Shown here: positions 1 to 64,000 of the stretch, piece after piece
Position numbering within the stretch: position 1 is the first letter of the stretch
Layout: the number at the start of each line of letters is the position of its first letter
DNA from: Nitrosopumilus sp.
GTDB taxonomy: Archaea > Thermoproteota > Nitrososphaeria > Nitrososphaerales > Nitrosopumilaceae
Assembly (NCBI GenBank): GCA_965197525.1
Contig: OZ240211.1
Coordinates: forward strand, 1,376,001 to 1,440,000
DNA length: 64,000 bases
Reading direction: 5' to 3'
The notes under the pieces: generated by a model
The model's input: the letters and a program-made list of their open reading frames with translations, nothing else
What the model was told of the DNA's origin: nothing
Database searches by the model: none
Position numbers and translations under genes: made by a program

Positions 1-310
1 TTAAATTGCATACCGTATTATGCTCACTACATCAGACACAACATGGATCCCAAAGATCGATTACATTACTATACCAAATACATACATACATGCAGGAAAT
101 AGAGGTGGATATCAAATTACTCTTGTCAGATAGTATCCCTATAACTTGTATGTCCTAACACTACTACGCGTACATGTTAGTAGAGTGTCTATATGACGAT
201 ATTCAAACCATTCTTGAAAATTGTTTTGATATATTCTTGTTAATTATTTTTAGTTTAATACTGATCTTTTTTTACATATTATATTAACTATCTATTTCAA
301 AAACAAAACC

Positions 311-973
311 ATGGCTAATCTGTCTGACAAATGGTCTCAACCTCCACCAAGACCAAGCATATCTGAGAAGATCAGCGATACAATCAAACCAAAAGGAGCT
401 TTAAAACCACGAGTGCAAGAGGGAATCAAGAGATTACGAGCACAGATAACCAAATTAGATTCAATGCTAACACACTTACAAGAACGCGACGCAAAACTAT
501 TTCAACGAATTGTAGATGCTACACAAAAGCACGACACTCATAACGCTAAAATTCTTGGAAATGAACTAGCTGAAATAAGAAAAGTCACAAAGATCTTAGG
601 TAGTGCAAGAATAGCATTGGAACAAATTGAGTTACGACTAGTTACATGCAACGATCTAGGCGATACTATAGTGACCATCATGCCAACTATGGGGTTGATG
701 AAGAGCCTAACATCCTCGCTTGGACGAGTGATGCCTGGTGCTGAACAAGAGATTGGCCAGATGGCAAGCATGCTTGGTAGTTTCATGACTGAAAGTTTCC
801 TAGGAGATTCAGAGTTTGGTGTTGATGCATCCACTAATGAAGAGTCTGAGAGTATCCTAAGGGAAGCAGCTGCTGTTGCAGAAAGTTCTACAAATGAGAT
901 GTTCCCTTCTGTTCCTACGGATCCCCAAAAAACAGGTACTGCAACCAGTAATCCTGCCTCAAAATTCATGTAA
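311..973 (+). CDS. cdvB: CdvB / ESCRT-III (Snf7-family) cell-division protein paralog
   Basis: Helical coiled-coil protein with the Snf7-like 'IALEQIELRL..DLGD' core and an acidic C-terminal 'EESESILREAAAVAE' segment typical of thaumarchaeal CdvB paralogs. Confidence 0.8.
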   Translation: MANLSDKWSQPPPRPSISEKISDTIKPKGALKPRVQEGIKRLRAQITKLDSMLTHLQERDAKLFQRIVDATQKHDTHNAKILGNELAEIRKVTKILGSARIALEQIELRLVTCNDLGDTIVTIMPTMGLMKSLTSSLGRVMPGAEQEIGQMASMLGSFMTESFLGDSEFGVDASTNEESESILREAAAVAESSTNEMFPSVPTDPQKTGTATSNPASKFM

Positions 974-1083
974 TTTTGATACTCTAGTCATATGACAAGC
1001 TTGTTATCGAAATTTTTCTATTTTATAATAAATATACAACTAATCCTGTTTGCATAAACTTCATATACATTTTCAAAACAGCA

Positions 1084-1284
1084 TTGAACATGACCTCTAA
1101 AGCTATTACAGTCGGTGTTGGTATTCCAATGATTATAGTAGGCGCCTTGATGGTATGGCTATGGGCTCCCGTAGCTGAAGATCTTCAAAACCAAGTTGAA
1201 CTTGTGGGGGGCACTATCGGGATTTTGGGAGTAGTATTCTTTGTTGCGGGATTATTTTATACAAAAGAACCCATAATGCATTGA
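1084..1284 (+). CDS. Small two-TM membrane protein
   Basis: 66-aa ORF with two hydrophobic segments. Confidence 0.6.
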   Translation: MNMTSKAITVGVGIPMIIVGALMVWLWAPVAEDLQNQVELVGGTIGILGVVFFVAGLFYTKEPIMH

Positions 1285-1326
1285 AAAGTCACTAATTAAA
1301 TAATGATAAAACGTTTGTGTTGTTAG

Positions 1327-2040
1327 TTGAAAGTCCGACTATTTGAGATATTTACATCAGTTGAAGGCGAGGGTATTCTTTATGGAACAAAGACTCTCTT
1401 TGTACGATTGGCAGGATGCCCCTTTACCTGTTTTTATTGTGACACCAAAGAGACTCTTCCGCTTGATTCAGGTACTGAATATACAATTGATGACGCCACT
1501 CGTCTGATTGACTGTAGCCTAAAAAACTATACTTACAAAGTTAATTTTACAGGAGGCGATCCGCTGATTCAACACGAAGCAGTGGCATTACTTGCAAAAC
1601 ACATTCAAGATAAAAACATCCCAACATATCTTGAATCATCATGCTTTGACATTGACCGATTTAATCACGTCTTACCATTCATTGATATTGTTAAAATTGA
1701 ATTCAAAACCAAAGATTCCGATTTTGTTGTTTCAAAACATTATGCAAAATTCATCAAACACACTATGAAATGTCTTCAATCCTCAATTGATACCAAAAAA
1801 ACCACATTTATCAAAATCGTAGTTAGCTCAAAAACCCAACTTGGAGAATTTAAAAGATTGGTAAAAGAGATATTCGATATTGCTACAAACCACAACATTG
1901 ATGGATTTGTCATTCAGCCCACATATGGTATATCTGAACCTTCATTAGATCATCTATTACGTTTGTATGATGTGGTCTATCCATATTACAGCAACGTAAA
2001 AGTAGTTCCTCAATTGCACAAACTGATTGATGCCCCATGA
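1327..2040 (+). CDS. queE: 7-carboxy-7-deazaguanine synthase (radical SAM)
   Basis: EIFTSVEGEG, FVRLAGC-x3-C-x2-CDT and TGGDP motifs; next to folE and queC. Confidence 0.9.
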   Translation: MKVRLFEIFTSVEGEGILYGTKTLFVRLAGCPFTCFYCDTKETLPLDSGTEYTIDDATRLIDCSLKNYTYKVNFTGGDPLIQHEAVALLAKHIQDKNIPTYLESSCFDIDRFNHVLPFIDIVKIEFKTKDSDFVVSKHYAKFIKHTMKCLQSSIDTKKTTFIKIVVSSKTQLGEFKRLVKEIFDIATNHNIDGFVIQPTYGISEPSLDHLLRLYDVVYPYYSNVKVVPQLHKLIDAP

Positions 2041-2108
2041 TCTGGACTAGCACTTATGTTCCCTGTTGATTAGATTCAAATACTAGAAAAACCACATGTG
2101 ACTATAAG

Positions 2109-2669
2109 ATGGATAACGAACGCGTAAAAAAACTCATTAGAGAATTAATAATCGAGGTTGGAGAGGATCCTACCCGCGAAGGGCTACGAGAGACACCTCA
2201 ACGAATTGCAGATATGTACCGTGAAATTTTTGGTGGATATGATTCTGATTCAGAGCTATCTGTGCAATTCTCAGAGGATTCTGATACAGTTATTGCTCGT
2301 GACATTCAGTTTTACTCCATGTGTGAGCACCACATGTTACCATTCTTTGGAAAAATTCACATTGCCTATTCACCAAACGGTAGAGTCTTTGGAATATCAA
2401 AACTTGTTAGACTAGTTGAGAAATATTCAAAGAGACTCCAAATTCAGGAGCGGTTGACTAAAAATATTGCAGATGAGCTGTATTCTCAAGGTGTAAAAGG
2501 CGTTGTCGTCTTAGTCGACGCAGAGCATCTTTGTATGAAGATGCGTGGTGTCAAAAATGACGCAACACTCTCGTCATCAGCATTCAGAGGAATCTATGAA
2601 AGTAAAGAAGAAAAATCAAGTATCATATCACTTGTACGAAGACGCTCATTGGACGCTGCTACCTTTTGA
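2109..2669 (+). CDS. folE: GTP cyclohydrolase I
   Basis: SMCEHHMLPF, GISKLVR, LQIQERLT and HLCMKMRG motifs. Confidence 0.95.
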   Translation: MDNERVKKLIRELIIEVGEDPTREGLRETPQRIADMYREIFGGYDSDSELSVQFSEDSDTVIARDIQFYSMCEHHMLPFFGKIHIAYSPNGRVFGISKLVRLVEKYSKRLQIQERLTKNIADELYSQGVKGVVVLVDAEHLCMKMRGVKNDATLSSSAFRGIYESKEEKSSIISLVRRRSLDAATF

Positions 2670-2714
2670 GCACAATCCTGAAAAATTAAATAATCAATAT
2701 TTTTTGATATAGCC

Positions 2715-2966
2715 ATGGGAGCAAATCCATATGTTCATATTCCAAAAGAATCTTGGCCAAGTTGGACATGGTATGCAATCGAATGCATCATTGTAATTGC
2801 AATTTCTATGGGAGTGTCAAGTCAAATCACTGACTCTATTGAAGGGCTTACACCTGAAATACAGAATTATGTGTTTATGGGAATTGTGGGTGGCTTTTTT
2901 CTGGCTTGGTATATTGGAATTAGAGGCTTTATTCTCAAAAAGAAGATTCTTAGAAACAAGTACTAA
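2715..2966 (+). CDS. Small membrane protein, hypothetical
   Basis: 83 aa with two hydrophobic helices and a basic C-terminus. Confidence 0.6.
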   Translation: MGANPYVHIPKESWPSWTWYAIECIIVIAISMGVSSQITDSIEGLTPEIQNYVFMGIVGGFFLAWYIGIRGFILKKKILRNKY

Positions 2967-2968
2967 AA

Positions 2969-3652
2969 CTATTTGAGATATTTTGTTTTATCATTCATTT
3001 CTGCGTCTTTGAATGCCCTCTTTCTATTATTACAAGATTCACATACCCCGCAATGGTATTCTTTACTAGAATAACAACTCCATGTTTTAAAGATAGAATT
3101 ACCTAAAGTCTCTAGTCCAATATGTAACAGATCACTCTTTGATAATCCTTTATAGTATGGTGACCACAGCTCTATCTTCTTTCGTAATTTTGATTTGATT
3201 CCATCTATCTCTCCTTGGTTTAGTGCAGATTCTAGTTTCTTTGCAAACGACGGTCTACAGTCAGGGTAATTCTTGTCTCCTATGTGAGCACCATACACAA
3301 CTAGTTCTGCGTCAAGCGTAAAGGCCCATGCAGTAGCTATTGACAAAAATACGGCATTTCTAATTGGGACTACAATTGAGTATTCAAACGTGCTAGGAAT
3401 CTTTCTTTTGGTACTAGTCAAGACATTAGAGTCGCCATACAGCTCTTTCATGAAACCAATATCAACTATCTTGTGTTGTTTTAATCCTATTTTTTTTGCA
3501 AAAGATTTTGCAGATTTAATCTCTCTATCTGCTTTTTGTCCATATGAGAATGTTATTCCATACAATTCGTACTTTGTTTTCAAGTACGACGCTGTACATA
3601 CAGAATCAATCCCTCCACTAAAAACAACAACCGCCTTCTTTTTCCTCATCAT
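2969..3652 (-). CDS. queC: 7-cyano-7-deazaguanine (preQ0) synthase
   Basis: SGGIDS PP-loop, VPIRN, YPDCR and C-terminal C..CGVCESC zinc site. Confidence 0.95.
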   Translation of the reverse strand: MMRKKKAVVVFSGGIDSVCTASYLKTKYELYGITFSYGQKADREIKSAKSFAKKIGLKQHKIVDIGFMKELYGDSNVLTSTKRKIPSTFEYSIVVPIRNAVFLSIATAWAFTLDAELVVYGAHIGDKNYPDCRPSFAKKLESALNQGEIDGIKSKLRKKIELWSPYYKGLSKSDLLHIGLETLGNSIFKTWSCYSSKEYHCGVCESCNNRKRAFKDAEMNDKTKYLK

Positions 3653-3664
3653 CCATATCTCTCA

Positions 3665-4585
3665 TTATATCACACATGCGCCATCACTTGGCTTGCAAAT
3701 TATTCTACGAGATTGTATATTTACTGCAGTAAATCCTCTTCTCATAGCTGAGCTAATCCGTTTCAAATTAGCAGAGCTATCTGAAAATGCAATTACTGAA
3801 GGCCCTGCTCCACTTATTGTAACACCTAATGCCCCTGCCTTGATGGCCCCTTCTTTAACTTTGGTAAATCCTGGAATCATACGTTGTCGTGCAGGCTCTA
3901 CTATTTTATCCCTTATCGAACTTCCAATCAACTGAGAATCTTTAGTCATGAATCCTACTATCATTGTAGACGCATTTGATAAATTTACAACACTATCCTC
4001 GAACTTTATCTTTTTTGGGATTAGACTCCTTGACATCTCTGTCTTCTTTTTTGGAACTTGAATTGTTGGAACTGCAATACACATTCTAAGATCTGATGGT
4101 GGTTTTATCCTTACTACATTCAAGGGATCAGTCTTTACAATTACAAAACCTCCTAGAACAGAAGCTGCAACATTATCATAGTGAACTGTACCTGCACTTG
4201 CCTGTTCTCCAATACCTGCAAATTCTACCAAAGCATTTCTACCCAGTTTTAATCCAAATAACTTGTTAAATGCCACCGCTGTTGCAGCAGCTGATGCAGC
4301 ACTACTACCCATTCCAAATCCTGGTGGCACCCCTTTCTTGATTTTAATCTCTACACCTTTTTTTATCTTAAACTCTTCTCTCATACTTTTTGCAACAAGT
4401 CCTGCTGTATTCTTTTCTGGATTTGTTGGAATCTCATCATTAGAAATAATTGTGATATCTTCTTGATCCGTTTTAGTTAATGTAATTGTATCGTAAAATG
4501 CATCAACTGCTAATCCAAATACATCAAATCCCGGACCTAAATTTGCAGTAGATGACGGTGCCCTGACTGTTATCTTTGATACCAA
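3665..4585 (-). CDS. thrB: Homoserine kinase
   Basis: PSSTANLGPGFD, GMGSSAAS (GHMP), HYDNVA and ISGAGPS motifs. Confidence 0.95.
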   Translation of the reverse strand: MVSKITVRAPSSTANLGPGFDVFGLAVDAFYDTITLTKTDQEDITIISNDEIPTNPEKNTAGLVAKSMREEFKIKKGVEIKIKKGVPPGFGMGSSAASAAATAVAFNKLFGLKLGRNALVEFAGIGEQASAGTVHYDNVAASVLGGFVIVKTDPLNVVRIKPPSDLRMCIAVPTIQVPKKKTEMSRSLIPKKIKFEDSVVNLSNASTMIVGFMTKDSQLIGSSIRDKIVEPARQRMIPGFTKVKEGAIKAGALGVTISGAGPSVIAFSDSSANLKRISSAMRRGFTAVNIQSRRIICKPSDGACVI

Positions 4586-4591
4586 CTGCTT

Positions 4592-5344
4592 CTATACCTC
4601 CTCTCCCAAGTTAAGAATCCTGCTCAGTGCACCTTCAAGATTAACAAACCCTTCTTCTGTAACATTTGATATAGGGATCAACCCCTGCGCAAATCCTCCT
4701 AGATTCAAACCTCGTAAAATGTTTGTAGTCAACGAATAACTCTCGCCATCTGCCTCTTTTGCAATAGCGTTCTCTAATGTCTTCAGACTAGTTGACCATC
4801 GCAGAATATTTTTTGTCTCTTCCCTGATGAGATCTGTCTTTGTTAGGACGTTGATAGTGGGAAGATTTAGACGCAGCCTTACTGATGTAGCCAAAAGCGC
4901 AATTGAGACAAAATTTACTGGTCTAGTAATTAACGCACCATCAAAGAGAAAGACATTTGTCTTTTCATCCGATGAGATATTTTCAACTATAAAGCTCCCA
5001 CTAGAACGGTATGCAAATAGCTCAATCTGGCCAGGAGCATCAATAATCAAGTAATCTGGATTTACTTGATTTATCTCATTTTGTATATCATCAATCTTTG
5101 ATGCAATGAGATCAGTTGCTATTACCATTGCACCGTTTGGTCCAAGCTCGTACTGCTGCATGATGGATACATAATCTACATAATCTCTGACGTCTATATC
5201 ACAAGTATAAGGAAGATTATCTACACCAGGATCCAAGTTTAGAATAGACGCAAATACTTCATTTTTTGTATAATGTTCGTACAGTTTTGATGAAAGTAAT
5301 GATTTTCCTGATCCAGCAGTTCCTGAAACAAAAATTGACTTCAA
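4592..5344 (-). CDS. GPN-loop GTPase
   Basis: GTAGSGKS P-loop, NLDPG, LGPNGA (GPN loop), DAPGQIELF. Confidence 0.9.
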   Translation of the reverse strand: MKSIFVSGTAGSGKSLLSSKLYEHYTKNEVFASILNLDPGVDNLPYTCDIDVRDYVDYVSIMQQYELGPNGAMVIATDLIASKIDDIQNEINQVNPDYLIIDAPGQIELFAYRSSGSFIVENISSDEKTNVFLFDGALITRPVNFVSIALLATSVRLRLNLPTINVLTKTDLIREETKNILRWSTSLKTLENAIAKEADGESYSLTTNILRGLNLGGFAQGLIPISNVTEEGFVNLEGALSRILNLGEEV

Positions 5345-5621
5345 TCCACCTAGCTTTTTTATCTGCTAGTATTTCAAACTAGCTTACTGCGTATCTCTGA
5401 GCATTAGATTGTGCTTGCTCTTCTTTGTTTCTTTGATTCCTCACTTGCATTCAAACTGCTTCAAATAAAGTTCTCACTTTAAGACTTGTTTTGGCATAAA
5501 ATTACATCAAATTCTCAATTTATTCATAATGCATCAAATAATACCTTTGATTGATATACTCAATTAATTTTATTGCACGCCTGATTTTGTGTATTCTTGA
5601 TAATTTTCTCAACTTTCATAT

Positions 5622-6659
5622 TTGTATGATTTGAAAAATTATCAAATGAACTGGAGATTCGTAGCTATTCCCATCACTTTAATTCCCATCTTTATCATTG
5701 CTATCCAATTCGACATTCAATTAGATGACGTGCTAGCCATTGGATTATTTCCATTTATTGGCGCAGTTGTAGCAATGATGATAAAACTCGGCCTACAAGG
5801 AGTCAAATTTGCATATATAGCAAGAAAATATCTTGGCAGCTTTGATTCCTTCTTTAAGCTTGTTGGCGTCCGTGTTGGTAGCGAATTCATTAAATTTACT
5901 ACGCCTATGTTCATTGGAGCCGAGTTTATCGTAATCTATTATTTACATAAAAAAGGAGCAAAACCAGCACAATCTACATGGATTGCAATTCTGGACATTG
6001 TAACTGAGGTGCTAGCTGCAGGCCTTCTATCGATAATGGCAGGTATTCTTGCACTACTAAATGGTGCATATGTAGTTGCAGCAGTTGTCTTGGGTACTAG
6101 CATTACTGTAACAGCTCTGTGGATGATAATGTTCTTCCTGTCATCCAAACGTACGTTCCAAGTTCCACAGATATTGGCTACTATTGGAAGAAAATTCGGA
6201 AAAGCCAAAGGAGCCAAACTCGTTGATCAGACGAATGTTTGGATGGAGGAAATGTGTACAATGAGTAGGAAAAATTTGAAAACTCCTGAATCCAAGAAGA
6301 TCTTTACAGTATCATTTTTAATCTCACTTGTATCGTGGTCATTTTATGGAATTTCATTTATGATTATTGCATTTGGAACTGGATTTGTAATTAACGCATT
6401 TGATTCTATTATGGCAGTCATGGGTGCCAATGCAATCGGAAATCTACCAATCACAATAGGCGGTTCTGGTTTAGCTGAGTTTGGAATTATTGCATACATT
6501 AACAACTTGGATCCGTTTGCCTTTGAAGTTTCAGAAGGAATACTTGCTTGGGATGCAGTTATTGGATGGCGAATTGCTACGTACTATGTTCCCATTATAA
6601 TCACATGGCTACTTTTAGTTAAACTAGCTCTGAGTAAAATTCCTAAAACCAAATCGTAA
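5622..6659 (+). CDS. UPF0104 / lysylphosphatidylglycerol-synthase-TM (flippase-like) membrane protein
   Basis: Multi-TM protein with 'TTP..GAEF', 'P.TIGGSGLAE' and 'WRIATYY' motifs. Confidence 0.75.
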   Translation: MYDLKNYQMNWRFVAIPITLIPIFIIAIQFDIQLDDVLAIGLFPFIGAVVAMMIKLGLQGVKFAYIARKYLGSFDSFFKLVGVRVGSEFIKFTTPMFIGAEFIVIYYLHKKGAKPAQSTWIAILDIVTEVLAAGLLSIMAGILALLNGAYVVAAVVLGTSITVTALWMIMFFLSSKRTFQVPQILATIGRKFGKAKGAKLVDQTNVWMEEMCTMSRKNLKTPESKKIFTVSFLISLVSWSFYGISFMIIAFGTGFVINAFDSIMAVMGANAIGNLPITIGGSGLAEFGIIAYINNLDPFAFEVSEGILAWDAVIGWRIATYYVPIIITWLLLVKLALSKIPKTKS

Positions 6660-7001
6660 TCATTCATTTTATAGAGCCAGTCTCTATATTTTTTGGTAAT
6701 TATCCCACATATTTGGCATTACAAACTGTGATAATTTTTGCACCGTGAATACAGGCTTTTCTTTACGTATAACATGTAATTTTGTTGTCCTACTATATCA
6801 CCCAGTTAATGCTCTTCTAATATAAGAGATCTGCATCATATGATGTCAGTATAATTTAGATATTCTTCACTAAATGTCCTACTTGCATCTTATCTCACTG
6901 TTTTTTCTCATTTTTACTAATGCTAGGTTGGATTCGCATTCAACCTAATCTTTTACAACTCTATAGATTTTTAATCAATTAATTTTTCTACACTATTAAT
7001 C

Positions 7002-7583
7002 ATGATTATTGTAATTGAAGGTGGAGATCAAGCAGGCAAGTTCACACAAGCAACTCTACTCTACAAGGCATTAACAAAGAACAAGATATCTGCCAAATTA
7101 TTCCATTTCCCTGATTATAAAACACCGATAGGCAAGAAGATTAAACAGTATTTAGATGGAAAACAGGCATTCCCTCCCCAAGTAATTCATTGCTTATTAT
7201 CTGCAAATAGATGGGAGAGACTTTCTGATATTTTAGCAGCTAAAAAAAATAACTCTATTCTGATCATGAATAGGTACTATCATTCAAATCTGGTTTACGG
7301 TAAAGCCAATGGTTTGGCACAGAAGTGGCTTGAGAATTTAGATGACGGCCTTCCAAAACCTGATCTCGTTATTTTACTTGATATCACACAAAAAGATTCA
7401 TTTCATAGACAAAAGACTCGTAGAGATAAATTCGAAAAAAACACAGAGTTTTCAAAAAAAATATCCAGAATCTATAAAACTATTGCAAAGAAAAACCACT
7501 GGAGCATAATTGATGCATCACAATCAAGAGAAGAGGTTCACTACGAAATTTTAAATGTACTCTCAAGAAAATTAGGCTTATGA
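7002..7583 (+). CDS. tmk: Thymidylate kinase
   Basis: IEGGDQAGK P-loop variant, NRYYHS, LPKPDLVILLD. Confidence 0.93.
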   Translation: MIIVIEGGDQAGKFTQATLLYKALTKNKISAKLFHFPDYKTPIGKKIKQYLDGKQAFPPQVIHCLLSANRWERLSDILAAKKNNSILIMNRYYHSNLVYGKANGLAQKWLENLDDGLPKPDLVILLDITQKDSFHRQKTRRDKFEKNTEFSKKISRIYKTIAKKNHWSIIDASQSREEVHYEILNVLSRKLGL

Positions 7584-8815
7584 AAAAAAAGTATTTGAAC
7601 ATTATTGATCCTATTCATGATTTTATTCAGATCTATGACCACGAATTACCGATAATTAATCACTCTGTCTTTCAACGACTGCGGCGTATACGACAACTCA
7701 GTAGCGCTCATCTAATATATCCCGGAGCTCATCATACAAGATTTGAACATTCGCTGGGTGTTATGCATATTGCAGGCCAAGTAGGTCACATACTACATGA
7801 CAAAGAGATCTTTAAACTAGATGACATCAAAATGCTTCGTCTAGCTGGCCTCTTACATGATGTTGGCCATGGACCGTTCTCTCACATATTCGAGGAGATA
7901 ACTTTGAAAAATAAAATCTCACATGAAGATATTACCAAAGAAATTATCTTAAAATCTGAAATTGGGGATATTCTATCAAAAAACGGATTCGACAAAAAAT
8001 TTATTGCTAAATTATCCGTAGGAGAATCAAAACACCAGTACCTAAATGAAATCATTTCAGGTGTTCTAAGTGCTGATATGATGGATTATCTCAAACGTGA
8101 TGGATATTTTACAGGCGCAGAACATGCCAAAATTGATCATAAAAGAATTATCCAATCACTTGTTGTCTACAAAAAGAGACTAGCATTGGAGCGTTCAGCA
8201 TTATCTTCTTTTGAATCCATGATGTATTCCAGATATCAGATGTTCAAGACAGTATATTTTCATAAAAGTGTGCGAGCCACAGAAGTCATGCTAATTGAAG
8301 CACTAAAGTCATCAAACGACGTGTTTAATTTTTCATCTTTTAATCTTGATGAATTTCTTAAACTTACTGATGAGTATGTCTTGTCTGCTATCTTGTTATC
8401 GAAATCTCCAAAAATAAAACACGCCCAACAATTTGTAAATTATTATCATGATAGAAAATTGCTAAAATGTGTATTTGAAAAAACCTTTACTAGGCATAGC
8501 AATCTCTCGGCAACTCCGACTGACCAACTACGTACAGAACTCTCTAAACGTTCAAAGATAGATGAATCTGAAATTTTTATAGATAACTCTATCACTTCAT
8601 CCATTCCTTTAGCACCCTCTAAAAATGAATCAAAAAGTATAGTTCTGGTCAATAATAAAGATGGCAAATTATCAGCAACTGAGATGGAAATATCTAGAAT
8701 ATCACTCATCTCCTCAATGTCTGGATTTATGAACATACTACGTGTATTTACTTTTGAAAAACACAAGAAAAAAGTTGAAATTGCAGCAAAATCACTGTTT
8801 GGTGAATCAAGATGA
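7580..8815 (+). CDS. HD-domain phosphohydrolase (SAMHD1/dNTPase-like)
   Basis: [44 protein letters not shown]. Confidence 0.88.
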
Positions 8816-9495
8816 AAAAACTAGTTGTCATTAAATTATCCGGAAGGGTTTTTGGAATAGATAACATCAAAATTCTAAAAGACTATGCAAAATTTCTAAT
8901 AAAAATCAGCAAGATATGTCAACCGATTATCGTTGCAGGTGGTGGCACCATCGCACGACATTACATATCTCATGCAAGATCTTCTGGTGCTGATGAGTCG
9001 ACTCTTGACGAATTGGGAATAGAAATTTCCAGACTTAATGCCAAATTATTGATTTATGCATTGAAGAGTAAGTCTTATTCCCATCCACCCACCACTCTGC
9101 AAGAAGTTAGACACGCAGTTGATGATGGATTAATTGTAGTAGTAGGAGGTTTATACCCTGGTCAAAGTACCAATGGTACTGCCGCACTAATTGCAGAAAA
9201 AATACAAGCCGAACAATTTTTGAATGCAACTGATGTAGATGGCGTGTATGATAGGGATCCTAACAAATTCAAAAAAGCAAAAAAATTCAAACATATCAAC
9301 CTGAAGAATTTAAAAAACATGTTAGTCAAAGAAGATTCCATTGCAGGCGGTTATGATCTGATGGATATTGTTGCTCTCAAAGTCATAGAACGCTCTAAAA
9401 TTAATACAAGAATCTTAAAATCTGATCCAAAGATAATTGAGAGAGCAATCAAAGGTGAGAATGTAGGGACTGAGATAACTTTCTCTACCAAATAA
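8812..9495 (+). CDS. pyrH: Uridylate kinase (archaeal type)
   Basis: [30 protein letters not shown]. Confidence 0.95.
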
Positions 9496-9500
9496 TTCTA

Positions 9501-9869
9501 CTAGGCGTCATTTTGAATTGTAGGCCTAGTCTCAGACCAAATCTGGATACTCTTTTCTTTATATTCTGACATACCGGAATCTCTTAATTTTTTATAGATT
9601 GATAACGCTTCTTCTTTTGAAACTGCCTTTGACTGTGCTTTTGTAAAGCCGTCGTTATCTACAATTACTGCTACATATCCATCAGGTGAATTAATTACGG
9701 CAGTGTACTCTTCTATACCAACAGGATGGAATTTTCCATCAATCTTTTTAGTTGTCAGAGTTAGCATACTAAATCCAGCAACTTCAAACATCTTCATCTG
9801 TGATTTGCTTGCTCTCTGTTTTCCTTGTTGCATTGCCTGAAAGTACTGCATACTCAGTTTATTTGGCAA
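9501..9869 (-). CDS. Hypothetical protein
   Basis: 122-aa ORF with plausible composition, convergent with pyrH. Confidence 0.65.
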   Translation of the reverse strand: MPNKLSMQYFQAMQQGKQRASKSQMKMFEVAGFSMLTLTTKKIDGKFHPVGIEEYTAVINSPDGYVAVIVDNDGFTKAQSKAVSKEEALSIYKKLRDSGMSEYKEKSIQIWSETRPTIQNDA

Positions 9870-9893
9870 TGATATAATAACTATCTTAACATT

Positions 9894-10101
9894 GGTTCTG
9901 TCGGGTTATCGAGATCTAATGTATTAACTCAAAAATTGGTGTTCTTTTTTTCCAAGTTAACGAGTCAAATCTCGTATTGTTGACTGACATATCGACTATT
10001 TGGATTACCGGTCTGCACGGTTCCAACATTGCATTCTCAAAAGTGAACGACTACGCTTCATTTATGCCACCTTTTTTAGCTCTCGATAACCCGACAGAAC
10101 C
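9894..10101. mobile_element. 208-bp MITE, IS1595-type ends
   Basis: Perfect 21-bp TIR GGTTCTGTCGGGTTATCGAGA (9894-9914 / 10081-10101) flanked by 8-bp direct repeat TTAACATT (9886-9893 / 10102-10109). Confidence 0.9.
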
Positions 10102-10136
10102 TTAACATTTAAGATATCAAAAAGAGATGTAAATTC

Positions 10137-10700
10137 ATGAATCCTAAAATCTTTGTTGGTATCGCAGTTGCTGCACTTGCTATAATTTTAGGAGGAATTC
10201 TTTTAGTGGGACCAACTCTTGTCATCTCTTCTGATAGCAACGATGCTACTGGCACTACTACTCCTGGTTTCTCAGAGCCTAAACCCATCCAAGTTGAATT
10301 GGATGATATAGTTATATCAAAGGTTTCAGAGCGTTCAGCAACAATTGATTTAGCATTTATTGTCTCTAATCCTAACCCTCGCTCTATTATTGTTCAGACT
10401 ATGGATTATCAACTATACGAGACTGGATACTCTAACGTTGAACAAATAACTGGCGGTGAGATTGGCAGTAGACCTACAGGAATGGTAGAATTTGGTTCAA
10501 ATTTTTATACTCTTCTTGGAGAAAATTCTATTACACTGCGTGACTCTGTTACCTTGAAAAATACTGGTAACACGCCTGAACTCTGGGCATCTTTACAAGA
10601 CAATACTGCAAATTGGCGCATTACAGGTGACATATTCTATAATCTAAGTTCGATGACTAGTGGTCAAGAAAACGAGCTTCACTTTGAATTTACAAAATAA
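10137..10700 (+). CDS. Membrane-anchored LEA_2/WHy-like beta-sandwich protein
   Basis: N-terminal TM followed by the 'LAFIVSNPNP..IIVQTMDYQLY' pattern. Confidence 0.6.
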   Translation: MNPKIFVGIAVAALAIILGGILLVGPTLVISSDSNDATGTTTPGFSEPKPIQVELDDIVISKVSERSATIDLAFIVSNPNPRSIIVQTMDYQLYETGYSNVEQITGGEIGSRPTGMVEFGSNFYTLLGENSITLRDSVTLKNTGNTPELWASLQDNTANWRITGDIFYNLSSMTSGQENELHFEFTK

Positions 10701-10798
10701 GTTAAACGATATCATAAAATTCAATTATTATGATAATTTGTTTTTAGAAAAAAAATATTGACAAAGTTATAAAAGCCTGTTTTGTAACTTTTTATTAA

Positions 10799-10909
10799 AT
10801 GGCAGAAGCAGGTTTAGCCGCATATGGCTCAGCAGTAGGAGTGGCAATTGCACTAGCAGTAGTGTGTTTCGCTCTTCGTGGTAAGGGACATCCTGAACCA
10901 CTAGATTAA
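10799..10909 (+). CDS. 36-aa single-TM small protein (not in ORF track)
   Basis: MAEAGLAAYGSAVGVAIALAVVCFALRGKGHPEPLD*; TTATAAAA box at 10768-10775, about 25 nt upstream of the ATG. Confidence 0.6.
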   Translation: MAEAGLAAYGSAVGVAIALAVVCFALRGKGHPEPLD

Positions 10910-10954
10910 ACAATAAGGATTTATTTTTCCTTTTAATATTTTTAGATTTTCCTA

Positions 10955-11605
10955 TTAATCTTTGTCGTCGAATTTCAACATCTCTGCAAGATTCAGCTGT
11001 TTTGAATTCTTTTTCTTGATAAAACATCTCTCATAGTATTGGCAACCAGAACACTGTTCTGATGGTTCAAGGATTGGCACTCTCTTTTCCTTTAACAAGT
11101 CGTGTAATACTGTCACTCGTCGTACTACTTCCTCAAACATCTTTTTGTTGCGCGATAGTGAAAATGTTGTGTCTTTCTTATCAGCTGTAAGATAAACTAT
11201 CACTCCATCTGCTTTATCATATATCCACATACATGCGTTAAGGTACAGTATATCGTGCGCAGCTGGATTATCTAATTCTTTGGTCGTGCTTCTGAACAAA
11301 ATAATTATGTCATCAGCTATCATATCTGCCTGTCCTCTTAGATTGATGTCATTGTGTGAGTAATCTCTTCGCTGAGTTGCAGACTGTGATTTACGTAATA
11401 GTCCTGAGAACAGATCATTGAATTCTCCTGCATTTTCAATCTCTTTGGGGTCAACTCTGTCATAATATGAACGTCTTAGGCATTGGATTACCTCTTCTAA
11501 ATGAATCGTTTGAATATCAGACGCATCTATCTCAATATCAGCCTCTTTTCTAATGGCATTGATTGCATTATCAATCACACTTCGAAAATCCCTATCCCCC
11601 ATCAT
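10955..11605 (-). CDS. Solo Cas4-like PD-(D/E)xK-fold protein, probably Fe-S, with an atypical active site
   Basis: N-terminal QCLRRSYY plus C-terminal C-x2-C-x5-C; LRGQAD strand; the expected E-x-K position reads LFR. Confidence 0.7.
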   Translation of the reverse strand: MMGDRDFRSVIDNAINAIRKEADIEIDASDIQTIHLEEVIQCLRRSYYDRVDPKEIENAGEFNDLFSGLLRKSQSATQRRDYSHNDINLRGQADMIADDIIILFRSTTKELDNPAAHDILYLNACMWIYDKADGVIVYLTADKKDTTFSLSRNKKMFEEVVRRVTVLHDLLKEKRVPILEPSEQCSGCQYYERCFIKKKNSKQLNLAEMLKFDDKD

Positions 11606-11691
11606 GATACATCTTGAGATTTTTCATGCTTTTTATGTCTAGCTTTCTAAATTAGCGTATCCGCTTCAGATTTTTGCTATCTGATTTTAAA

Positions 11692-11922
11692 TTAAATCAT
11701 ATTGGTTATAATTTTTGAAATCTTTCCTGAAAATGCTAGTATCACAAAATGTAATCCAAATCCAACAACTGCGCCTAAAAGTAACTCTCCTGTTGTGAAA
11801 TAAATTCCAAGGAACAGTGCCAGTGGGGGCAGCGCAAAGATCATGGCTAAAAACGAGCTAACCCAGATAAGCCTAAACAACACTTCAGACGATATTTGGT
11901 TTTTTTTCTTTGGAAACTTCAA
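11692..11922 (-). CDS. Small two-TM protein
   Basis: 76-aa hydrophobic ORF downstream of atpC. Confidence 0.6.
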   Translation of the reverse strand: MKFPKKKNQISSEVLFRLIWVSSFLAMIFALPPLALFLGIYFTTGELLLGAVVGFGLHFVILAFSGKISKIITNMI

Positions 11923-11945
11923 AATTAAGGATCCTACTACTGCTA

Positions 11946-13007
11946 CTACTCTTCTTCCTCTATAATTAACTTTGACATTGTAATATCAGTTGCAATCTTT
12001 TGTTCTACTGCAAAAGCAATAGCTGCTAGATTCCTAATCTCAAATGATGTTAGTTTTGTGATGCCAACAATTGTTGCAAAGCTAAACATCTTTGTAAATG
12101 ATCTAATAGATGTACGGTATATTGACATCTCAAATGCGCGTTCAAATTCTGCAATGGCATCTAGCTCATTTTCAGATTGCGGAACAAGATCTTTGTATTT
12201 TGTACCTGCTATCTCATTGAACGCATCTCTGACAGTACCTACTGCCATTATTCTTGACAATAGTTCTTTTGCAGGAGGGCTAGTAGGTATTATTAGATCT
12301 TCTATCTGTTCATCTTGCAGCCCCCAGAACTTTCCTCTTATTACACTTAGAATATTGTAAAAATCAATATCCATAGCCACTATTTTTACTGCTTCCTTGT
12401 CAGAATAATTTTTCATTGCCGATGCTAGCTGCCGAAACAATATCTTGTCAAAATACGTATCCAGAATTTGCAAGTTCTTTCTCTCGTTGTACAACGCTGC
12501 AGCCTTTGCTATCTCATCTGCAAACTGTGCTGAATTTAAACTTGCAACTGCCTCTTCAAAATCTTTTGCAACTAATGCCTTGACTACGATATCTCTTTGC
12601 TTAATCAACTCTTCGGCATGAAGGTTTATGTGAGATTCAATCTCCTCTTGTGATTTTCCCAATATCTTCCCTTTTAGGATTAGTTTCAGATTAGAGATAA
12701 TAAATTTCATATAATATGCATCCAAAACCCCTGAACTACCTGATGTTTTTGCAATGGAGTAATGAATATCTGCTAGTTTACTTCTGAGTGCTGCTTCAAT
12801 ATTTTGTGAAGTGTATGGTTTTTGTACATTTGCTACTGCATCACTATATATGGTATTTTTTATTCTAGTCAACAACTCCTCCAAATCTCTTGCTTCAGCA
12901 AGCGTCTGAAAATCAGATTTTGTTAGTAATTTACCTCTTTTACTATATGCTTTTACAGAGGCATAGACATTTTTTGAACCACCCATAATAGCCAAGTCTT
13001 TTGCCAA
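11946..13007 (-). CDS. atpC: A/V-type ATP synthase subunit C (AC39 family)
   Basis: YASVKAYSKRGKLL, LDTYFDK, FEIRNLAAIA; length about 350 aa. Confidence 0.85.
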   Translation of the reverse strand: MAKDLAIMGGSKNVYASVKAYSKRGKLLTKSDFQTLAEARDLEELLTRIKNTIYSDAVANVQKPYTSQNIEAALRSKLADIHYSIAKTSGSSGVLDAYYMKFIISNLKLILKGKILGKSQEEIESHINLHAEELIKQRDIVVKALVAKDFEEAVASLNSAQFADEIAKAAALYNERKNLQILDTYFDKILFRQLASAMKNYSDKEAVKIVAMDIDFYNILSVIRGKFWGLQDEQIEDLIIPTSPPAKELLSRIMAVGTVRDAFNEIAGTKYKDLVPQSENELDAIAEFERAFEMSIYRTSIRSFTKMFSFATIVGITKLTSFEIRNLAAIAFAVEQKIATDITMSKLIIEEEE

Positions 13008-13045
13008 CTGATTTTAATGTTTGGTGAAATATTGTGTTGAAATTC

Positions 13046-13726
13046 TTATGTGATCTTCTCTAGTAGTGTGATTGCTTCCTTTTTTTCTTGTTTTGTTAGT
13101 TTTGCAAACGCCATTAGTATCTCTTTTTGGATTACTAGTGACTCATCTGAAATATGCTGTAGTTTTGAGAGATCAAACGGGAGTAATTGATCTATCTTAC
13201 CATCGCAAAATGCCTTTACATATTTTTGAAAGATTGAGTATGTAAAGAGAGGGCTTGTTTCTAATAAACGTGATAAAATTACTTGGAACTCTCTTTCTTC
13301 TGGTTCTGATACTCGGACGAACGCTTTGAATAGACTCTTTCTATTTTTTACCTCATCAATTGACAATGCCACTAAAATTCCCTTCTTTGTTAAATGGTAA
13401 TACGGAATTCCTTTCTCCTGCAGTACCTTTGGACCTCTCTTTAACGGCAATCGTCCATTCTCTTCTGCAATATCCATAGGCAGTAAGATCTCATCAAGAT
13501 CCCGAAATATTCCTGAGTAGATGTTCTTTGAAGAGATTCCTTGTTTCTTTGCTATTCTCTGTGAGATGCCGGTTCTTGTTCTCTCCACTGGGTTTAGATT
13601 ACTGCCTAAAATTGCGATAATTGTTCTTTGTCTGCAAGCTTCTCCTGTTAAATTATTGCCTTTTGTCTTGAATGTGTTAAAAATTGCCAATCCTGTATCT
13701 GATTTTGTTTTTACTACGCTTATCAT
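13046..13726 (-). CDS. Winged-helix-like hypothetical protein divergent from amt
   Basis: 'YSGIFRDLDEILLP..I.EE.G' and 'YYHLTKKGILVAL' wing/recognition-like pattern. Confidence 0.55.
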   Translation of the reverse strand: MISVVKTKSDTGLAIFNTFKTKGNNLTGEACRQRTIIAILGSNLNPVERTRTGISQRIAKKQGISSKNIYSGIFRDLDEILLPMDIAEENGRLPLKRGPKVLQEKGIPYYHLTKKGILVALSIDEVKNRKSLFKAFVRVSEPEEREFQVILSRLLETSPLFTYSIFQKYVKAFCDGKIDQLLPFDLSKLQHISDESLVIQKEILMAFAKLTKQEKKEAITLLEKIT

Positions 13727-13841
13727 GATATATTTTTTATATTTTATGTTACTTTATAAATATATTCAAATATAATTATTTACTTTTTTATTTGTTTCAA
13801 AGTTTCGAATCCTTAAATAATTTTCATCTGCGAAAAATTTA

Positions 13842-15404
13842 ATGAATTCTAGAAACTACAAGTATGCTCTATTACTTGTAGCCGCAGTATCTATCACAGC
13901 AACCGGTGCTATGTCACAAGCATATGCACAGAGTGTTGATGATGGTATGGACGGATATGTCAAGGGAACTAGTGGAATTTACACTGGTAACCCCAACGAA
14001 TGTTGGTATGATGACGGCGCCGGTGGAATGCTACCCTGTAAAGTAGATACAGGTGATATGGCATGGATGCTGACTGCAACGTCATTGGTACTCTTCATGT
14101 CTCCAGGTGTCGGTTTCTTTTATGGCGGTTTAGCCAGATCAAAGAACATCGTCAACGTACTTGGTATGACCCTGATAGTAATGGGTTTAATGTCAGTACA
14201 ATGGATTCTATGGGGATACTCACTAGCATTTGGCGGAATTGATTCAGACGCAAACTTGTTCATGGGAAATCTCGATTATGTCGGATTTAACCAAGTGTCT
14301 CCGTATGCACCGTTAGGTGAGGTAGGACCATGTTCTGATACATGGGCAGCTGCTTACCAGATGAGTACGATGACAGACGAAGAAGTTTGTAGTCTCAGTT
14401 GGCCAGGTACAGTGCCTCACCAACTCTTTGCAATGTTCCAAGGAACATTTGCAATAATCACACCGGTACTAATTATTGGTGGATTAGTTGACAGAATCAA
14501 ATTCAGCGCATTGATGATATTCGTACTTCTATGGGGAACCTTCGTTTACGATCCAATAGCACATTGGGTATGGGGAGGCGGATACATAGGAGGTGGATCA
14601 TTAGATCTCGATCCAGATCTATCACCGTCATATGCACTTGACTTTGCAGGTGGTACTGTAGTACACATATCTTCAGGATTTGCAGCATTGGCAGGAGCCC
14701 TAGTCCTTGGCAGACGTCTTGGATATGGCAAAGTGCCAATGGAACCACATAACATTCCGCTAGTAGTCCTCGGAGCAGGAATCCTCTGGTTTGGATGGTT
14801 TGGTTTCAATGCAGGAAGTGAAGTACAGGTAGACGGTATTGCCGTAAGCGCATGGACTGTTACAAATACAGCAACTGGTATGGCCGTAGTCACTTGGGTG
14901 CTCATGTCTTGGGCACATACAGGAAAACCAAGTATCGTTGGAGCCGCATCAGGCGCGATAGCGGGATTGGTAGCAATCACGCCAGCGTCTGGATGGGTAG
15001 GCCCGATGGCAGCGATCATAATCGGTATTGCAGCTGGTACAATTTGTTATGCATCAATTGCATTCAAGAATGCACGCAAATGGGACGACGCATTAGATGT
15101 ATGGGGAGTACATGGAATGGGCGGTCTTACAGGTGCAGTTTTGACTGGTACATTAGCTAGCCCACACATTTGGGATACCGGAGACGGTATTGGTGCATGG
15201 ACTGGTACACCAGAAGGAATGGAACAGCAAGCAATCAGCATTTTAGGTGCTGCAATCTCCATAGGTTATGCCTTTGGTGTTACGATTGTAATCCTAAAGG
15301 TAATGGATGCCGTATGGCCTGGTGGAATCAGAGTCACTCCTAAAGAAGAGGAGATTGGTCTTGATTTGGCCCAACATGGCGAAAGAGCATACGTAAACGA
15401 ATAG
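13842..15404 (+). CDS. amt: Ammonium transporter
   Basis: DTGDMAWML, FYGGL, DFAGGTVVH, WFGWFGFNAGS, DDALDVWGVHG (twin His present), GLDLAQHGE. Confidence 0.97.
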   Translation: MNSRNYKYALLLVAAVSITATGAMSQAYAQSVDDGMDGYVKGTSGIYTGNPNECWYDDGAGGMLPCKVDTGDMAWMLTATSLVLFMSPGVGFFYGGLARSKNIVNVLGMTLIVMGLMSVQWILWGYSLAFGGIDSDANLFMGNLDYVGFNQVSPYAPLGEVGPCSDTWAAAYQMSTMTDEEVCSLSWPGTVPHQLFAMFQGTFAIITPVLIIGGLVDRIKFSALMIFVLLWGTFVYDPIAHWVWGGGYIGGGSLDLDPDLSPSYALDFAGGTVVHISSGFAALAGALVLGRRLGYGKVPMEPHNIPLVVLGAGILWFGWFGFNAGSEVQVDGIAVSAWTVTNTATGMAVVTWVLMSWAHTGKPSIVGAASGAIAGLVAITPASGWVGPMAAIIIGIAAGTICYASIAFKNARKWDDALDVWGVHGMGGLTGAVLTGTLASPHIWDTGDGIGAWTGTPEGMEQQAISILGAAISIGYAFGVTIVILKVMDAVWPGGIRVTPKEEEIGLDLAQHGERAYVNE

Positions 15405-15417
15405 GAAAACACCCACC

Positions 15418-15432
15418 TTTTTTCTTCTTTTT
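15418..15432 (+). terminator. Oligo-T tract downstream of amt
   Basis: TTTTTTCTTCTTTTT about 14 nt after the stop; archaeal U-rich terminator pattern. Confidence 0.5.
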
Positions 15433-15473
15433 ATTTAATCACAATAAATTTAGGTGCGATCATTTTTTCAAAT

Positions 15474-16256
15474 GTGTTGCTAATATCTACCACAGAACTT
15501 TATACAATTTTGAATGATCCTAATGTGATAATAACTGATACACGTTCCTTTCAAGAATACTCTCAGGGTCATATACCAGGGGCAGTAAACTTGGATCTAT
15601 TTGCGTTTCATTGGATTGATACAACAAAACAAGGTATTGATAATTTTAATACCCAAGTACAAAGCCTACTTTCATTTATTGGAGTAACATCTGAAAAGAA
15701 AGTCATATTTTATGATAACGCATCTGGAATGACTGCTGCAAGAGGTGTTTGGATGTCCATGTATCTCTCTCATTATGATGCTTTTATTTTAGATGGTGGA
15801 GTAACAAAATGGAAAAGGGATGGTCTTTTACTTGAAACCAAACCAAATGGTTTTCGACCATCTAGGTTTAAAGGTAAGATTAACTCTGAAATTATTTCAG
15901 GTTTTTCATATATTCAAGAGAATCTAAAAGATATTACAATTATTGATGCGCGTTTGCCTCAAGAGTATGATGGAACAGTAATTCGTGCAGCTAACGGTGG
16001 TCATATACCGAATGCTGTTAATATTGATTGGAGTGAAAATATCAACCCAGAAGATGGAACATTCAAGAATGATAAAGAACTCTCTGCCGTGTATAACTAT
16101 CCAAAGGATTCTAAAATTGTAACGTATTGTCACGGTGCATACAGAGCAGCTAATACCTTTCTAGCATTAAAGAAATTAGGATTCAAAAACGTTAGTGTAT
16201 ATTTAGGCTCTTGGGGCGAATGGGGAAATCGTTTAGAATTGCCAGCTGAAAAATAA
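15474..16256 (+). CDS. Tandem-domain rhodanese / thiosulfate sulfurtransferase
   Basis: GHIPGAVNL, LDGG..KW, GHIPNA, active-site CHGAYRA, YLGSWGEW. Confidence 0.9.
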   Translation: MLLISTTELYTILNDPNVIITDTRSFQEYSQGHIPGAVNLDLFAFHWIDTTKQGIDNFNTQVQSLLSFIGVTSEKKVIFYDNASGMTAARGVWMSMYLSHYDAFILDGGVTKWKRDGLLLETKPNGFRPSRFKGKINSEIISGFSYIQENLKDITIIDARLPQEYDGTVIRAANGGHIPNAVNIDWSENINPEDGTFKNDKELSAVYNYPKDSKIVTYCHGAYRAANTFLALKKLGFKNVSVYLGSWGEWGNRLELPAEK

Positions 16257-16407
16257 TAATGGCTATTAAAAAACAAACAAACAAACAAACGAATTACCCA
16301 GCAAGTTAGATCTGTCTGCACATACATGCAAGATTATTTCTTTAACATCTAGATATTATTAGAAATTTAATATACGAATTACTCATTCACTTGACATTAT
16401 CTAGTCT

Positions 16408-18510
16408 CTATTTGCTTTTTTTCCAAACAAATTGATTGTAAATCAATTCTGGTCTAATCTGTCTGAATGGTTGCGAACCACCTACATACCACTTTGTAAA
16501 GAACTCATACAAGTGCAACCTGAGAGATTGAATGTACACAATTAATCCCTCTATCATCATTATTCCTAGATTGCCCCCAATAATCATGGCTATTGCAGCG
16601 CCGGATTCAATACCTCCTAAAGATGTAAATGCATTATTTACAGTCAACAATAACGCCGCATGCACCAACAACATAATCCCTATTCGCGCATAACTAATGG
16701 TGTGAGCTAAACTCTCAACGGTTTTTCCTAATAACACCTCCATGACGACACTTGCCGGATCTCCTCCGTCCTCTGGATGCTTTTTTGCATGCATTATTCC
16801 ACCAACCATCATGATTACCATTGATGCAATTACAATAACTACCGCAATTCTTGTAACAATCCAAACTTGTGCCCAATCCCCTAGGAACATTGTCACCCAA
16901 GGAACAGCCTCTGTGTGTGCTCTAGAGTACATGTTTATTACATCATATTGGGAACCGATAGCGCACATCATAATGACAACGATTCCGCCGTATAGTGCAA
17001 CATTTGGAATAGCCTCTGTAAATACAACCAACTTGTGTCCTTCTTTTAACAATCTAATTATCCGCAACATCATAGCCCAAAGCAGATGCACAATCCCTAT
17101 GAATAGTGAAACTTTGAGGATATCAATGACTTGATCAAATGTTAGTTCAGCGACGCTCAACACTCCTACTATCCAACTAATCGAGTGCAACGCTCCTCCT
17201 TCCTCTAACAGTCCTTCAAATGGTGTCAAATGATCAAGGTGATACCCAAACGCTTCTCCTGCACCCACACCTGCAATAGCAGCCGACGCTCCAGAAATTG
17301 CAATTAGCATTCCCCATCTAGATAGCTCTCCTTGTCCTTTAAACTTGAATAGCAAACCTAATCCCATAAGCAGTAATCCATGACCCATATCTGCAAACAT
17401 TAATCCATAAAAGATTGGCCACATCAAAGCAATCATTGGGGTTGGATCTGGCTCTCCGGCCTTTGGTATTCCCTGACTCTTCGTAATGACCTCAAAAGTT
17501 TTAATGAATCTTTTATTATCAAACAATGTTGGAGTAGTCGCTTTGAGTTTTGGATCAGTTATATCTTCTACTACTGACATCCATTGCTTTGTCGATTCCG
17601 TAAATTTTGCTTCCATCTTTTCTGGAATAAATCCTTGAATTACTGCAAAGTTTTTTGTTCCACCTGGTTTTCTCAAAGTTTCAAGTACATCTTTTGCAAT
17701 AAGGGCTTTTTCATGGATGGATAAAATGTCCCTTCTATTCTTTTTTGTTAGCCCAGCTAGCTCTTTTTTTACGGCTACTTGTTTTGCAGTAAGTTCTTTT
17801 ATCTTTGTTTCTGCAAGAGTATATGCTTCACTAGGAATTTGAGGAAAACCCTCTGGAATCTTAAATGTATGCGTATTGAAACTTCTTAAAATTTTCAGAA
17901 TCTTTTCGGCATCACTACTAGGTACAATTACAAGAATCGCTGCCTTGTCCTTATTCTCTAAATCATATTTGTAAATTGTGGCATCCTCAAGTGAACGATT
18001 TATCTCATCATAATCACTTGAGTTAATTACAAAGATATTTACAAAGAATTGCCTCATTAAACCGAATCCAGACAAATCCATATTCATCTTTCTAATTATT
18101 TGTAATGTCTCTCTAAGCGAATTGAACTCTTCGATGGCAAGTCTAGTGTTTGCCGCATCTTCTAAAAGTTTTGCCGGTCTCTCAATAATTCTAGGAGCTT
18201 CTTCACTTAACTCTTTGACCATCTCTTCTATTTCATCCATCTCGTAGTCTTTCTTCTTGATTACGGTTCCTTTGAATAAAATCTCCATTATTCCTACAGT
18301 CGCAGGAATCCCCATTCCTTTGACTATATCATCAACTGACTGAAAAGTTTGTTGTGCCTTTAAGAGCAGATCATCAATTTCAGGTGTCACTCGATCACCT
18401 TCGGCGTCAATCTTATGATACCATTCAAATTCCGTTAATCTAGAAATTGCTCTAGGTGACTCACTTCTCGGTAATATCACAGTTCCTAGTTTCAAATCAG
18501 CGGTTCCCAA
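16408..18510 (-). CDS. atpI: A/V-type ATP synthase subunit I (a)
   Basis: 700 aa; EPDPTP, FYGLMFADMGHG, SHTISYARI-type essential Arg, QSLRLHLYEFFTKWY. Confidence 0.95.
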   Translation of the reverse strand: MGTADLKLGTVILPRSESPRAISRLTEFEWYHKIDAEGDRVTPEIDDLLLKAQQTFQSVDDIVKGMGIPATVGIMEILFKGTVIKKKDYEMDEIEEMVKELSEEAPRIIERPAKLLEDAANTRLAIEEFNSLRETLQIIRKMNMDLSGFGLMRQFFVNIFVINSSDYDEINRSLEDATIYKYDLENKDKAAILVIVPSSDAEKILKILRSFNTHTFKIPEGFPQIPSEAYTLAETKIKELTAKQVAVKKELAGLTKKNRRDILSIHEKALIAKDVLETLRKPGGTKNFAVIQGFIPEKMEAKFTESTKQWMSVVEDITDPKLKATTPTLFDNKRFIKTFEVITKSQGIPKAGEPDPTPMIALMWPIFYGLMFADMGHGLLLMGLGLLFKFKGQGELSRWGMLIAISGASAAIAGVGAGEAFGYHLDHLTPFEGLLEEGGALHSISWIVGVLSVAELTFDQVIDILKVSLFIGIVHLLWAMMLRIIRLLKEGHKLVVFTEAIPNVALYGGIVVIMMCAIGSQYDVINMYSRAHTEAVPWVTMFLGDWAQVWIVTRIAVVIVIASMVIMMVGGIMHAKKHPEDGGDPASVVMEVLLGKTVESLAHTISYARIGIMLLVHAALLLTVNNAFTSLGGIESGAAIAMIIGGNLGIMMIEGLIVYIQSLRLHLYEFFTKWYVGGSQPFRQIRPELIYNQFVWKKSK

Positions 18511-18728
18511 GATAAATTTCTGGAATTTTATTCGTGTTTAATATCTTTCTGATTTATTTTTCGGTTCTGTTGCATTCACGAGTGGTATTATTAACAATAA
18601 CAATCACTCAGAACACTGGACTTTGACATATCGACTATCTGGATTACCGGTATACAGGGTTCCATCATCGCTGACTCAAAAACGTCAGACTGCGCTTCAC
18701 TTATGCCAACTCTACTATCCCTAAACCT

Positions 18729-18917
18729 AGGATGTTTTGCCTCTTTTGTGTCTGGGTTATTACAGGTAGGGCACCTTCTGCCATCCCTCCATATTCTAGA
18801 TTCAAACCATTTCTCTGCTGTATCATTATCAGGAAACATCTTGAATAACTCCATCAAGGTAATACCTTTTCTAAATGATTTGCCTGGTGCTTGTGTGTCT
18901 TTCTTGTTTTTATTCAT
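18729..18917 (-). pseudogene. IS1595 transposase N-terminal fragment (zinc ribbon only)
   Basis: APGKSFRKGITLMELFKMFPDNDTAEKWFESRIWRDGRRCPTC matches the IS1595 N-terminus; no DDE/ISXO2-like domain follows. Confidence 0.75.
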
Positions 18918-19190
18918 ATATCTCATACTGATCTGACCTCTTGCCTGCCTTGCACTCGTGCATAAGACCTCTTTAAAATTAATATACCACAAAAAGAATC
19001 AAAAGATGGCTCAGAGCAAAGCCTATTCATCATGAATCGGCTTTCAGTCAATAGTTCTCCCAAACTAGAGCCTTTTCTTTTCATCATCGCCATTCTTTTC
19101 ATACATACTATACGTTTTAACTACATATATACTATATGTTTTGGCTATATATAGTAAACAATTATATAATGATTATAGCTATGTTTGTGT

Positions 19191-19334
19191 ATGAGCATGA
19201 AAGTCGATGGTGCATATTGGCGACACGAATGTAACAGGTGCAATGAGATTTGGTACAGCAGGAATGAATCTCCTAAGAATTGTAACAACAAGAAATGTAA
19301 TTCTCCATATTGGAACAAGGAACGTGTAAGGTGA
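19191..19334 (+). CDS. 47-aa zinc-finger passenger protein (not in ORF track)
   Basis: MSMKVDGAYWRHECNRCNEIWYSRNESPKNCNNKKCNSPYWNKERVR*; C-x2-C..W..P..C..C.SPYWN archaeal micro-zinc-finger pattern. Confidence 0.7.
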   Translation: MSMKVDGAYWRHECNRCNEIWYSRNESPKNCNNKKCNSPYWNKERVR

Positions 19335-19448
19335 GACAACCCAAGGGTTTGATAGGTCAGGGAATTTGAGACTACCCAAGTATAGTTCAACATAAAAGTA
19401 AATTTTTATATTATTCACATTTATATTATATTTTAAAAACTACTTGAC

Positions 19449-19592
19449 ATGAGCGAGATTCTATCGCAAACACGACTGGTAAGCGAAGACGAAGTTAAGA
19501 AATTGAAGGAGGAATTTGTAAAACAAGACGATCTCATAAAAGGAGATTGTTTTTTGGATCTGCTAGACGAAATTGACAAGCATATCAATTAG
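19449..19592 (+). CDS. 47-aa acidic helical passenger protein (not in ORF track)
   Basis: MSEILSQTRLVSEDEVKKLKEEFVKQDDLIKGDCFLDLLDEIDKHIN*. Confidence 0.45.
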   Translation: MSEILSQTRLVSEDEVKKLKEEFVKQDDLIKGDCFLDLLDEIDKHIN

Positions 19593-19827
19593 TGCATCCG
19601 ATGAACACGATTTGCGTAAAATAGGCATGAGAGTGTATTACTCTGCACATGTTCAAATGGATGAATTCTGGAATTACGTGATACAAAGAAAGGCAACCGA
19701 TTCAGGACACCTACAGTCGCAGGAACGCATATTTCAGATGAGAACCCTAAACAAATCTTTACGTATGATCTACGATCAATCAACCGATTCAATTTTTTGT
19801 AAACTTGTAACCTTGAATGATTTTTGA
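19573..19827 (+). CDS. Small passenger protein, weakly RelE/DUF4258-like
   Basis: Overlaps the upstream small ORF; 'YSAH' and 'LRMIYDQ..SIFCKLVT' resemble RelE-superfamily strands; the start may be ATG at 19627. Confidence 0.4.
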   Translation: MTSISISASDEHDLRKIGMRVYYSAHVQMDEFWNYVIQRKATDSGHLQSQERIFQMRTLNKSLRMIYDQSTDSIFCKLVTLNDF

Positions 19828-20051
19828 TTTTTCAACTACCATACTCAGCTTCAGATAATCCAACCGAATCCAAAACTTGATTTCAGCACCCGATAACTTC
19901 ACAGAACCAAGTATACCCATGTATATAATCCCCATAAATTACAAGGCTTGTTTTTAATAAAGGTGCTTTTTTTATTTATTTGGTTTTATTTTACCACTCG
20001 TGAATGCAACAGAGCCTATTTTTCCAAACATTAAAATTTATTATGACTTGA

Positions 20052-20660
20052 TTGCATTCATTGACATCTAATTTAGCACTGGAAAAGACGATTGACAACG
20101 TTTTGCTCAATACCGAAAAAAATATTCAGGCAAGCATCAAATCTGGTCTAGAGGACTCCCAACAAAGACTAGATGATTCTCTATTGATGCTAGATGCTGA
20201 ATACGATAAAATCTTGTTTGATGCTAAAAAAGAGGCTGACAAGCTTGAAAAACAGATAATTGGCGGCGCTGATATTAAGGCTAGAAATCAGCAACTAGTC
20301 CTGTTAGAACAAGCAGTTGATGGTGTATTTTCAAAAGCATTAGAACATATTACAAATATTGATAAAAGCGGTGACTATACAAATCTCATCAAGGCATTGA
20401 TAGTAGAGTCAACCCAAATCTTAGGAACTAACGAAGTTATTGTTTTTACAAATAGTAAAGACAGAAAAATAGTTGAATCTGTACTTTCAGAATTCCCAAC
20501 AGCAGTCCTGTCTTCTGACACATTTGACTGTCTGGGCGGCATTAAAGCCCACTCTAAGGATGGAACAATGACATTTGATAATACACTTGATGCAAGAATT
20601 CAACGTATGAAGCCTTTAATAAGGAAAGATATTGCAGCAAAATTCGGAGTGGGAAATTAA
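20052..20660 (+). CDS. atpE: A/V-type ATP synthase subunit E
   Basis: Coiled-coil N-terminus; CLGGIKA, FDNTLDARI C-terminal motif; likely start TTG 20061. Confidence 0.9.
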   Translation: MHSLTSNLALEKTIDNVLLNTEKNIQASIKSGLEDSQQRLDDSLLMLDAEYDKILFDAKKEADKLEKQIIGGADIKARNQQLVLLEQAVDGVFSKALEHITNIDKSGDYTNLIKALIVESTQILGTNEVIVFTNSKDRKIVESVLSEFPTAVLSSDTFDCLGGIKAHSKDGTMTFDNTLDARIQRMKPLIRKDIAAKFGVGN

Positions 20661-20661
20661 A

Positions 20662-20943
20662 ATGGTAGCTACGAGTAGAATTGTTTGGATGAGTGCCGAT
20701 ACTTACTGCAGTCCAGAAAAACAATATGGATTATTAAAATCGCTAGTTGACTTTTACCACAAGGCGCAACAAACTCTTAGAGAAGGTAGATTATTATCTG
20801 ATATACGTACTCTGCCAATACTGACTAGTCTTCTTAAAACTAGAATTGATATTAAATATGACCAGATGCCAAAAATAGATCAATTAGATAAAAGTATGCA
20901 AACCCCATTCAAATCAATTACAGGAGTGAAAGTATCGAATTGA
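20662..20943 (+). pseudogene. atpA: ATP synthase subunit A remnant (about 11 N-terminal residues fused in frame to about 80 C-terminal residues)
   Basis: MVATSRIVWMS|A|DTYCSPEKQY...[11 protein letters not shown] at the atpA position between atpE and atpB; no Walker A/B. Confidence 0.85.
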
Positions 20944-22325
20944 CAACAACAGGTGGAATCCAATACAGTAAGATTGCCGAGATCAAAGGTCCTCTAGTTG
21001 TGGTAGACGACGTTGAGAGTGCAGCATTTGATGAGTTAGTTGAGATTGAAACTACTGACGGCGAAAGAAGATTGGGTAAAGTCCTTGAAGTAGGAAATGG
21101 TAAAGCAGTTGTCCAAGTTTTTGAGGGAACAACTGGTTTGTCTATATCTGAAACCAATGCAAAGTTTGTAGGTAAAGTTATGGAGATGCCAGTATCAAAA
21201 GAGGTGCTAGGTAGAGTCTTTGATGGATTAGGTAGACCAAAAGACGGACTACCGGATCCAATTGCTGATAAATTTATTGACATTAATGGCGAACCTATGA
21301 ATCCTGAACAGCGTGAATATCCGAAAGACTTTATTCAAACCGGCGTCTCCGTCATTGACGGAATGATGACTCTGGTAAGGGGACAAAAACTTCCAATATT
21401 CTCAGGCTCAGGCATGTCTCACAATCTTCTGGCAGCACAAATTGCAAGACAGGCCAGTGTTCTTGGAACACAAGATGACTTTGCTGTAGTATTTGCAGCA
21501 ATAGGCGTGCAGTATAGTGAGGCAGAATATTTCAGACGAAGTTTAGAAGAGTCTGGAGCACTCAAAAGGAGTGTGCTATTTTTAAATACAGCAGACGATC
21601 CTGCAATTGAGAGGATTATTACTCCACGTGTAGCACTTACTGTAGCTGAGTACCTAGCTTTTGATTTAGGAATGCATGTTTTAGTTATTCTAACTGATAT
21701 GACAAACTATGCAGAGGCATTAAGGGAGATAAGTGCAGCACGAGAAGAGGTTCCTGGAAGAAAAGGATATCCAGGCTATCTTTACACTGATCTTTCAACA
21801 ATATATGAGCGAGCAGGTAAACTAAATGGAAGAGATGGAAGTGTTACCCAAGTTCCTATTCTATCCATGCCATCGGATGATATCACTCATCCGATACCTG
21901 ATCTGACAGGTTATATCACAGAAGGTCAAGTAGTACTAGGCAGAGATCTATTCAGACAAGGCATATATCCACCAATCAATATTTTGATGAGTCTTAGTAG
22001 GTTGATGAAAGATGGTATTGGTGAAGGCAGTACAAGAGCAGATCACGGCGAAATATCCAACCAAGTCTATGATGCGTATTCTCGATCACAAGAGGTGAAA
22101 GCATTAGCAGGTATTGTTGGAAAAGCAGGCCTAACTGACATTGATCTTAAATATATGGACGTAGGTGAGATCTTTGAAAAAGAGTTTCTTACACAAGCAA
22201 CTGATGAGAATAGAACTATTGAAGAGACACTGGCAATTCTATGGAAGATTGTATCAAAACTACCAAAAAGCGAGATTACAAAGATCAAAGACAAATTTAT
22301 TGATCAATACTACAAGGACGAATAA
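20940..22325 (+). CDS. atpB: A/V-type ATP synthase subunit B
   Basis: [43 protein letters not shown]; full length. Confidence 0.97.
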
Positions 22326-22328
22326 ATA

Positions 22329-22961
22329 ATGTCATTTGGACAAAACGTTGCTGCGACAAAGATTGAACTGCTAAAATATAAAAAATCAACCCAAGTTGCA
22401 GTCATGGTTCAGAAAATTTTAGATGACAAACGGAAAATTCTTTTAAAAAATGTCGAAGAAATGATTACTGAAGCATCAAAAGCAAGAGGTGGGATTTGGG
22501 ATCCACTACAAGACATCTATACAGCAGTTAATGAAGCATATCTGGCACTTGGTACCAATACAGTTGATTCTGTTGCCGAATCAACTCCACCTGTGATGGA
22601 AGTAGATGTTTATATTAAACGTGTAGTTGACGTAAAAATTCCTGCACTCACAGTAACTGAAAAGGATACAAAATCAATGCCTTATGGATTTGCAGATACA
22701 AATTCTTCTATTGACAGAGCTGCCAAACAGATCAAAGAGCTACTTCCAAAAATCTGCAAAGCAGCCGAGTATGAAAATTCTATCTTTAGTCTTGCCAAAG
22801 CATTAGAAAAGACTCAAAAGTTGTTAAATGCACTTGAAAACGTAATTATTCCTCAATATAGCCAAAAAATTAGATTTATTTTAGCTACTCTTGAGGAGAG
22901 AGAGCGAGAAGAATTCGCAAAGTTAAAAAAAGTCAAAGCAAAGATGGAGAGTAGAAAGTAA
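22329..22961 (+). CDS. atpD: A/V-type ATP synthase subunit D
   Basis: TKIELLKYKK, LDDKR, KTQKLLNALE..IIP, LEEREREEF. Confidence 0.93.
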   Translation: MSFGQNVAATKIELLKYKKSTQVAVMVQKILDDKRKILLKNVEEMITEASKARGGIWDPLQDIYTAVNEAYLALGTNTVDSVAESTPPVMEVDVYIKRVVDVKIPALTVTEKDTKSMPYGFADTNSSIDRAAKQIKELLPKICKAAEYENSIFSLAKALEKTQKLLNALENVIIPQYSQKIRFILATLEEREREEFAKLKKVKAKMESRK

Positions 22962-23092
22962 TGGCAAACAAAGAGATAAAAAAATTATTAAACAAATCTA
23001 AAAAGAAACTAGACGCTGACTACGATAATTTTGTCAAATCTATCGAGACTGATCTACAGTCGTTTAAAAAGACAACATTATCTCAGATCTAA
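22961..23092 (+). CDS. 43-aa helical peptide coupled to atpD (not in ORF track)
   Basis: TAATG stop/start overlap with atpD; MANKEIKKLLNKSKKKLDADYDNFVKSIETDLQSFKKTTLSQI*. Confidence 0.55.
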   Translation: MANKEIKKLLNKSKKKLDADYDNFVKSIETDLQSFKKTTLSQI

Positions 23093-23110
23093 ATTTAACG
23101 TCTATCATGA

Positions 23111-23118
23111 TTTAAATA
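23111..23118 (+). promoter_or_regulatory. TATA box upstream of atpK
   Basis: TTTAAATA about 26 nt upstream of the ATG at 23144. Confidence 0.55.
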
Positions 23119-23143
23119 AGGATCTAAAAAAGCCACTTCATAA

Positions 23144-23449
23144 ATGAAAACAATCGTCATGTTACTTTTGGCAGCATCAGTAATCTCAATTCTTGGTTCA
23201 ACTGGAATTGCATATGCCCAAGAGGACTCTGCATCTAGCGGTGACTCTATGAAACTTCTAGGAGCTGGTTTAGCATTTGGTATTGCAGCCGGCGGAGCAG
23301 GAATTGGTCTTGGTCAGGTAGGTGCAGCAGGACTTGCAGTTATTAGCGAGAATCCTGCATTACAGTCAAAGGTGTTTATCTTCGTAGGCATGGTTGAATC
23401 AATTGCCATCTACGGCATAGTCATGATGTTTATCATCTTGGGACAGTAG
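23144..23449 (+). CDS. atpK: ATP synthase proteolipid subunit K/c with N-terminal leader
   Basis: GAGLAFGIAAGGAGIG hairpin; conserved Glu in GMVESIAIYG. Confidence 0.95.
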   Translation: MKTIVMLLLAASVISILGSTGIAYAQEDSASSGDSMKLLGAGLAFGIAAGGAGIGLGQVGAAGLAVISENPALQSKVFIFVGMVESIAIYGIVMMFIILGQ

Positions 23450-23485
23450 GTCAAACTATATATTTTCAATTTTTTGTTTTATCTC

Positions 23486-23947
23486 TTAATTATATTTTAG
23501 TTGGTTTACATCCAGTACTCGTGCACAATATCTGCATTTTAACACCCTTTTGACTTTATCAACCACTACCATCACTGATTCTATATGTTCTGTACTGTTT
23601 GTAACGCAGTCTAAATTTGGACATTTGAAAATTCTATCTATCTCGTTTGGTAGAGCCACTCTTCTCTTTTCAACAAGTTTGTACTCTTTTATCATGTTAA
23701 TTGTCGCTTTTGGTGCAATAACTGCCAATTTGTTTGTGTCATCATCTTTGAGAAATTTATTCTCTACTTTGATTATATCCTTTTTCTTAAATTTTCCACT
23801 TGGAACATTCAATGCTATGGTAATCAGGCTACCATCGTTACCATCAATTCTTAACGCAGTCAGCACTTGCAAGCCCTTACCTTCATCGATATGATCAATT
23901 ACGGTCCCTTCTTTTATTCGTCGAACTAGTAGATCAGAACGCTCCAT
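23486..23947 (-). CDS. pyrI: Aspartate carbamoyltransferase regulatory chain
   Basis: GTVIDHI, KKDIIKVE, CPNLDCVT...CRYC. Confidence 0.95.
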   Translation of the reverse strand: MERSDLLVRRIKEGTVIDHIDEGKGLQVLTALRIDGNDGSLITIALNVPSGKFKKKDIIKVENKFLKDDDTNKLAVIAPKATINMIKEYKLVEKRRVALPNEIDRIFKCPNLDCVTNSTEHIESVMVVVDKVKRVLKCRYCARVLDVNQLKYN

Positions 23948-23987
23948 CAGAATATTTGTATAGTCACTTGTATATATTATTGAAAGA

Positions 23988-24917
23988 GTGAACGAATTCT
24001 ATCATAAAGACATCATCTCTATTAAGGATTTAACTAGAGATAAACTTGAACAGATTTTTGCTGCTACTGAAAAAATTATGCAATTAAATCCAACGCAGAG
24101 ACACGAGATCTGTAAAGGTAAAACCCTAGGGTATCTATTTTATGAACCTAGTACACGAACTCGTCTTAGCTTTGATTCTGCTATAGCATCAGTTGGTGGA
24201 ACATCTTTGGGCATCTCTGACGTTACGTCATCTTCTGCGCAAAAAGGTGAAAGTCTTGCTGATACTGTCAGAATGATGTCTATCTATTCTGATATTCTTG
24301 TTTTACGGCATCCTTTAGATGGATCAAGTAGGTTTGCCTCTGAGATCTCAGACAGACCTGTAATCAATGCTGGTAGTGGAACAGAAGAGCATCCTACACA
24401 AGCAATACAAGATCTATTTACCATCAAACAAGAGAAAAAAAAGATAGACGGTCTAAAAATTGGGGTTGTAGGCGATCTGAAATACGGGCGAACGATCTAT
24501 TCTTTATTATATGGATTGGGTAATTATGACGTCGAAGTACATCTGATCTCTCCTGAATCACTACGAATAAGATCTGATTCAACGTATGATATAAAGAAGA
24601 GACTGGATTTTACCGAGTCCACTAATATTGAAGAGTACATCGACGATCTTGACGTTCTTTATATGACACGAATTCAAAAAGAGAGATTTCCTGACGAGGA
24701 AGAGTATCGCAAAGTTAAAGGAAGCTATGTTGTAGGTCTTGACATGCTACAAAAGATGAAGCATGATTCAATAATTTTACATCCACTTCCAAGAGTAGAT
24801 GAGATTACCTCTGATGTGGATAAAACTCCTAATGCCAAATATTTCAAACAAGCCGAGTATGGCAAACATACCCGTGCAGCAATATTGGGTCTTATACTTA
24901 ACGAGGATGGTTTTTGA
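23988..24917 (-). CDS. pyrB: Aspartate carbamoyltransferase catalytic chain
   Basis: FYEPSTRTRLSF, HPTQAIQD, GDLKYGRT, LHPLPR. Confidence 0.97.
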
Positions 24918-24968
24918 TATTATTTAACATCGCATTCAATATATCTAGAGACATCTCAAACTAGATAG

Positions 24969-25679
24969 TTGACTGACACAAAAATCATTCCAATATTTCC
25001 TTTAGATCTAGTCTTATTTCCAAGACAAGAGCTTCCACTTCGAATATTTGAGCCTAGATACAAACAACTAGTTGATGATTGTATGCTAGGAGACAAGCAG
25101 TTTGGTGTATGCCTAATTGACAGAATCAATTCTCTTAATGGTTGGGACTCACCTAAAATGATTGGAACTATTGCTAAAATCTCTAAATGTGAAGATGCTG
25201 AGCTTGATGGATCAACATTGCATATTGAAACTATAGGCCGCAGCTCTTTTCAAATTCAAAAAATAATTCCACCCGATATTCCGCAACCTGCCAACTATGA
25301 TCCACATTCAGTACAAGGATTACAAGACATATATGAAATTCATGAAAAGCTTGGAATACAAAAAAAGATGTACATACGTGCACACGTTGAAATGATGCCA
25401 GAGATTGACGAAAATATCTCTCTTACACAATGGGAAAAATTAATAGAATTATGGAAAAAGAAGATCATACACCAAGCCTTACCTCAAATAGTTGACTCGC
25501 ATTCTTTAGATCATATGTTACAACAATACTACCTTGACACCGTCACTCCTACAATTGATTATGTATATTCTCTGTCTGCGCTTGGTGCAAGTAATCCAAA
25601 TGAACTCCAACCAATCTTGGAGGCTACAAATATGGATGAATTAATTCGTCGGGTTCAAGTACTAATGACTGTAAAATAA
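24969..25679 (-). CDS. LON peptidase substrate-binding-domain protein (standalone)
   Basis: IPIFPLDLVLFPRQELPLRIFEPRYKQLVDDC. Confidence 0.8.
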
Positions 25680-25719
25680 CAGTAATCAGATACAAATATG
25701 AGATATAGATAGTTTAATC

Positions 25720-27126
25720 ATGGTAATGACGACTATGGCTATGACTACCACAATGATAGCCATGCTGCAGTCAAGAAAAATTATAATATTTGGACTAGTC
25801 GCTGTTTTATGTCTATTTTTTCCAAGTGACGTTTATGGTCACGGTTTAGGGCTTGATACTATCTCATCAGTTGATGTTCAAGGCAAGAAATTGTCCATAT
25901 CAGTAGAGATGCCATTAACTTTTGAGGACGCCCAAGACCAAATCACAATCACTGCCACTGAAGATGAAACCAAAGAGAATGCTGCCAACGTAACTTTCTT
26001 GATTGGGTTATTTCATGACAACGAAATGATCTTTAGGAATTATTTCTTTGCAGAAGATGGCATCTTATCTATTACGATAACACCAACACAAGATGATGAG
26101 ATAACAATTCATGGTATCCAAGATTCACTACTTGGTGCATGGCACCGGACACCAACAGAACCAATAGAGATAACAGGACCTATCTTTACCTCAGGCGGTC
26201 TATATAATTTTGAGATTGAGATACGAACTATCGATGAGCCAACCAATATCATAGAGAACTCGGGTGTTTATAATGCTGATTTGAGCGTAATTGAGACTGT
26301 ATCATTTATTCAACAAGACTCTCAAAACAACGATGTACAATTTCGTTTTAAATCATATTTTGACTCTATCTCTAACTTTCAATATCACCCTAGCACTCAG
26401 CAAGTGACATTTGAGATGCCATTTGATTGGAGCGAAAAACAGGCATCTCATGTATCTGTAGTACACCTTGAGACTCATTTTCCAAAAGATTTTGTTGAAT
26501 TTTTATCTCCTAGTTACACTGGAACTGCAAATGGCATTCCTCTCTTTAAATCATCTGTAACTATTGACGATTATACAGAAGATGATGAGAGAATAGTTCA
26601 TTTTGTTTTATTGCAAGATCATTTGAAATTTTTAAAAAATGAGATGAAAAAATCAGACACTCCATTATCTGATAGTATTATGTTTACACTATCTACTAGT
26701 CCGGATATTGTATTTCCATTAGAAGCATACACAAGAAGTGAAGATTTTAAAATAAACCTTTCATGGGATCCATTAGATGTAGAGCCTGAAATCCCTACAA
26801 ATTTTATTTTTACTATTAGAGATGGAAAAACCAATGAACCATTAAGAAATTCCGATTATACATTTGTAATTATTCAAAATGATCAAGAGATTTATCGTAC
26901 AACAGGAACTGCTCAGATTGGAGGTGAGTTTGAAAAATTTACTTTTAAAGAGGAACAGACAGGTCCGACCACCATTAAATTCGAAAACATTAGAAATACC
27001 GGTCAAGAAACTGAATTTGCACTAGTTGTCGTACCTGAATTTGGAGCTATAACTTTGCTTGTTCTTGTAATCTCAATAACTAGTATAATATTTATCACAA
27101 GACAAAAAACCATTCTAACTGTCTAA
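25720..27126 (-). CDS. Secreted surface protein with PEFG-CTERM anchor
   Basis: Signal peptide ending 'VYG|HGLG'; C-terminal VVPEFG + TM + basic residues. Confidence 0.8.
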
Positions 27127-27506
27127 AGCGCAACTAGCTTTACAGTATCCATATTCTTATTCCTCTGAAAATCTTTTGTTATTGTCAAAACCTTCTCTGC
27201 ATCTCCATTAATTAGAAATAACTCCATACACTTTTCTTTCTCAATTTTACTATGCAGATGCGTTGTAATAAGATCTTCAAAATTATGTGTAATCCCAGAA
27301 ACAACATGATCAAATTCGTCGTTGTGAACTACCAGTAAAATGGCATGAATGTCTCCCGATAAATTCGCTTTTTGCTTCTCTTCGGATACGAACGCTCTTG
27401 TGGCAGCTCTTATGGCCTCAGACCTGCCTGAAAAACCTATTGTTGATTGTAATTTTTCTAACTCTGATAATATCTCATTATTTAGTGATATTGAGACTAT
27501 GGGCAT
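27123..27506 (-). CDS. NikR-family ribbon-helix-helix metal-responsive regulator
   Basis: IVSISL..E...L...GFSGRSEAIR RHH; His-rich ACT-like domain (HSKIEKEKCMELF). Confidence 0.85.
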   Translation of the reverse strand: MPIVSISLNNEILSELEKLQSTIGFSGRSEAIRAATRAFVSEEKQKANLSGDIHAILLVVHNDEFDHVVSGITHNFEDLITTHLHSKIEKEKCMELFLINGDAEKVLTITKDFQRNKNMDTVKLVAL

Positions 27507-27596
27507 ACACCAAATATTATTAACTATTTTATAAGTTTAGCATTAAATATTATTAATATATTATAGATTTATTAATAACTTGGATCAGTACTGGGT

Positions 27597-28865
27597 ATGA
27601 ATCGCCAAACTAAACTTGCAGTTGCAGCAATCATGATTATAATTCCTCTAAGTATTGTAGGAGTTTATAGTACTAGTATTGATTCACCAACAATTGATGA
27701 GTCTAGTGATTCAAAATTAAAAGTTATTGCATCATTTGATCCACTTTATAGATTCTCAAAAATAGTTGGAGGTGATTTAGTTGATGTTACTTTACTTGTT
27801 CCAGTAGGCGTAGAGCCACATGATTGGGAACCAACAGTAAATGATGTAAGAGAAATAAATGCATCTGATCTAATAGTTATCAACGGCATAGGTTTTGAGA
27901 CCTGGGTTGATGATCTGTATATTAATAATTATCAAGGAAGAATAATTGATACTAGTATTGGTATTTTTAATGATGAAGAAAAAGGACACACTGATGAAGA
28001 AAGGCATGATGAAGAACATGAAGAGGGACACACTGATGAAGAAAGGCATGATGAAGAACATGAAGAGGGACACACTGATGAAGAAAGGCATGATGAAGAA
28101 CATGAAGAGGGACACACTGATGAAGAAAGGCATGATGAAGAACATGAAGAGGGACACACTGATGAAGAAAGGCATGATGAAGAACATGAAGAGGGACACA
28201 CTGATGAAGAAAGGCATGATGAAGAACATGAAGAGGGACACACTGATGAAGAAAGGCATGATGAAGAACATGAAGAGGGACACACTGATGAAGAAAGGCA
28301 TGATGAAGAACATGAAGAGGGACACGTACATGAATCAGGCGATCCTCATATTTGGTTAAATCCAGTTTATGCTAAAATTCAAATCCAAAATATTGCAGAT
28401 GCGTTCTCTGAATCTGATCCTCAAAATAGAGAATATTATCAGAAAAATGCTGTTGCCTATATCCAAAAACTCGATCAACTTGATTTACAAATTAGAGACG
28501 AGTTATCTGGTTGCAAAACTGATTTTATAGCTTTTCATAATGCATTCTCGTATTTTGCAAATGAGTATGGTCTTACACAACACACAATTGTTTCATCAAG
28601 TGGTTCTCATGGTGAGGTTACGGCCAAGACGCTACAAGATGTAATTTCTACTGCTAAATCATTAGATATCAAAATAATTTTCAGTGAAGAGAATGTATCT
28701 TCTAGAACATCTGAAATAATCGCAGATGAAATCGGAGGTGATGTATTGCTCTTATCACCGTTGGAGATAACTAATACCGAAGATGATAATGATGATGATG
28801 ATGCCGACTATATCTCTCGAATGACTACAAATCTTGAAAATCTAAGAGTAGCTCTATGTCAATAA
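27597..28865 (+). CDS. znuA: Zn/Mn ABC transporter substrate-binding protein with expanded His/Glu loop
   Basis: EPHDWEP, DPHIWL, HNAFSYFA cluster A-I motifs. Confidence 0.9.
   Translation: MNRQTKLAVAAIMIIIPLSIVGVYSTSIDSPTIDESSDSKLKVIASFDPLYRFSKIVGGDLVDVTLLVPVGVEPHDWEPTVNDVREINASDLIVINGIGFETWVDDLYINNYQGRIIDTSIGIFNDEEKGHTDEERHDEEHEEGHTDEERHDEEHEEGHTDEERHDEEHEEGHTDEERHDEEHEEGHTDEERHDEEHEEGHTDEERHDEEHEEGHTDEERHDEEHEEGHTDEERHDEEHEEGHVHESGDPHIWLNPVYAKIQIQNIADAFSESDPQNREYYQKNAVAYIQKLDQLDLQIRDELSGCKTDFIAFHNAFSYFANEYGLTQHTIVSSSGSHGEVTAKTLQDVISTAKSLDIKIIFSEENVSSRTSEIIADEIGGDVLLLSPLEITNTEDDNDDDDADYISRMTTNLENLRVALCQ
27984..28319 (+). repeat. 8 x 42-bp perfect coding tandem repeat (GHTDEERHDEEHEE)
   Basis: 336 bp = 8 identical units, each beginning GGACACACTGATGAAGAAAGG. 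Confidence 0.95.
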
Positions 28866-29578
28866 TTGCTGAGATTAGTAATCTGACAGTTGGCTATTCC
28901 TATGTTAATGCGCTTGAGAATGTCAGTTTTTCTGTCAAATCTGGAGATTTTTTAGGCATAATCGGCCCTAATGGCGCAGGCAAATCTACTTTATTTGATG
29001 CTATGCTGGGGCTATCTCCTAGGTACGAGGGCACTATCAAATTTTTTGGAGAAGATATCAAAAAATCACGAGGCTATCTCAAAGAGATTGGATACGTACC
29101 GCAAAAACCTGTCTTTGAAAGAAACTTTCCAGTAACCGTAACCGATGTCGTTAGAATGGGATTGAAAAAACAATCAGATGAAAAAAAGATTGATAAAATT
29201 TTACAACAATTATGGATACACGAACTACGTAATAGGAGAATAGGCGAACTGTCAGGAGGTGAGCAACAACGAGTCTTCATTGCAAAAGCCCTTGTTCACA
29301 GTCCGAAGATACTGATCCTCGATGAACCTGTAACTGGCATTGATGTACAAAGTCAAGAGTTGTTTTATAGTATTCTTCGTAAACTAAACACTGAACAAAA
29401 AATTACCATTATTTGGTCTTCTCATGATTTAGATGCAGTCAACAAACTAGCAAATCATGTAGCATGTTTAAACAGAACGTTATTTTTTCATGGTGAATCG
29501 GAAAGATTTTTCTCCGATGATCAACTTGTTAAACAATATTCTGAAGCTTCTATGCAAAAACATATGCACCATCATTGA
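28856..29578 (+). CDS. znuC: Metal ABC transporter ATPase
   Basis: GPNGAGKS, LSGGEQQR, ILDEP, SSHD. Confidence 0.9.
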   Translation: MSIIAEISNLTVGYSYVNALENVSFSVKSGDFLGIIGPNGAGKSTLFDAMLGLSPRYEGTIKFFGEDIKKSRGYLKEIGYVPQKPVFERNFPVTVTDVVRMGLKKQSDEKKIDKILQQLWIHELRNRRIGELSGGEQQRVFIAKALVHSPKILILDEPVTGIDVQSQELFYSILRKLNTEQKITIIWSSHDLDAVNKLANHVACLNRTLFFHGESERFFSDDQLVKQYSEASMQKHMHHH

Positions 29579-29584
29579 TGTATC

Positions 29585-30403
29585 ATGTCCTTTGAAATTC
29601 TCACCTTTAGTTTTATGCATAGAGCCCTGATATCTGGAGTTGCAATAGCAATTCTTTGTTCAGTGGTTGGATTATTCCTAGTCTTACGCCGTTATTCCCT
29701 ATTTGGAGACGCGTTAGCACATTCGTCATTTGGTGGAGTTGCGTTTGGATTATTTGCAGGAATCTATCCATTATGGACAGCATATGGTGTGTCGATAGCG
29801 AGCGCCATAATCATCACAAAAATCAAAGACAAATACAACATATCCGGTGATGCATCTATTGCCGTTCTGTTATCTTCTGGTATCGCAGTGGGGCTTGTCA
29901 TTATTGGACTATCTGGAGGATTTACGATTGATATCTTTAGTTTTCTCTTTGGGAGTATACTGCTTGTTAGTGTTGATGATACTATTTTGATACTATCACT
30001 AACAGGAGCAATTCTAATTATAATTTTATTATTATATAGACAAATTCTTTATTCTACATTTAATGAACAGCAGGCCAAAGTCAGTGGGATTCCGGTAGAG
30101 AAAATAAATTATTTAATAGTTTTTATGGCAGGCATTACAGTTGTTACATCAATCCAACTCGTAGGTGTATTGTTAATCTCTGCTTTGTTTGTAATCCCAA
30201 ATATTACTGCAATTATGTATGGTAGAGGATTTCAGCAAACTGCTATAATTTCAATGGGCTTTTCTGTATTTTCTGTTGTTATGGGAATTTTAATCTCTTA
30301 CGTATTTGATATCACGCCTGCAGGTACGATAGTATTGTTGTCAATCGCCTTACTTGCTGGAACTATGGGAATAAAATCGGCAGGACTGCTATCTAAGAAT
30401 TGA
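29585..30403 (+). CDS. znuB: Metal ABC transporter permease
   Basis: LFGDALAHSSFGG, FLFGSIL, VGVLLISAL..IP. Confidence 0.9.
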   Translation: MSFEILTFSFMHRALISGVAIAILCSVVGLFLVLRRYSLFGDALAHSSFGGVAFGLFAGIYPLWTAYGVSIASAIIITKIKDKYNISGDASIAVLLSSGIAVGLVIIGLSGGFTIDIFSFLFGSILLVSVDDTILILSLTGAILIIILLLYRQILYSTFNEQQAKVSGIPVEKINYLIVFMAGITVVTSIQLVGVLLISALFVIPNITAIMYGRGFQQTAIISMGFSVFSVVMGILISYVFDITPAGTIVLLSIALLAGTMGIKSAGLLSKN

Positions 30404-33209
30404 CAAGATCGTTTAATCTTCTTTTATCCTGTATACACTTTACATAAAATAACGATGTACCAATGATTCCTAGTGCAATTAATGGTGAGACGATCTCTGT
30501 ATACTCTAATTGAACATTACTAGTTGTAGTAGTTGTTGTAATTTGTGACACGTCAAGTGGAATCTCTGTAATTGTTACGGTTCCAATCTTATTTGCTTCT
30601 TGTTCAACAAACCATACATTGTCATTGCTATCTGATGTCATAAATTGCACAAAAGATGATTGACTTGGCACTAGAACCTCTCTTAGATCATCATTGTCTG
30701 GATCGTAGACTCCTATACTATCTACTACATGCTGTGCAAACCAGATATTACCATACCTGTCAAACGCCATACCAAATGGTAATGCATCACTATTTGGCAC
30801 TATAGTTCTCTCAAAGTTCTCAAGATTTCGATTAAATTTTGTTATTGCCAAGCCTGCATGCTCTGTAATCCAGAGGTCCCCATTCTTATCAAATGTTATG
30901 AATTCTGGAGCCTGAAGGGAGATTGTATTATTAGAAAACTGAGTAATATTTCCGTCTGCTGAATCAATAAATCCAATCTCTCCTTTTGCAGTTGTTGTAT
31001 ACCAGAGGTCCCCATTCTCATCTACTGTTAATGCAAACGGTAGTGACTCTTTATCTGGTAATACGTATTCTTCAAAGATGTCTTGTTCTGGTAGATATTT
31101 TATAATTGTATTTTTATTAATTATACTTGTCCAGACATTACCATCAAAATCCGCTTGAATATTTAGAGGAATATTCTTTATCTCTTTTGGTTCTAGCTCT
31201 GGCAGTGTTTTGGTTTTAACTTCTCCAGTGTCGATGTCAAGGTATCCTATCTGACCCACTGTTGGATTTACAAACCATACATTGTTGTTGCTATCAATTG
31301 TTAAAAATGTCGTGACACCTTCTTCTTCAAATGTATGCGGCACAAATTCTTTTGTATCAAGTACAAATTGCCATATTCTAGGAACTGCAGCATCACTTAT
31401 CCAAATAGAATTTGTCTTTTGGTGATACACTGGGAATAATGGTGCTGACGTTTCGTCTGGGAATTCATACTCTATAATACTTGTCTGAATATTTGATAAT
31501 CTTGGTTTTACATTTAAATCCATTATTATTGATTCGTTAGCGTTCTCTGTTCTTAGAATTTCTACCTCTACTTCCCATTTACCTGAAAATCCAAATATTA
31601 GTTGTCCCTGAAATTCTACTGGTTTTGCATTATCATCATCACCTTTGCCCGTTATTGCTTCCATCGGAATTTGGATTGGAGATATGTTCTTTGATGGATT
31701 TGACACCTTTACTTTGATTTCTTTCAAATCATCTACAGGTGTGCCATTAATATTGCTAGCAATTACTTGAATTGTATTATCTCCACTTGAGAACGGCATA
31801 ACCTCAATATCGTATTTTATATTTTCTGAAAATTCTACAACTTTAAATCCATAGACGTTCTCTTGTGCATCGACTTTTTGTATCTCTCCTGCAGGAAGCG
31901 TACCACTTGTAAGTAGACCGACCACTCCTAATAGTATAATCCCTAATACCACATCGACTTTTAGTGTCTTCTTTAGTTTTTTATACACAAAAATATTGCC
32001 TGATTTTAGTGCCTTTTCTGCATTTTTTTGTATTCTAAACTGCACTAATCCTCCGAATCCTATCATTATTGCAGCAATTGTAATTTTTAATATAATTAAC
32101 TGACCATAAACTGATTCAGTAATTAATCCTACATCACTTTCCAAGAACCATAACAGAGTTGGTCCCGTGATAATTACAACACCTATGGCAATAATAAACG
32201 CAATTGAGAATCTTGGAATTAGCAACAAACTCATCTTTTCTCGATTTATCTCTTTTACTTTTGACAATGTTGGCAATAACACGAAAACAAAATAAAATAT
32301 TCCTCCTATCCAGACTGCTGACACGAAATTATGTATATAATCAAGTACAACTGCAGGTGCTTGACCACTTGCAGCACCATGTCCAACAAAACTTGTTGTT
32401 ACAGTTAACAACAGGATTACTACAAGCAAAAGTATATGATCTTTTTTTGTTAAGATTTTTTTTCTATCCATCACAAACCAAATTCCTATTAATACTATAG
32501 TAATACCCATTCTGACTATCCAGAGTGTTCCAAAACTAGTTTGAATTGAATCAAATATTGTTGTCTCTAATCTTATAGTTTGTATTGCTATCATGAGAAT
32601 GTTTGATACAAAAATTAACGTCAATCCAACTCCGGTTAAAAATATAAAATTGGTGTGATAATGCGTTTGTATCTTTTCTATTTCATCTTTGATTATACGC
32701 TTGTTTTGTGTTCCCCAAATAATTAGAGATGCCATTACTGCTCCTAGCACTATTGTCTGACCTACCAATCCTAAAAATTTAGAACCTGCTTCGGGCAGCA
32801 ATATCAACTCACCACAATTATAGCATTCATCTAGAGATTCAGTGATTATGGCATTTCCCACCGCAAACACAAAAGTGTTAGGAACTAGATGACCATCTAT
32901 TTTTGATAAAACTTTTGTTGTAACTGTGTATATTCCATCATCTAATGGCGGTGTTGTAACAATAAGCGAGTTTTCATCTTCATAATACATAGTATCGTTA
33001 TAGTCAATCTGATCACCATTGTTATCAAAAACCTTAATTGTGCTAAAACTTATCTCTATGGGCTCTGATAAATATACGATTACTTTTGAAATTCCGGCTG
33101 ATGCAGATGTTGTTGAATCAGGAATAGTTTGTACTGTAAACGGATGTGCCATCGCAGATGGAGTAAATGTTAATGTTAATATCAACAAAATTATCACAAG
33201 TCCTTTCAT
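30393..33209 (-). CDS. CopC-CopD copper uptake/resistance fusion with C-terminal Vgb-lyase-like beta-propeller
   Basis: AH|PF N-terminal His, VLSKIDGH (CopC); DYIH..VSAVWIGG and RFS (CopD); repeated D.DGN.W propeller motifs. Confidence 0.8.
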   Translation of the reverse strand: MKGLVIILLILTLTFTPSAMAHPFTVQTIPDSTTSASAGISKVIVYLSEPIEISFSTIKVFDNNGDQIDYNDTMYYEDENSLIVTTPPLDDGIYTVTTKVLSKIDGHLVPNTFVFAVGNAIITESLDECYNCGELILLPEAGSKFLGLVGQTIVLGAVMASLIIWGTQNKRIIKDEIEKIQTHYHTNFIFLTGVGLTLIFVSNILMIAIQTIRLETTIFDSIQTSFGTLWIVRMGITIVLIGIWFVMDRKKILTKKDHILLLVVILLLTVTTSFVGHGAASGQAPAVVLDYIHNFVSAVWIGGIFYFVFVLLPTLSKVKEINREKMSLLLIPRFSIAFIIAIGVVIITGPTLLWFLESDVGLITESVYGQLIILKITIAAIMIGFGGLVQFRIQKNAEKALKSGNIFVYKKLKKTLKVDVVLGIILLGVVGLLTSGTLPAGEIQKVDAQENVYGFKVVEFSENIKYDIEVMPFSSGDNTIQVIASNINGTPVDDLKEIKVKVSNPSKNISPIQIPMEAITGKGDDDNAKPVEFQGQLIFGFSGKWEVEVEILRTENANESIIMDLNVKPRLSNIQTSIIEYEFPDETSAPLFPVYHQKTNSIWISDAAVPRIWQFVLDTKEFVPHTFEEEGVTTFLTIDSNNNVWFVNPTVGQIGYLDIDTGEVKTKTLPELEPKEIKNIPLNIQADFDGNVWTSIINKNTIIKYLPEQDIFEEYVLPDKESLPFALTVDENGDLWYTTTAKGEIGFIDSADGNITQFSNNTISLQAPEFITFDKNGDLWITEHAGLAITKFNRNLENFERTIVPNSDALPFGMAFDRYGNIWFAQHVVDSIGVYDPDNDDLREVLVPSQSSFVQFMTSDSNDNVWFVEQEANKIGTVTITEIPLDVSQITTTTTTSNVQLEYTEIVSPLIALGIIGTSLFYVKCIQDKRRLNDLVNS

Positions 33210-33260
33210 TTATTTTGTTGTTACTTTTGATAATTTAAACAATTTTGAATTTTTAAATTT

Positions 33261-33953
33261 ATGACATGTACCATAAAGATAATAAATATACAATATAGGA
33301 CAATGGTCATGAATCCAATAGTTCCTAGTGTTATTGTCACATTGATTCTTGTTGGAATGATATCTACATCATTTGCCCATACTACAGTAAATGTTGAGCA
33401 ATATAGGATTGAGGCAGGATGGGGAATCGAGCCTCCTATTGTTGGCATTCGAAATGATCTAGTCTTTAAAATTACCGAGCCTGGTGAGACTGAAAATTCG
33501 CACAAGGGAGTTGTTCATGCGTTTCAAAATTTAGAATCTACAGCTGTGTATGGTGGAGCTATTAAGAAAATTGATATTAGTTCTGATCCTAGACCTGGAT
33601 ACTATTTCTCACCTGTTATTCCAACCAAAACTGGTACCTATGCTGTAGAATTATCCGGAGAGATTGACGGTACCATAGTTGACATACAAATTCCTATTGA
33701 AGATGTAGAGAATACATCAATTCTAGATTTTCCTATTACAAGTGATAGTGATCAAACAGATATTTCTGCTCTCAAGAATGCAATATTGTCTTTACAGCAA
33801 GATATCTCTAAATTGGAATCAGGAGAAACGCCTGTAGCATCTAATCCTGACGGTAAGAATGGTAGTATGACATACGACTTTGCAGTCTTTGCATTATCTA
33901 TTGCAGGCGCAGCTATAATCTTGTCAATTATCGCTTTAATAAAAAGAAAATAG
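33261..33953 (+). CDS. Secreted, C-terminally anchored hypothetical protein
   Basis: Signal peptide 'SFA|HTT', short coiled coil, C-terminal TM + KRK. Confidence 0.65.
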   Translation: MTCTIKIINIQYRTMVMNPIVPSVIVTLILVGMISTSFAHTTVNVEQYRIEAGWGIEPPIVGIRNDLVFKITEPGETENSHKGVVHAFQNLESTAVYGGAIKKIDISSDPRPGYYFSPVIPTKTGTYAVELSGEIDGTIVDIQIPIEDVENTSILDFPITSDSDQTDISALKNAILSLQQDISKLESGETPVASNPDGKNGSMTYDFAVFALSIAGAAIILSIIALIKRK

Positions 33954-33966
33954 ATAAAGAGAATTC

Positions 33967-34920
33967 CTAAATTCTTGGAATCACTCTAGATTTTGCAGTT
34001 ATTGCTACAACACTTATTATTGCTACAGCTAGTACCATCATTGCAATCGTTCCAAATTCTGGAACAATCATTGCAAATTCAACTTGTTCACCAACTGGTC
34101 CTGTTTTTACTTCTTCAACACCATAGCCTTGGAATGTGACCATGATATCAACTGGATCAGAAGATTCTAGTGCTGCTGTCATGTGTTTAGCTACACCCTC
34201 GTGATTATGTACGCCTTGTTCATTTAAGACTTCTACACGATCTTGGGTAACCATTATGTCGTAGTTAACGTGGGTTTTGTCGACGTATGTAAGAACGACT
34301 TTCAATTCTTCACCTGCTGTTGGCACTGATGTCCAGACTGTGATTTCTGTACCATCACTTAACATTCCTGTTGCAGATGCATCTTTTTCCATCATCATCA
34401 TCTTATCTTTGTCGTCCCTCATCATGTCACCATGATCTTTTTCCATCGTATCGCTAGCTCTTGCTTCTTGTACTATGATCGTTCCCACCATGTGTGGATG
34501 AACAAGACAGAAGTATGGATACTCTCCAACCTCAGTTGGAGACCATTCGTATGTGGATCCAGGCAACATTATACCGGAATTAAATATTTCTCCAACAACA
34601 TCGTCTGTCAATACACCTGAATAAGATGTGTGAGTTACGTTATCGGTGTTTGAGAAAATTACTTTTCCTCCAACATCAACTGTTGCCACACTTGGAAGGA
34701 AACATCCTTCTTCAGTGTCTTCACAACCTGGCACACTAGAACCCAGTGCATTCTCAATTGTGACCTCTGAATGATCTGCAAAAGCATCTGGAACTGCTGT
34801 AATTGTACCAGATACAATAGCAAATAGTACTAACAAAGAGCAAATTGCTTTAATCTTCATTATTAATCCCACTTCTCTCACACATAAAAACTTCACTAGA
34901 ATTTCTAATAAATAACTCAA
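33967..34920 (-). CDS. Blue-copper (cupredoxin) protein with PEFG-CTERM
   Basis: N..H..(THT) and YFCLVHPHMVG type-1 Cu ligands; Met/His-rich linker; IVPEFG tail; likely start at MKIKAI. Confidence 0.85.
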   Translation of the reverse strand: MSYLLEILVKFLCVREVGLIMKIKAICSLLVLFAIVSGTITAVPDAFADHSEVTIENALGSSVPGCEDTEEGCFLPSVATVDVGGKVIFSNTDNVTHTSYSGVLTDDVVGEIFNSGIMLPGSTYEWSPTEVGEYPYFCLVHPHMVGTIIVQEARASDTMEKDHGDMMRDDKDKMMMMEKDASATGMLSDGTEITVWTSVPTAGEELKVVLTYVDKTHVNYDIMVTQDRVEVLNEQGVHNHEGVAKHMTAALESSDPVDIMVTFQGYGVEEVKTGPVGEQVEFAMIVPEFGTIAMMVLAVAIISVVAITAKSRVIPRI

Positions 34921-35023
34921 TTCTTCTTCAAATTAATACGATTTTTAGCATAATACAGAAATCCCAAGATCTGTTTTAACATTCTAGTTATGTTATAGTC
35001 TGGATCATTAACAAAGCAAACTA

Positions 35024-35944
35024 TTACAAGTTCCTAATATTATCATTTTTTCTAAATTGGTGTAATTTTATGATCCCAAACACCGGAATCCCAACATACA
35101 TTCCCATATTTAGTACAATTAGAGAAATTCCATAGCCTAACATCTCTTGTTCTGAATCAATATCTACATGATTTAACAAAGATAATGACGATAGCATTGG
35201 GGTAAGCATAATTTGTACTGCTTGTCTAAATATTGGATGCTCTCTTTCCAAGTCTGCAACTGTTGGTGAAAATGAGTAATAAAACGAATTAAATCCTGCC
35301 ATAAACGCAGTACCTGATTCTGTTGACAGAATTGTATTGTCTCTGATCTCTCTTAACTGTTGAACTTGTGGTGCTAATTCTGAACCGTATGTTGCTGTTG
35401 CAATTAGACAACCATTGTTATTGTTATTGTTACCACTACCATCATCATCATCAACTATTGCTGCAGCATCCCCAACTAGAATATCAAAAGAAACAGTTTC
35501 TGTTGGAATTGGCTGAAACAAAATTCCCTTTATTTCAAAACCCATAGTGTATACCCCTTCTCCAAGATTAAATGTAATTGGGATCTTTGCAATTCCAGCT
35601 GATGTATGTGTTAGTGGAATTGGTCCAAAAACATTCTCCCCATCTTTTGAAACTATTATAGTGTAGTCAATATGCTCTTGTGTCTTCTCTGTTTGTGGAT
35701 TGATAAAATCTACATTTATCTTAGATTGTATATTTGGTTCAATCGTATCATACGTTAGCATTACGTTTAATGTTCCTTTGTCAGTAGGTAAGATCTGTGA
35801 TTCTGCAGATACCAGACTAGTCAATGATGGGGAAATTAATAATGGAATTAATAATATAACAAATAGACTTTTCATGTTCTTACTTGCGAATTCATCAATA
35901 AAAGTTATATCTTTAAATAAAATTATTATATCTGCAAATATCAA
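35024..35944 (-). CDS. Secreted protein with CFI-box-CTERM tail
   Basis: GCLIATATYGSELAPQVQQLREIRD...FN.FYYSFSP motif followed by TM. Confidence 0.8.
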   Translation of the reverse strand: MIFADIIILFKDITFIDEFASKNMKSLFVILLIPLLISPSLTSLVSAESQILPTDKGTLNVMLTYDTIEPNIQSKINVDFINPQTEKTQEHIDYTIIVSKDGENVFGPIPLTHTSAGIAKIPITFNLGEGVYTMGFEIKGILFQPIPTETVSFDILVGDAAAIVDDDDGSGNNNNNNGCLIATATYGSELAPQVQQLREIRDNTILSTESGTAFMAGFNSFYYSFSPTVADLEREHPIFRQAVQIMLTPMLSSLSLLNHVDIDSEQEMLGYGISLIVLNMGMYVGIPVFGIIKLHQFRKNDNIRNL

Positions 35945-35979
35945 ATCAGCTTTAAATAAGGAGTTGTCGCAAATAAAGT

Positions 35980-37698
35980 ATGTCTAATAAATTTTTAATG
36001 TTTATTGCAATTATTGGAGTACTTGTAATCTCAGTTGCTACTATTCCAAATGCCTTTGCCCATGGACTAGGTGGTGATCAAGCCGAACCACTATCTTTTG
36101 GTGACACGGAAGTTACCGTTCGTACTGATCTAACTCCCTATGACATTACACTGGGTGATGTTGATGAGGTAAACATGAAGATTCGATTCTTTGATGTTAA
36201 TACTGATACCACTTTGGAGCAAGTGACATACCGAATAGAAGTATGGAAGAGCCAAGACCTACTTGCGAGAAATTTATTTTACGACGATGATGGTAGATTA
36301 GATGTCGAAATTCGTCCTCGATCTGGCTGTGACGAATCTGATCTGTGGCGATGCGTCATTTATGGCGGATCTGAACATGCTGTAGCACCAGGCGCACTTT
36401 ATGTTTTTGGTGCATCATGCGATGATGAAAATTTGGATACTTGTGCAAGACCTACAATTACTGGACCAGTCTTTGATCAGGGTGGACTGTATAATATTAG
36501 AATAGATATTGAAAGCGCAACCAGTCCCAAAACTTTACTAACTGAATTACTCAGTTATACTACATTTGTTAGTATCGCAAAAGAACAAGACTTTATAATT
36601 CAAACCGCGAATGCAGAAGAAGTGCCAATAGTCGTAAAGACATATTACGATGATGTTGAAAATTTCCATTTTGATACAACTGACAACTCTATTAATTTTG
36701 ATATGCCATTTGACTGGGATCCAAGCTACATCGATCAAGTCGAACTAGTTCATGAAGAGGTCAGAGTTCCAAAATCATTTACACCATTTGCTGAAGGTAA
36801 ACAGTTCACAGGTTATGTGAATGGTGTACAAGTTGATCAAAGAGCATTACTATCTGATCCATACAACAATAATGTAACTAATATTCTTCATTTTCTTTTA
36901 ACAAACGCTGAATTAGACAAAATTAACGAATCTCTTGGCCCTGATAACTATGAAAGTAAGATAATGAATCTAAAACTTGTTCCATCTGATGAAGTTGAGA
37001 TGATATCTGCTGATTTTTATCTTGTTGACCTAGAAAATGAACAGGTTCCAACTGACGTAACTGTTTCATATGATGGTTCATATGGTGCGGATCAAGAGAT
37101 TCCATTTGAGTTTGCATTCTTTAATGAAGATGAAAAACTAATTACCGATATAAGATATGCATACGAAGTCTTTGATGAATCCAATCAAGAGATAACACGA
37201 AGTGGATACGATGGTACAGTAACTCCGGGAATTGTAGCAACTGAAGGATTAGATGTTCAAAACATCTACATCCCATCTCAAGGTAAAATTAGAATTGATG
37301 TTCGAGTACATGGCGTTGGGTTGGATTATACTCCAAAATACTCTGGAATAGGATCAGCATTTCTAGAAATTGGCGCCGGTTCTCCTCTAGTACCACAAGA
37401 AACACCACCACCACCACAATCACCATCAATCCCTAGTTGGGTTAAGACCAATGCAGGATGGTGGGCAGATGGGGCATTAGACGATGACACCTTTATTTTG
37501 GGAATCCAGCATTTGATCAAGGAAAATATTATACAGATTCCTGAGACTGATGTTACTTTATCTGATGCAAACACAGCTACAATTCCTGACTGGGTTAAGA
37601 CCAATGCAGAATGGTGGGCAGATGGTGTCATAGACGATGACACCTTTATTTTGGCAATCCAATTTTTAGTTCAAGAGGGAATTCTGAGCGTACAGTAG
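35980..37698 (+). CDS. Thaumarchaeal secreted surface protein with two IPxWxKxNAxWW repeats
   Basis: 'AFA|HGLGGD'; FDMPFDW; Pro-rich linker; two IP(S/D)WVKTNA.WWADG units. Confidence 0.75.
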
Positions 37699-37747
37699 AT
37701 AACGCCTATGATATATTTTTAAGTCCATTCTGCTATATGATAGTAAA

Positions 37748-37954
37748 ATGAAAGATATCAATGATATAATGCCTAACATCCCGAATATGAGATGGGGAGC
37801 TTTAATGAACAAAGCACCAACTAGTCATAAAGTTGAAGAGATGAATAAAATATTTCCAGCTAATGGCAAATGGCACACAGTCTTTGAAGAAAAAGATCAG
37901 ATCACAATTGATGGTAAAGAGATTCGTAAAAAAGATCCAAACAAGTGGACATAG
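37748..37954 (+). CDS. Small conserved-type hypothetical protein
   Basis: 68-aa ORF, ATG start, plausible composition. Confidence 0.6.
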   Translation: MKDINDIMPNIPNMRWGALMNKAPTSHKVEEMNKIFPANGKWHTVFEEKDQITIDGKEIRKKDPNKWT

Positions 37955-37955
37955 C

Positions 37956-39539
37956 TTGAACAGCACTTCTTTGATTATAGTTCTAATATTTTTCTGTCTA
38001 GCTGTCTTTTCATTTGATAATGATGTGTACGGTCATGGTGTAGGAAGTGAAACTTTTCCTCCTGTGGATTTGAATGGGAAACTTGTAACTTTGGAGGTCT
38101 CGTCATCTACTGAGGATAATGCAGATTCTCTTGATTCAGTTAATGACCAACAAATATCTTTTTCATTAATTGATTTTGATTCCAAGATTACTTTACGTGA
38201 TGTTACTTTTTTAATTAAATCTCATCTTGGAGAGCAATTTCTATTTGAGAAAGAGTTCAAAGCTGATAATGGATTTCTAGTCTTTAATTTCATATCTGAA
38301 GAAACTAATTCTATTATAGTTGAATCTCAAGAGAATAACGATAATTTTTTTGGTTCCTTGCTAGGATTTGAAAGCCGATTAATTGATGTCAAAGGACCAA
38401 ATCTTAACAAAGGCGGTTTATACAAATTCGATGTAAGTGTGTTAACGGCAGACGGATATTCTCAAATATTATCTACTCCACTAATGTTTGATGTAGGCAT
38501 TTCCATAGCGCAAACGACCCGGTACGATCTCGTCGACCCAAATTTTGGTGAACAAAATATCCGTGTCATAACATACTATGATGAAATTTCTAATTTTCAA
38601 TACGATTCTAGTTTAAGAGAGATTAGCTTTTCTATGCCGTTTGAATGGACCGAATCAAACATTAACCAAACATCTGTTGTTCATGAAGAGATCGTAATTC
38701 CAAAGGAATTCGGCGATCTATTGGTATCAGGTTTTAACATATACATCAATGGAATACAGTTGTCTGATGATGTTATTAATATAGATGACTTTACTGCAGA
38801 TGATAGAATAGTTCATTTTATTATATACAAAAAAGAATTGTTCAATGTCTTTGAAAATAATATAAATCCAAACAGGATGAATTTTCTAATTAAACCAGAT
38901 CGTGATGATACCCATCTAAGCTCTGTTACTGGTAACGGCCAATTTAGAATTCTTACAACTTGGGAGCCCCAAGACATTCGTTCTGATTCTAGCGTCAAGA
39001 TATTCTTTGATATTACAGATGTTTTCTTAAAGAACAAGCCTGTTGCAGTCAATTATGACTTTTCGATGACTCGTAACAATCAAATTATCTATCAGCAGAG
39101 CGGGGCAAGCAGCGATTCAAAAGACGAACATACCATTGCAGAATTTATAATTCCTAGTGGTGTATCTGGTGTTGTATATCTGAATTTTGAAAATTTAGAT
39201 GATAATAGCCACGCAAATACTGTCATTCCAATTATCGTTAACAGAGTTGAGGATAAAGTTACTATTCCCGGTTGGATTAAAAATAGTGCATTGTGGTGGT
39301 CTGAAGAACAGATTGATGATGAGACGTTTATTAGTTCAATTGAATATCTAATACAGAACAAGATAATTACTGTCTCAGCTACTATATCTGAAGATACGAA
39401 ATCCCAAACTGTTATTCCTACTTGGGTTAGAAATAACGCTGCATGGTGGGCCTCAGGTCAGATTGATGATAATACATTCATTGAGGGGTTAAAATTTTTA
39501 ATACAGCATGGAGTAATCAACATCCCTCCACATAATTAA
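37956..39539 (+). CDS. Paralogous secreted surface protein with IPxW repeats
   Basis: In frame with track ORF 37863-39539; TTG 37956 gives a signal peptide 'VYG|HGVG'; FSMPFEW; two IP.W.(K/R)N.A.WW units. Confidence 0.75.
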   Translation: MNSTSLIIVLIFFCLAVFSFDNDVYGHGVGSETFPPVDLNGKLVTLEVSSSTEDNADSLDSVNDQQISFSLIDFDSKITLRDVTFLIKSHLGEQFLFEKEFKADNGFLVFNFISEETNSIIVESQENNDNFFGSLLGFESRLIDVKGPNLNKGGLYKFDVSVLTADGYSQILSTPLMFDVGISIAQTTRYDLVDPNFGEQNIRVITYYDEISNFQYDSSLREISFSMPFEWTESNINQTSVVHEEIVIPKEFGDLLVSGFNIYINGIQLSDDVINIDDFTADDRIVHFIIYKKELFNVFENNINPNRMNFLIKPDRDDTHLSSVTGNGQFRILTTWEPQDIRSDSSVKIFFDITDVFLKNKPVAVNYDFSMTRNNQIIYQQSGASSDSKDEHTIAEFIIPSGVSGVVYLNFENLDDNSHANTVIPIIVNRVEDKVTIPGWIKNSALWWSEEQIDDETFISSIEYLIQNKIITVSATISEDTKSQTVIPTWVRNNAAWWASGQIDDNTFIEGLKFLIQHGVINIPPHN

Positions 39540-39594
39540 GCGTGCAAAGTCTGAAGAGATAATATTAAAGTAAGAATATTCATTGATATGTTAG

Positions 39595-40884
39595 TTGATG
39601 ACTAAATATTCTACGTTTTTGACAAACATGCATTCAAACGTCAATACGACATCAAAGTTTACACTATTTTACACTGTAACGATCATATTTTTTGGACTCT
39701 TCTTTATATCTCCATTATATCCGACAGCATCAGCTCAGGTCTTTATTCCATCTGATGAATATACAGGATACTTTGATGCTAATGGAATCTATACCGTAGT
39801 TGGGAATGTCAAAAATAATAACGGTTTTGCAGTAATTCCAATCATTACTATCTCTGTAATTGACGGCTCCCAAACTCTCTCCCAAACTATTACGCATGTG
39901 CCGATACCATCATATGCTGAGATTCCGTTCAAAGTAAAATTTCCAACTATGTCTTCTCATGAACCTATACTTGAAGACCCAACCATATCCTTTGAGAGAA
40001 CAATAGCAGATAAGGTTCCAATTGACGTGATATACGATAACACGTTACTGTTGCATGATGACGGTCATCTCACTGGAAGAATTCAAAATAACGGCGATCA
40101 TACTGTCTATTATCCCAAGATATTTGCAGTAGTTCATGGATATGATAAAGTCTTAGATATTGCTCAAAATATTGAATACATTGAGATGATCCGCCCCGGC
40201 GAGATAGTTGAATTCTCCATGTATCCTGATCCATCAATCACTGATGATGTATTATATTATAGCTGCTTTGGACCTGTAGATACTACTGTGGTTCCAGTAC
40301 TTGCCAAGAAGAATGGCGGTGACTTTAACTTTAGATATGATTCAGGAGCTTGGTACTCAGCTGCAACATTTGATGAAACAGGAACAATAATGACTATCCT
40401 AGGCTACAATAGTTTTCCAATTGAAACTTATGCAAATTTTGAGATTCCTCCTATATCTGGCGATGAGGAATTTTACGTCACCTTAAATGACGAACCAATT
40501 GATTTTATCCAAAGTATAGATGATCTTGGGTTCTGGCATATTGCTTTTTCAGTTGATCCTCAATCACAACATACATTGAAAATTTCAGGATTTGCGCAAG
40601 GATTACCTGTAGAATTATCAAAGATACCCGCATGGGTAAAACTCAACGCTGATTGGTGGTCTTCTGATCAGATATCTGATACTGAATTTCTTGAAGGAAT
40701 CGATTATTTATTTGAGAAAGCAATAATATATGTTCCAGTAAAAGATATCGTCCAAAAACCACAATGGGCAATCCCTGAATGGGTGAAGGTACCTTCAGAG
40801 TGGTGGTACAATGAAAAAATTTCAGATGACGAGTTTCTTGATCTCATTACGTATCTTGTAGAACAAAAGATAATCATAGTTTAG
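39595..40884 (+). CDS. Secreted surface protein with IPxW repeats
   Basis: Signal peptide; IPAWVKLNADWW and IPEWVKVPSEWW. Confidence 0.7.
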   Translation: MMTKYSTFLTNMHSNVNTTSKFTLFYTVTIIFFGLFFISPLYPTASAQVFIPSDEYTGYFDANGIYTVVGNVKNNNGFAVIPIITISVIDGSQTLSQTITHVPIPSYAEIPFKVKFPTMSSHEPILEDPTISFERTIADKVPIDVIYDNTLLLHDDGHLTGRIQNNGDHTVYYPKIFAVVHGYDKVLDIAQNIEYIEMIRPGEIVEFSMYPDPSITDDVLYYSCFGPVDTTVVPVLAKKNGGDFNFRYDSGAWYSAATFDETGTIMTILGYNSFPIETYANFEIPPISGDEEFYVTLNDEPIDFIQSIDDLGFWHIAFSVDPQSQHTLKISGFAQGLPVELSKIPAWVKLNADWWSSDQISDTEFLEGIDYLFEKAIIYVPVKDIVQKPQWAIPEWVKVPSEWWYNEKISDDEFLDLITYLVEQKIIIV

Positions 40885-40958
40885 AGAAGAGACAGATTCT
40901 GATAAATACCTAGACTCTATAAAAAATCTTATTATACAAATTTTCTTCAATAGATCGT

Positions 40959-41744
40959 ATGTTTCCCTTACGAGATGAGAATCCTACTCCTCCCGGATTC
41001 AAACCAAGAGTAACTTATGCTTTAATCATAGCTAATGTAATAGTATTTTTCTTAGAGGTTGCATATACAGGACAATTTTTTGATTTCACCAATCAGAATG
41101 CCTTTACCATGTTCTATGATTACGGCGCTGTTCCAGCTTGTGTGTCACATGATTTACAGGGAATAGATGTAAGCGATGGAATAATTATCGGACAGAACAT
41201 ACTATACTGTCCTGAATATCCTTCGCTTACCCTACTAACATCCACGTTTATGCATGGCGGTTTGATTCATCTAGGTGGTAATCTTTTGTTCCTATGGATA
41301 TTTGGCGACAACATTGAATACAAGTTTGGAAAGATAAAATATCTCGGAATCTATTTGATGTGGGGAGTTGCTGCAGGATTAATTCACATATTGGGCGATA
41401 TGAATAGCCCAGTTCCTGCAGTAGGCGCATCAGGCGCAATATCTGGCATATTAGGTGCATATCTTATCCTCTTTCCAAAAGCTAGGATTCAAACTTTCGT
41501 GATATTTGGTTTCTTTTTTAGAATGATGCACATTCAGGCACAATGGTTTTTGCCCTTTTGGTTTATCTTCCAAAATATACTTCCGTTTGTAGTTGGCGGA
41601 TTCGGTGTTGCAGGAGGCGGAGTAGCTTTCCTTGCCCATATTGGCGGATTTATAGTTGGCTTAGCTACCGGCTACCTTTACAAAATTACCCATCGCTCAA
41701 ACTTTACATATGGTACCCGATACGGCTATAGACCTGACTATTGA
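40959..41744 (+). CDS. Rhomboid intramembrane serine protease
   Basis: FMHGG..HLGGNL, VGASGAI (Ser), LAHIGG (His). Confidence 0.92.
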   Translation: MFPLRDENPTPPGFKPRVTYALIIANVIVFFLEVAYTGQFFDFTNQNAFTMFYDYGAVPACVSHDLQGIDVSDGIIIGQNILYCPEYPSLTLLTSTFMHGGLIHLGGNLLFLWIFGDNIEYKFGKIKYLGIYLMWGVAAGLIHILGDMNSPVPAVGASGAISGILGAYLILFPKARIQTFVIFGFFFRMMHIQAQWFLPFWFIFQNILPFVVGGFGVAGGGVAFLAHIGGFIVGLATGYLYKITHRSNFTYGTRYGYRPDY

Positions 41745-41777
41745 AAACATAAATCATCGATTTTCTTTACAGTTTTT

Positions 41778-41954
41778 ATGCCTTTGATTACTGTATCAAT
41801 GTATCCTGGCAGAACTCAGGAACAAAAAGACAAATACGCAAAAGCAATAACAAAATCAGCAGTTGAGATTTTAAAGACAAAAGAGAATCACGTTATTGTT
41901 GTTTTTGAAGACAATCCCAAAGAAAATTGGTTTCTAGCTGGAAATCAACTTTAA
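41778..41954 (+). CDS. 4-oxalocrotonate tautomerase-family protein (not in ORF track)
   Basis: MPLITVSMYPGRTQEQKDKYAKAITKSAVEILKTKENHVIVVFEDNPKENWFLAGNQL*; catalytic Pro1. Confidence 0.85.
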   Translation: MPLITVSMYPGRTQEQKDKYAKAITKSAVEILKTKENHVIVVFEDNPKENWFLAGNQL

Positions 41955-42057
41955 CTATTTTTCCTTTTAAAATATTTGCTACGAGAAACATTGTTTATTT
42001 TAATTACTATTCCTATCACAAGTTTATCCTTTTATTACCATTCTATTAATTGATTTT

Positions 42058-42864
42058 ATGAAAATTGCAGTAGTTCAATTCAAGGCGTCTACTAACAAAG
42101 CAGTTAATCTTAAAAAAATTATCTCATTTATTGCAGATGCTGCATCTAAAGATGCAGTTATGTGTGCATTTCCCGAATTTATGATGTTTTATACAAGTTC
42201 AACCCAATCTCCGAAACAACTATCGAATTTATCAGAAACAATTAACGGAAGTTTTGTACGATCTATTGCAAAAGCTGCAAAAGACAACTGCATTCAGGTT
42301 ATAGGTTCATTTTATGAGAAGAGCAGGAAACAAGACCGTGTTTATGATACTACTTTTATAATTGACGAGTCAGGCACAACGATCTCTATTTATAGAAAAA
42401 TTCACCTGTATGATGCATTAGGATTTCGAGAATCTGACAAAATGATACGAGGATCTAAAATTACCAAACCCGCAAAGACATCTATTGGTAAAGTAGGCAT
42501 GCTAATCTGTTATGATTTAAGATTTCCAGAGATGTCAAGATCACTTGCAGCGTCTGGTTCTGAAGTGCTAGTAGTACCATCTGCTTGGGTTAAAGGTAAA
42601 ATGAAAGAAGATCATTGGATTACAATCAATAAAACACGAGCAATTGAGAACGGATGTTATGTTATCGCACCGGATCAAATTGGACATATTTACTGTGGAC
42701 GCAGCTTGGTAGTCGATCCTTATGGAAAGATTTTACTTGATATGAAAAAGAGACAGGGAATTGGTTTTGTTAACATTGATTTAGATAAAGTAAAACAAAC
42801 ACGTGAACTCTTACCACTACTTGAAAATAGAAGAACAGATGTTTATCCTACTCTGAAGATATAG
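42058..42864 (+). CDS. Carbon-nitrogen hydrolase (Nit family)
   Basis: FPE, YRKIHLYD, ICYDLRFPE catalytic E-K-C. Confidence 0.92.
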   Translation: MKIAVVQFKASTNKAVNLKKIISFIADAASKDAVMCAFPEFMMFYTSSTQSPKQLSNLSETINGSFVRSIAKAAKDNCIQVIGSFYEKSRKQDRVYDTTFIIDESGTTISIYRKIHLYDALGFRESDKMIRGSKITKPAKTSIGKVGMLICYDLRFPEMSRSLAASGSEVLVVPSAWVKGKMKEDHWITINKTRAIENGCYVIAPDQIGHIYCGRSLVVDPYGKILLDMKKRQGIGFVNIDLDKVKQTRELLPLLENRRTDVYPTLKI

Positions 42865-43414
42865 TCTTTCTACTTTCACAATTAAAATTTGCGCACTGTT
42901 TTGTCCATTTTTGATTTCGTGAATAACGAAAAATTATCATTGGCCATTTACATATATTACATGGAGTTTTTGTTGCTCTTAATCTTGCTTTTTGTAATAA
43001 CGGTGATGATGCTTTACACCCGCCATAAAAATTAGAGCATCCCATAAATCGTTTTTTTGTTGTCCTTGATCTAATTATCATAAGCTCTCCAAGCATACAT
43101 TCAGGACATTTTACAAGTCCATTTTTTGGAGAATTAGTTCCAAGAATAATGTATTTTTTTTCTTTGGCAGACCACGATAGATATCCTCCAGTATCTAGAT
43201 ATTGCATGATCTCTTTTTTGAAAATATCAGTTTTTGATTTTGTAATTTTTACTATGTCTCTTACCGGTTCTTTTTTATTCCGAGTATTTTTTACAGTTGT
43301 ATTCTTTGCTACCTTTTTCTTTAATGCCGATTTCTTTAGAGTTACCGTCTTCTCAATTTTTGCCCTTTTCTTTAACACCGTTCTCTTTTTATTTTGCCCT
43401 TTCATCTTTAACAC
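42848..43414 (-). CDS. Topoisomerase-I-type C4 zinc-finger protein with basic N-terminus
   Basis: CPEC..G.LMIIRS...KRFMGCSNF..C, C..C.WPM...C. Confidence 0.7.
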   Translation of the reverse strand: MLKMKGQNKKRTVLKKRAKIEKTVTLKKSALKKKVAKNTTVKNTRNKKEPVRDIVKITKSKTDIFKKEIMQYLDTGGYLSWSAKEKKYIILGTNSPKNGLVKCPECMLGELMIIRSRTTKKRFMGCSNFYGGCKASSPLLQKARLRATKTPCNICKWPMIIFRYSRNQKWTKQCANFNCESRKTISSE

Positions 43415-43502
43415 TACCTTCTATGATGATGATGGTGCTTAATGGTATTCTCCTTTGTGATTACTAAAACAATTTTTATAGGGACATTCGTTAGTAGCGT
43501 TT

Positions 43503-44657
43503 GTGGAAAAAGTTTGCGTTCTTGGTGCCGGTAGTACCAAATATGGGAAATTAGAAGATAGTATAGGTGATATTACTACTCAAGCATCGGTTTTAGCCAT
43601 TGAAAGTGCTGGAATTGATCCAAAGGATATCAAAGCAGCCTATATCTCAAATGTTTTTGGGGTAGCCGATAAACAGGTTCACTTGGGCCCTGTATTGATG
43701 AGCAATCTTGGAATCTCAGATAAACCTTCTTTATCAATAGAATCCGCTTGTGGCAGCGGTTCTGTATCATTTAGAGAGGCATATGCTAATGTTGCAGCTG
43801 GGTTTTACGACTGTCTAGTTGTAACTGGTGTTGAAAAAGTCACTCATACAGGTACTGAATGGACCACAACCTACTTTGCATACTGTTCTGATTTTTTCTA
43901 CGAAGGCCAAGCTGGTGCATCATTTCCTGGCCTGTTTGCATCCATGGCACGAGCATATTTGACTGAATTTAACGCAACTGAAGAAGATTTTGCAAGAGTT
44001 GCGGTAAAAAATCATGAAAACGGAGTATTAAATTCCAAAGCACATCTACAAAAGAGGATCACCCTTGATGATGTAATGAACTCACCAGTTGTTGCTAGTC
44101 CCCTAAAACTTTATGATTGTTGTCCATTCTCTGATGGTGCAAGCTCTGTCATACTTTGTTCTGAAAAATTTGCAAAAGAACATGGCAATGACTATATCGA
44201 AGTAATTGGTTCAGGCAGAGGTGGTTCCCCTGCATCTCTGCAAGGACGTGATCATTTGACGACAATACCTAGTACAAAACTTGCTGCAAAAGCTGCATAC
44301 GACATGGCAGGTATTACTGCAAAAGATGTAGATTTTGCAGAAGTACACGACTGTTTTACTATTGCAGAGATTGTTGATACTGAAGATCTAGGATTCTTTG
44401 ATAAAGGACAGGGTGTTTCAGCTGTTCGTGAAGGCAGAACAAAACTAAATTCTGACATTTCTATTAATCCGTCTGGTGGTCTTAAATCTAAAGGACATCC
44501 AATTGGCGCTACTGGTGTTGGGCAAGTAGTGGAAGTATTTGATCAACTAACCGGAAGAGCTGGTAAAAGAACTGTTGACAATGCAAAAATTGGTTTAACC
44601 CATAACTTTGGTGCAACTGGTGCAAGTTGTGCTGTTCATTTATTCCAAAGTGTCTAA
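43503..44657 (+). CDS. Thiolase (archaeal acetyl-CoA acetyltransferase type)
   Basis: ESACGSG, KNHENG, AEVHDCFT, GGLKSKGHPIGATG. Confidence 0.92.
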   Translation: MEKVCVLGAGSTKYGKLEDSIGDITTQASVLAIESAGIDPKDIKAAYISNVFGVADKQVHLGPVLMSNLGISDKPSLSIESACGSGSVSFREAYANVAAGFYDCLVVTGVEKVTHTGTEWTTTYFAYCSDFFYEGQAGASFPGLFASMARAYLTEFNATEEDFARVAVKNHENGVLNSKAHLQKRITLDDVMNSPVVASPLKLYDCCPFSDGASSVILCSEKFAKEHGNDYIEVIGSGRGGSPASLQGRDHLTTIPSTKLAAKAAYDMAGITAKDVDFAEVHDCFTIAEIVDTEDLGFFDKGQGVSAVREGRTKLNSDISINPSGGLKSKGHPIGATGVGQVVEVFDQLTGRAGKRTVDNAKIGLTHNFGATGASCAVHLFQSV

Positions 44658-44658
44658 A

Positions 44659-45024
44659 ATGTCTGTTAAAGAACAATTTATTGAAAATGCTAGACAAGGC
44701 AAAGTATTGGCTCATAAATGCACTAGTTGTGAATTATTACATCTCTCTACGGTATATTATTGTCAAAAGTGCGGTAGTAGCAAGTTTGAAGATGCTATAT
44801 TAAACGGTGTAGGCTCTATTGCTACTTATACTATCATAACTGTAGCTCCTGACGGCTTTGCCAAGTATACACCATATGCCTTTGTTGTACTTGCATTAGA
44901 TGATACAGCTTTAAGAATCTCGGGATTTATGGCAGGAATTGCTACTCCTGATGACTTGCCTGTAGGAACTAGAGCTAAAATTACTGGTTTTGACGAGCGT
45001 GGTATTATAATTGAAAAACAGTAA
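44659..45024 (+). CDS. DUF35 Zn-ribbon/OB-fold thiolase partner
   Basis: C-x2-C..C-x2-C, G.IATYT, PYAF.V..LD; ATG 44659. Confidence 0.88.
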   Translation: MSVKEQFIENARQGKVLAHKCTSCELLHLSTVYYCQKCGSSKFEDAILNGVGSIATYTIITVAPDGFAKYTPYAFVVLALDDTALRISGFMAGIATPDDLPVGTRAKITGFDERGIIIEKQ

Positions 45025-45093
45025 AATAATTTACCCTAATTATTAAAAAAATCCAAAGTACATTTTAATTATTTTGTATATCTGATTATTTTT

Positions 45094-45255
45094 ATGTCAG
45101 TAGAAATTATTTGTGGAAAATGCGGTGAAAAGATACATAACATGAAGATGCTCAAATCTTTGAAGGATGTACTAAATACATCCGATGGCAAATGTCCATC
45201 ATGCGGCCAAAAACTTTCTACAGCTGAGTTTTCACTTGACGTTCAAGAAAACTAA
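45094..45255 (+). CDS. 53-aa CPxCG-type zinc-finger microprotein (not in ORF track)
   Basis: MSVEIICGKCGEKI...GKCPSCGQKL... Confidence 0.75.
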   Translation: MSVEIICGKCGEKIHNMKMLKSLKDVLNTSDGKCPSCGQKLSTAEFSLDVQEN

Positions 45256-45306
45256 TTTCAAAAACTAGTTTGAATGCATGTAAAAACATCCTCGTCGTAG
45301 TCTAGA

Positions 45307-45426
45307 TGATGGATCGACCCCTTGTGAAACATGTGCTTCGCGCACTTTAGTTTGAATGGGGCAATCCGAGCTGCTGCGTTCCTGTGCTTCGCGCACTGAT
45401 AGGTGATTGCAGCCTCCGATCCATCA
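45307..45426 (+). ncRNA. Candidate bridge RNA of the IS110 element
   Basis: 10-bp closing stem (45307-45316 / 45417-45426) enclosing two stem/internal-loop/hairpin domains with identical GTGC-TTCGC-GCAC caps; loop arms match the target and donor sites. Confidence 0.8.
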
Positions 45427-45440
45427 AAAACAATCCGCAA

Positions 45441-45448
45441 GGAGGTGA
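45441..45448 (+). promoter_or_regulatory. Shine-Dalgarno GGAGGTGA of the IS110 recombinase
   Basis: 8 nt upstream of ATG 45457. Confidence 0.7.
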
Positions 45449-45456
45449 TAAAAAGG

Positions 45457-46557
45457 ATGAGAAATATTGGAATAGACATTAGCAAGAGAAAATGCGTAGT
45501 ATGTGTAATGGATGACAAGGGAAGAATACTAGAGGAAACTACATATGACAATACGCTAGAAGATGCAAAAGAGTTTGCAGGCAGGATGAAAAGAGAGTAC
45601 GGCAGGAGAAGAGGACAGTGCCGTGCTGCATGCGAGACTACAGGAAACATGTGGCTCAAGACATTTGAGGCATTTGAGGAACACGACATACCAATCCAGC
45701 TTGCCAACACCTACAAGATGAAGATAATATCAGATACCGACGTCAAGACGGATCCCATCGATGCACGAAAGATTGCCAACATACTTCGTGTAGAGATGAT
45801 TCCCCAGTGTTATGTGGCGCCACCTGCGTTGCGTGATGCCAGAGAGCTGCTCAGGTACAGAATAAGCATGGTCCAGGCAAGGACTGCACTTATCAACTAT
45901 ACACACGGTCTGCTTGACAAGTACGATGTAAGACTGAACGTCTCAAACATGTACAGCAAAAAAGCCATCGGACTGCTCTCACATACAGAACTGAAAAGAC
46001 CAAACGACAACCTGATACTGAAGAACTGTGCCAAAAGAATTGCACATGTCACAGAAGAGATAACAAATGTCGAAACAGAGATAGACAAACAGGCCGCAGT
46101 AAACGATGATGCAAGACTGCTTATGAGCATGACAGGACTGGATGTATTTGCATCAATGCTTGTCGTATCAGAGATTGGGGACATATCAAGATTCAAAACC
46201 CCCGAACACTTGGTCTCATGGGCAGGCATGTGTCCCACCGTCTACCAATCAGGTGATGTAACACATCATGGCCGCATGAAAAAGGCAGCAAACGGAAGAA
46301 TAAACTGGATACTTATTCAAGCAGCAAACGTGGCAGCAAGACACGATGACAAGTTAAAGGAGTTCTATGAGAGATGCAAAAAAAGACATGGCGGCAAACA
46401 TGTGATTACAGTAACACATGTGGCAAACAAGATGATACGAATCATTTGGGCCATACTGACCTTCAGGGAACCGTACAAGTCACGCAATGTACAAAGATAT
46501 GGCAGAAAGATGAAGAGAATGAACAGTGTTCGACAGTCTATGCAGGGCACAGAATAG
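45457..46557 (+). CDS. IS110-family DEDD recombinase/transposase (366 aa)
   Basis: IGIDISK, ACETTG, KTDPIDA (D-E-D-D); C-terminal domain with TGLD, YQSG (Ser), KKAANGRINWIL; no frameshift. Confidence 0.95.
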   Translation: MRNIGIDISKRKCVVCVMDDKGRILEETTYDNTLEDAKEFAGRMKREYGRRRGQCRAACETTGNMWLKTFEAFEEHDIPIQLANTYKMKIISDTDVKTDPIDARKIANILRVEMIPQCYVAPPALRDARELLRYRISMVQARTALINYTHGLLDKYDVRLNVSNMYSKKAIGLLSHTELKRPNDNLILKNCAKRIAHVTEEITNVETEIDKQAAVNDDARLLMSMTGLDVFASMLVVSEIGDISRFKTPEHLVSWAGMCPTVYQSGDVTHHGRMKKAANGRINWILIQAANVAARHDDKLKEFYERCKKRHGGKHVITVTHVANKMIRIIWAILTFREPYKSRNVQRYGRKMKRMNSVRQSMQGTE

Positions 46558-46745
46558 CCAGCCAGTCACACATCCGTTGCAGTTTTGTTCCTAGCGATAG
46601 CTTTAAAAATATACACGTGTATTGTAGGCGTGGATCGAAGGCCAAATGGAAACCACGCGTGGCTGTGCCCGGATGTTTTAACATAGGTGTTTCATAACAT
46701 GCCACAGTTCTGACCCGATTGTATAGCATCTAGCCCATACTTTCA

Positions 46746-47816
46746 TCATACCATTGAGATCACCCTCTGAGTTATGTCTACGAACTGGTTGTAGCGCTGG
46801 ATCTTTAACGCTATCTCTTGAATAATGTTATCCATTGTTTTTGCCCTTACCGAACTTCCAAATATTCTCTTGAACGCAGAGAAGAATATCTCCACCTGCC
46901 ATCGGGAACCGTATTCCGCACGTTTTTTCCACTCGTTTTGGTTTTCCGCACGTTCCTTGATATCCATCTCATGGAATTTGGCAAGGCTTGTAGTGCCGCC
47001 ACCCAGCTGGTCAAGCGCTGCAATACCGCGTTCCCTGCTTATCCCCATTGCCTTGTATTCTGCATTGCGTCTTATCCTGATGATAGGTGTAATGCCGTAC
47101 TCTTTGCATATCTGAAAATTCTCCCTGCTGTCATATCCTGCATCTGCCTTGATCTTAATTTTAACATGATCTGGCGGTGGCCCAGTACCTGCAGCCATTA
47201 CTGTTGCGCGTCGTACATCTGGATCTATTCCCTTGTTCCTCAGTGCCTGTCTTATCAGGGGCTCGAACTGTGGGGAATCACCAATCTTTTCGTCAGTTAC
47301 CGTGAATCCAAGCACCCGCATGGTGTCCTGCTGTATCATGACACTGAGTCTTATGAAACCTGACTTGGTCTTTATCTTGTATTTGTATCGTATGTAGTCG
47401 CCTTTGGCAGACGGGGACATGCCTGTTCCATCTATGATGATCTGCAACACACTGTCTTTGCTCCTGACGGTTATGGTTCTGTCTGTAATGGATGTATCAA
47501 GACTCTTCGTTCTTCTCCACAGGGTAACGTGATCAGGTGCGTTTTCCTCACCCAGTGCAGCTATTGCCATTCCTTCCACACATCTGAATGCAATGCCCAG
47601 CTGTAGACGTATTCCGATTATGGCCATTATCAGGCACTCTGGATAGATGAACGGATGACCGTTTTTGCCTGCATTCATCCGTTTAAGTTCATCTACCATG
47701 TTGTCAGGAAGAACCAAATGTATCATCTTTCCTCGTTCCACATATCTTGCATCATTTTGCGCATGGCTCATGTGTAGCCGCGATTTTTGTTTGGTTCTGG
47801 TACCATCATGCGTCAT
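46746..47816 (-). CDS. IS5-family DDE transposase
   Basis: GHPFIYP, PDHVTLWRR, IIIDGTG (D), KADAGYD (D), RWQVEIFFSAFKRIFG (E). Confidence 0.9.
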   Translation of the reverse strand: MTHDGTRTKQKSRLHMSHAQNDARYVERGKMIHLVLPDNMVDELKRMNAGKNGHPFIYPECLIMAIIGIRLQLGIAFRCVEGMAIAALGEENAPDHVTLWRRTKSLDTSITDRTITVRSKDSVLQIIIDGTGMSPSAKGDYIRYKYKIKTKSGFIRLSVMIQQDTMRVLGFTVTDEKIGDSPQFEPLIRQALRNKGIDPDVRRATVMAAGTGPPPDHVKIKIKADAGYDSRENFQICKEYGITPIIRIRRNAEYKAMGISRERGIAALDQLGGGTTSLAKFHEMDIKERAENQNEWKKRAEYGSRWQVEIFFSAFKRIFGSSVRAKTMDNIIQEIALKIQRYNQFVDITQRVISMV

Positions 47817-48165
47817 ACCCGTCTACCTCCAGAACGCAGCACATAACTAATTTCGATTAACTTGCTGGAGAAAAGAAACTCACACGTAACATTAAATTGT
47901 CTTCCTGTGAAATATGGTTGGTGCGGATATCCTTTCATTTGTTGTGATCTGAAAGGATATTACGCTCCAGCTCTTTAAATGCGAAAGTTAGTTGCAGTTA
48001 ATCTGCAACTTGAATATCTATGACACTGTTTGTGGCAGGTTATGAAACAAACTATCAAAAACAAAACTAATAAAACAATTTTTCTATTTTTCAAAACAAT
48101 TATTTAAAAATATTTGAAATTATCCAGTCACAAGTCTTATTTACTCCTTTCTTTCAGAAACAACA

Positions 48166-50325
48166 ATGAAATCTAGTGACGATTTTGATGATGACGATAT
48201 AGATGATGATTTTGATGATGACGATATAGGTGATGACGATATAGGTGATGATCTAGATTCTGAACGAAGTGGCATTATGCAATCTCAGTCAAAGCGTGTT
48301 AAGATGATCTTTTCTGTTATGGCAAGTCCAAACAGAATCGATATACTTCGAATACTAAATTCTAAAGGCCCATTAACTTACTCTGAGTTAAAATCACATG
48401 CCGGATTCAAATCAAAAAAGGAAAGTGGCAAATTTGCATACCATTTGAGAAAATTATTACGTCAGTCACTTGTAGCGCTAAACAAATCTGAACGACGTTA
48501 CACTATTACAAATCTTGGAAAACTTGTTTTGAGTTTAGCACGACAAATTGAAGAAAGATCTATTATTGAAAGTGGCAAAATGTATGTTCGCACATCATCT
48601 GACTCAATTGAAGAGTTTAATTCACATAAAATAATTCAATCTCTAGTTCGTGAGGGAGGCCTTGCAGTAGAACTAGCACAAAAAATTACTGAAGAAGTCG
48701 AAAACCGGATTTACAAATATCAGACCACTTATCTTACCGGTGCCCTAATTCGAGAGATGGTTAATTCGGTGTTATTAGAACACGGTCATGAAGAGTATCG
48801 GAACAAACTTGCCCGTCTTGGATTGCCTGTATATGACGTTGAAGAGATGATCTCTAACTCAGATAGTGTTGATAATGGAGCCGAAGATCTGTTGTTTAGC
48901 ACAGGACAGCGAGTATTCACTGAGCATCTTTTAACAAACACGTTATCTAAGGATATAGCCGATTCTCACCTTTCTGGTGATTTACACATTACTAATCCTG
49001 GAATTTGGTCTATTATTCCAGATACAATATTTGTTAACGTTAAAGACTTGATCGAACACGGAATTGATTTTGGTGGGAAATACCTTGATGTATCAAGAAT
49101 TTCTGCATCAAAACATCTTGATGATATTGCAAGTTCATTATCTATAATTATCTCTCTTCTTTCAAAAGAAGCTTCTCAAGAAATTGTACTTGACGGATTT
49201 GTTTCACTGTTTACCAAACATCCAAAATTTTTACCAGATCTTGAACAAAAATTAACGAATATTCTTGCGACTATATCAACAACTTCCAAATATAATAAAA
49301 CTGGCACTGTTATTTCAATTCGTCTACACTTAGGAACTGATATGAAAATTGTCCGTTCCATCATCAATACGTATAGAAACTATACAAAGATGACACCAAT
49401 TCCAAGAATTGGTTTGATAATTGACGTAGATAAAGGAAAGCTAACTGATGTATCGCAAACATTATCTGAAATAATTTCACTTGGTGGCAAGATAACGTTT
49501 GCTAAAGATCAAACATCCAGTTACGGTATTACAAACAATTTTACAAAAACTTCTAGTCCACTCTCAATTGCATTACAATCTGTTTCAATAAACCTTCCAA
49601 GATTAGCATTTGAATCAAATAAAGATGAAACTTATTTTCGTGCAAGACTTGCACTATTAATGAAGCCTGTCCTAATTTCAATGGCATCAAGAAAAAAAGG
49701 GATCTCTGATCTTACCAGACGAGGCCTTAACCCAATTCTTGCTAAAAATACACAACATCTGCAAAGAAGTTCTGTCTCTCTTACTATAAACTTGATAGGA
49801 CTCAATGAAGCTGTTTTTAATATACTTGGACTATCTGATGATAGCCAAGGACGGGATATTCTTCACAAAGTAATTGAAACTGCAGTCGATGTTGGTGCTA
49901 AAAAAGGTAAAGAATTGGGCGAGACTGTATCTATCTCCATGATTGAATCTGACGGTTCTATTCGTTTTGCAGCCCTTGATAGTGAAAAATATGGCAAGAA
50001 CTCTGCTCCAAATCTAATGAAGGACGACTTTTACTCTCAAGGAATTGTATTTACTGCCTCTGATATCTCTGATCTTACTAGTAAAGACGAATCAATTCTT
50101 GAATGCAACAAACTCTTTAAATTACTTAACGGTGGACTACTTGTAACACTAAAGATTGACAACCGCGCCAAGGTTGAGGAGATTAAAAAATCTATAGAGC
50201 AGGCATCTAAACTCTTACCTTCCTTTAAACCTGTAAGACCTAGTATAGTTTGTGGTGAATGCGGTTTTAAAGACGAACCATTTGAAGAGAAATGCCCTCG
50301 ATGTAAATCGTCTTATATTATCTGA
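48166..50325 (+). CDS. ArsR-like HTH + ATP-cone + NrdD (class III RNR)-like fusion lacking the glycyl-radical motif
   Basis: ASPNRIDILRIL..FAYHLRKL..RYTITNLG; VRTS..IEEFN..KI ATP-cone; SGDLHI, SINLPRLA, IGLNEA; ends at C-x2-C..C-x2-C with no R(I/V)xGY. Confidence 0.8.
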   Translation: MKSSDDFDDDDIDDDFDDDDIGDDDIGDDLDSERSGIMQSQSKRVKMIFSVMASPNRIDILRILNSKGPLTYSELKSHAGFKSKKESGKFAYHLRKLLRQSLVALNKSERRYTITNLGKLVLSLARQIEERSIIESGKMYVRTSSDSIEEFNSHKIIQSLVREGGLAVELAQKITEEVENRIYKYQTTYLTGALIREMVNSVLLEHGHEEYRNKLARLGLPVYDVEEMISNSDSVDNGAEDLLFSTGQRVFTEHLLTNTLSKDIADSHLSGDLHITNPGIWSIIPDTIFVNVKDLIEHGIDFGGKYLDVSRISASKHLDDIASSLSIIISLLSKEASQEIVLDGFVSLFTKHPKFLPDLEQKLTNILATISTTSKYNKTGTVISIRLHLGTDMKIVRSIINTYRNYTKMTPIPRIGLIIDVDKGKLTDVSQTLSEIISLGGKITFAKDQTSSYGITNNFTKTSSPLSIALQSVSINLPRLAFESNKDETYFRARLALLMKPVLISMASRKKGISDLTRRGLNPILAKNTQHLQRSSVSLTINLIGLNEAVFNILGLSDDSQGRDILHKVIETAVDVGAKKGKELGETVSISMIESDGSIRFAALDSEKYGKNSAPNLMKDDFYSQGIVFTASDISDLTSKDESILECNKLFKLLNGGLLVTLKIDNRAKVEEIKKSIEQASKLLPSFKPVRPSIVCGECGFKDEPFEEKCPRCKSSYII

Positions 50326-50549
50326 AATTCGTACATTAGAAACTAGTTACGTTTATTTTTAGAACTTGTAATAATGTTGTAACATAATCGATTTAAGTAC
50401 TAGTACTAATTTTCACCGCTATGTTTATTATCATATCATAAATCTGTTTTATATGATTTTCATATAATAATAATTTTAGTAATCAAAATTAAATCAATTG
50501 CTTAACAACTTGGCGATAAAAGGTTATAACTAGAATCATTTCACTTGTT

Positions 50550-53207
50550 ATGGGGATAATGGATAATCAAATAGAAAGCGCAATTAATAGGATCCGTAAA
50601 CGAAGCGGTGTTGTAACTGCTTTTAATAAGGATAAAATTTCAAATGCCATATTTCAGGCATTGTCTGCCACGTCTAAAGCCGATCGTGGTATTGCTGACC
50701 AACTTGCAAATGCTGTAATGAGCAAATTACATGAGCAAGGGTTTACAGATTCTAGAACGCCGACTGTTGAAGATATCCAAGATATTGTAGAATCAACTTT
50801 AATTGATAGTGGAAATAGTGATATTGCAAAAGCGTACATTGTCTATAGACACGAGAGACGGAAATTACGAGAGCAAAAAATGAATATACTAAATCTCAAA
50901 TCCCTTGATCCCGTATCAAAGAAATTTGATCTGAACTGTCTCCGAGTTTTGGCTTCAAGATACCTGTTCCGAAACGGAAAGAGTGAGATCATTGAATCCC
51001 CAACTGAGATGTTTGAGAGAGTTGCAGTACTAGTAGGAATAGGCGATCTCTTATATGACTCTGAGATCTTTGATAAATCCGGGAACTATAAACAAGACAT
51101 TGATGAAGCAAAATCATATCTTGAGAAATTAGATGCCTTTGATTATAAATTCAAGATAAAGGACTACTTTCTCAACAAATGGCATTTTAGATCTCTTATC
51201 AATCACTATGTGGCCTTGGCCGAACAAGGTCATATGAAGATAAGTTTTAAAAATGTCTTGACGTTACTTGCAGCAAAACAACTAGATATCTATGCAGATA
51301 AAATAACTGAATATTCTGAACTGATGACTACGCAAGACTTTCTACCAAATTCACCAACAATGATGAATGCCGGTGGAAGATTGGGTCAACTATCTGCATG
51401 TTTTGTGCTTGGAATGGACGATGGAATGGAACAAATCATGAAATCAACCTCTGATGCCGCATTAATCTTCAAATCCGGTGGTGGGGTTGGAATTAACTAT
51501 TCTAATCTTCGCGAAGAAGGCGATATTGTCGCATCAACCTCTGGTGTTGCATCAGGACCTGTGTCATTTATGAATATTATCAATACAGTAACTGAGGTTG
51601 TCAAACAAGGTGGTAAAAGACGTGGTGCAAACATGGGTATTATTGAGGCCTGGCATCCTGATGTTGAGAAATTTATTACAAACAAGACAGAACCCGGAAT
51701 TCTAGAGAATTTTAATATAAGCGTAGGTATATGGGAAGACTTTTGGAACGCACTTGTTAATACCGATAATGGTAACTATGTACTACGCAGTCCACGCAGC
51801 AGAAAACCAGTTAAAGAGATCAATGCACATCAATTAATTGATCTGATAGCATTGTCTGCATGGAAGAGTGCAGAACCAGGTCTGATCTTTTTTGATCAAA
51901 TAAACAAATACAATATATTTGCAAAAGCTAGGCAAGCACCACTCCGAGCAACTAATCCTTGTGGAGAGCAAAGTCTATACCCATACGAGTCATGCAACTT
52001 GGGTTCCATTAATTTGGCGAACCTCGTAAAACGCCAAGCAGACGGAACATATGAATTTGATTGGCAACGATACGAGGAGATAATTAGAAAAGCAACACGA
52101 TTCCTTGACAACATCATTGATGTCAATACATACCCAGTACCAGAAATTAACAGAGCATCAAAAGAATCAAGACGAATAGGATTGGGTGTTATGGGCGTTG
52201 CCGATCTTCTATACACACTGAGAATTCCATACAATTCTGAAGAAGGATATGAGCTGCAATCCAAATTAGCAGAAGCATTGACATACTATTCCATGGAAGA
52301 AAGCGTTGCTTTATCAAAATCTCGCGGTAAATTCCCATTGTGTTCCCTGACTGAATTTAACGATGGTAAGATTCCAATTGCTGGATATTATGAAAAACCA
52401 AAAGAATCCCACTGTTATGAATGGGTTCCATTGATTACCAAAATCAAAAAATATGGTATTAGAAATGTGTTGACTACCACTGTTGCACCTACTGGAACCC
52501 TGTCGATGATTGCGGACTGTTCCAATGGAATGGAACCTGCTTTTGCTTTAGTATTTGAGAAGAGAGTGACGGTTGGAAAGTTCTTTTACACAAACAAAAT
52601 TTTGGAAAAAGCATTGAAAGATGAAGGTCTGTATACAGATGATCTATTAGCAAAGATAGCAGACAATTATGGTTCATTGCGAGGTTTAGATGAAATACCC
52701 CAGTGGATGCAGGATGTATTTGTTACAGCCATGGATATTCATTGGGCTGATCATCTGATGGCTCAAGCAGTATGGCAAGATTGGATTGGTAATGCTATTG
52801 CAAAGACGATCAATATGCCATATGATGTAACTGCTGATGATGTAAAATCTGCATACCTGCTCGCACACGAGTTAGGACTAAAAGGAATGACTGTATATCG
52901 TGACGGTTCAAGACACACTCAAGTATTACACATGACCAGTGAGAATGCAGCAAAGACATTTACAGTTTCCCCAAGCAAGTATATGACTGCATATGTTTCT
53001 TCACACATCACAAATCCCTACATCAAATCTCAAGTCGATACCTCACTTGCATTGAAGACCCATGATGTAGATATTCCTCCTGACTCCTCAAAGGATGAAA
53101 ACATTTCAGATGATCGTCTGTGCCCTACATGTAAAAATGCTCTAGTCTTTGTAGAGGGATGCAGTATTTGTATTGAATGTGGGTACAGCGGTTGCGCGTC
53201 AGGATAA
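50550..53207 (+). CDS. nrdJ: Class II (adenosylcobalamin-dependent) ribonucleotide reductase with ATP-cone
   Basis: PNSPTMMNAG, LSACFV, TNPCGEQ, APTGTLS, C-terminal C..C..C..C tail. Confidence 0.95.
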   Translation: MGIMDNQIESAINRIRKRSGVVTAFNKDKISNAIFQALSATSKADRGIADQLANAVMSKLHEQGFTDSRTPTVEDIQDIVESTLIDSGNSDIAKAYIVYRHERRKLREQKMNILNLKSLDPVSKKFDLNCLRVLASRYLFRNGKSEIIESPTEMFERVAVLVGIGDLLYDSEIFDKSGNYKQDIDEAKSYLEKLDAFDYKFKIKDYFLNKWHFRSLINHYVALAEQGHMKISFKNVLTLLAAKQLDIYADKITEYSELMTTQDFLPNSPTMMNAGGRLGQLSACFVLGMDDGMEQIMKSTSDAALIFKSGGGVGINYSNLREEGDIVASTSGVASGPVSFMNIINTVTEVVKQGGKRRGANMGIIEAWHPDVEKFITNKTEPGILENFNISVGIWEDFWNALVNTDNGNYVLRSPRSRKPVKEINAHQLIDLIALSAWKSAEPGLIFFDQINKYNIFAKARQAPLRATNPCGEQSLYPYESCNLGSINLANLVKRQADGTYEFDWQRYEEIIRKATRFLDNIIDVNTYPVPEINRASKESRRIGLGVMGVADLLYTLRIPYNSEEGYELQSKLAEALTYYSMEESVALSKSRGKFPLCSLTEFNDGKIPIAGYYEKPKESHCYEWVPLITKIKKYGIRNVLTTTVAPTGTLSMIADCSNGMEPAFALVFEKRVTVGKFFYTNKILEKALKDEGLYTDDLLAKIADNYGSLRGLDEIPQWMQDVFVTAMDIHWADHLMAQAVWQDWIGNAIAKTINMPYDVTADDVKSAYLLAHELGLKGMTVYRDGSRHTQVLHMTSENAAKTFTVSPSKYMTAYVSSHITNPYIKSQVDTSLALKTHDVDIPPDSSKDENISDDRLCPTCKNALVFVEGCSICIECGYSGCASG

Positions 53208-53505
53208 ACAATTCCACCTTCTCTCATATATGATCGATTAGTGGTTTCTGTACGATAGTATGTCCATTGAAAGTTATGTGTAATACAGTATGAAAAATAA
53301 TACTTTATCTCCCATCAGATTTGTCCAATTAACTCGTAAAAATGTAAAGATGCTAGCTTTCATCAGTACTGATCTCCATGCCCGATATATTTGTCAGGTA
53401 CGTATCAAATGATCTTGGTTTTCTGGTGTTACAAGTATTGGTTGGTTGTTATATTGAATATAGTCGTATTTTTTACTTTGTATCAAATAAAAAGAATAAA
53501 TTACT

Positions 53506-54681
53506 ATGTACAAACACTCAACTATTATGGACAAGAAGATTTTAGGAATAGCATCATCTGCTAGCGCTGCTGTAATTGTTATTATTGTTATTATTTTTGC
53601 TACAGCTACGTTACCACCATCACCTGACTCTGTGGACGTTACCCAAAAAATTAATGAGAAGATCGGTCTTGTAATTAATTCACCTACACAAACAGTCTCA
53701 CTACAACAAATTGATTCTATTTATTCTGATGCCTCATTGACTGGTATAGGCAGAAGTAATGTGTATGTATTTTGGAATATCATTGAGCCACAGCGTGGAG
53801 AATATGATTGGGGCCAATATGATGTTTTAATGGGGTTAAGTGAGAAAAATAATCTCAAAGTTACGCTCTTCTTTTCGATAATTAATGGTGAGACATTAGG
53901 GCCTTTCCCAGATTGGATTGGAAATCCTTCTCTTAATGCAATTGGTCAAGACAGACTTGTAAATACGCTTGACGCCATTCTTTCACGGTATCATATAATA
54001 GACTCTGTAATTCTTGCAGGTGAGACAGAATCCCAATTTCGTTACTCTGAACAAAATATTCCAGTATACAACGAGTTATTTACCGATGTTTATGCAGAAC
54101 TAAAAGATAGACATCCGGATGTGAAATTTGGTAACTCGTTTGCTTTGCATCATGTATTGAATAAAAATTTAGAGCATATTGTTGATGATCTAGTAATTGG
54201 TGATTTTGTTGCATTCTCTTACTCTCCAGTTGATAATCTCAATGACATTGTAAAGACACCTCAAGATGCTGTCAATGATCTAAGTCAAGTCTTTGAGCTA
54301 GTACCAAACAAACCAATAGGATTGTTTGAGATTAGTTGGAGCACCTCTGACTTTGTAGGTGGAAATTCTACTTCTCAACATCAATTTATGGAGAACTTGT
54401 TTGATTTTTATTTAGCAAACGAATCAAACATTGAATTCATGACGTGGTACCGATATTATGACAAATTTGAGGGAACCTGTGTTGTAGAAGAGCAAACAAT
54501 TGGTACCAAAAATATTACTGTTGGAGGAGGCTCAATACTTGGTACCAGTGAGCATATTATCGAACGACTAAACCATTACAATTGTAATGCTGGTTTAGTT
54601 GATATTAATGGAGATCCAAAATCTGGACTCGTTGAATTTAACAATCAAATTGATATATTGACGATGATGATGACGAATTAG
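53506..54681 (+). CDS. Membrane-anchored glycoside-hydrolase-like TIM-barrel protein
   Basis: N-terminal TM; W..IEPQRGEYDW, AGETE, IGLFEISW. Confidence 0.6.
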   Translation: MYKHSTIMDKKILGIASSASAAVIVIIVIIFATATLPPSPDSVDVTQKINEKIGLVINSPTQTVSLQQIDSIYSDASLTGIGRSNVYVFWNIIEPQRGEYDWGQYDVLMGLSEKNNLKVTLFFSIINGETLGPFPDWIGNPSLNAIGQDRLVNTLDAILSRYHIIDSVILAGETESQFRYSEQNIPVYNELFTDVYAELKDRHPDVKFGNSFALHHVLNKNLEHIVDDLVIGDFVAFSYSPVDNLNDIVKTPQDAVNDLSQVFELVPNKPIGLFEISWSTSDFVGGNSTSQHQFMENLFDFYLANESNIEFMTWYRYYDKFEGTCVVEEQTIGTKNITVGGGSILGTSEHIIERLNHYNCNAGLVDINGDPKSGLVEFNNQIDILTMMMTN

Positions 54682-54682
54682 A

Positions 54683-55372
54683 ATGATCTCTTTTGTTTTG
54701 GCAGAATCCTCGTTGGAACTTGTCCCATTTGAATTACAGCATCATACATCAGTTGTATCACATGCCAGACGACGCAAAAAACATCCATCAGAGATTTTAC
54801 TTGATAACTCTTGGCATTTTGCAGCTATGAAAAAAATCAAAGATGAGCTAAAGAGAGGAAGACCTGACATCGTGCATTTTTCTATTCTTGAGGCCACAGC
54901 TATTCCTTTATACCTTCAAAACAAAATGAAATTCTTTGTTCATACAACAGATGATAAAGTGATATCCTTTGGCAAAAACGTTCGTCTTCCCAAGTCTTAT
55001 CACAGATTTGCAAATTTGATTGAAAAATTATATCAAGAAAAACAGATTATGGCCAATCGTAGTACTAATCATGACGATCCAAATATGCTACTTGAGATTA
55101 AAGAACAGACATTTACAGAGCTTGTAGATGAGATTAATCCCTCTAAAATAATCGGTCTCTCTACTCAGGGTCGCAGCAGTACATATGAGAAGATTGCAGC
55201 CGAGATCTCCGATAATATGTGTATCGTGCTAGGGGGATTTCAAAAAGGTCACTTTTCTGATTCAGTTACGCACCAACTTGACGATCTTTATTCAATAGGT
55301 ACAGAATCCTTCGAATCGCATGTTGTAGTAGCGCGCATTCTGTACGAGTATGAAAAAACCATTTTTATGTAG
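54683..55372 (+). CDS. nep1: 16S rRNA pseudouridine methyltransferase Nep1/Emg1
   Basis: LAESSLELVP, RGRPDIVH, RLPKSYHRF, LGGFQKGHF. Confidence 0.92.
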   Translation: MISFVLAESSLELVPFELQHHTSVVSHARRRKKHPSEILLDNSWHFAAMKKIKDELKRGRPDIVHFSILEATAIPLYLQNKMKFFVHTTDDKVISFGKNVRLPKSYHRFANLIEKLYQEKQIMANRSTNHDDPNMLLEIKEQTFTELVDEINPSKIIGLSTQGRSSTYEKIAAEISDNMCIVLGGFQKGHFSDSVTHQLDDLYSIGTESFESHVVVARILYEYEKTIFM

Positions 55373-55394
55373 GCTGTAAAATTTGCATTTTATT

Positions 55395-55468
55395 GCAGTC
55401 ATAGTATAGCCTGGTTAGTATTCGGGGTTTCCAACCCTGTGACGCGGGTCCGAATCCCGCTGACTGCA
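55395..55468 (+). tRNA. tRNA-Gly (anticodon TCC)
   Basis: Acceptor GCAGTCA/TGACTGC, anticodon arm CGGGG-TTTCCAA-CCCTG, T arm GCGGG-TCCGAAT-CCCGC. Confidence 0.9.
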
Positions 55469-55512
55469 TTTTTTAGTAACCAATTTTTAGGTACAATTTT
55501 ACATATTATTAC

Positions 55513-55821
55513 ATGAAACCAGCAGTTAGGCAGATTGCAGTAGAGAGAATGCAGATTTTAATTGACAGTGCTATCAAACATGCAAACACCGATCCTGATC
55601 TATCTGAGCGTTATGCATTTCTTGCTCGTAGAATTAGTACAAGATATAAAATTCAAATGCCTTTTAACTTTCGAATGCTTTTCTGTAAAAAATGCAAATC
55701 CTTTATTGCTCCAGGAATTAATTCTAGAATTCGTCTAGGACGCACATCTGTAAAATCAATTCGAGTATCTTGTAATTTATGCGGACACACTTATCGTAAA
55801 ATCATACACAAAAAACCATAA
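55513..55821 (+). CDS. rnp4: RNase P protein component 4 (Rpp21/Rpr2)
   Basis: IAVERM..L, FCKKC...PG.N.RIR..C..CG. Confidence 0.92.
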   Translation: MKPAVRQIAVERMQILIDSAIKHANTDPDLSERYAFLARRISTRYKIQMPFNFRMLFCKKCKSFIAPGINSRIRLGRTSVKSIRVSCNLCGHTYRKIIHKKP

Positions 55822-56562
55822 TAACTCGTACATATCTGAAATTTTTATTCTAACAAATCTCAGTGTCTGTTTGGTCTAATCATTAACCCATTCAAACATG
55901 TTTCTTTGTTTTCTTGTATAATGTAAACTAGACAGTTTTATTATACCGATTTGGCAATATTATATTGATCACTTTTTAAAAATATATTTCTAGTTTGGCA
56001 TGTTAATCTGTTGTCATATTTTTAATCTGAGAAATATTTTAACAAAGCTAACACATATTTTAAGAATGATTTACAATTAATTTCAAATTATTTGTTAAAT
56101 GTGTATTTTAATAAACAAAAATATCACATTTAAAACAAAAGACAGATTAAACCAAGAAGGAAGACCACTATCAATTCACAAATATTTCATATACGGTTCC
56201 AGATGTTATGTTATCTTATCTTATATACAGCATACTGGCACCATCTCTACCGTTCTTTTATCTGGCATGAAAAATTTCGATAACCTGTGATCTCATTCAT
56301 AAAACTATCACAATCTATTCAACATTTTTCTTACATTACAAGTTAAGAACAAATCTCAAAACTATTAAATTCATGTTTAACGTACAGATACTATGGGATT
56401 TTTACAAAACATGGGCAAATACTGTATTCTAAAGAAGGTTCGCGATAGAGCTGATGAACCTGAAGAAAAATAATCTACTATCTTGATATTTTTTACCTAA
56501 AGATTTGTTTTCAATTATTCTATCTCTATGATTTATAAGACGATTCTCAGTTTTTTGATCCT

Positions 56563-57015
56563 ATGGCAAAAGTATATGATGTACCGGCAGATGAATTGAT
56601 ACAAAGATTAGCAGCTGCTCTGAGGACTGAAGATATTCCTGCCCCTTCTTGGATACCATTTGTCAAAACAGGAACCCATGCAGATAAACCTCCTCAAAAT
56701 AGAGATTGGTGGCATACAAGATGCGCTTCAATCCTGAGAAAAATTTACCTTAACGGTCCAATTGGAATTAACGCTTTAAGAAATGACTATGGTGGTGGCA
56801 AACCATCAGGATATGGAGCTGCTCATCATAAAGATGCTGGTGGTGCAATCATTCGTAATGCTATTCAAGGATTAGAGAAACTCGGCTATGTGGAGCAAGT
56901 TGAGAGAAAAGGACGTATTATATCAAAACACGGGATGCAAAAACTTGATAGACTATCTACAGAGATTCTTAAAGAACTGATTGTTGAAAATCCTCAACTG
57001 AAAGTATACTCTTAG
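56563..57015 (+). CDS. rps19e: 30S ribosomal protein S19e
   Basis: VYDVPA, P.W..FVKTG, WWHTRCASILRKIY. Confidence 0.95.
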   Translation: MAKVYDVPADELIQRLAAALRTEDIPAPSWIPFVKTGTHADKPPQNRDWWHTRCASILRKIYLNGPIGINALRNDYGGGKPSGYGAAHHKDAGGAIIRNAIQGLEKLGYVEQVERKGRIISKHGMQKLDRLSTEILKELIVENPQLKVYS

Positions 57016-57022
57016 ATTAAAA

Positions 57023-57304
57023 ATGAGCCTTCCAGAATCCAACGATCCACCCAACGATAACACAAATCATCAACTAGCTGCCCAAAAAGAGCAGATTCTA
57101 AAACAAGTTCTTACATCTGAGGCTAGAATGAGACTGAACAATATCAAAATGGTAAAACCCGAACTATCTGATATGGTTGAGCAGTATCTGATTGGAATGG
57201 CAAGCCAAGGACAGATTCGTGGACAAATTAATGATGAGCAACTAAAGCAAATATTACTCTCTACCCAGCAACCAAAACGCGATTTTAAGATAAACAGAAT
57301 CTAA
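57023..57304 (+). CDS. PDCD5-family dsDNA-binding protein
   Basis: LTSEARMRLNNIKMVKPE, RDFKINR. Confidence 0.88.
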   Translation: MSLPESNDPPNDNTNHQLAAQKEQILKQVLTSEARMRLNNIKMVKPELSDMVEQYLIGMASQGQIRGQINDEQLKQILLSTQQPKRDFKINRI

Positions 57305-57426
57305 CTATTATTACGGTATCTAAAAACTTGTAGCTTCTGTCCAGTTCTGACTCCACTAATATCAAATAATAATTCGACAGACGTTCCGATGAAAAATATA
57401 ATTATGGGTATAAAATCACCTAATAC

Positions 57427-58506
57427 ATGAAAGCCGTTGTATACCACGAATATGCACCAGATGATAATTTTGCTAAAATCCTCAAAGTTCAGGATATAGA
57501 TTCACCAGAACCAAAAGCAGACGAGGTAGTCTTTAAAGTAAAGGTTTCTGCCTTGAACTATAACGATATTTGGGGAATGCGAGGCCAGCCTGTCGCTGTT
57601 CCGCTGCCACATGTATCAGGTTCTGATGCAGCAGGAGACGTAATTGCCGTAGGCGAGGACGTCAAAAATATCAAAGTTGGAGATAGAGTAGTATCTCACT
57701 CTAATATGGCATGCCGTGTTTGTAAAGCCTGTACTGACGGCAGAGAATTTGATTGTATTAATAGAACTATTTGGGGATTTCAGACCGGCCCAACATGGGG
57801 TGCATTTTCTGAAATAACTCATTTACCTGAAGTTAATGTTGCAAAGATCCCAGAGGGTGTATCATATGAGGATGCAGCTGCTGCATCAATGACTATCTTA
57901 ACAGCTTGGCATATGTTGGTTGGAAGAGCCAAAATTATACCTGGTCAAACCGTTCTGATTATGGGTGGCGGTTCTGGTGTAGGTAGTTTCGGAATTCAGA
58001 TTGCAAAATTATACAACTGTGATGTTATTGCAACTGCAAGTCCTGACAAATTAGACAAATGTCTTGAACTAGGAGCTGATTTTGCAGTAGATCACAGAAA
58101 AGATGATTGGCATAAAGAGGTTAGAGCAATTACCAAGGGAATAGCAAAGAAGAAAGGGGAGATACCTGGAATCGATGTCTCTTTTGATCACATTGGTCAA
58201 ACACATTGGAACAAACAACTTACCTTACTCAAATACGGTGCAACTCTAGTCTCATGTGGTGCAACGACCGGATATGATGCACATACTGACCTTAGACATA
58301 TCTTCTTTAAAGGAACTAATATCTTAGGCTCAACACAAGGAACAAAAGCTGAGTTAGAACAAGGACTCTATTGGATGGGTCAAGGCAAGATCAAATCTGC
58401 AGTAGATTCAACTTATAGCTTTGAACAAGCAGCAGAAGCTCACACCAAGATGTTAACTGGAAAGGGTCTCTTTGGCAAAATCTTGTTAAAGCCTGAGAAC
58501 GCTTAA
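57427..58506 (+). CDS. Medium-chain (Zn-binding) dehydrogenase/reductase
   Basis: GSDAAG, structural C..C..C..C, GGGSGVG; physiological substrate not assignable from sequence. Confidence 0.85.
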   Translation: MKAVVYHEYAPDDNFAKILKVQDIDSPEPKADEVVFKVKVSALNYNDIWGMRGQPVAVPLPHVSGSDAAGDVIAVGEDVKNIKVGDRVVSHSNMACRVCKACTDGREFDCINRTIWGFQTGPTWGAFSEITHLPEVNVAKIPEGVSYEDAAAASMTILTAWHMLVGRAKIIPGQTVLIMGGGSGVGSFGIQIAKLYNCDVIATASPDKLDKCLELGADFAVDHRKDDWHKEVRAITKGIAKKKGEIPGIDVSFDHIGQTHWNKQLTLLKYGATLVSCGATTGYDAHTDLRHIFFKGTNILGSTQGTKAELEQGLYWMGQGKIKSAVDSTYSFEQAAEAHTKMLTGKGLFGKILLKPENA

Positions 58507-58513
58507 TATTTTA

Positions 58514-59368
58514 ATGACGCAACAACTCTTTCGAAGCCTACTTTTTGTTCCAGGTAATAATCCTAGATTTATTGAGAAGTCAAAAAACATCCAAGCAGAC
58601 ATCATTTGCTTTGATCTTGAAGATTCAGTTCCTGATGCAGAGAAGGTTAATGCGCGCAAACTAATCAAATCTGCATTAAAATCTAGACAGTCGTATACCT
58701 CGTCCATTTTTGTACGTACTAACTCTCCTGCTTCAGGAGAAATTTCATCAGATCTTAAAGCCGTACTTCAAAAAGGCATTGATGGTATTGTTATTCCTAA
58801 AGTGAACAATACTGATGATTTAAAACATATTGAAAAAATTATGTCAAGATTAGAGACTAGACGTGAATTAAAACCAACTCAAATCATTCCATCCATCGAG
58901 TCAGCAACAGGTGTCGTCAACGCATTTGCAATTGCATCATTTGGAATACGTGTGGTTGCTTTAGTCTTTGGTGTCTTTGATCTATTAAATGATTTAGGAA
59001 TAGAATACACTAAAGATTCAGATGGGGCAAAATACTCTAGAAGAAAAATATCAGTTGATGCGCATGCTGCCGGCGTACCAATAATAGATGCAATCTGGCA
59101 AGATCTAAAAGATTCTAAAGGATTCAAAAAAGACTGTAAATCTGGTAAACGTCTTGGATATTCTGGTAAAAGCATCATCCATCCTGATCAAATCCCTGTT
59201 GTTCATAAATTATTTCATCCAAACAAAGGTGAAATCTTATGGGCACAAAAAGTGTGTAAAACCTATCTTGAATCAATTAAAAAAGGACGAGGTGCTACTA
59301 CAATTGATGGAAAGATGATAGACGAGGCCCACTACAAGCAAGCAAAAGCTATTTTAGAGATTCAGTAA
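58514..59368 (+). CDS. CitE/malyl-CoA-lyase-family (HpcH/HpaI) protein
   Basis: RSLLFVPG, DLEDSV, IVIPKV, IESA.G, GKSIIHPDQI, MIDEAH. Confidence 0.88.
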   Translation: MTQQLFRSLLFVPGNNPRFIEKSKNIQADIICFDLEDSVPDAEKVNARKLIKSALKSRQSYTSSIFVRTNSPASGEISSDLKAVLQKGIDGIVIPKVNNTDDLKHIEKIMSRLETRRELKPTQIIPSIESATGVVNAFAIASFGIRVVALVFGVFDLLNDLGIEYTKDSDGAKYSRRKISVDAHAAGVPIIDAIWQDLKDSKGFKKDCKSGKRLGYSGKSIIHPDQIPVVHKLFHPNKGEILWAQKVCKTYLESIKKGRGATTIDGKMIDEAHYKQAKAILEIQ

Positions 59369-59426
59369 TAATGCATTCTAATTAGAATTTATTAAATATA
59401 AACAGTTTCAACTAAACTCTAGTAAG

Positions 59427-60131
59427 ATGGTTGATCTACTTGATCCTTCAGGCGTAATTACTAGGATGTTCAATGCCAGAAAATATGATGAAATGTATGT
59501 TTACTGTAAACAATTACTAGAAAAAATTCCAAATGACATGCTTGCACTGCAAAATATTGCTCTGGCTCTAATCTATCTAAAAAAGTATGATGAGGCTATT
59601 CTTTACTGTGACCAAGTTTTAAAAATCAGCGATTCTGATGTATATGCGCTTAAAAATAAGATTTATGCCCTTGAGAATTTAAAACAATACACCCAAGTTT
59701 TAGAATTATGTAAAAAAATCCTTGCAACCAATTCAAAAGATGTTTGGGCTCTGAACAGTATGGGGTTATCTCTCAACGAGTTAAACAGACATAAAGAAGC
59801 CCTTGAATGCTATGACACATCCCTTTTAATTGATCCAGATGATGTGACCGCATTGATGAACAAGGCTATCTCACTTGATCATCTTGGTAACTACAAAGAT
59901 TCCATTGATTATTATGATAAAGCACAAATAATTGATTCTACTCTAAAAGAGATACCACTTGCTAAATCCCGATTGTTTGAAAAATTAAAGATGAGTGATG
60001 ATGCATTCTTAGCTGCACAAGGTGTTTTAAACAAAGACATGCAACAAATCAAAGATAACGCAAAAAATAACAAATGTTCCGTGTTTCATCAGTTCTGTGA
60101 TGATGAATTTCAGAAATCAAAAGACCGATGA
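59427..60131 (+). CDS. TPR-repeat protein
   Basis: Repeated 34-aa helical units (AL.N..LAL..L..Y.EA..YD..L). Confidence 0.85.
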   Translation: MVDLLDPSGVITRMFNARKYDEMYVYCKQLLEKIPNDMLALQNIALALIYLKKYDEAILYCDQVLKISDSDVYALKNKIYALENLKQYTQVLELCKKILATNSKDVWALNSMGLSLNELNRHKEALECYDTSLLIDPDDVTALMNKAISLDHLGNYKDSIDYYDKAQIIDSTLKEIPLAKSRLFEKLKMSDDAFLAAQGVLNKDMQQIKDNAKNNKCSVFHQFCDDEFQKSKDR

Positions 60132-60393
60132 TTTTTAATTAGTATAAATGCGTATATCTTTTATTTTATACGTTAGCTAGTTTGAACGTGTTGTTGATGT
60201 TTACATTGACATTCTGTATCCTTAAAATTTAGTGCAACAGATACTATATTTCATCCATCTAGCAAATAGTGGTTTGTTTCTGACTCTGATTCTGTTGTTA
60301 TTTCTCTAACAACGTACTAGCTTCTTTTCTATCTCTTGACTCATCTATCACCTATCTGAAGAATTTTTATAGATAAAATTCATAGTTGATTTA

Positions 60394-60987
60394 ATGTTTA
60401 CTGGAATTATTGAGGGAACTGGAAAGATAGAAAAAATTTCTACAAATACAAAAAATAAAAGCGCAGTTCAAATGACCATAAATTTAGGCAAACAAGCACA
60501 GGGATTGAAGATTGGACAGAGTGTTGCTATAAATGGAACCTGTCTTACTGCAACAAAACTCTCTAAACCTAACTGTACCTTTGAAATGATTGACGAGACA
60601 GTAAAGAAGACCGATCTTGGAAATTTACAAGCTGGTGATATTGTAAACATTGAACGAAGTTTAAAAGTTGGCCAACGCCTAGAAGGACACTTTGTTTTAG
60701 GTCACGTTGATGGAGTGGCAACAATTAAGAAGATTTTAGAGAAGCCAAAAGAAGTTCAGGTTTGGTTTCAAGTTCCTAAAGCGCTATCCCAGTATATGGT
60801 AAAAAAAGGCTCTATAGCACTAGACGGAATTAGTCTCACTCTAGTTGATGTTAAAGGTACACTTGCATCAGTCTCATTAATTCCTCATACAATTAACGTA
60901 ACAAACTTTCATACCAAAAAAGTAGGGGATAAAGTCAATATTGAGACTGATATTCTTGGGAAATATATCTCACAAAAACAAACATGA
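60394..60987 (+). CDS. ribC: Riboflavin synthase (bacterial alpha-chain type)
   Basis: MFTGIIE, SVAINGTCLT, GHFVLGHVDG, VNIETD. Confidence 0.95.
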   Translation: MFTGIIEGTGKIEKISTNTKNKSAVQMTINLGKQAQGLKIGQSVAINGTCLTATKLSKPNCTFEMIDETVKKTDLGNLQAGDIVNIERSLKVGQRLEGHFVLGHVDGVATIKKILEKPKEVQVWFQVPKALSQYMVKKGSIALDGISLTLVDVKGTLASVSLIPHTINVTNFHTKKVGDKVNIETDILGKYISQKQT

Positions 60988-61418
60988 TTTACTCGTATTA
61001 GATAATTTATTTCATATTCCTGTGACTACATACTTTGAGTAACCGTTCACGTCATTTAGGAGTTTAAATCATGAAAATTGGTTTGGTGTATTCTCATATG
61101 TCAAAAACTTGATGTAGATTACTTTGGTTTGTTATCAAATTTTTGTAATTAATCCTGCTATGTTAATTTTTTAGAAAACAAATATGATAATTAAAGTCAA
61201 TAATTCAGGTGACAATCAAAATGACCAAGAACATAGATCCTAGAAGAGAGATTGCAGAATTAAAGAATATCTCAAGGATGAAAAACCAATGTAATACATT
61301 TGTCAGATAATCTGATTTTGGCAGTGCAATACACTAATTTTCCATCCTTTATACATACGTCATTTTTTAAAATAATAAAATCTCGTATACTTATATAGTT
61401 TCATACCAAACCAACGTT

Positions 61419-62825
61419 ATGATGAAGAACAGGATGTTAAGACGCGGACTCTTGCTTCCTGTGTTTGTATTTGCACTCGTCGGTCTGACATCTTCAGCGT
61501 ATGCTGCATGTCCTGCAATATTTGTCCCTCCTCAATACACGATATTACCTGATAATGACGCCGCTGTATTTCTAACATATTCGGAGATAGACAGAATGGA
61601 GACGTTGGTACTACAACCAGAATTTTCTGGAACGGCGACAGAGTTTGGAATGGTTATGCCATTTCCAAACAGACCTGTAATTAATGAGGCCCCTGAAGAC
61701 ATGTTTGACACTCTCTTGGAATACACGACAATAACTTTCGATTCACAGATGATATTCGAAGGCGACTCGATGAACGAGATGGCTCCTGCCTTTTCACCAG
61801 GAGATGTAGTTGTGATCGAAGAAAAGGATGTGGGAGATTTTAAGACGACTGTTCTGACGGCAACTACAGCAATGTCGTTGATTGAATGGCTTGAGGATAA
61901 CAGTTTTGAGTTTAAGGATGAAGATCAAGAAAATTTTGAATATTATGTTGAGAAAGGAGGCTACTATTTTGTAGCCATGAAAGTTAACATGAACGAGGCC
62001 GACGTTGATGAGGATGGAAGAATAAATGGAACACTCAGGCCCATCGAATTCGTGTTTGAGAGTGAATATCCCATGTTACCACTTCGAATAATGGCACACG
62101 ATATGGATCCAATGAGTTTTACACTGTATACATTGGGAGTCTTTCCATATTATGTGCCGGGAGCTGATGTAATCTTTATAGATGTTATAGACAAACCTGC
62201 CCCATCTACAACTACCCTGATGTCATCTAGTGTAACGCCTGATCTTACAGGCGTCATAACACGGATGTCGTTGGAATATCCTATTTCTGATGTGGCACAT
62301 ATCCCTACACCATCGTTATCTGACGAGGTACGACTTGGTGCAGAGTTTTGGGATAAGTATGAGCCATTAGATAAATGGCTTGTACGTATGGATATCGGTT
62401 TTGATCCAAGGGCAATCGAGACAAATCTTATACTCAGACATATAGGACCTATAGATGGGATTATTGCAGATCCAGATCTAATTACACAAAATTTGAAATT
62501 TTCCCCATTTAGTGTCGTGGACCAAGACATTCGTTTGGAATACCCTGTAACCATAAATTCACATCTACTTCCTACTAACAGTGGAATTTTGCATCAACAT
62601 GCTCTTGATGAACTCTCAATCGTTTACGAGGTTGCATCTCCTCGTATCCAATCTGATTATGAAATTCCACCACAGAGTATTGATTGTAAACCAGATCGGC
62701 AATTAATGCTCAAGCCAAATGGGTATGATACGGCTTGCATATTGGAATCAAGTATGCCAAATCTGATCGAACGTGGCTGGCATATATCTACTATGAAGGC
62801 AGATGAATTGAATCGCTTAGGATAA
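61419..62825 (+). CDS. Secreted DUF2330-like protein with thaumarchaeal C-terminal Cys motif
   Basis: FGMVMPFPNRP, WLEDNSF, YFVAMKV, LRPIEF.F...PMLPLRI; tail SP..Q....C....LKPNG..AC....LIERGW. Confidence 0.65.
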   Translation: MMKNRMLRRGLLLPVFVFALVGLTSSAYAACPAIFVPPQYTILPDNDAAVFLTYSEIDRMETLVLQPEFSGTATEFGMVMPFPNRPVINEAPEDMFDTLLEYTTITFDSQMIFEGDSMNEMAPAFSPGDVVVIEEKDVGDFKTTVLTATTAMSLIEWLEDNSFEFKDEDQENFEYYVEKGGYYFVAMKVNMNEADVDEDGRINGTLRPIEFVFESEYPMLPLRIMAHDMDPMSFTLYTLGVFPYYVPGADVIFIDVIDKPAPSTTTLMSSSVTPDLTGVITRMSLEYPISDVAHIPTPSLSDEVRLGAEFWDKYEPLDKWLVRMDIGFDPRAIETNLILRHIGPIDGIIADPDLITQNLKFSPFSVVDQDIRLEYPVTINSHLLPTNSGILHQHALDELSIVYEVASPRIQSDYEIPPQSIDCKPDRQLMLKPNGYDTACILESSMPNLIERGWHISTMKADELNRLG

Positions 62826-62942
62826 ATAGCCTAGATATGTTCCAATGATCTACATTCTACAATAAACTATTTTAATTACTAATTTAGTGGTAATTACCAC
62901 TATTTTAGTAAACTTTATAATCAGATTAGAGAGTTTTTTCTT

Positions 62943-63608
62943 ATGAACTTAGAATCTGGACTAGAATCACTACGGCGTGGTGAATTCGTACTATTATTTG
63001 ATTCTGCAGGACGTGAGAACGAGGTTGATATGGTAGTTGCAGCCGAATTTGTTACTCCTGAACATGTCGCAAGAATGCGCAAGCAGGCAGGCGGGTTACT
63101 ATGTGTTGCCATAGATAATACATTTGCTGCATCACTTCAACTACAATACATGCATGAAATTCTCTCTGACTCTTCAGTTTCAAACAAGGAGATGATAATG
63201 GGTCTGGCACCATACGGTGATTATCCAACCTTTTCACTGTCGGTAAATCACTATCAGACGTATACCGGAATTACTGATAAGGATAGGGCTTTGACAATCA
63301 ATAAGCTATCTAAAATCTTTAATGTTGAGAATAAACAGAAAAAATTTGCCTCTACTTTTAAAACTCCTGGACATGTTCCATTACTAATCGGATCCAAGGG
63401 TTTACTAGCTGCACGTCAGGGGCATACAGAGATGTCAATCTATCTTGCCAAAATTGCAGGTTTGACTCCTATCACTGCAATATGTGAAATGCTGGATTCT
63501 GATACTTATCTTGCACTATCTATCGACAAAGCAGAAAAATTTGCAAAACAGAACGGAATTCCATTAATTGATGGGAAAGAGCTTTTAGAATACGCCAAGG
63601 TGCATTAA
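62943..63608 (+). CDS. ribB: 3,4-dihydroxy-2-butanone-4-phosphate synthase
   Basis: GRENEVD, GITDKDRA, F.TPGHV, RQGHTE, ICEM. Confidence 0.95.
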   Translation: MNLESGLESLRRGEFVLLFDSAGRENEVDMVVAAEFVTPEHVARMRKQAGGLLCVAIDNTFAASLQLQYMHEILSDSSVSNKEMIMGLAPYGDYPTFSLSVNHYQTYTGITDKDRALTINKLSKIFNVENKQKKFASTFKTPGHVPLLIGSKGLLAARQGHTEMSIYLAKIAGLTPITAICEMLDSDTYLALSIDKAEKFAKQNGIPLIDGKELLEYAKVH

Positions 63609-63610
63609 TC

Positions 63611-64000
63611 TTGAATATTGCTCTAGTAGTTTCAGAATTTAATAATGATGTAACATCACGTATGCTTGCAGTAGCTCAGGAGAAAGCAGATCTCATGCAG
63701 TTGACGATATCTTATACTTGTATGGTTCCGGGCGCTTTTGATATGCCCATTGTTGTAGATTCATTATTACAAAAGAGTGATGTTGATGCAGTTGTAACAC
63801 TTGGTGCAATAATCAAAGGTCAGACAAAACATGATGAGATAATATCTCATTGTGCTGCTCAGGCTCTTACTAATCTGTCGTTAAAGTACCACAAACCAGT
63901 ATCTCTAGGAATTTCAGGACCCGGTATGCACCAACGTCACGCTTTTGCACGAATCAGACCGGTTGCAGAGCGTGCAGTAGCGGCTGTCGTAAAGATATCA
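63611..64000 (+). CDS. ribH: 6,7-dimethyl-8-ribityllumazine synthase (runs off the window end)
   Basis: TTG start; IALVVSEFN, VPGAFDMP, LGAIIKGQTKHDE, PVSLGISGPG. Confidence 0.92.
   Translation, partial: MNIALVVSEFNNDVTSRMLAVAQEKADLMQLTISYTCMVPGAFDMPIVVDSLLQKSDVDAVVTLGAIIKGQTKHDEIISHCAAQALTNLSLKYHKPVSLGISGPGMHQRHAFARIRPVAERAVAAVVKIS

Follow-up and report, generated by a model that had tools for sequence, protein, structure and literature searches.

Analysis of the ATP synthase locus of a Nitrosopumilus species revealed that the gene for the catalytic A subunit is reduced, at its usual position between atpE and atpB, to a 93-amino-acid stub, and that an intact atpA lies elsewhere on the same chromosome. 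ATP synthase catalytic genes are textbook cases of stable, operon-bound, vertically inherited genes and serve as phylogenetic markers. The genome (G000) is a closed 2.21-Mb chromosome, 99% complete, with the contig label C1; the window analysed is a stretch of 64,000 nucleotides of it, to which coordinates without a genome label refer. The locus comprises the following features:

11946 to 13007, minus strand: atpC, subunit C/d, 353 aa, separate from the operon (PF01992, E 7e-59)
16408 to 18510, minus strand: atpI, 700 aa, divergent from atpE (PF01496, E 4e-23)
18563 to 20016, no strand assigned: IS1595-like cassette of 1454 bp between atpI and atpE, in the divergent promoter region
20052 to 20660, plus strand: atpE, 202 aa (PF01991, E 2e-16)
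20662 to 20943, plus strand: atpA stub, a 93-aa ORF with AtpA residues 1-11/12 fused in frame to the last ~82
20923 to 20929, plus strand: GGAGTGA, a Shine-Dalgarno-like (SD-like) motif for atpB within the last codons of the stub
20940 to 20943, plus strand: TTGA overlap of the atpB TTG start (20940-20942) and the stub TGA stop (20941-20943)
20940 to 22325, plus strand: atpB, 461 aa, intact, TTG start (PF00006, E 3e-82)
22329 to 22961, plus strand: atpD, 210 aa (PF01813, E 2e-50)
22961 to 23092, plus strand: conserved 43-aa ORF overlapping the atpD stop, at the same place in genome G018 (below) and in canonical operons
23144 to 23449, plus strand: atpK, c subunit, 101 aa (PF00137, E 4e-17)

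In its genes, their order and their overlaps, this locus matches the canonical A-type locus of the Nitrosopumilaceae, in which atpI is divergent, atpE, atpA, atpB, atpD, the 43-aa ORF and atpK follow one another, and atpC and atpF are detached. The neighbours amt and pyrI/pyrB are also common to both, as in L128 and on the P0035 contig, and the canonical locus, like that of G000, already has some of its subunits in trans. In contrast to the full atpA of the canonical locus, G000 has the 93-aa stub and a monocistronic atpA 1.2 Mb away with a different C-terminal module. The earlier note had taken the partner genes C, I, E, B, D and K to be intact; of these, atpC stands outside the operon, 7 kb upstream and on the minus strand. 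atpF is 565 kb distant, and a whole-genome search found atpC and atpF each in single copy. The product of the 43-aa ORF is charged and may be a small stalk subunit.

The IS1595-like cassette has 32-nt terminal inverted repeats that are 88% complementary and a weak match to Zn_ribbon_IS1595 (E 0.006, below the cut-off); its transposase ORF is only a fragment, and a domain search of 18563-20016 showed no DDE domain. The insertion, which had been proposed to fit a retirement of the enzyme, is real, as its inverted repeats attest, but nothing ties it to the atpA deletion. The cassette may influence transcription of the operon.

The stub ATG lies one base beyond the atpE stop (TAA, 20658-20660). 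Residues 1-12 of the stub align with AtpA residues 1-12, and residues 13-86 correspond to residues 513-586 of the full-length AtpA of G000 itself (BLASTP E 4e-15), placing the junction at ~20695-20697; residues 11-93 share 57-69% identity with the C-terminal ends of operon-encoded AtpA from 20 species of the genus, so that both ends of the stub are homologous to AtpA. About 500 AtpA residues are missing, the P-loop domain among them: hmmscan assigned the stub to no Pfam family, including the subunit A P-loop family PF00006, and its translation contains no Walker A motif (GxxGxGKT). At the other end the TTGA at 20940-20943 overlaps the stop of the stub with the start of atpB, as expected of a translationally coupled gene pair. 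What had first been read from the letters alone, namely an in-frame fusion of N- and C-terminal pieces at the atpA position, a junction near 20695, the absence of the Walker motifs with some 500 residues, and a preserved tight joining to atpE and atpB, is thus borne out by the ORF, the alignments and the domain search.

A genome search for another atpA or a second ATPase operon, which the earlier note had advised, located an intact atpA and no second operon. The relevant features outside the operon are:

G000:C1:187366-189138: standalone atpA, 591 aa, intact (PF02874, PF16886, PF00006 and PF22919 above cut-offs)
G000:C1:182386-182685 and 189599-189898 (L029 2386-2685 and 9599-9898): two TnpB elements

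The standalone gene, ~1.2 Mb from the operon, encodes the motifs GAFGTGKT, GERGNEM and DSTSRWAE together with the domains of a complete subunit A, and its product ends in ...DIDKQFGTLKCVAK. Exactly two PF00006 genes, the atpB of the window and the standalone atpA, are present in the whole closed genome, and searches with PF00006, PF01992 and PF01990 gave no extra copies, leading us to reject a second ATPase operon. With two PF00006 genes and a single atpC and atpF, G000 is predicted to make one A-type ATP synthase whose catalytic A subunit is supplied in trans by the standalone atpA. This agrees with one of the possibilities raised earlier, a relocated atpA working in trans, and refutes another, the retirement of the enzyme in favour of a second operon. 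A TATA-like box, TTTAAATA, lies 23 nt before the standalone ATG, and the standalone copies of the two other species described below have TTTATATT (G018) and TTTATATG (G117) at the same distance from the ATG, which fits leaderless monocistronic transcripts from putative promoters of their own. A sigma-70 and terminator scan was set aside as irrelevant to archaeal promoters.

A second atpB, of 58-59% identity, occurs in three other species of the genus (G153:C1:1242325-1243686, G070:C15:49634-50992 and G158:C7:793198-794556), and presumably marks a V-type-like operon acquired horizontally, as in the literature. This type of atpB is absent from G000.

The stub was also found outside the G000 assembly. 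L050, a JGI metagenome contig independent of that assembly, carries the identical junction; its allele encodes 92 aa and has 86% identity to the G000 stub. The two alleles differ by 13 nonsynonymous and 3 synonymous changes (dN/dS, omega, 1.14), some of them inside the conserved DTYCSPEKQ motif, and the L050 allele has a one-codon insertion, the sole indel observed among the alleles, and terminates two codons early at a TAG that lies 5 nt upstream of the TTG of atpB. In the same comparison dN/dS is 0.18 for the 3' end of atpE and 0.014 for the 5' part of atpB. The loss of the catalytic domain combined with relaxed selection (1.14 versus 0.014-0.18 in flanking genes) makes the G000-type stub a unitary pseudogene or relic. 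Compared with the tails of eight congeners that keep atpA in the operon, the tail of the stub has 67-70% identity and differs at 55-66 of 243 nt; those eight differ from one another by 8-41 nt. The protein sequence of the G000 stub thus drifts freely, and the standalone gene, whose product is 98% identical to the AtpA of a close relative, encoded on an ENA contig in the same TrkH...IlvD context, is conserved. The loss had been thought recent because the partner genes are intact; however, the deletion is older than a split at dS ~0.12-0.15, and subsequent drift has brought the stub to its present 67-70% identity.

A survey of the genus identified a parallel case. In most species atpA lies directly upstream of atpB, the exceptions besides G000 being G018 (record OZ244137.1, Nitrosopumilus sp., closed, 1.89 Mb) and G117 (Langseth_MAG_00093, 83% complete). 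In G018 the standalone atpA is 212 kb from the operon, and a 48-aa ORF between atpE and atpB joins AtpA residues 1-41 in frame to MGVKVSN (41 + 7 aa); it begins 3 nt past the atpE stop, and at its other end the TGA overlaps the TTG of atpB. The junction is unlike that of G000, indicating an independent deletion. Four more assemblies carry the G018-type junction and have substitutions at sites that do not vary among working AtpAs. Between the G018 and L132 stubs there are 2 nonsynonymous and 5 synonymous changes (omega 0.11), counts too few to interpret although unlike a neutral pattern, and the total rate of the G018-type stub, 4.8%, is ~2x that of its neighbours. G117 has a standalone atpA, and is excluded from the stub count because atpB, atpD and atpI of its operon are missing from the 83%-complete MAG.

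The 3' part of the standalone genes, described below as a distinct module, is present in 3 of 151 species genomes of the genus; an order-wide search of 401 genomes yielded no further clear carrier, and recent ENA, Logan and NCBI assemblies added at least five further standalone sequence types. In no genome examined were both full-length atpA copies found together. Short AtpA-like ORFs in the protein database were considered as additional stubs and rejected, since most are contig-end fragments or frameshifted genes from low-coverage assemblies (e.g. P0161).

Why should a gutted gene keep an open reading frame? Translational coupling by termination-reinitiation at overlapping stop and start codons has been described for bacteria and haloarchaea. 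The arrangement in G000 resembles such pairs in its 4-nt TGA/TTG overlap, in the SD-like motif inside the upstream ORF and in an upstream ORF that starts right past the stop of the preceding gene. Unlike known coupled pairs, the upstream ORF of G000 is, as read from sequence alone, a gutted gene whose sole role would apparently be to carry ribosomes. Across the genus the 3' end of atpA reads ...GGAGTGAAAGTATCAAA-TTG-A, so that the TTG of atpB overlaps the atpA stop, and a GGAG(T)GA or GGAG(G)TGA motif precedes the TTG by 10-13 nt; other genera have GGAGGTGA there. Conservation of the AA-TTG-A overlap and the SD-like motif extends from the genus to outgroups, and in most congeners examined the overlap links a full-length atpA with atpB. 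Both the G000 and G018 stubs keep the original atpA start and a 3' piece with the SD-like motif. Loss of the 3' piece would silence atpB, a likely reason why the stub ends were kept. In addition, both deletions are in frame and seven of seven alleles are open, suggesting that ribosomes arriving from atpE translate the stub and then reinitiate at atpB. We infer, with moderate support, that the stub acts as a bridge ORF for translational coupling of atpE to atpB.

The alternative that deserves most attention is that the stub is a plain pseudogene relic, open by chance, with atpB initiating from its own SD-like motif and constraint acting only on the last ~20 nt (the ribosome-binding site and start of atpB) and on the first bases beside the atpE stop. 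An SD-like motif does precede atpB, so an open upstream frame may be unnecessary, and both the L050 allele and the full-length atpA of G002 stop a few bases before the TTG with no overlap. The statistics of openness also leave room for it. If all 55-66 differences were random, the probability of encountering no stop codon would be 0.02-0.04, and a fair value is nearer ~0.1 because many of the differences predate the deletion or lie on the branches of the relatives; these figures are further biased because the window was chosen for its open frame. Two in-frame junctions have a chance of ~1/9 (1/3 each). Against the relic stand two independent deletions, each in frame and each spanning exactly the distance from the old start to the atpB start, the five G018-type and two G000-type alleles that remain open despite amino-acid changes at otherwise invariant positions, and the fact that the sole indel is a whole codon. 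On balance, we regard a chance-open relic as unlikely, though a serious competitor to a bridge ORF.

The standalone genes themselves are mosaic. Their products are normal relative to in-operon AtpA to about residue 420 and become increasingly divergent thereafter: in the last two segments compared their identity to the operon genes is 0.36 and then 0.19, compared with 0.75-0.79 for the operon copies among themselves. All standalone AtpAs end in ...QFGTL(K/R)..., whereas operon AtpAs end in ...GVKVSN. Comparison of G018 with its sister G002 gave dS values of 0.59 for atpB, 0.76 for ribonucleotide reductase (RNR, our second species marker beside AtpB) and 0.79 for atpA codons 1-420, whereas from codon 421 to the end pS is 0.82 (saturated) and nucleotide identity is 0.61. 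Sliding identity switches at ~codon 420, past which G018 is nearer to G117 than to its own sisters. Between G018 and G117 the 3' module shows dN 0.146 and dS 1.57, indicating purifying selection. Over its first 123 nt, the G018 stub agrees with the standalone gene of its own genome at 118 positions, compared with 110 for G002. Base composition adds a further discontinuity: GC3 of the G117 standalone gene is ~0.35 over codons 1-400 and ~0.58 over codons 401-590, with host genes of the same contig at 0.46-0.59, and the GC3 of the 3' module agrees with that of the host in G000 and G018.

Phylogenetic analysis of the two parts was consistent with this mosaic structure. Trees of AtpB and RNR, the two proteins on which species placement is based, group G018 with G002 and G151 (support 99-100), both of which retain the canonical operon, and place G000 elsewhere; percent-identity rankings of AtpB and RNR varied too little to assign G000 a position. 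A single clade (support 99) unites the 3' parts of 14 standalone genes and of standalone P0030, and the sister of this clade comprises operon genes of a different Nitrosopumilaceae lineage. AU tests (likelihood tests of a forced grouping) rejected, for the 3' part, a grouping of G018 with its sisters (delta lnL 122) and, for AtpB+RNR, a G000+G018 clade (delta lnL 215, p 2.7e-5), the p-values being optimistic because the groups were named after the trees had been seen. Trees of the 5' part did not discriminate between the hypotheses (AU p 0.52-0.53), and residues 210-420 of AtpA are 97-100% identical across the genus. Codons 1 to ~420 of the G018 standalone gene evidently descend from the atpA of its own lineage; for G000 the evidence is weaker and is consistent with a native origin. 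Codons ~420-590, on the other hand, evidently form one distinct module that is restricted to standalone atpA genes and common to non-sister species, a distribution pointing to horizontal spread with recombination.

In some congeners the RNR open frames are 1227-1273 aa long, compared with 885 aa in G000, with the match split in two (G021:C1:2043193-2046933, G148:C1:855695-859444, G151:C1:624524-625900 and G130:C1:1227624-1230017). The pattern resembles that of an nrdJ gene interrupted by an intein or another insertion.

The surroundings of the standalone copies differ among genomes. Beyond the coding sequence, no common flanking genes or DNA were found for those of G000, G018 and G117, and in other assemblies the standalone atpA lies amid transposases and integrases. 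For example, on a 2.93-Mb contig of ENA ERZ28763718 it is located between two 497-aa genes of the phage integrase family in the same orientation, raising the possibility of an integrative element carrying atpA. In G000 the two TnpB-only elements (Cas12f1-like TNB domain) are direct, 97% identical and 7.2 kb apart, and enclose the genes for TrkH and a 286-aa membrane protein as well as the standalone atpA. A composite transposon was considered for this arrangement and rejected: the TrkH...atpA...IlvD context of the close relative lacks the TnpB elements, which therefore arrived later in G000.

The most economical history, as we reconstruct it from the gene sequences, would begin with horizontal arrival of a standalone atpA, whose conserved 5' two thirds the resident gene would have converted; the redundant operon copy would then have been lost independently, more than once, by internal deletion. 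In G000 such a deletion would have removed codons ~12-510 in frame. The one A-type ATP synthase, normal in other respects, would receive its catalytic A subunit in trans from the standalone gene. The remaining stub, probably devoid of protein function, would be kept because its 3' end holds the ribosome-binding site of atpB and the overlapping TTG, and its open frame, from the atpE stop to the atpB start, probably delivers ribosomes to atpB by termination-reinitiation. The order and direction of these steps are the most provisional elements: in G117 the 5' part has a composition unlike that of the host and the 3' module does not, suggesting that the direction of exchange may differ between lineages, and no donor of the standalone atpA was identified. 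For the explanation as a whole, an atpA acting in trans, a relic coupling stub and a recombinant standalone gene, we estimate a probability of about 0.7.

The same gene distribution could have arisen with no horizontal transfer, from an old duplication at the base of the genus followed by 5' gene conversion and later loss of either copy. The standalone gene of G018 is, in its 5' part, as near to G002 as other orthologues are and 96% identical to its own stub, so that conversion or duplication within the lineage is required in any case; the agreement of 3'-module and host GC3 in G000 and G018 also suits a native gene. However, with the module in only 3 of 151 species genomes and both full copies together in none examined, many independent losses of the standalone gene would be required. 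The unrelated, mobile-element-rich contexts of the copies, the GC3 step inside the G117 gene, which points to recent exchange, and the position of an operon gene of another Nitrosopumilaceae lineage as sister of the module all argue against it as well. An old duplication with concerted evolution and many losses is therefore less economical than horizontal arrival, and we consider it improbable.

Retention of the 93-aa peptide as a functional remnant of the helical C-terminal part of AtpA, also suggested earlier, is far less probable still. The frame is open and probably translated, since the atpA start context is kept, but a dN/dS of ~1.1, changes to the conserved DTYCSPEKQ motif, the lack of a Pfam domain, the mere 7 C-terminal residues in the G018 stub, which lacks that domain, and the complete C-terminal domain of the standalone AtpA leave this proposal unsupported. 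An assembly artefact or an enzyme retired for a second operon can be dismissed with near certainty, the first because the junction recurs on the independent L050 contig and has parallels in other closed genomes, G018 among them, and the second because G000 has no second A/B pair, atpC or atpF, although three congeners have a second atpB.

A broader reading, which we put forward tentatively and hold at less than even odds, is that a standalone atpA cassette of single origin circulates in host-associated, IS-rich Nitrosopumilus, recombines with each resident atpA at a recurrent breakpoint near codon 400-420 and repeatedly displaces the operon copy, each time leaving behind a selected in-frame bridge ORF that serves only to pass ribosomes from atpE to atpB. 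If so, an essential catalytic subunit of a core energy enzyme would be encoded by a gene that is both mobile and modular, and operon punctuation would be kept by selection on an ORF with no meaning of its own.

We found no description in the literature of atpA relocation with an in-operon stub, and the genomics papers on sponge Thaumarchaeota that we consulted do not discuss atpA. Wang et al. 2019 (PMC6863869) described horizontal transfer of whole ATPase operons in Thaumarchaeota, in which a complete V-type-like operon from Euryarchaeota-like donors was added or swapped; the words truncated, relocated and synteny do not occur in that paper. Both cases involve ATP synthase genes of ammonia-oxidising archaea moving horizontally. 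In contrast to transfer of a whole operon, the case described here would involve one subunit gene, or its 3' third, moving within a genus and recombining with the resident copy. It also resembles xenologous or paralogous displacement followed by pseudogene decay, in that one copy becomes redundant once another is present, and then decays. It departs from usual displacement in the clean in-frame internal deletion that occurred twice independently with operon punctuation preserved, and in the mosaic nature of the displacing atpA, with a fixed breakpoint near codon 400-420.

In sum, several lineages of this ecologically important genus no longer have atpA in the operon, and the C-terminal module of the relocated gene has a history different from that of the rest, so that AtpA trees of these archaea can mislead. 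Automated annotation will label such genomes 'atpA-deficient' or 'truncated'. The separate transcription of A and B predicted here suggests that A3B3 stoichiometry can be maintained when the two genes are unlinked, and the repeated in-frame stubs offer a natural experiment on whether archaeal operons are expressed by ribosome hand-over or by independent initiation.

Elsewhere in the window, a 422-aa ORF (27597-28865) contains eight perfect tandem copies of a 42-bp unit at 27984-28325, each encoding a His/Glu/Asp-rich 14-aa repeat (GHTDEERHDEEHEE). The copies are 100% identical, suggesting a very recent expansion.

Follow-up and report, generated by a model that had tools for sequence, protein, structure and literature searches.

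An IS110-family element lies within the left terminal inverted repeat (TIR) of an IS5-family element in the genome of the ammonia-oxidizing archaeon Nitrosopumilus sp., and this arrangement raises the question of whether the element was addressed to that repeat by an RNA of its own or came to rest there in some other way. The window analyzed is the whole stretch of 64,000 nucleotides (contig OZ240211.1, positions 1,376,001 to 1,440,000), and coordinates refer to this window unless genome positions are specified. The explanation that best accounts for the locus is bridge-RNA-guided insertion of the IS110-family element (copy c1) into the IS5 left TIR, to which we assign a probability of roughly 85%. 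This reading draws on the anatomy of the locus, on matches between guides and flanks, on covariation over copies and relatives, and on recurrence of the arrangement in other genomes, all of which were observed directly.

The interrupted IS5-family element is 1372 bp long with 23-bp TIRs, the left of which is split by the IS110-family insertion at 45273–46687. Its parts are the following.

45258–45265, no strand: left copy of the IS5 target-site duplication, TCAAAAAC, which recurs at 48055–48062
45266–45272, plus strand: outer 7 bp of the IS5 left TIR, TAGTTTG, which form the left target, with the final TG as core; identical to the left target guide at 45348–45354
46688–46705, plus strand: right TG core (46688–46689) and, after it, the inner portion of the left TIR of IS5, TTTCATAACATGCCAC, known from direct reading and from the second IS5 copy
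46746–47816, minus strand: IS5-family DDE transposase, 356 amino acids, intact (PF01609, PF13737; NF033579)
48032–48054, minus strand: intact IS5 right TIR with an empty 14-nucleotide target at 48041–48054, reverse complement TAGTTTGTTTCATA
48055–48062, no strand: right copy of the IS5 target-site duplication, TCAAAAAC, from direct reading

The 8-bp duplication brackets the whole composite of IS5 and IS110. Past the right boundary of the IS110-family element, positions 46688–46705 read TGTTTCATAACATGCCAC, and removal of 45273–46689 yields TAGTTTGTTTCATAACATGCCAC, which is identical at 22 of 23 positions to the reverse complement of 48032–48054. Because TG is present at both junctions, this deletion is equivalent to one of 45271–46687. 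The reconstruction could be checked independently, since a second and uninterrupted IS5 copy (genome positions 1061630–1063001) has exactly those ends, together with its own 8-bp duplication, ATGTAAAC. The transposases of the two copies are 100% identical over 356 amino acids. The protein scores 155.2 bits against NF033579 (cut-off 140) and also matches PF01609 and PF13737, and the host element has the features expected of the IS5 family, namely a DDE transposase, TIRs that agree at 22 of 23 positions, and 8-bp duplications on both copies. The left junction is spanned by contigs assembled from public runs, for example by an 8.3-kb contig that covers 44700–45295. An earlier note on this DNA had described a target-duplication-bounded unit whose left TIR is split by IS110 and whose two transposase reading frames are uninterrupted. 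Direct reading and the uninterrupted second copy confirmed the split, and both frames are indeed open (IS110, 45457–46557, plus strand; IS5, 46746–47816, minus strand). The vacant second target that it reported is likewise real: the identical 15 nucleotides stand inverted at 48040–48054 in the right IS5 end, at a distance of 1.35 kb from the target that is occupied.

A duplication that flanks the entire composite would also be expected if IS110 had entered the IS5 element elsewhere and the 2.8-kb composite had then transposed here whole, with its split end still functional, but the duplication shows only that an IS5-type event took place and does not date the IS110 insertion. We consider such a history very improbable. 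The composite is found only once in the genome, the one remaining full IS5 copy is free of IS110, and DDE transposases normally require the terminal bases to be contiguous with the inner binding site. The interrupted IS5 copy has probably lost its mobility.

The inserted element and its protein-coding part are arranged as follows.

45273–46687, plus strand: IS110-family element c1, 1415 bp, flanked on each side by a TG core and lacking a duplication; its ends are shared by all four full genomic copies
45277–45291, plus strand: left subterminal inverted repeat, CATGTAAAAACATCC, with its partner within 46671–46687
45457–46557, plus strand: IS110-family DEDD recombinase, 366 amino acids, open frame (PF01548, PF02371, NF033542)

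The subterminal inverted repeats (45277–45291 and 46671–46685) match at about 14 of 15 bases. The recombinase carries an N-terminal DEDD/RuvC-like domain (PF01548, E = 3.4e-24) and a C-terminal Tnp domain (PF02371, E = 5.9e-24), and scores 230.8 bits against NF033542, “IS110 family RNA-guided transposase” (cut-off 140). Residues D7, E60, D99, D102, and S265 are invariant in the recombinase alignment, and the catalytic residues align with the GIDVSK, KTDxxDAR, and YESG motifs of ISCro4 (9t56); as judged from these alignments, the protein appears to possess the full set of DEDD catalytic residues as well as the conserved serine. The insertion has the traits of the IS110 family, with a short shared core, no target duplication, and specificity for both sequence and orientation, and in all the TIR insertions observed, the right end of IS110 points inward, into the host IS. 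The 3′ noncoding end comprises only 130 bp (46558–46687), and the guide RNA lies upstream of the recombinase gene, where the following parts were recognized.

45308–45425, plus strand: predicted two-loop bridge RNA in the 5′ noncoding end of IS110, from folding, alignments, and pair counts
45323–45331, plus strand: right target guide, TGTGAAACA, reverse-complementary to the right flank, TGTTTCA(T)A, apart from one G·T wobble
45348–45354, plus strand: left target guide, TAGTTTG, identical to the left flank
45375–45382, plus strand: right donor guide, TGCGTTCC, complementary to the left-end start AATGCA with one wobble
45399–45405, plus strand: left donor guide, ATAGGTG, equal to the right end ATAGG plus the TG core

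Folding of the 5′ noncoding end gave two internal-loop modules enclosed by one outer stem, each loop being capped by a GTGC-TTCGC-GCAC hairpin (45333–45345 and 45384–45396). The helices are preserved by compensatory changes in relatives. The right donor guide covaries with the left end of the element, reading TGTGTT against AACACA in the Cenarchaeum copies and TGTAT against AATACA in the soil clade, and the left donor guide of the soil clade, ATAGATG, matches its right end, ...ATAGA-TG. Two stem pairs of the donor loop are U·G or G·U in 16 of 20 and 9 of 20 sequences, which fits the sense strand only; overall, the sense-strand counts are 19 G·U versus 7 A·C. An antisense bridge RNA was ruled out because the sense-strand G·U pairs would turn into A·C mismatches, and it is further disfavored because the core would sit 5′ in both guides, unlike in IS621. 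On the strand supported by the G·U pairs, the right target guide is 5′ (45323–45331) and the left target guide is 3′ (45348–45354), and the donor loop has the same order. RNAalifold recovered the structure only in part from the 20-sequence alignment because the soil-clade hairpins and the outer stem were misaligned. No Rfam family matched the 5′ noncoding end, the sole weak hit being a chance match within the coding region. As expected of a bridge RNA, the guides match both flanks and element ends by sequence, fold, and covariation, and the RNA is presumably expressed.

Taken together, the target guides spell TAGTT-TG-TTTCA. Over both strands of the 2.21-Mb genome, the exact 12-mer, TAGTTTGTTTCA, occurs only three other times, and each of these occurrences is a TIR of one of the two IS5 copies. 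The match between guide and TIR is therefore not a chance one. The relation also extends beyond c1. When guides were compared with the flanks of their own elements for 16 elements, the left guide matched at 4.79 of 5 positions (2.79 after permutation) and the right guide at 4.82 of 6 positions (3.23 after permutation), and the observed values were reached by none of 10,000 permutations. These comparisons support the view that c1 is programmed by sequence to the IS5 TIR, as the earlier note had proposed, and do so on firmer grounds than were available to that note.

The four full IS110 copies in the genome (c1–c4; 96.7–100% identical, same ends) provide a second line of support, since guide changes among them fit the flanks of their own copies. 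TG is found at both junctions of c1 through c3, and c4 has TG on the left and a CG core on the right. Loop differences are confined to element positions 52, 53, 76, and 78. Changes at right-guide positions 52 and 53 suit right flanks or TIR variants, and those at left-guide positions 76 and 78 produce AACTTTG in c3 and c4, against left flanks of AACTTTG and AACTCTG, respectively. The guides of c1 and c2 are TAGTTTG / GTGAAACA, and their sites are TAGTTTG^TTTCAT and TAGTTTG^TTTTGG. Those of c4 are AACTTTG / GGGAAACA, and this copy occupies the site AACTCTG^TTTCCC, 7 bp inside the TIR of a MITE of about 130 bp, at the same offset and in the same orientation as c1 within its IS5 TIR. The guides of c3, AACTTTG / AGGAAACA, correspond exactly to the TIR, AACTCTGTTTCCTA, of a second IS5-family element, both copies of which carry 8-bp duplications, but c3 itself is in unique DNA. 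Eight relics of the IS110 left end were also seen in the genome, and a search among them for a mini-IS110 found none with a recognizable right end. A 57%-identical relative at genome position 1456962 was set aside; its left flank matches its left guide poorly, and its boundary could not be fixed.

According to the mechanism that we favor, the IS5-family element would first have inserted between two host genes, making the 8-bp duplication. A circular copy of IS110, which is a likely intermediate, would later have been recombined into the IS5 left TIR by its own DEDD recombinase under the guidance of a bridge RNA from the IS110 5′ noncoding end. The donor-binding loop would recognize the joined element ends, CATAGG-TG-AATGCA, and the target-binding loop would recognize TAGTT-TG-TTTCA, which corresponds to bases 1 to 12 of the IS5 TIR. 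Strand exchange at the common TG would then place IS110 7 bp inside the TIR without a duplication, its right end always toward the IS5 interior. The lineage may habitually land in the ends of IS5-family elements and their MITEs, with a few base changes in the guides being enough to shift it between TIR variants.

Several observations run against this mechanism. Only one of the four IS110 copies is in an IS5 TIR and one in a MITE TIR, whereas c2 and c3 occupy near-cognate sites in unique DNA outside any IS end, and three perfect IS5 targets in the genome are still vacant. In addition, the order of guides within the loops is reversed relative to IS621, and the structure worked out for IS621 may therefore not apply in every particular. 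The earlier note had named as refuting the case in which most other IS110 copies lie outside IS5 ends, and its reading has to be qualified on this point, with two of the three other copies outside any IS end and the third in a MITE end; nevertheless, all three guide variants in the genome match IS5-family or MITE ends.

Relatives in other genomes show how far the habit extends. IS5-family ends are likewise occupied by elements of soil Nitrososphaerales and other Nitrosopumilaceae whose proteins are 38–50% identical to that of c1. Five of these, from soil Nitrososphaerales (L035, L036, L040, L045, and L049), and two from one Nitrosopumilaceae genome (L072 and L093) have a DDE transposase adjacent. 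In L036, a single IS5 carries an IS110 copy in each end, which is the double occupancy that the earlier note had suggested looking for. For L044 and L084, the right flank alone resembles the interior of an IS5-type TIR, and an adjacent transposase was not detected. For the soil clade and G101, the insertion point is about 10 bp into TIRs of the type TAGTyTGTTG^CAyAACT. The TAG codons that looked like internal stops in the Cenarchaeum copies proved to mark the normal end of a protein that is a little shorter.

The wider family also bears on the proposal that IS110 is a repeat-seeking generalist whose guides drift, such that copies matching any multicopy, harmless sequence multiply and IS5 ends are one frequent outcome. 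IS110 elements have been reported often to target repetitive elements (PMC11208160), and three Cenarchaeum copies (L032–L034) are found in another kind of repeat, an 85-bp palindrome, about 20 bp in from its edge. Many family members, among them L070, L071, L073, L074, L076, and L077, have flanks unrelated to IS5, and the location of c2 and c3 in unique DNA points in the same direction; these distributions also count against our preferred mechanism. By a manual tally, about 15 of about 38 readable right flanks across the clade are IS5-family or MITE ends. However, IS5-family ends recur in at least four sublineages (38–50% and 100% identity to c1) from marine and soil hosts, the TIR motif TAGTTTGTT(T/G)CATAAC is homologous across the IS5-targeting sublineages, and every guide variant in this genome agrees with an IS5-family or MITE end. 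We regard the generalist proposal as rather unlikely.

It was also suggested in the earlier note that the insertion acts as a reversible brake, whereby IS110 silences the IS5 copy, precise excision re-arms it, and IS5 activity is thus regulated. With the terminal 7 bp parted from the remaining TIR by 1.4 kb, the end should indeed fail, both transposase genes are intact, and IS110 excision can restore the LT–RT junction (PMC13626964). Yet excision by IS621 amounted to about 1% versus about 70% for insertion in vitro (PMC13626964), and a preprint reports mainly single-strand copy-out, in which the donor site stays occupied (bioRxiv 10.64898/2026.08.31.748434). Moreover, only one of the four full-length IS5 ends is occupied, the other IS5 copy is intact with an identical transposase, and the interrupted copy could still provide transposase in trans to it. 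Among contigs of four public runs, neither a joint that skips IS110, which would be the restored junction, nor a circle junction was seen; because contigs lose rare variants, this absence tells nothing either way. A regulatory role of this kind appears improbable.

Guided insertion, our preferred reading, may have a broader setting. It is possible, if somewhat short of an even chance, that the locus belongs to a long-standing parasite-on-parasite association in Nitrososphaeria, in which an IS110 lineage has tracked IS5 and MITE TIRs through divergence to about 40–50% recombinase identity, retargets itself via a few bases of a bridge RNA whose guides stand in an order other than that of IS621, and inactivates the IS5 copies that it enters. 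The locus offers a natural and readable case of bridge-RNA retargeting, in which four guide bases distinguish siblings addressed to three transposon-end variants, and it extends an IS110-into-IS5-end habit known from bacteria to ammonia-oxidizing archaea, both marine and soil. The bridge recombinases of these mesophilic archaea, which use a TG core and a changed order of guides, are candidates for testing as recombination tools. For annotation, IS5 copies that seem to lack one end in these genomes may be merely interrupted.

Bacterial elements are already known to target IS5-type ends, so the locus adds a clear archaeal case without revealing a new mechanism. The comparison with bacterial elements that target TIRs, drawn in the earlier note, holds, with a closer precedent than the IS4321/IS5075 pair that it named. 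IS1383 (IS110 family) integrates into the inverted repeats of IS1384 (IS5 family) in Pseudomonas putida H (Muller, Lauf & Herrmann 2001, Mol Genet Genomics 265:1004, cited in PMC11208160; family names from PMC5141477); in this pair, as at the present locus, an IS110-family element specifically targets the TIR of an IS5-family element. IS1383 is bacterial, whereas the host of c1 is an ammonia-oxidizing archaeon, its guides are readable, and its siblings are retargeted to different TIR variants. IS4321 and IS5075 (IS1111 group) target the 38-bp TIRs of Tn21-family transposons (Partridge & Hall 2003, J Bacteriol 185:6371). Like c1, they take a constant position and orientation within the TIR of a different transposon and carry subterminal inverted repeats, and both ends of the host can be occupied, as is the case with L036, but their target is a Tn3-family TIR and that of c1 an IS5-family TIR. 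Elements of the IS1111 group have a long noncoding region with a seekRNA downstream of the transposase (PMC11187229). Unlike in that group, the guide RNA of c1 (45308–45425) is upstream, although the subterminal inverted repeats of about 11–13 bp typical of the group are present.

IS621, whose bridge RNA and recombinase have been described (Durrant 2024, PMC11208160; Hiraizumi 2024, PMC11208158), resembles c1 in its DEDD recombinase, its 5′-encoded RNA with two pseudosymmetric loops that pair with target and donor, its tolerance of G·T wobbles, and a natural target that is a genomic repeat. In contrast, only the C-terminal Tnp part of the two recombinases aligns (residues 210–341, E = 1.1e-08), the core is TG in c1 and CT in IS621, and the target is an IS end for c1 and a REP for IS621. 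The left guide of IS621 lies 5′ of the stem-loop (LTG A50–U58) and the right guide 3′ (RTG G77–G80) (PMC11208158), whereas in the c1 loops the right-strand guide is 5′ of the hairpin and the left-flank guide is 3′, which is the reverse of the IS621 layout. Finally, ISPpu9 and ISPpu10 (IS110 family) sit in Pseudomonas putida REP sequences (PMC12288879; bioRxiv 10.64898/2026.03.19.712850). Their landing sites are, like those of c1, multicopy and harmless repeats, and orphan copies of their RNA genes occur in the genome, as the eight left-end relics do in that of c1, but their targets are host REP elements and those of c1-type elements are the ends of other transposable elements.

Direct reading of window positions 45000-48300 bore out every statement that the earlier note had made about the sequence of this locus, where an IS110-family element lies inside a terminal inverted repeat (TIR) of an IS5-family element. 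The host element is bounded by a duplication:

45258-65 and 48055-62: 8-bp duplication TCAAAAAC on either side of the IS5-family element

The right IS5 end (48032-54) is an inverted copy of TAGTTTG (45266-72) joined to TTTCATAACATGCCAC (46690-705), with 22 of 23 bases matching. Because TG is present at both IS110 junctions (45271-72 and 46688-89), we place the insert at 45273-46687 (1415 bp). It codes for a 366-aa protein that carries PF01548 and PF02371 and scores 230.8 bits with NF033542 ("IS110 family RNA-guided transposase"; cut-off 140). The DDE transposase of the host element is intact at 356 aa and scores 155.2 bits with NF033579 ("IS5 family"; cut-off 140). The genome, a single contig of 2.21 Mb that belongs to the Nitrosopumilaceae judging by its named relatives, holds a second IS5 copy (genome 1061630-1063001) that is uninterrupted, encodes an identical transposase, and has its own 8-bp duplication. 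Because the ends of this copy are exactly the reconstructed ends, it proves that IS110 entered an IS5 end that was already present. A search of sponge metagenome contigs (run X8; window 45196-48047) returned relatives of both elements, many in the 90-99% identity bands, and related elements therefore occur in sponge-associated archaea.

There are four full IS110 copies in the genome, namely the copy in the window (c1) and three siblings (c2, c3, and c4), whose 184-nt 5′ noncoding ends differ only at element positions 52, 53, 76, 78, and 116. This region is predicted to form an outer stem around two internal-loop modules, each with a GTGC-TTCGC-GCAC cap; Rfam models gave no match to it. In c1, module 1 has TAGTTTG, identical to the left flank, on its 3′ side; on its 5′ side it has GTGAAACA, which apart from one G·T wobble is the right flank TGTTTCA(T) in reverse complement. 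The 3′ side of module 2 carries ATAGGTG, which is the IS110 right end plus the TG core, and its 5′ side carries TGCGTT, complementary to AATGCA at the start of the left end. In IS110 bridge RNAs, left guides pair with the bottom strand and right guides with the top strand, with the core included in each (PMC11208160). Judged by base complementarity, the two modules follow this logic.

Guides and insertion sites were compared among the four copies (^ marks the insertion point). The guides TAGTTTG / GTGAAACA are common to c1 and c2, which occupy TAGTTTG^TTTCAT and TAGTTTG^TTTTGG, respectively, the latter site being compatible via wobble pairs. For c4, guides AACTTTG / GGGAAACA accompany the site AACTCTG^TTTCCC, and for c3, guides AACTTTG / AGGAAACA accompany AACTTTG^ATACCT. 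As read from these alignments, the variable guide positions track the flanks of their own copy. A permutation test on 16 elements, taken both from this genome and from other genomes and metagenomes, gave 4.79 of 5 matches between left guide and own flank (2.79 permuted) and 4.82 of 6 for the right guide (3.23 permuted), scores reached in 0 of 10,000 permutations with relatedness ignored. The match persists across clades whose proteins are only 48% identical.

Three further exact copies of the 12-mer TAGTTTGTTTCA are present in the genome; each is a remaining TIR of the two IS5 copies, and all three are empty. The c4 copy is inserted 7 bp into the TIR of a ~130-bp MITE, and its guides equal the MITE TIR consensus AACTTTGTTTCCC. 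This MITE has at least six other copies, one with an 8-bp duplication (GTAACTAT):

G000:C1 (the host genome contig) 827065-827194, 2176442-2176573, 1235494-1235623, 1256153-1256276, 1147871-1147992, and 1099759-1099873: ~130-bp MITE copies

Their TIR, AACT(C/T)TGTTT(C/T)CCAAT, and the TIR of a second IS5-family element (genome 77289-78651 and 935705-937067) are related. The c3 guides equal the TIR AACTCTGTTTCCTA of this second element, and c3 itself is inserted at a near-cognate site in unique DNA. The guide matches of c1/c2, c3, and c4 therefore indicate that three guide variants address three variants of IS5-family or MITE ends within the same genome. Such ends hold two of the four copies, at equal offset and orientation, and the other two are near-cognate insertions. 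The right-hand core of c4 (G000:C1:1600711-1600712) is CG, whereas its left core and the MITE consensus are TG. A point change after insertion could account for the CG, which might hinder precise excision.

Further TIR-like pairs and IS110 remnants are scattered through the genome:

G000:C1:1340661-1340751, 1832866-1832956, 223310-223400, and 1966307-1966397: ~90-bp inverted pairs of TIR-like sequence (TAGTGTGTTTCATAAC and variants)
G000:C1:1712322, 161836, 2186892, 2177465, 1812747 (minus strand), 474710, 1892607, and 352456 (minus strand): eight decayed relics with the IS110 left end and bridge-RNA gene

The ~90-bp pairs are one to two bases off the IS110 target, none is occupied, and they look like miniature derivatives of the window's IS5 element. 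Relics 1712322 and 161836 have in common a 584-bp unit, 83% identical, that runs on into unrelated sequence. Relic 1812747, with TAGTTTG as its left flank, breaks off at the precise end of its own left guide, beside an IS5-like end, and relic 1892607 joins an IS5 fragment at base 82 of that fragment. A 57%-identical relative (L025; G000:C1:1456871-1458400) has a bridge RNA with a run of ~13 G and a purine-rich insert between the loops, and its left flank does not match its own left guide.

Among relatives with 48-50% protein identity in soil Nitrososphaerales MAGs and metagenome contigs, the IS110 right flank is TG followed by CA(T/C)AACTC, and in most cases (L035, L036, L040, L045, and L049) an IS5-family transposase follows directly. 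The right flank of L044 corresponds to the interior of an IS5-type TIR, but no transposase was detected beside it. The left flanks of this clade finish with ...TTGTTG and vary together with the left guide (TTTGTTG, CTTGTTG, TTTTGTTG, TCTGTTG, and TGTGTTG). The double occupancy that the earlier note had predicted is present in one of these relatives, where a single IS5-family element has an IS110 copy in each end, in inverted orientation:

Nitrososphaerales MAG CAVOHZ010000010, 1810-5744: double insertion (L036)

Its reconstructed TIR TAGTTTGTTG^CATAACTC is homologous to the window TIR TAGTTTG^TTTCATAAC, with the L036 crossover 3 bp further in. An 8-bp duplication is not clearly present in the outer flanks, and therefore the segment between the IS110 copies may be inverted or rearranged.

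Of 301 Nitrosopumilaceae genomes sampled, 22 contain a relative (E ≤ 1e-60). In G101, two copies (L072 and L093; TAGTCTGTTG^CACAACTGCC) are in IS5 ends with the IS5 transposase adjoining, and a G235 copy (L084; TGCCCAACTCAT) has a right flank that corresponds to the interior of an IS5-type TIR, no transposase being detected next to it. Many other Nitrosopumilaceae relatives are inserted in unrelated sequence, and the Cenarchaeum copies are in a different small palindromic repeat. By our own tally, IS5-family or MITE ends account for ~15 of the ~38 right flanks that could be read. The left flank at L072:1400-1470 contains a 15-bp tandem duplication (CCTAATAGTCTGTTG twice) comprising the outer TIR part and adjacent bases. 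In the alignment, L073 (G074; …IIL*QYV…) and L086 (G126; …LTL*QHT…) share the position of an in-frame TAG, where other G074 copies are open.

The earlier proposal that IS110 targets the IS5 TIR is thus supported and extended by the guide-flank matches, the sibling guide variants, and the relatives in IS5 ends. The best-supported mechanism is that a circular IS110 intermediate would have been inserted into the IS5 TIR at the TG core in an RNA-guided, site- and orientation-specific manner. TIRs and MITE ends probably offer the element landing sites that are abundant and harmless, and the interrupted IS5 copy can reasonably be taken to be immobile in cis. The further suggestion that the insertion acts as a reversible brake on IS5 is unlikely and unsupported, because an identical intact IS5 copy is present in the genome, the interrupted copy still codes for transposase, and excision by IS621 is reported to be far rarer than insertion (~1% versus 70% in vitro; PMC13626964), with a preprint describing mainly copy-out so that the donor site stays occupied (bioRxiv 10.64898/2026.08.31.748434). 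In assembled contigs, neither a restored junction nor a circle was visible, a result that, coming from contigs, counts neither for nor against excision.

RNA folding of each strand gave the same fold. In an alignment of relatives read on the sense strand, two pairs of the donor-loop stem are U·G in 16 of 20 and G·U in 9 of 20 sequences, and conserved stems overall hold 19 G·U versus 7 A·C. Because of these many sense-strand G·U pairs, the bridge RNA is most likely transcribed in the direction of the recombinase gene. Read on that strand, both loops (window 45323-45354 and 45375-45405) have the right guide 5′ of the hairpin and the left guide 3′. In contrast, IS621 has its left target guide (A50-U58) before the stem-loop and its right target guide (G77-80) after it (PMC11208158), the reverse order. 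In both layouts, every guide has the core at its 3′ end, and therefore the geometry is compatible and the order alone is permuted.

This permuted order is of modest interest, as is the natural retargeting of guides between TIR variants inside one genome. We found no literature description of an association of IS110 with IS5 ends in Nitrososphaeria. Archaeal IS110 recombinases are an already known group, and repeats are known targets of IS110 elements (PMC11208160). IS1383 (IS110 family) specifically targets the inverted repeats of IS1384 (IS5 family) in Pseudomonas putida (Muller et al. 2001; ISfinder family names via PMC5141477), and IS4321/IS5075 likewise target Tn21-family TIRs. The window locus is an archaeal case of this known IS110-into-TIR targeting.

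Follow-up and report, generated by a model that had tools for sequence, protein, structure and literature searches.

Introduction

To our knowledge, bridge (seek) RNAs have been demonstrated for bacterial elements only. In the RNA of IS621, the 5' arm of a loop forms base pairs with the bottom DNA strand and the 3' arm with the top one (Durrant et al. 2024, PMC11208160). The IS1111 family is distinguished from the IS110 family by the order of the two guides, the complement of the top strand coming first in IS1111 (Siddiquee et al. 2024, PMC11187229). IS1111 elements carry subterminal inverted repeats 11-13 bp long, extended by 7 bp at the left end and by 3 bp at the right, and exceptions to the layout of the family are ISMtsp17 and, with non-coding DNA on both sides, ISHvo10/ISAcp5, whose RNAs were not analysed there (PMC11187229). 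Two members of the family, IS4321 and IS5075, insert in the terminal repeats that bound transposons of the Tn21 family (Partridge & Hall 2003, as cited in PMC11208160). As for archaea, 662 IS110 recombinases have been counted (Vaysset et al. 2024), and about 181,000 IS110-adjacent sequences from bacteria and archaea were clustered in a 2026 preprint. Our literature search found no description of the RNAs of archaeal IS110 recombinases or of the RNA family reported here, which the clustering of that preprint may well contain.

The DNA analysed here is a stretch of 64,000 nucleotides from Nitrosopumilus sp. (the window). An earlier note, made from its letters, had proposed that an IS110-family bridge RNA lies at 45307-45426, with a first loop that encodes the insertion site and a second loop that encodes the joined ends of the element. 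Vacant targets and the covariation both of the fold and of all four loop arms bear this proposal out. We conclude that the IS110-family recombinase is very probably served by a bridge (seek) RNA, about 120 nt long and encoded directly upstream of it at positions 45307-45426.

Results

The element, its recombinase and its copies

The host genome is a single contig of 2.21 Mb that encodes an archaeal AmoA, in agreement with the ammonia-oxidising archaeon supposed in the earlier note. It holds four full copies of the IS110-family element (the window copy A and copies B, C and D) with 96-100% nucleotide identity, intact genes and different sites, which indicates recent movement of the element. The bounds of the window copy (Table 1) are given by the same ends in all four copies, and its excision in silico yields the vacant target that is present elsewhere. 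The left junction of all four is TG followed by AATGCATG, and the right junction is ACATAGG-TG in three of them and ACATAGG-CG in copy D. The window copy runs from ...CTAGTT-TG followed by AATGCATG... on the left to ...ACATAGG-TG followed by TTTCATAA on the right, with TG at both junctions and a single TG at the vacant site. There are no terminal inverted repeats at its very ends, where only the short core is repeated at both junctions. Its non-coding ends measure 184 nt on the left and 130 nt on the right (46558-46687). Thirteen of the 14 bases of the left subterminal repeat match the reverse complement of the right one; the extensions outside the repeats, TG+AATGC (7 bp, left) and AGG (3 bp, right), are the same in homologues, in which the repeat is conserved and covaries between the two ends.

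Table 1 Features of the IS110-family element and of its insertion site (positions in the window)
Feature	Position	Strand	Remarks
IS5-like 8-bp duplication TCAAAAAC	45258-45265 and directly after 48054		intact; nested span 45258-48062
Left half of target, TAGTT-TG	45266-45272	.	first 7 nt of IS5-like terminal inverted repeat
TG core copies of IS110-family element	left 45271-45272, right 46688-46689
IS110-family element, complete	45273-46689	+	1,417 bp with one TG core copy counted
Left subterminal inverted repeat ATGTAAAAACATCC	45278-45291	.	7 bp from left junction including TG core
Bridge RNA gene (predicted)	45307-45426	+	120 nt; fold, compensatory changes and covariance model
P1 closing stem, 10 bp	45307-45316 TGATGGATCG / 45417-45426 CGATCCATCA	+
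P2	CCCC 45318-45321 / GGGG 45358-45361	+
Target loop 5' arm (right-target guide) GTGAAACA	45324-45331	+	complement of TG + 6 nt of right flank
Cap P3	45332-45346	+	15-nt hairpin TGTGCTTCGCGCACT
Target loop 3' arm (left-target guide) TAGTT+TG	45348-45354	+	same sense as left flank + core; pairs with bottom strand
P4	45368-45374 / 45409-45416, C45414 bulged	+	includes GCTGC 45370-45374 / GCAGC 45409-45413
Donor loop 5' arm TGCGTTC	45375-45381	+	complement of (G)AATGCA, first 6 nt of left end, one G.T wobble
Cap P5	45383-45397	+	15-nt hairpin TGTGCTTCGCGCACT, same as P3
Donor loop 3' arm ATAGG+TG	45399-45405	+	same sense as last 5 nt of right end + core
Shine-Dalgarno-like AAGGAGGTGA	45439-45448		precedes recombinase gene
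Recombinase gene	45457-46557	+	366 aa from this ATG
Promoter-like motif CTAGCGATAGC-TTTAAAAATATA	46591-46613	.	right non-coding end, about 75 nt from right end
Right subterminal inverted repeat GGATGTTTTAACAT	46671-46684	.	then 3-bp extension AGG + TG core
Rest of IS5-like host element	46690-48054	-	DDE transposase 46746-47816 (-), Pfam DDE_Tnp_1
Other IS5-like terminal repeat	48040-48054		intact vacant 15-nt target, inverted; genome position 1424040, - strand, exact match

The recombinase matches the Pfam families DEDD_Tnp_IS110 (PF01548, 3.4e-24) and Transposase_20 (PF02371, 5.9e-24), both above the curated cut-offs. When it was aligned with the solved IS621 and ISCro4 proteins, which are distant (E about 1e-8), the catalytic motifs IGID, ExTG, KTDxxDA and Y(Q/E)SG were found to be kept, comprising the catalytic D, E, D and D and the C-terminal serine. 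Relatives occur in Cenarchaeum, Nitrosopumilus and Nitrososphaerales genomes, with homologues in 31 of the 300 genomes of the same family that were searched. The best annotated protein matches are haloarchaeal and include ISHvo10 (31-33% identity, E 1e-42 to 1e-44); identity to named bacterial elements is at most 28%, and assignment to a subgroup by protein similarity to named bacterial insertion sequences was discarded, all of them being too distant. The motif AAGGAGGTGA is near-invariant in all homologues, 8-20 nt 5' of the recombinase start, and is a strikingly strong Shine-Dalgarno-like motif. Three more IS110-family recombinase genes of other subfamilies lie in the genome (C1:1841869, 1261958 and 866091; 25-29% identity).

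In the right non-coding end, the block GCTAGCGTTAGCTATAAA is kept in about 8 of 14 aligned elements. The motif there consists of GCTAGCG(A/T)TAGC followed by TATAAA/TTTAAAAATATA and resembles an archaeal TATA box with a small upstream palindrome. Transcription from this motif, were it to fire outward, would cross the circle junction and run into the bridge RNA.

The genome also holds a 57%-identical paralogue, copy E (C1:1456962-1458108), and about ten decayed solo left-end remnants without a recombinase, listed at C1:1812662 (-), 474707, 1892604, 1832217, 2186883, 1712320, 161833, 2177465 and 352375. In copy E, the linker that joins the two RNA modules contains an insertion of 13 G and AGAGGAGGAGG; target arms and flanks of this copy disagree, its right end was not found, and it is probably decayed. 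The remnant at C1:1812662 stops directly after its own left-target guide TTTAGTTTGAATG, a string that equals a left junction, and this break at the guide hints at recombination at the guide-coding DNA itself. In two elements of Cenarchaeum sp. (L029 and L030, OZ242221.1), about 50 nt 5' of the RNA, the left end lacks its usual 8 initial nucleotides (AACACATG), in whose place stands ATTCATTTG, which matches the left-target guide TTCATTTG of the same elements; their right junctions are normal.

Insertion into the terminal repeat of an IS5-like element

The window copy lies within the end of an IS5-like element, and the uninterrupted sequence in other copies of the latter reads ...AAACTAGTT-TG-TTTCATAACATGCC.... 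The target reconstructed in the earlier note is real, since the genome contains three vacant, exact copies of the 15-mer TAGTTTGTTTCATAA, all of them at IS5-like termini. The IS5-like element keeps its 8-bp duplication and was therefore the earlier arrival; the insertion of the IS110-family element, 7 nt inside the terminal repeat, came later. The terminal inverted repeat of an IS5-like element appears to be the target for which the window copy is programmed, and the copy is found in such a repeat. The locus is an example of an insertion sequence that disables another one by targeting the latter's terminal repeat.

Fold and strand of the RNA

The stems, hairpins and loop arms described in the earlier note were recovered letter for letter, including its longer versions of two arms, TTGTGAAACA (45322-45331) and ATAGGTGA (45399-45406). 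Together they form a closing stem around two domains, each composed of a stem, an internal loop and a hairpin. The two caps, which the earlier note had described as identical twins, are so in the window copy; in copies B, C and D one loop base differs between them. For the + strand, RNAfold predicted the closing stem together with both basal stems and both caps, at a minimum free energy of -45.4 kcal/mol. The z score was -2.4 for the + strand, with 4 of 200 shuffles as good, and -2.9 for the - strand. As both strands fold equally well, folding of the single sequence is uninformative on strand. We regard the single-sequence fold alone as weak evidence and the comparative evidence as decisive.

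The upstream regions of the recombinase homologues proved readily alignable. Covariation of the fold was assessed in an alignment of 24 sequences from these regions, the comparison over homologous left ends that the earlier note had suggested as a check. The proposed structure was paired in 87.9% of the cells, compared with 36-45% when partners were slid by 1-3 columns. Both sides were altered in 18 of the 29 pairs, including 9 of the 10 pairs of the closing stem, and none of 500 shuffles reached the covariation level of the observed alignment. Stem pairs comprised 91 G.U against 38 A.C, an excess that favours a + strand RNA. In addition, the wobbles at the core positions of the guides occur in the + RNA sense only, so that both observations side with the + strand RNA of the earlier note.

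A covariance model, R1, was built from the 24-sequence alignment and run on the loci of a pattern scan of the whole collection. It found 56 further copies, all of them in Nitrososphaeria. About 25 bacterial matches of the pattern scan were set aside, as their number is about the chance expectation for 21 fixed bases and none matches R1. An Rfam scan of window positions 44000-48000 with E up to 1 returned no relevant family and one irrelevant weak match. A likeness to C/D boxes or K-turns (UGAUGG at the 5' end and CUGA in the donor arm) was also discarded, since these letters are not conserved in homologues. The sole RNA-library data were low-depth contigs of a relative in a sponge metatranscriptome, which show neither strand nor ends and may stem from DNA carry-over.

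Guides of the target loop

Loop arms were compared with the DNA on either side of each element. The conserved left-end motif served to place left ends, and either the subterminal repeat or the right-end motif to place right ends; the target arms played no part in this, and the guide arms were read from alignment columns. A naive inverted-repeat search for element ends gave spurious pairs and was abandoned. The strict end search, in which TG was required at both ends, delimited only about one third of the elements; the right-flank test therefore comprises 24 distinct pairs and the right-end test 16.

The 3' arm of the target loop matched positions -1 to -5 of its own left flank at 0.96, 0.91, 0.91, 0.89 and 0.69, compared with about 0.3 for the flanks of other elements (45 distinct guides). 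None of 200,000 permutations reached the observed value, and the match fell to background (0.27) at position -6. The identity of this arm with left flank plus core, noticed earlier in the window copy, thus extends to the family. The reverse complement of the 5' arm matched positions +3 to +8 of its own right flank at 0.62-0.88 and those of other elements at 0.24-0.39 (24 elements), again with none of 200,000 permutations reaching the observed value and with background from +9. For this arm the earlier note had claimed ten positions. Eight of them, the core and six flanking bases, stand, whereas the two extra 5' bases (45322-45323) find no support at family level. The target site read by the RNA would accordingly comprise 13 bp, N5-TG-N6.

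The four copies in the genome illustrate the change of guides. Copies A and B have identical loops, and C and D differ in the target loop only. The 3' arm TAGTTTG matches left flank plus core at 7/7 positions in copies A and B, the 3' arm TAACTTTG of copy C matches its own left flank plus core at 8/8, and the 5' arm TTGGGAAACA of copy D is the exact complement of its right flank TTTCCCAA. The right-flank match is poor in copies B (5/10) and C (7/10), and copy D has CG instead of TG as its right core. For IS621, 'half-match' insertions have been reported (bioRxiv 10.64898/2026.08.31.748434), and the partial matches of copies B and C may be of a similar kind. A relative in the sponge metatranscriptome, about 93% identical, has a changed 3' arm, TTTGATTG, that matches its own flank CTTGATTG at 7/8 positions (TTGATTG). 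Further target-loop variants, such as TGGGGAAACA / TAACTTTG, were present at high depth in DNA runs, so that the element family is guide-polymorphic within the sampled populations. As to a handshake-like extension, in which AAU of the target 3' arm would correspond to the initial bases of the left end, the informative variants are divided, with three in agreement and five not.

Guides of the donor loop

The 5' arm of the donor loop covaried with positions 1-6 of the left end (33 guide/end pairs; 0 of 100,000 permutations) and follows variant left ends such as AAAGC, TACACA, GAAGC and ACTTTA. The earlier note had extended this pairing to the core. The first 6 nt of the left end are upheld as its partner, whereas the core is usually unpaired and pairing with its G, present in 18% of the elements, is not conserved. 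The 3' arm agreed with the core and the 5 nt that precede it at the right end (16 pairs; 0 of 100,000 permutations), and the variants ATAGA, ATGGA, ACAGG and ATGAG each match their own right end; for part of an older set, the right end had been placed by the donor 3' arm itself, which is circular for that arm only. The further A after the core, which the earlier note had included in this arm, is unsupported at family level: a match beyond the core to the right flank or to the left end was found in about 5 of 12 elements only and was dropped. With these results, all four arms of the two loops follow their DNA partners across the family; for the target loop this covers other insertion sites, which is where the earlier note had proposed to look. 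The donor site would be N5-TG-N6 across the circle junction. That junction, ATAGG-TG-AATGC, was not seen in the contigs of three runs; contigs drop rare forms.

The donor arms vary little across the family, with few independent variants. This feature would suit a seekRNA-like system in which the RNA guides the choice of target only and the recombinase recognises the element ends through the subterminal repeats, the second loop not base-pairing with DNA. The 14-bp subterminal repeat is moreover conserved and covarying, as in IS1111 elements, for which end recognition by the protein is discussed. Against this, the informative variants of both donor arms follow their own ends, as the permutations for each arm attest, and the donor-paired bases lie outside the subterminal repeat and adjoin the core, where the donor loop of IS621 pairs. 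We consider guidance of the target alone improbable. It is more improbable still that the structure belongs to the recombinase mRNA as an ordinary 5' leader for control of translation or stability, or is a hairpin signal at the DNA level, with incidental flank matches: its position 31 nt 5' of the start codon, on the same strand and just before the Shine-Dalgarno-like motif, and the equal folding of both single strands would suit such a role, but it leaves unexplained why 45 different loops each match 5 nt of their own flank with a sharp stop at -6 and why the other arm matches the opposite strand of the other flank, and the G.U pairs favour a + strand RNA.

Discussion

The comparison across the family supplies the recognition code of a bridge RNA that addresses both the target and the element's joined ends, and the steps from transcription to catalysis would be those of IS621, ISEc11 and ISEc21. 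By analogy with these elements, we infer that the RNA is transcribed and bound by the recombinase and that it guides recombination by way of a circular intermediate. The likeliest mechanism would be the published one of the family with a geometry of the IS1111 type, namely an RNA-guided synapsis of a circular intermediate with the target and strand exchange at TG by the DEDD/Ser recombinase. The + strand RNA would fold with its 10-bp closing stem around two modules of stem, internal loop and hairpin. The arms of the target loop would together read the 13-bp site, and the joined ends of the excised circle would be read likewise by AUAGG-UG (3' arm) and UGCGUU (5' arm) of the second loop. The recombinase, held on both loops, would then exchange strands at the shared TG core, and the circle would be inserted without duplication other than that of the core. 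To judge from its natural reprogramming, the system may be functional and programmable, as the earlier note described it.

A wider reading, which we put forward tentatively and think rather doubtful, joins the ammonia oxidisers and haloarchaea in a distinct, ISHvo10-like archaeal class that combines ends and guide order of the IS1111 type with a closing-stem RNA in the left end. In this class, a conserved and complete archaeal promoter in the right end might fire outward, so that strong expression of RNA and recombinase would await circularisation.

In this family archaea provide a well-delimited example, and dozens of natural reprogramming events set the effective guide lengths at 5+2 and 2+6 nt for the target and at 5+2 and 6 nt for the donor. 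We know of no genetic system so far for the host organisms. If the element is active, it would be a native, naturally reprogrammable recombinase in them, and a 366-aa protein with an RNA of about 120 nt, native to ammonia-oxidising archaea, would make a compact candidate tool. If the reading is true, the proposal that Nop5-C/D-box guide ribonucleoproteins descend from IS110 recombinases would moreover gain a point of reference in archaea.

Among known systems, the element resembles IS621 and ISCro4 in that the RNA lies 5' of a DEDD and Ser recombinase, that the first loop serves the target and the second the donor, and that in each loop one arm reads the bottom and one the top strand, overlapping in a 2-nt core; the proteins are distantly related, as the alignment above indicates. 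It differs from IS621 in the reversed order of the arms. In IS621, moreover, the subterminal repeats measure 2-3 bp and the core is CT, as against 14 bp and TG here, and the RNA of 177 nt has an extra 5' hairpin and apparently no closing stem (none is described in PMC11208160). The inverted arm polarity that the earlier note had pointed out is real; it is not new, as it equals the published order of the IS1111 family (PMC11187229).

With the IS1111 elements ISEc11, ISKpn4 and ISPa11 the element shares an RNA in which the complement of the top strand lies 5' of the match to the bottom strand, long subterminal repeats and their asymmetric extensions (left 7 bp, right 3 bp). A range of 7-17 bp, taken here for the subterminal inverted repeats of the IS1111 group, includes the 14 bp of the window element. 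In contrast, nearly all IS1111 members carry the RNA downstream of the recombinase, whereas it lies upstream in the window element, in the position of the IS110 group; IS1111 members also have a short left and a long right end, as opposed to the 184 nt on the left and 130 nt on the right here. The arrangement is thus intermediate between the IS110 and IS1111 groups and bears on the movement of the RNA gene between element ends. As far as the literature cited above describes them, IS4321 and IS5075 share the preference for the terminal inverted repeat of another transposable element; they differ in their bacterial hosts, in the 38-bp Tn21 repeats that they target and in their downstream RNA.

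Likeness to the nearest named relative, ISHvo10 of Haloferax volcanii, and to an element of Halanaeroarchaeum was judged by eye, in these two elements. In both, an RNA with a closing stem lies upstream; its target loop has a 3' arm identical to the left flank and a 5' arm that complements the right flank, and the 3' arm of its donor loop, CATAGGTG, is identical to the right end ...CATAGG-TG. Subterminal repeats are present in these haloarchaeal elements, the 7/3 extensions having been checked in that of Halanaeroarchaeum. Their hosts are Halobacteria, and their RNAs are diverged, scoring at most 12 bits with model R1. We regard the window element as a natural example of the mechanism known from bacteria since 2024, with an unusual mixture of IS110-type and IS1111-type features and the mechanism unchanged.
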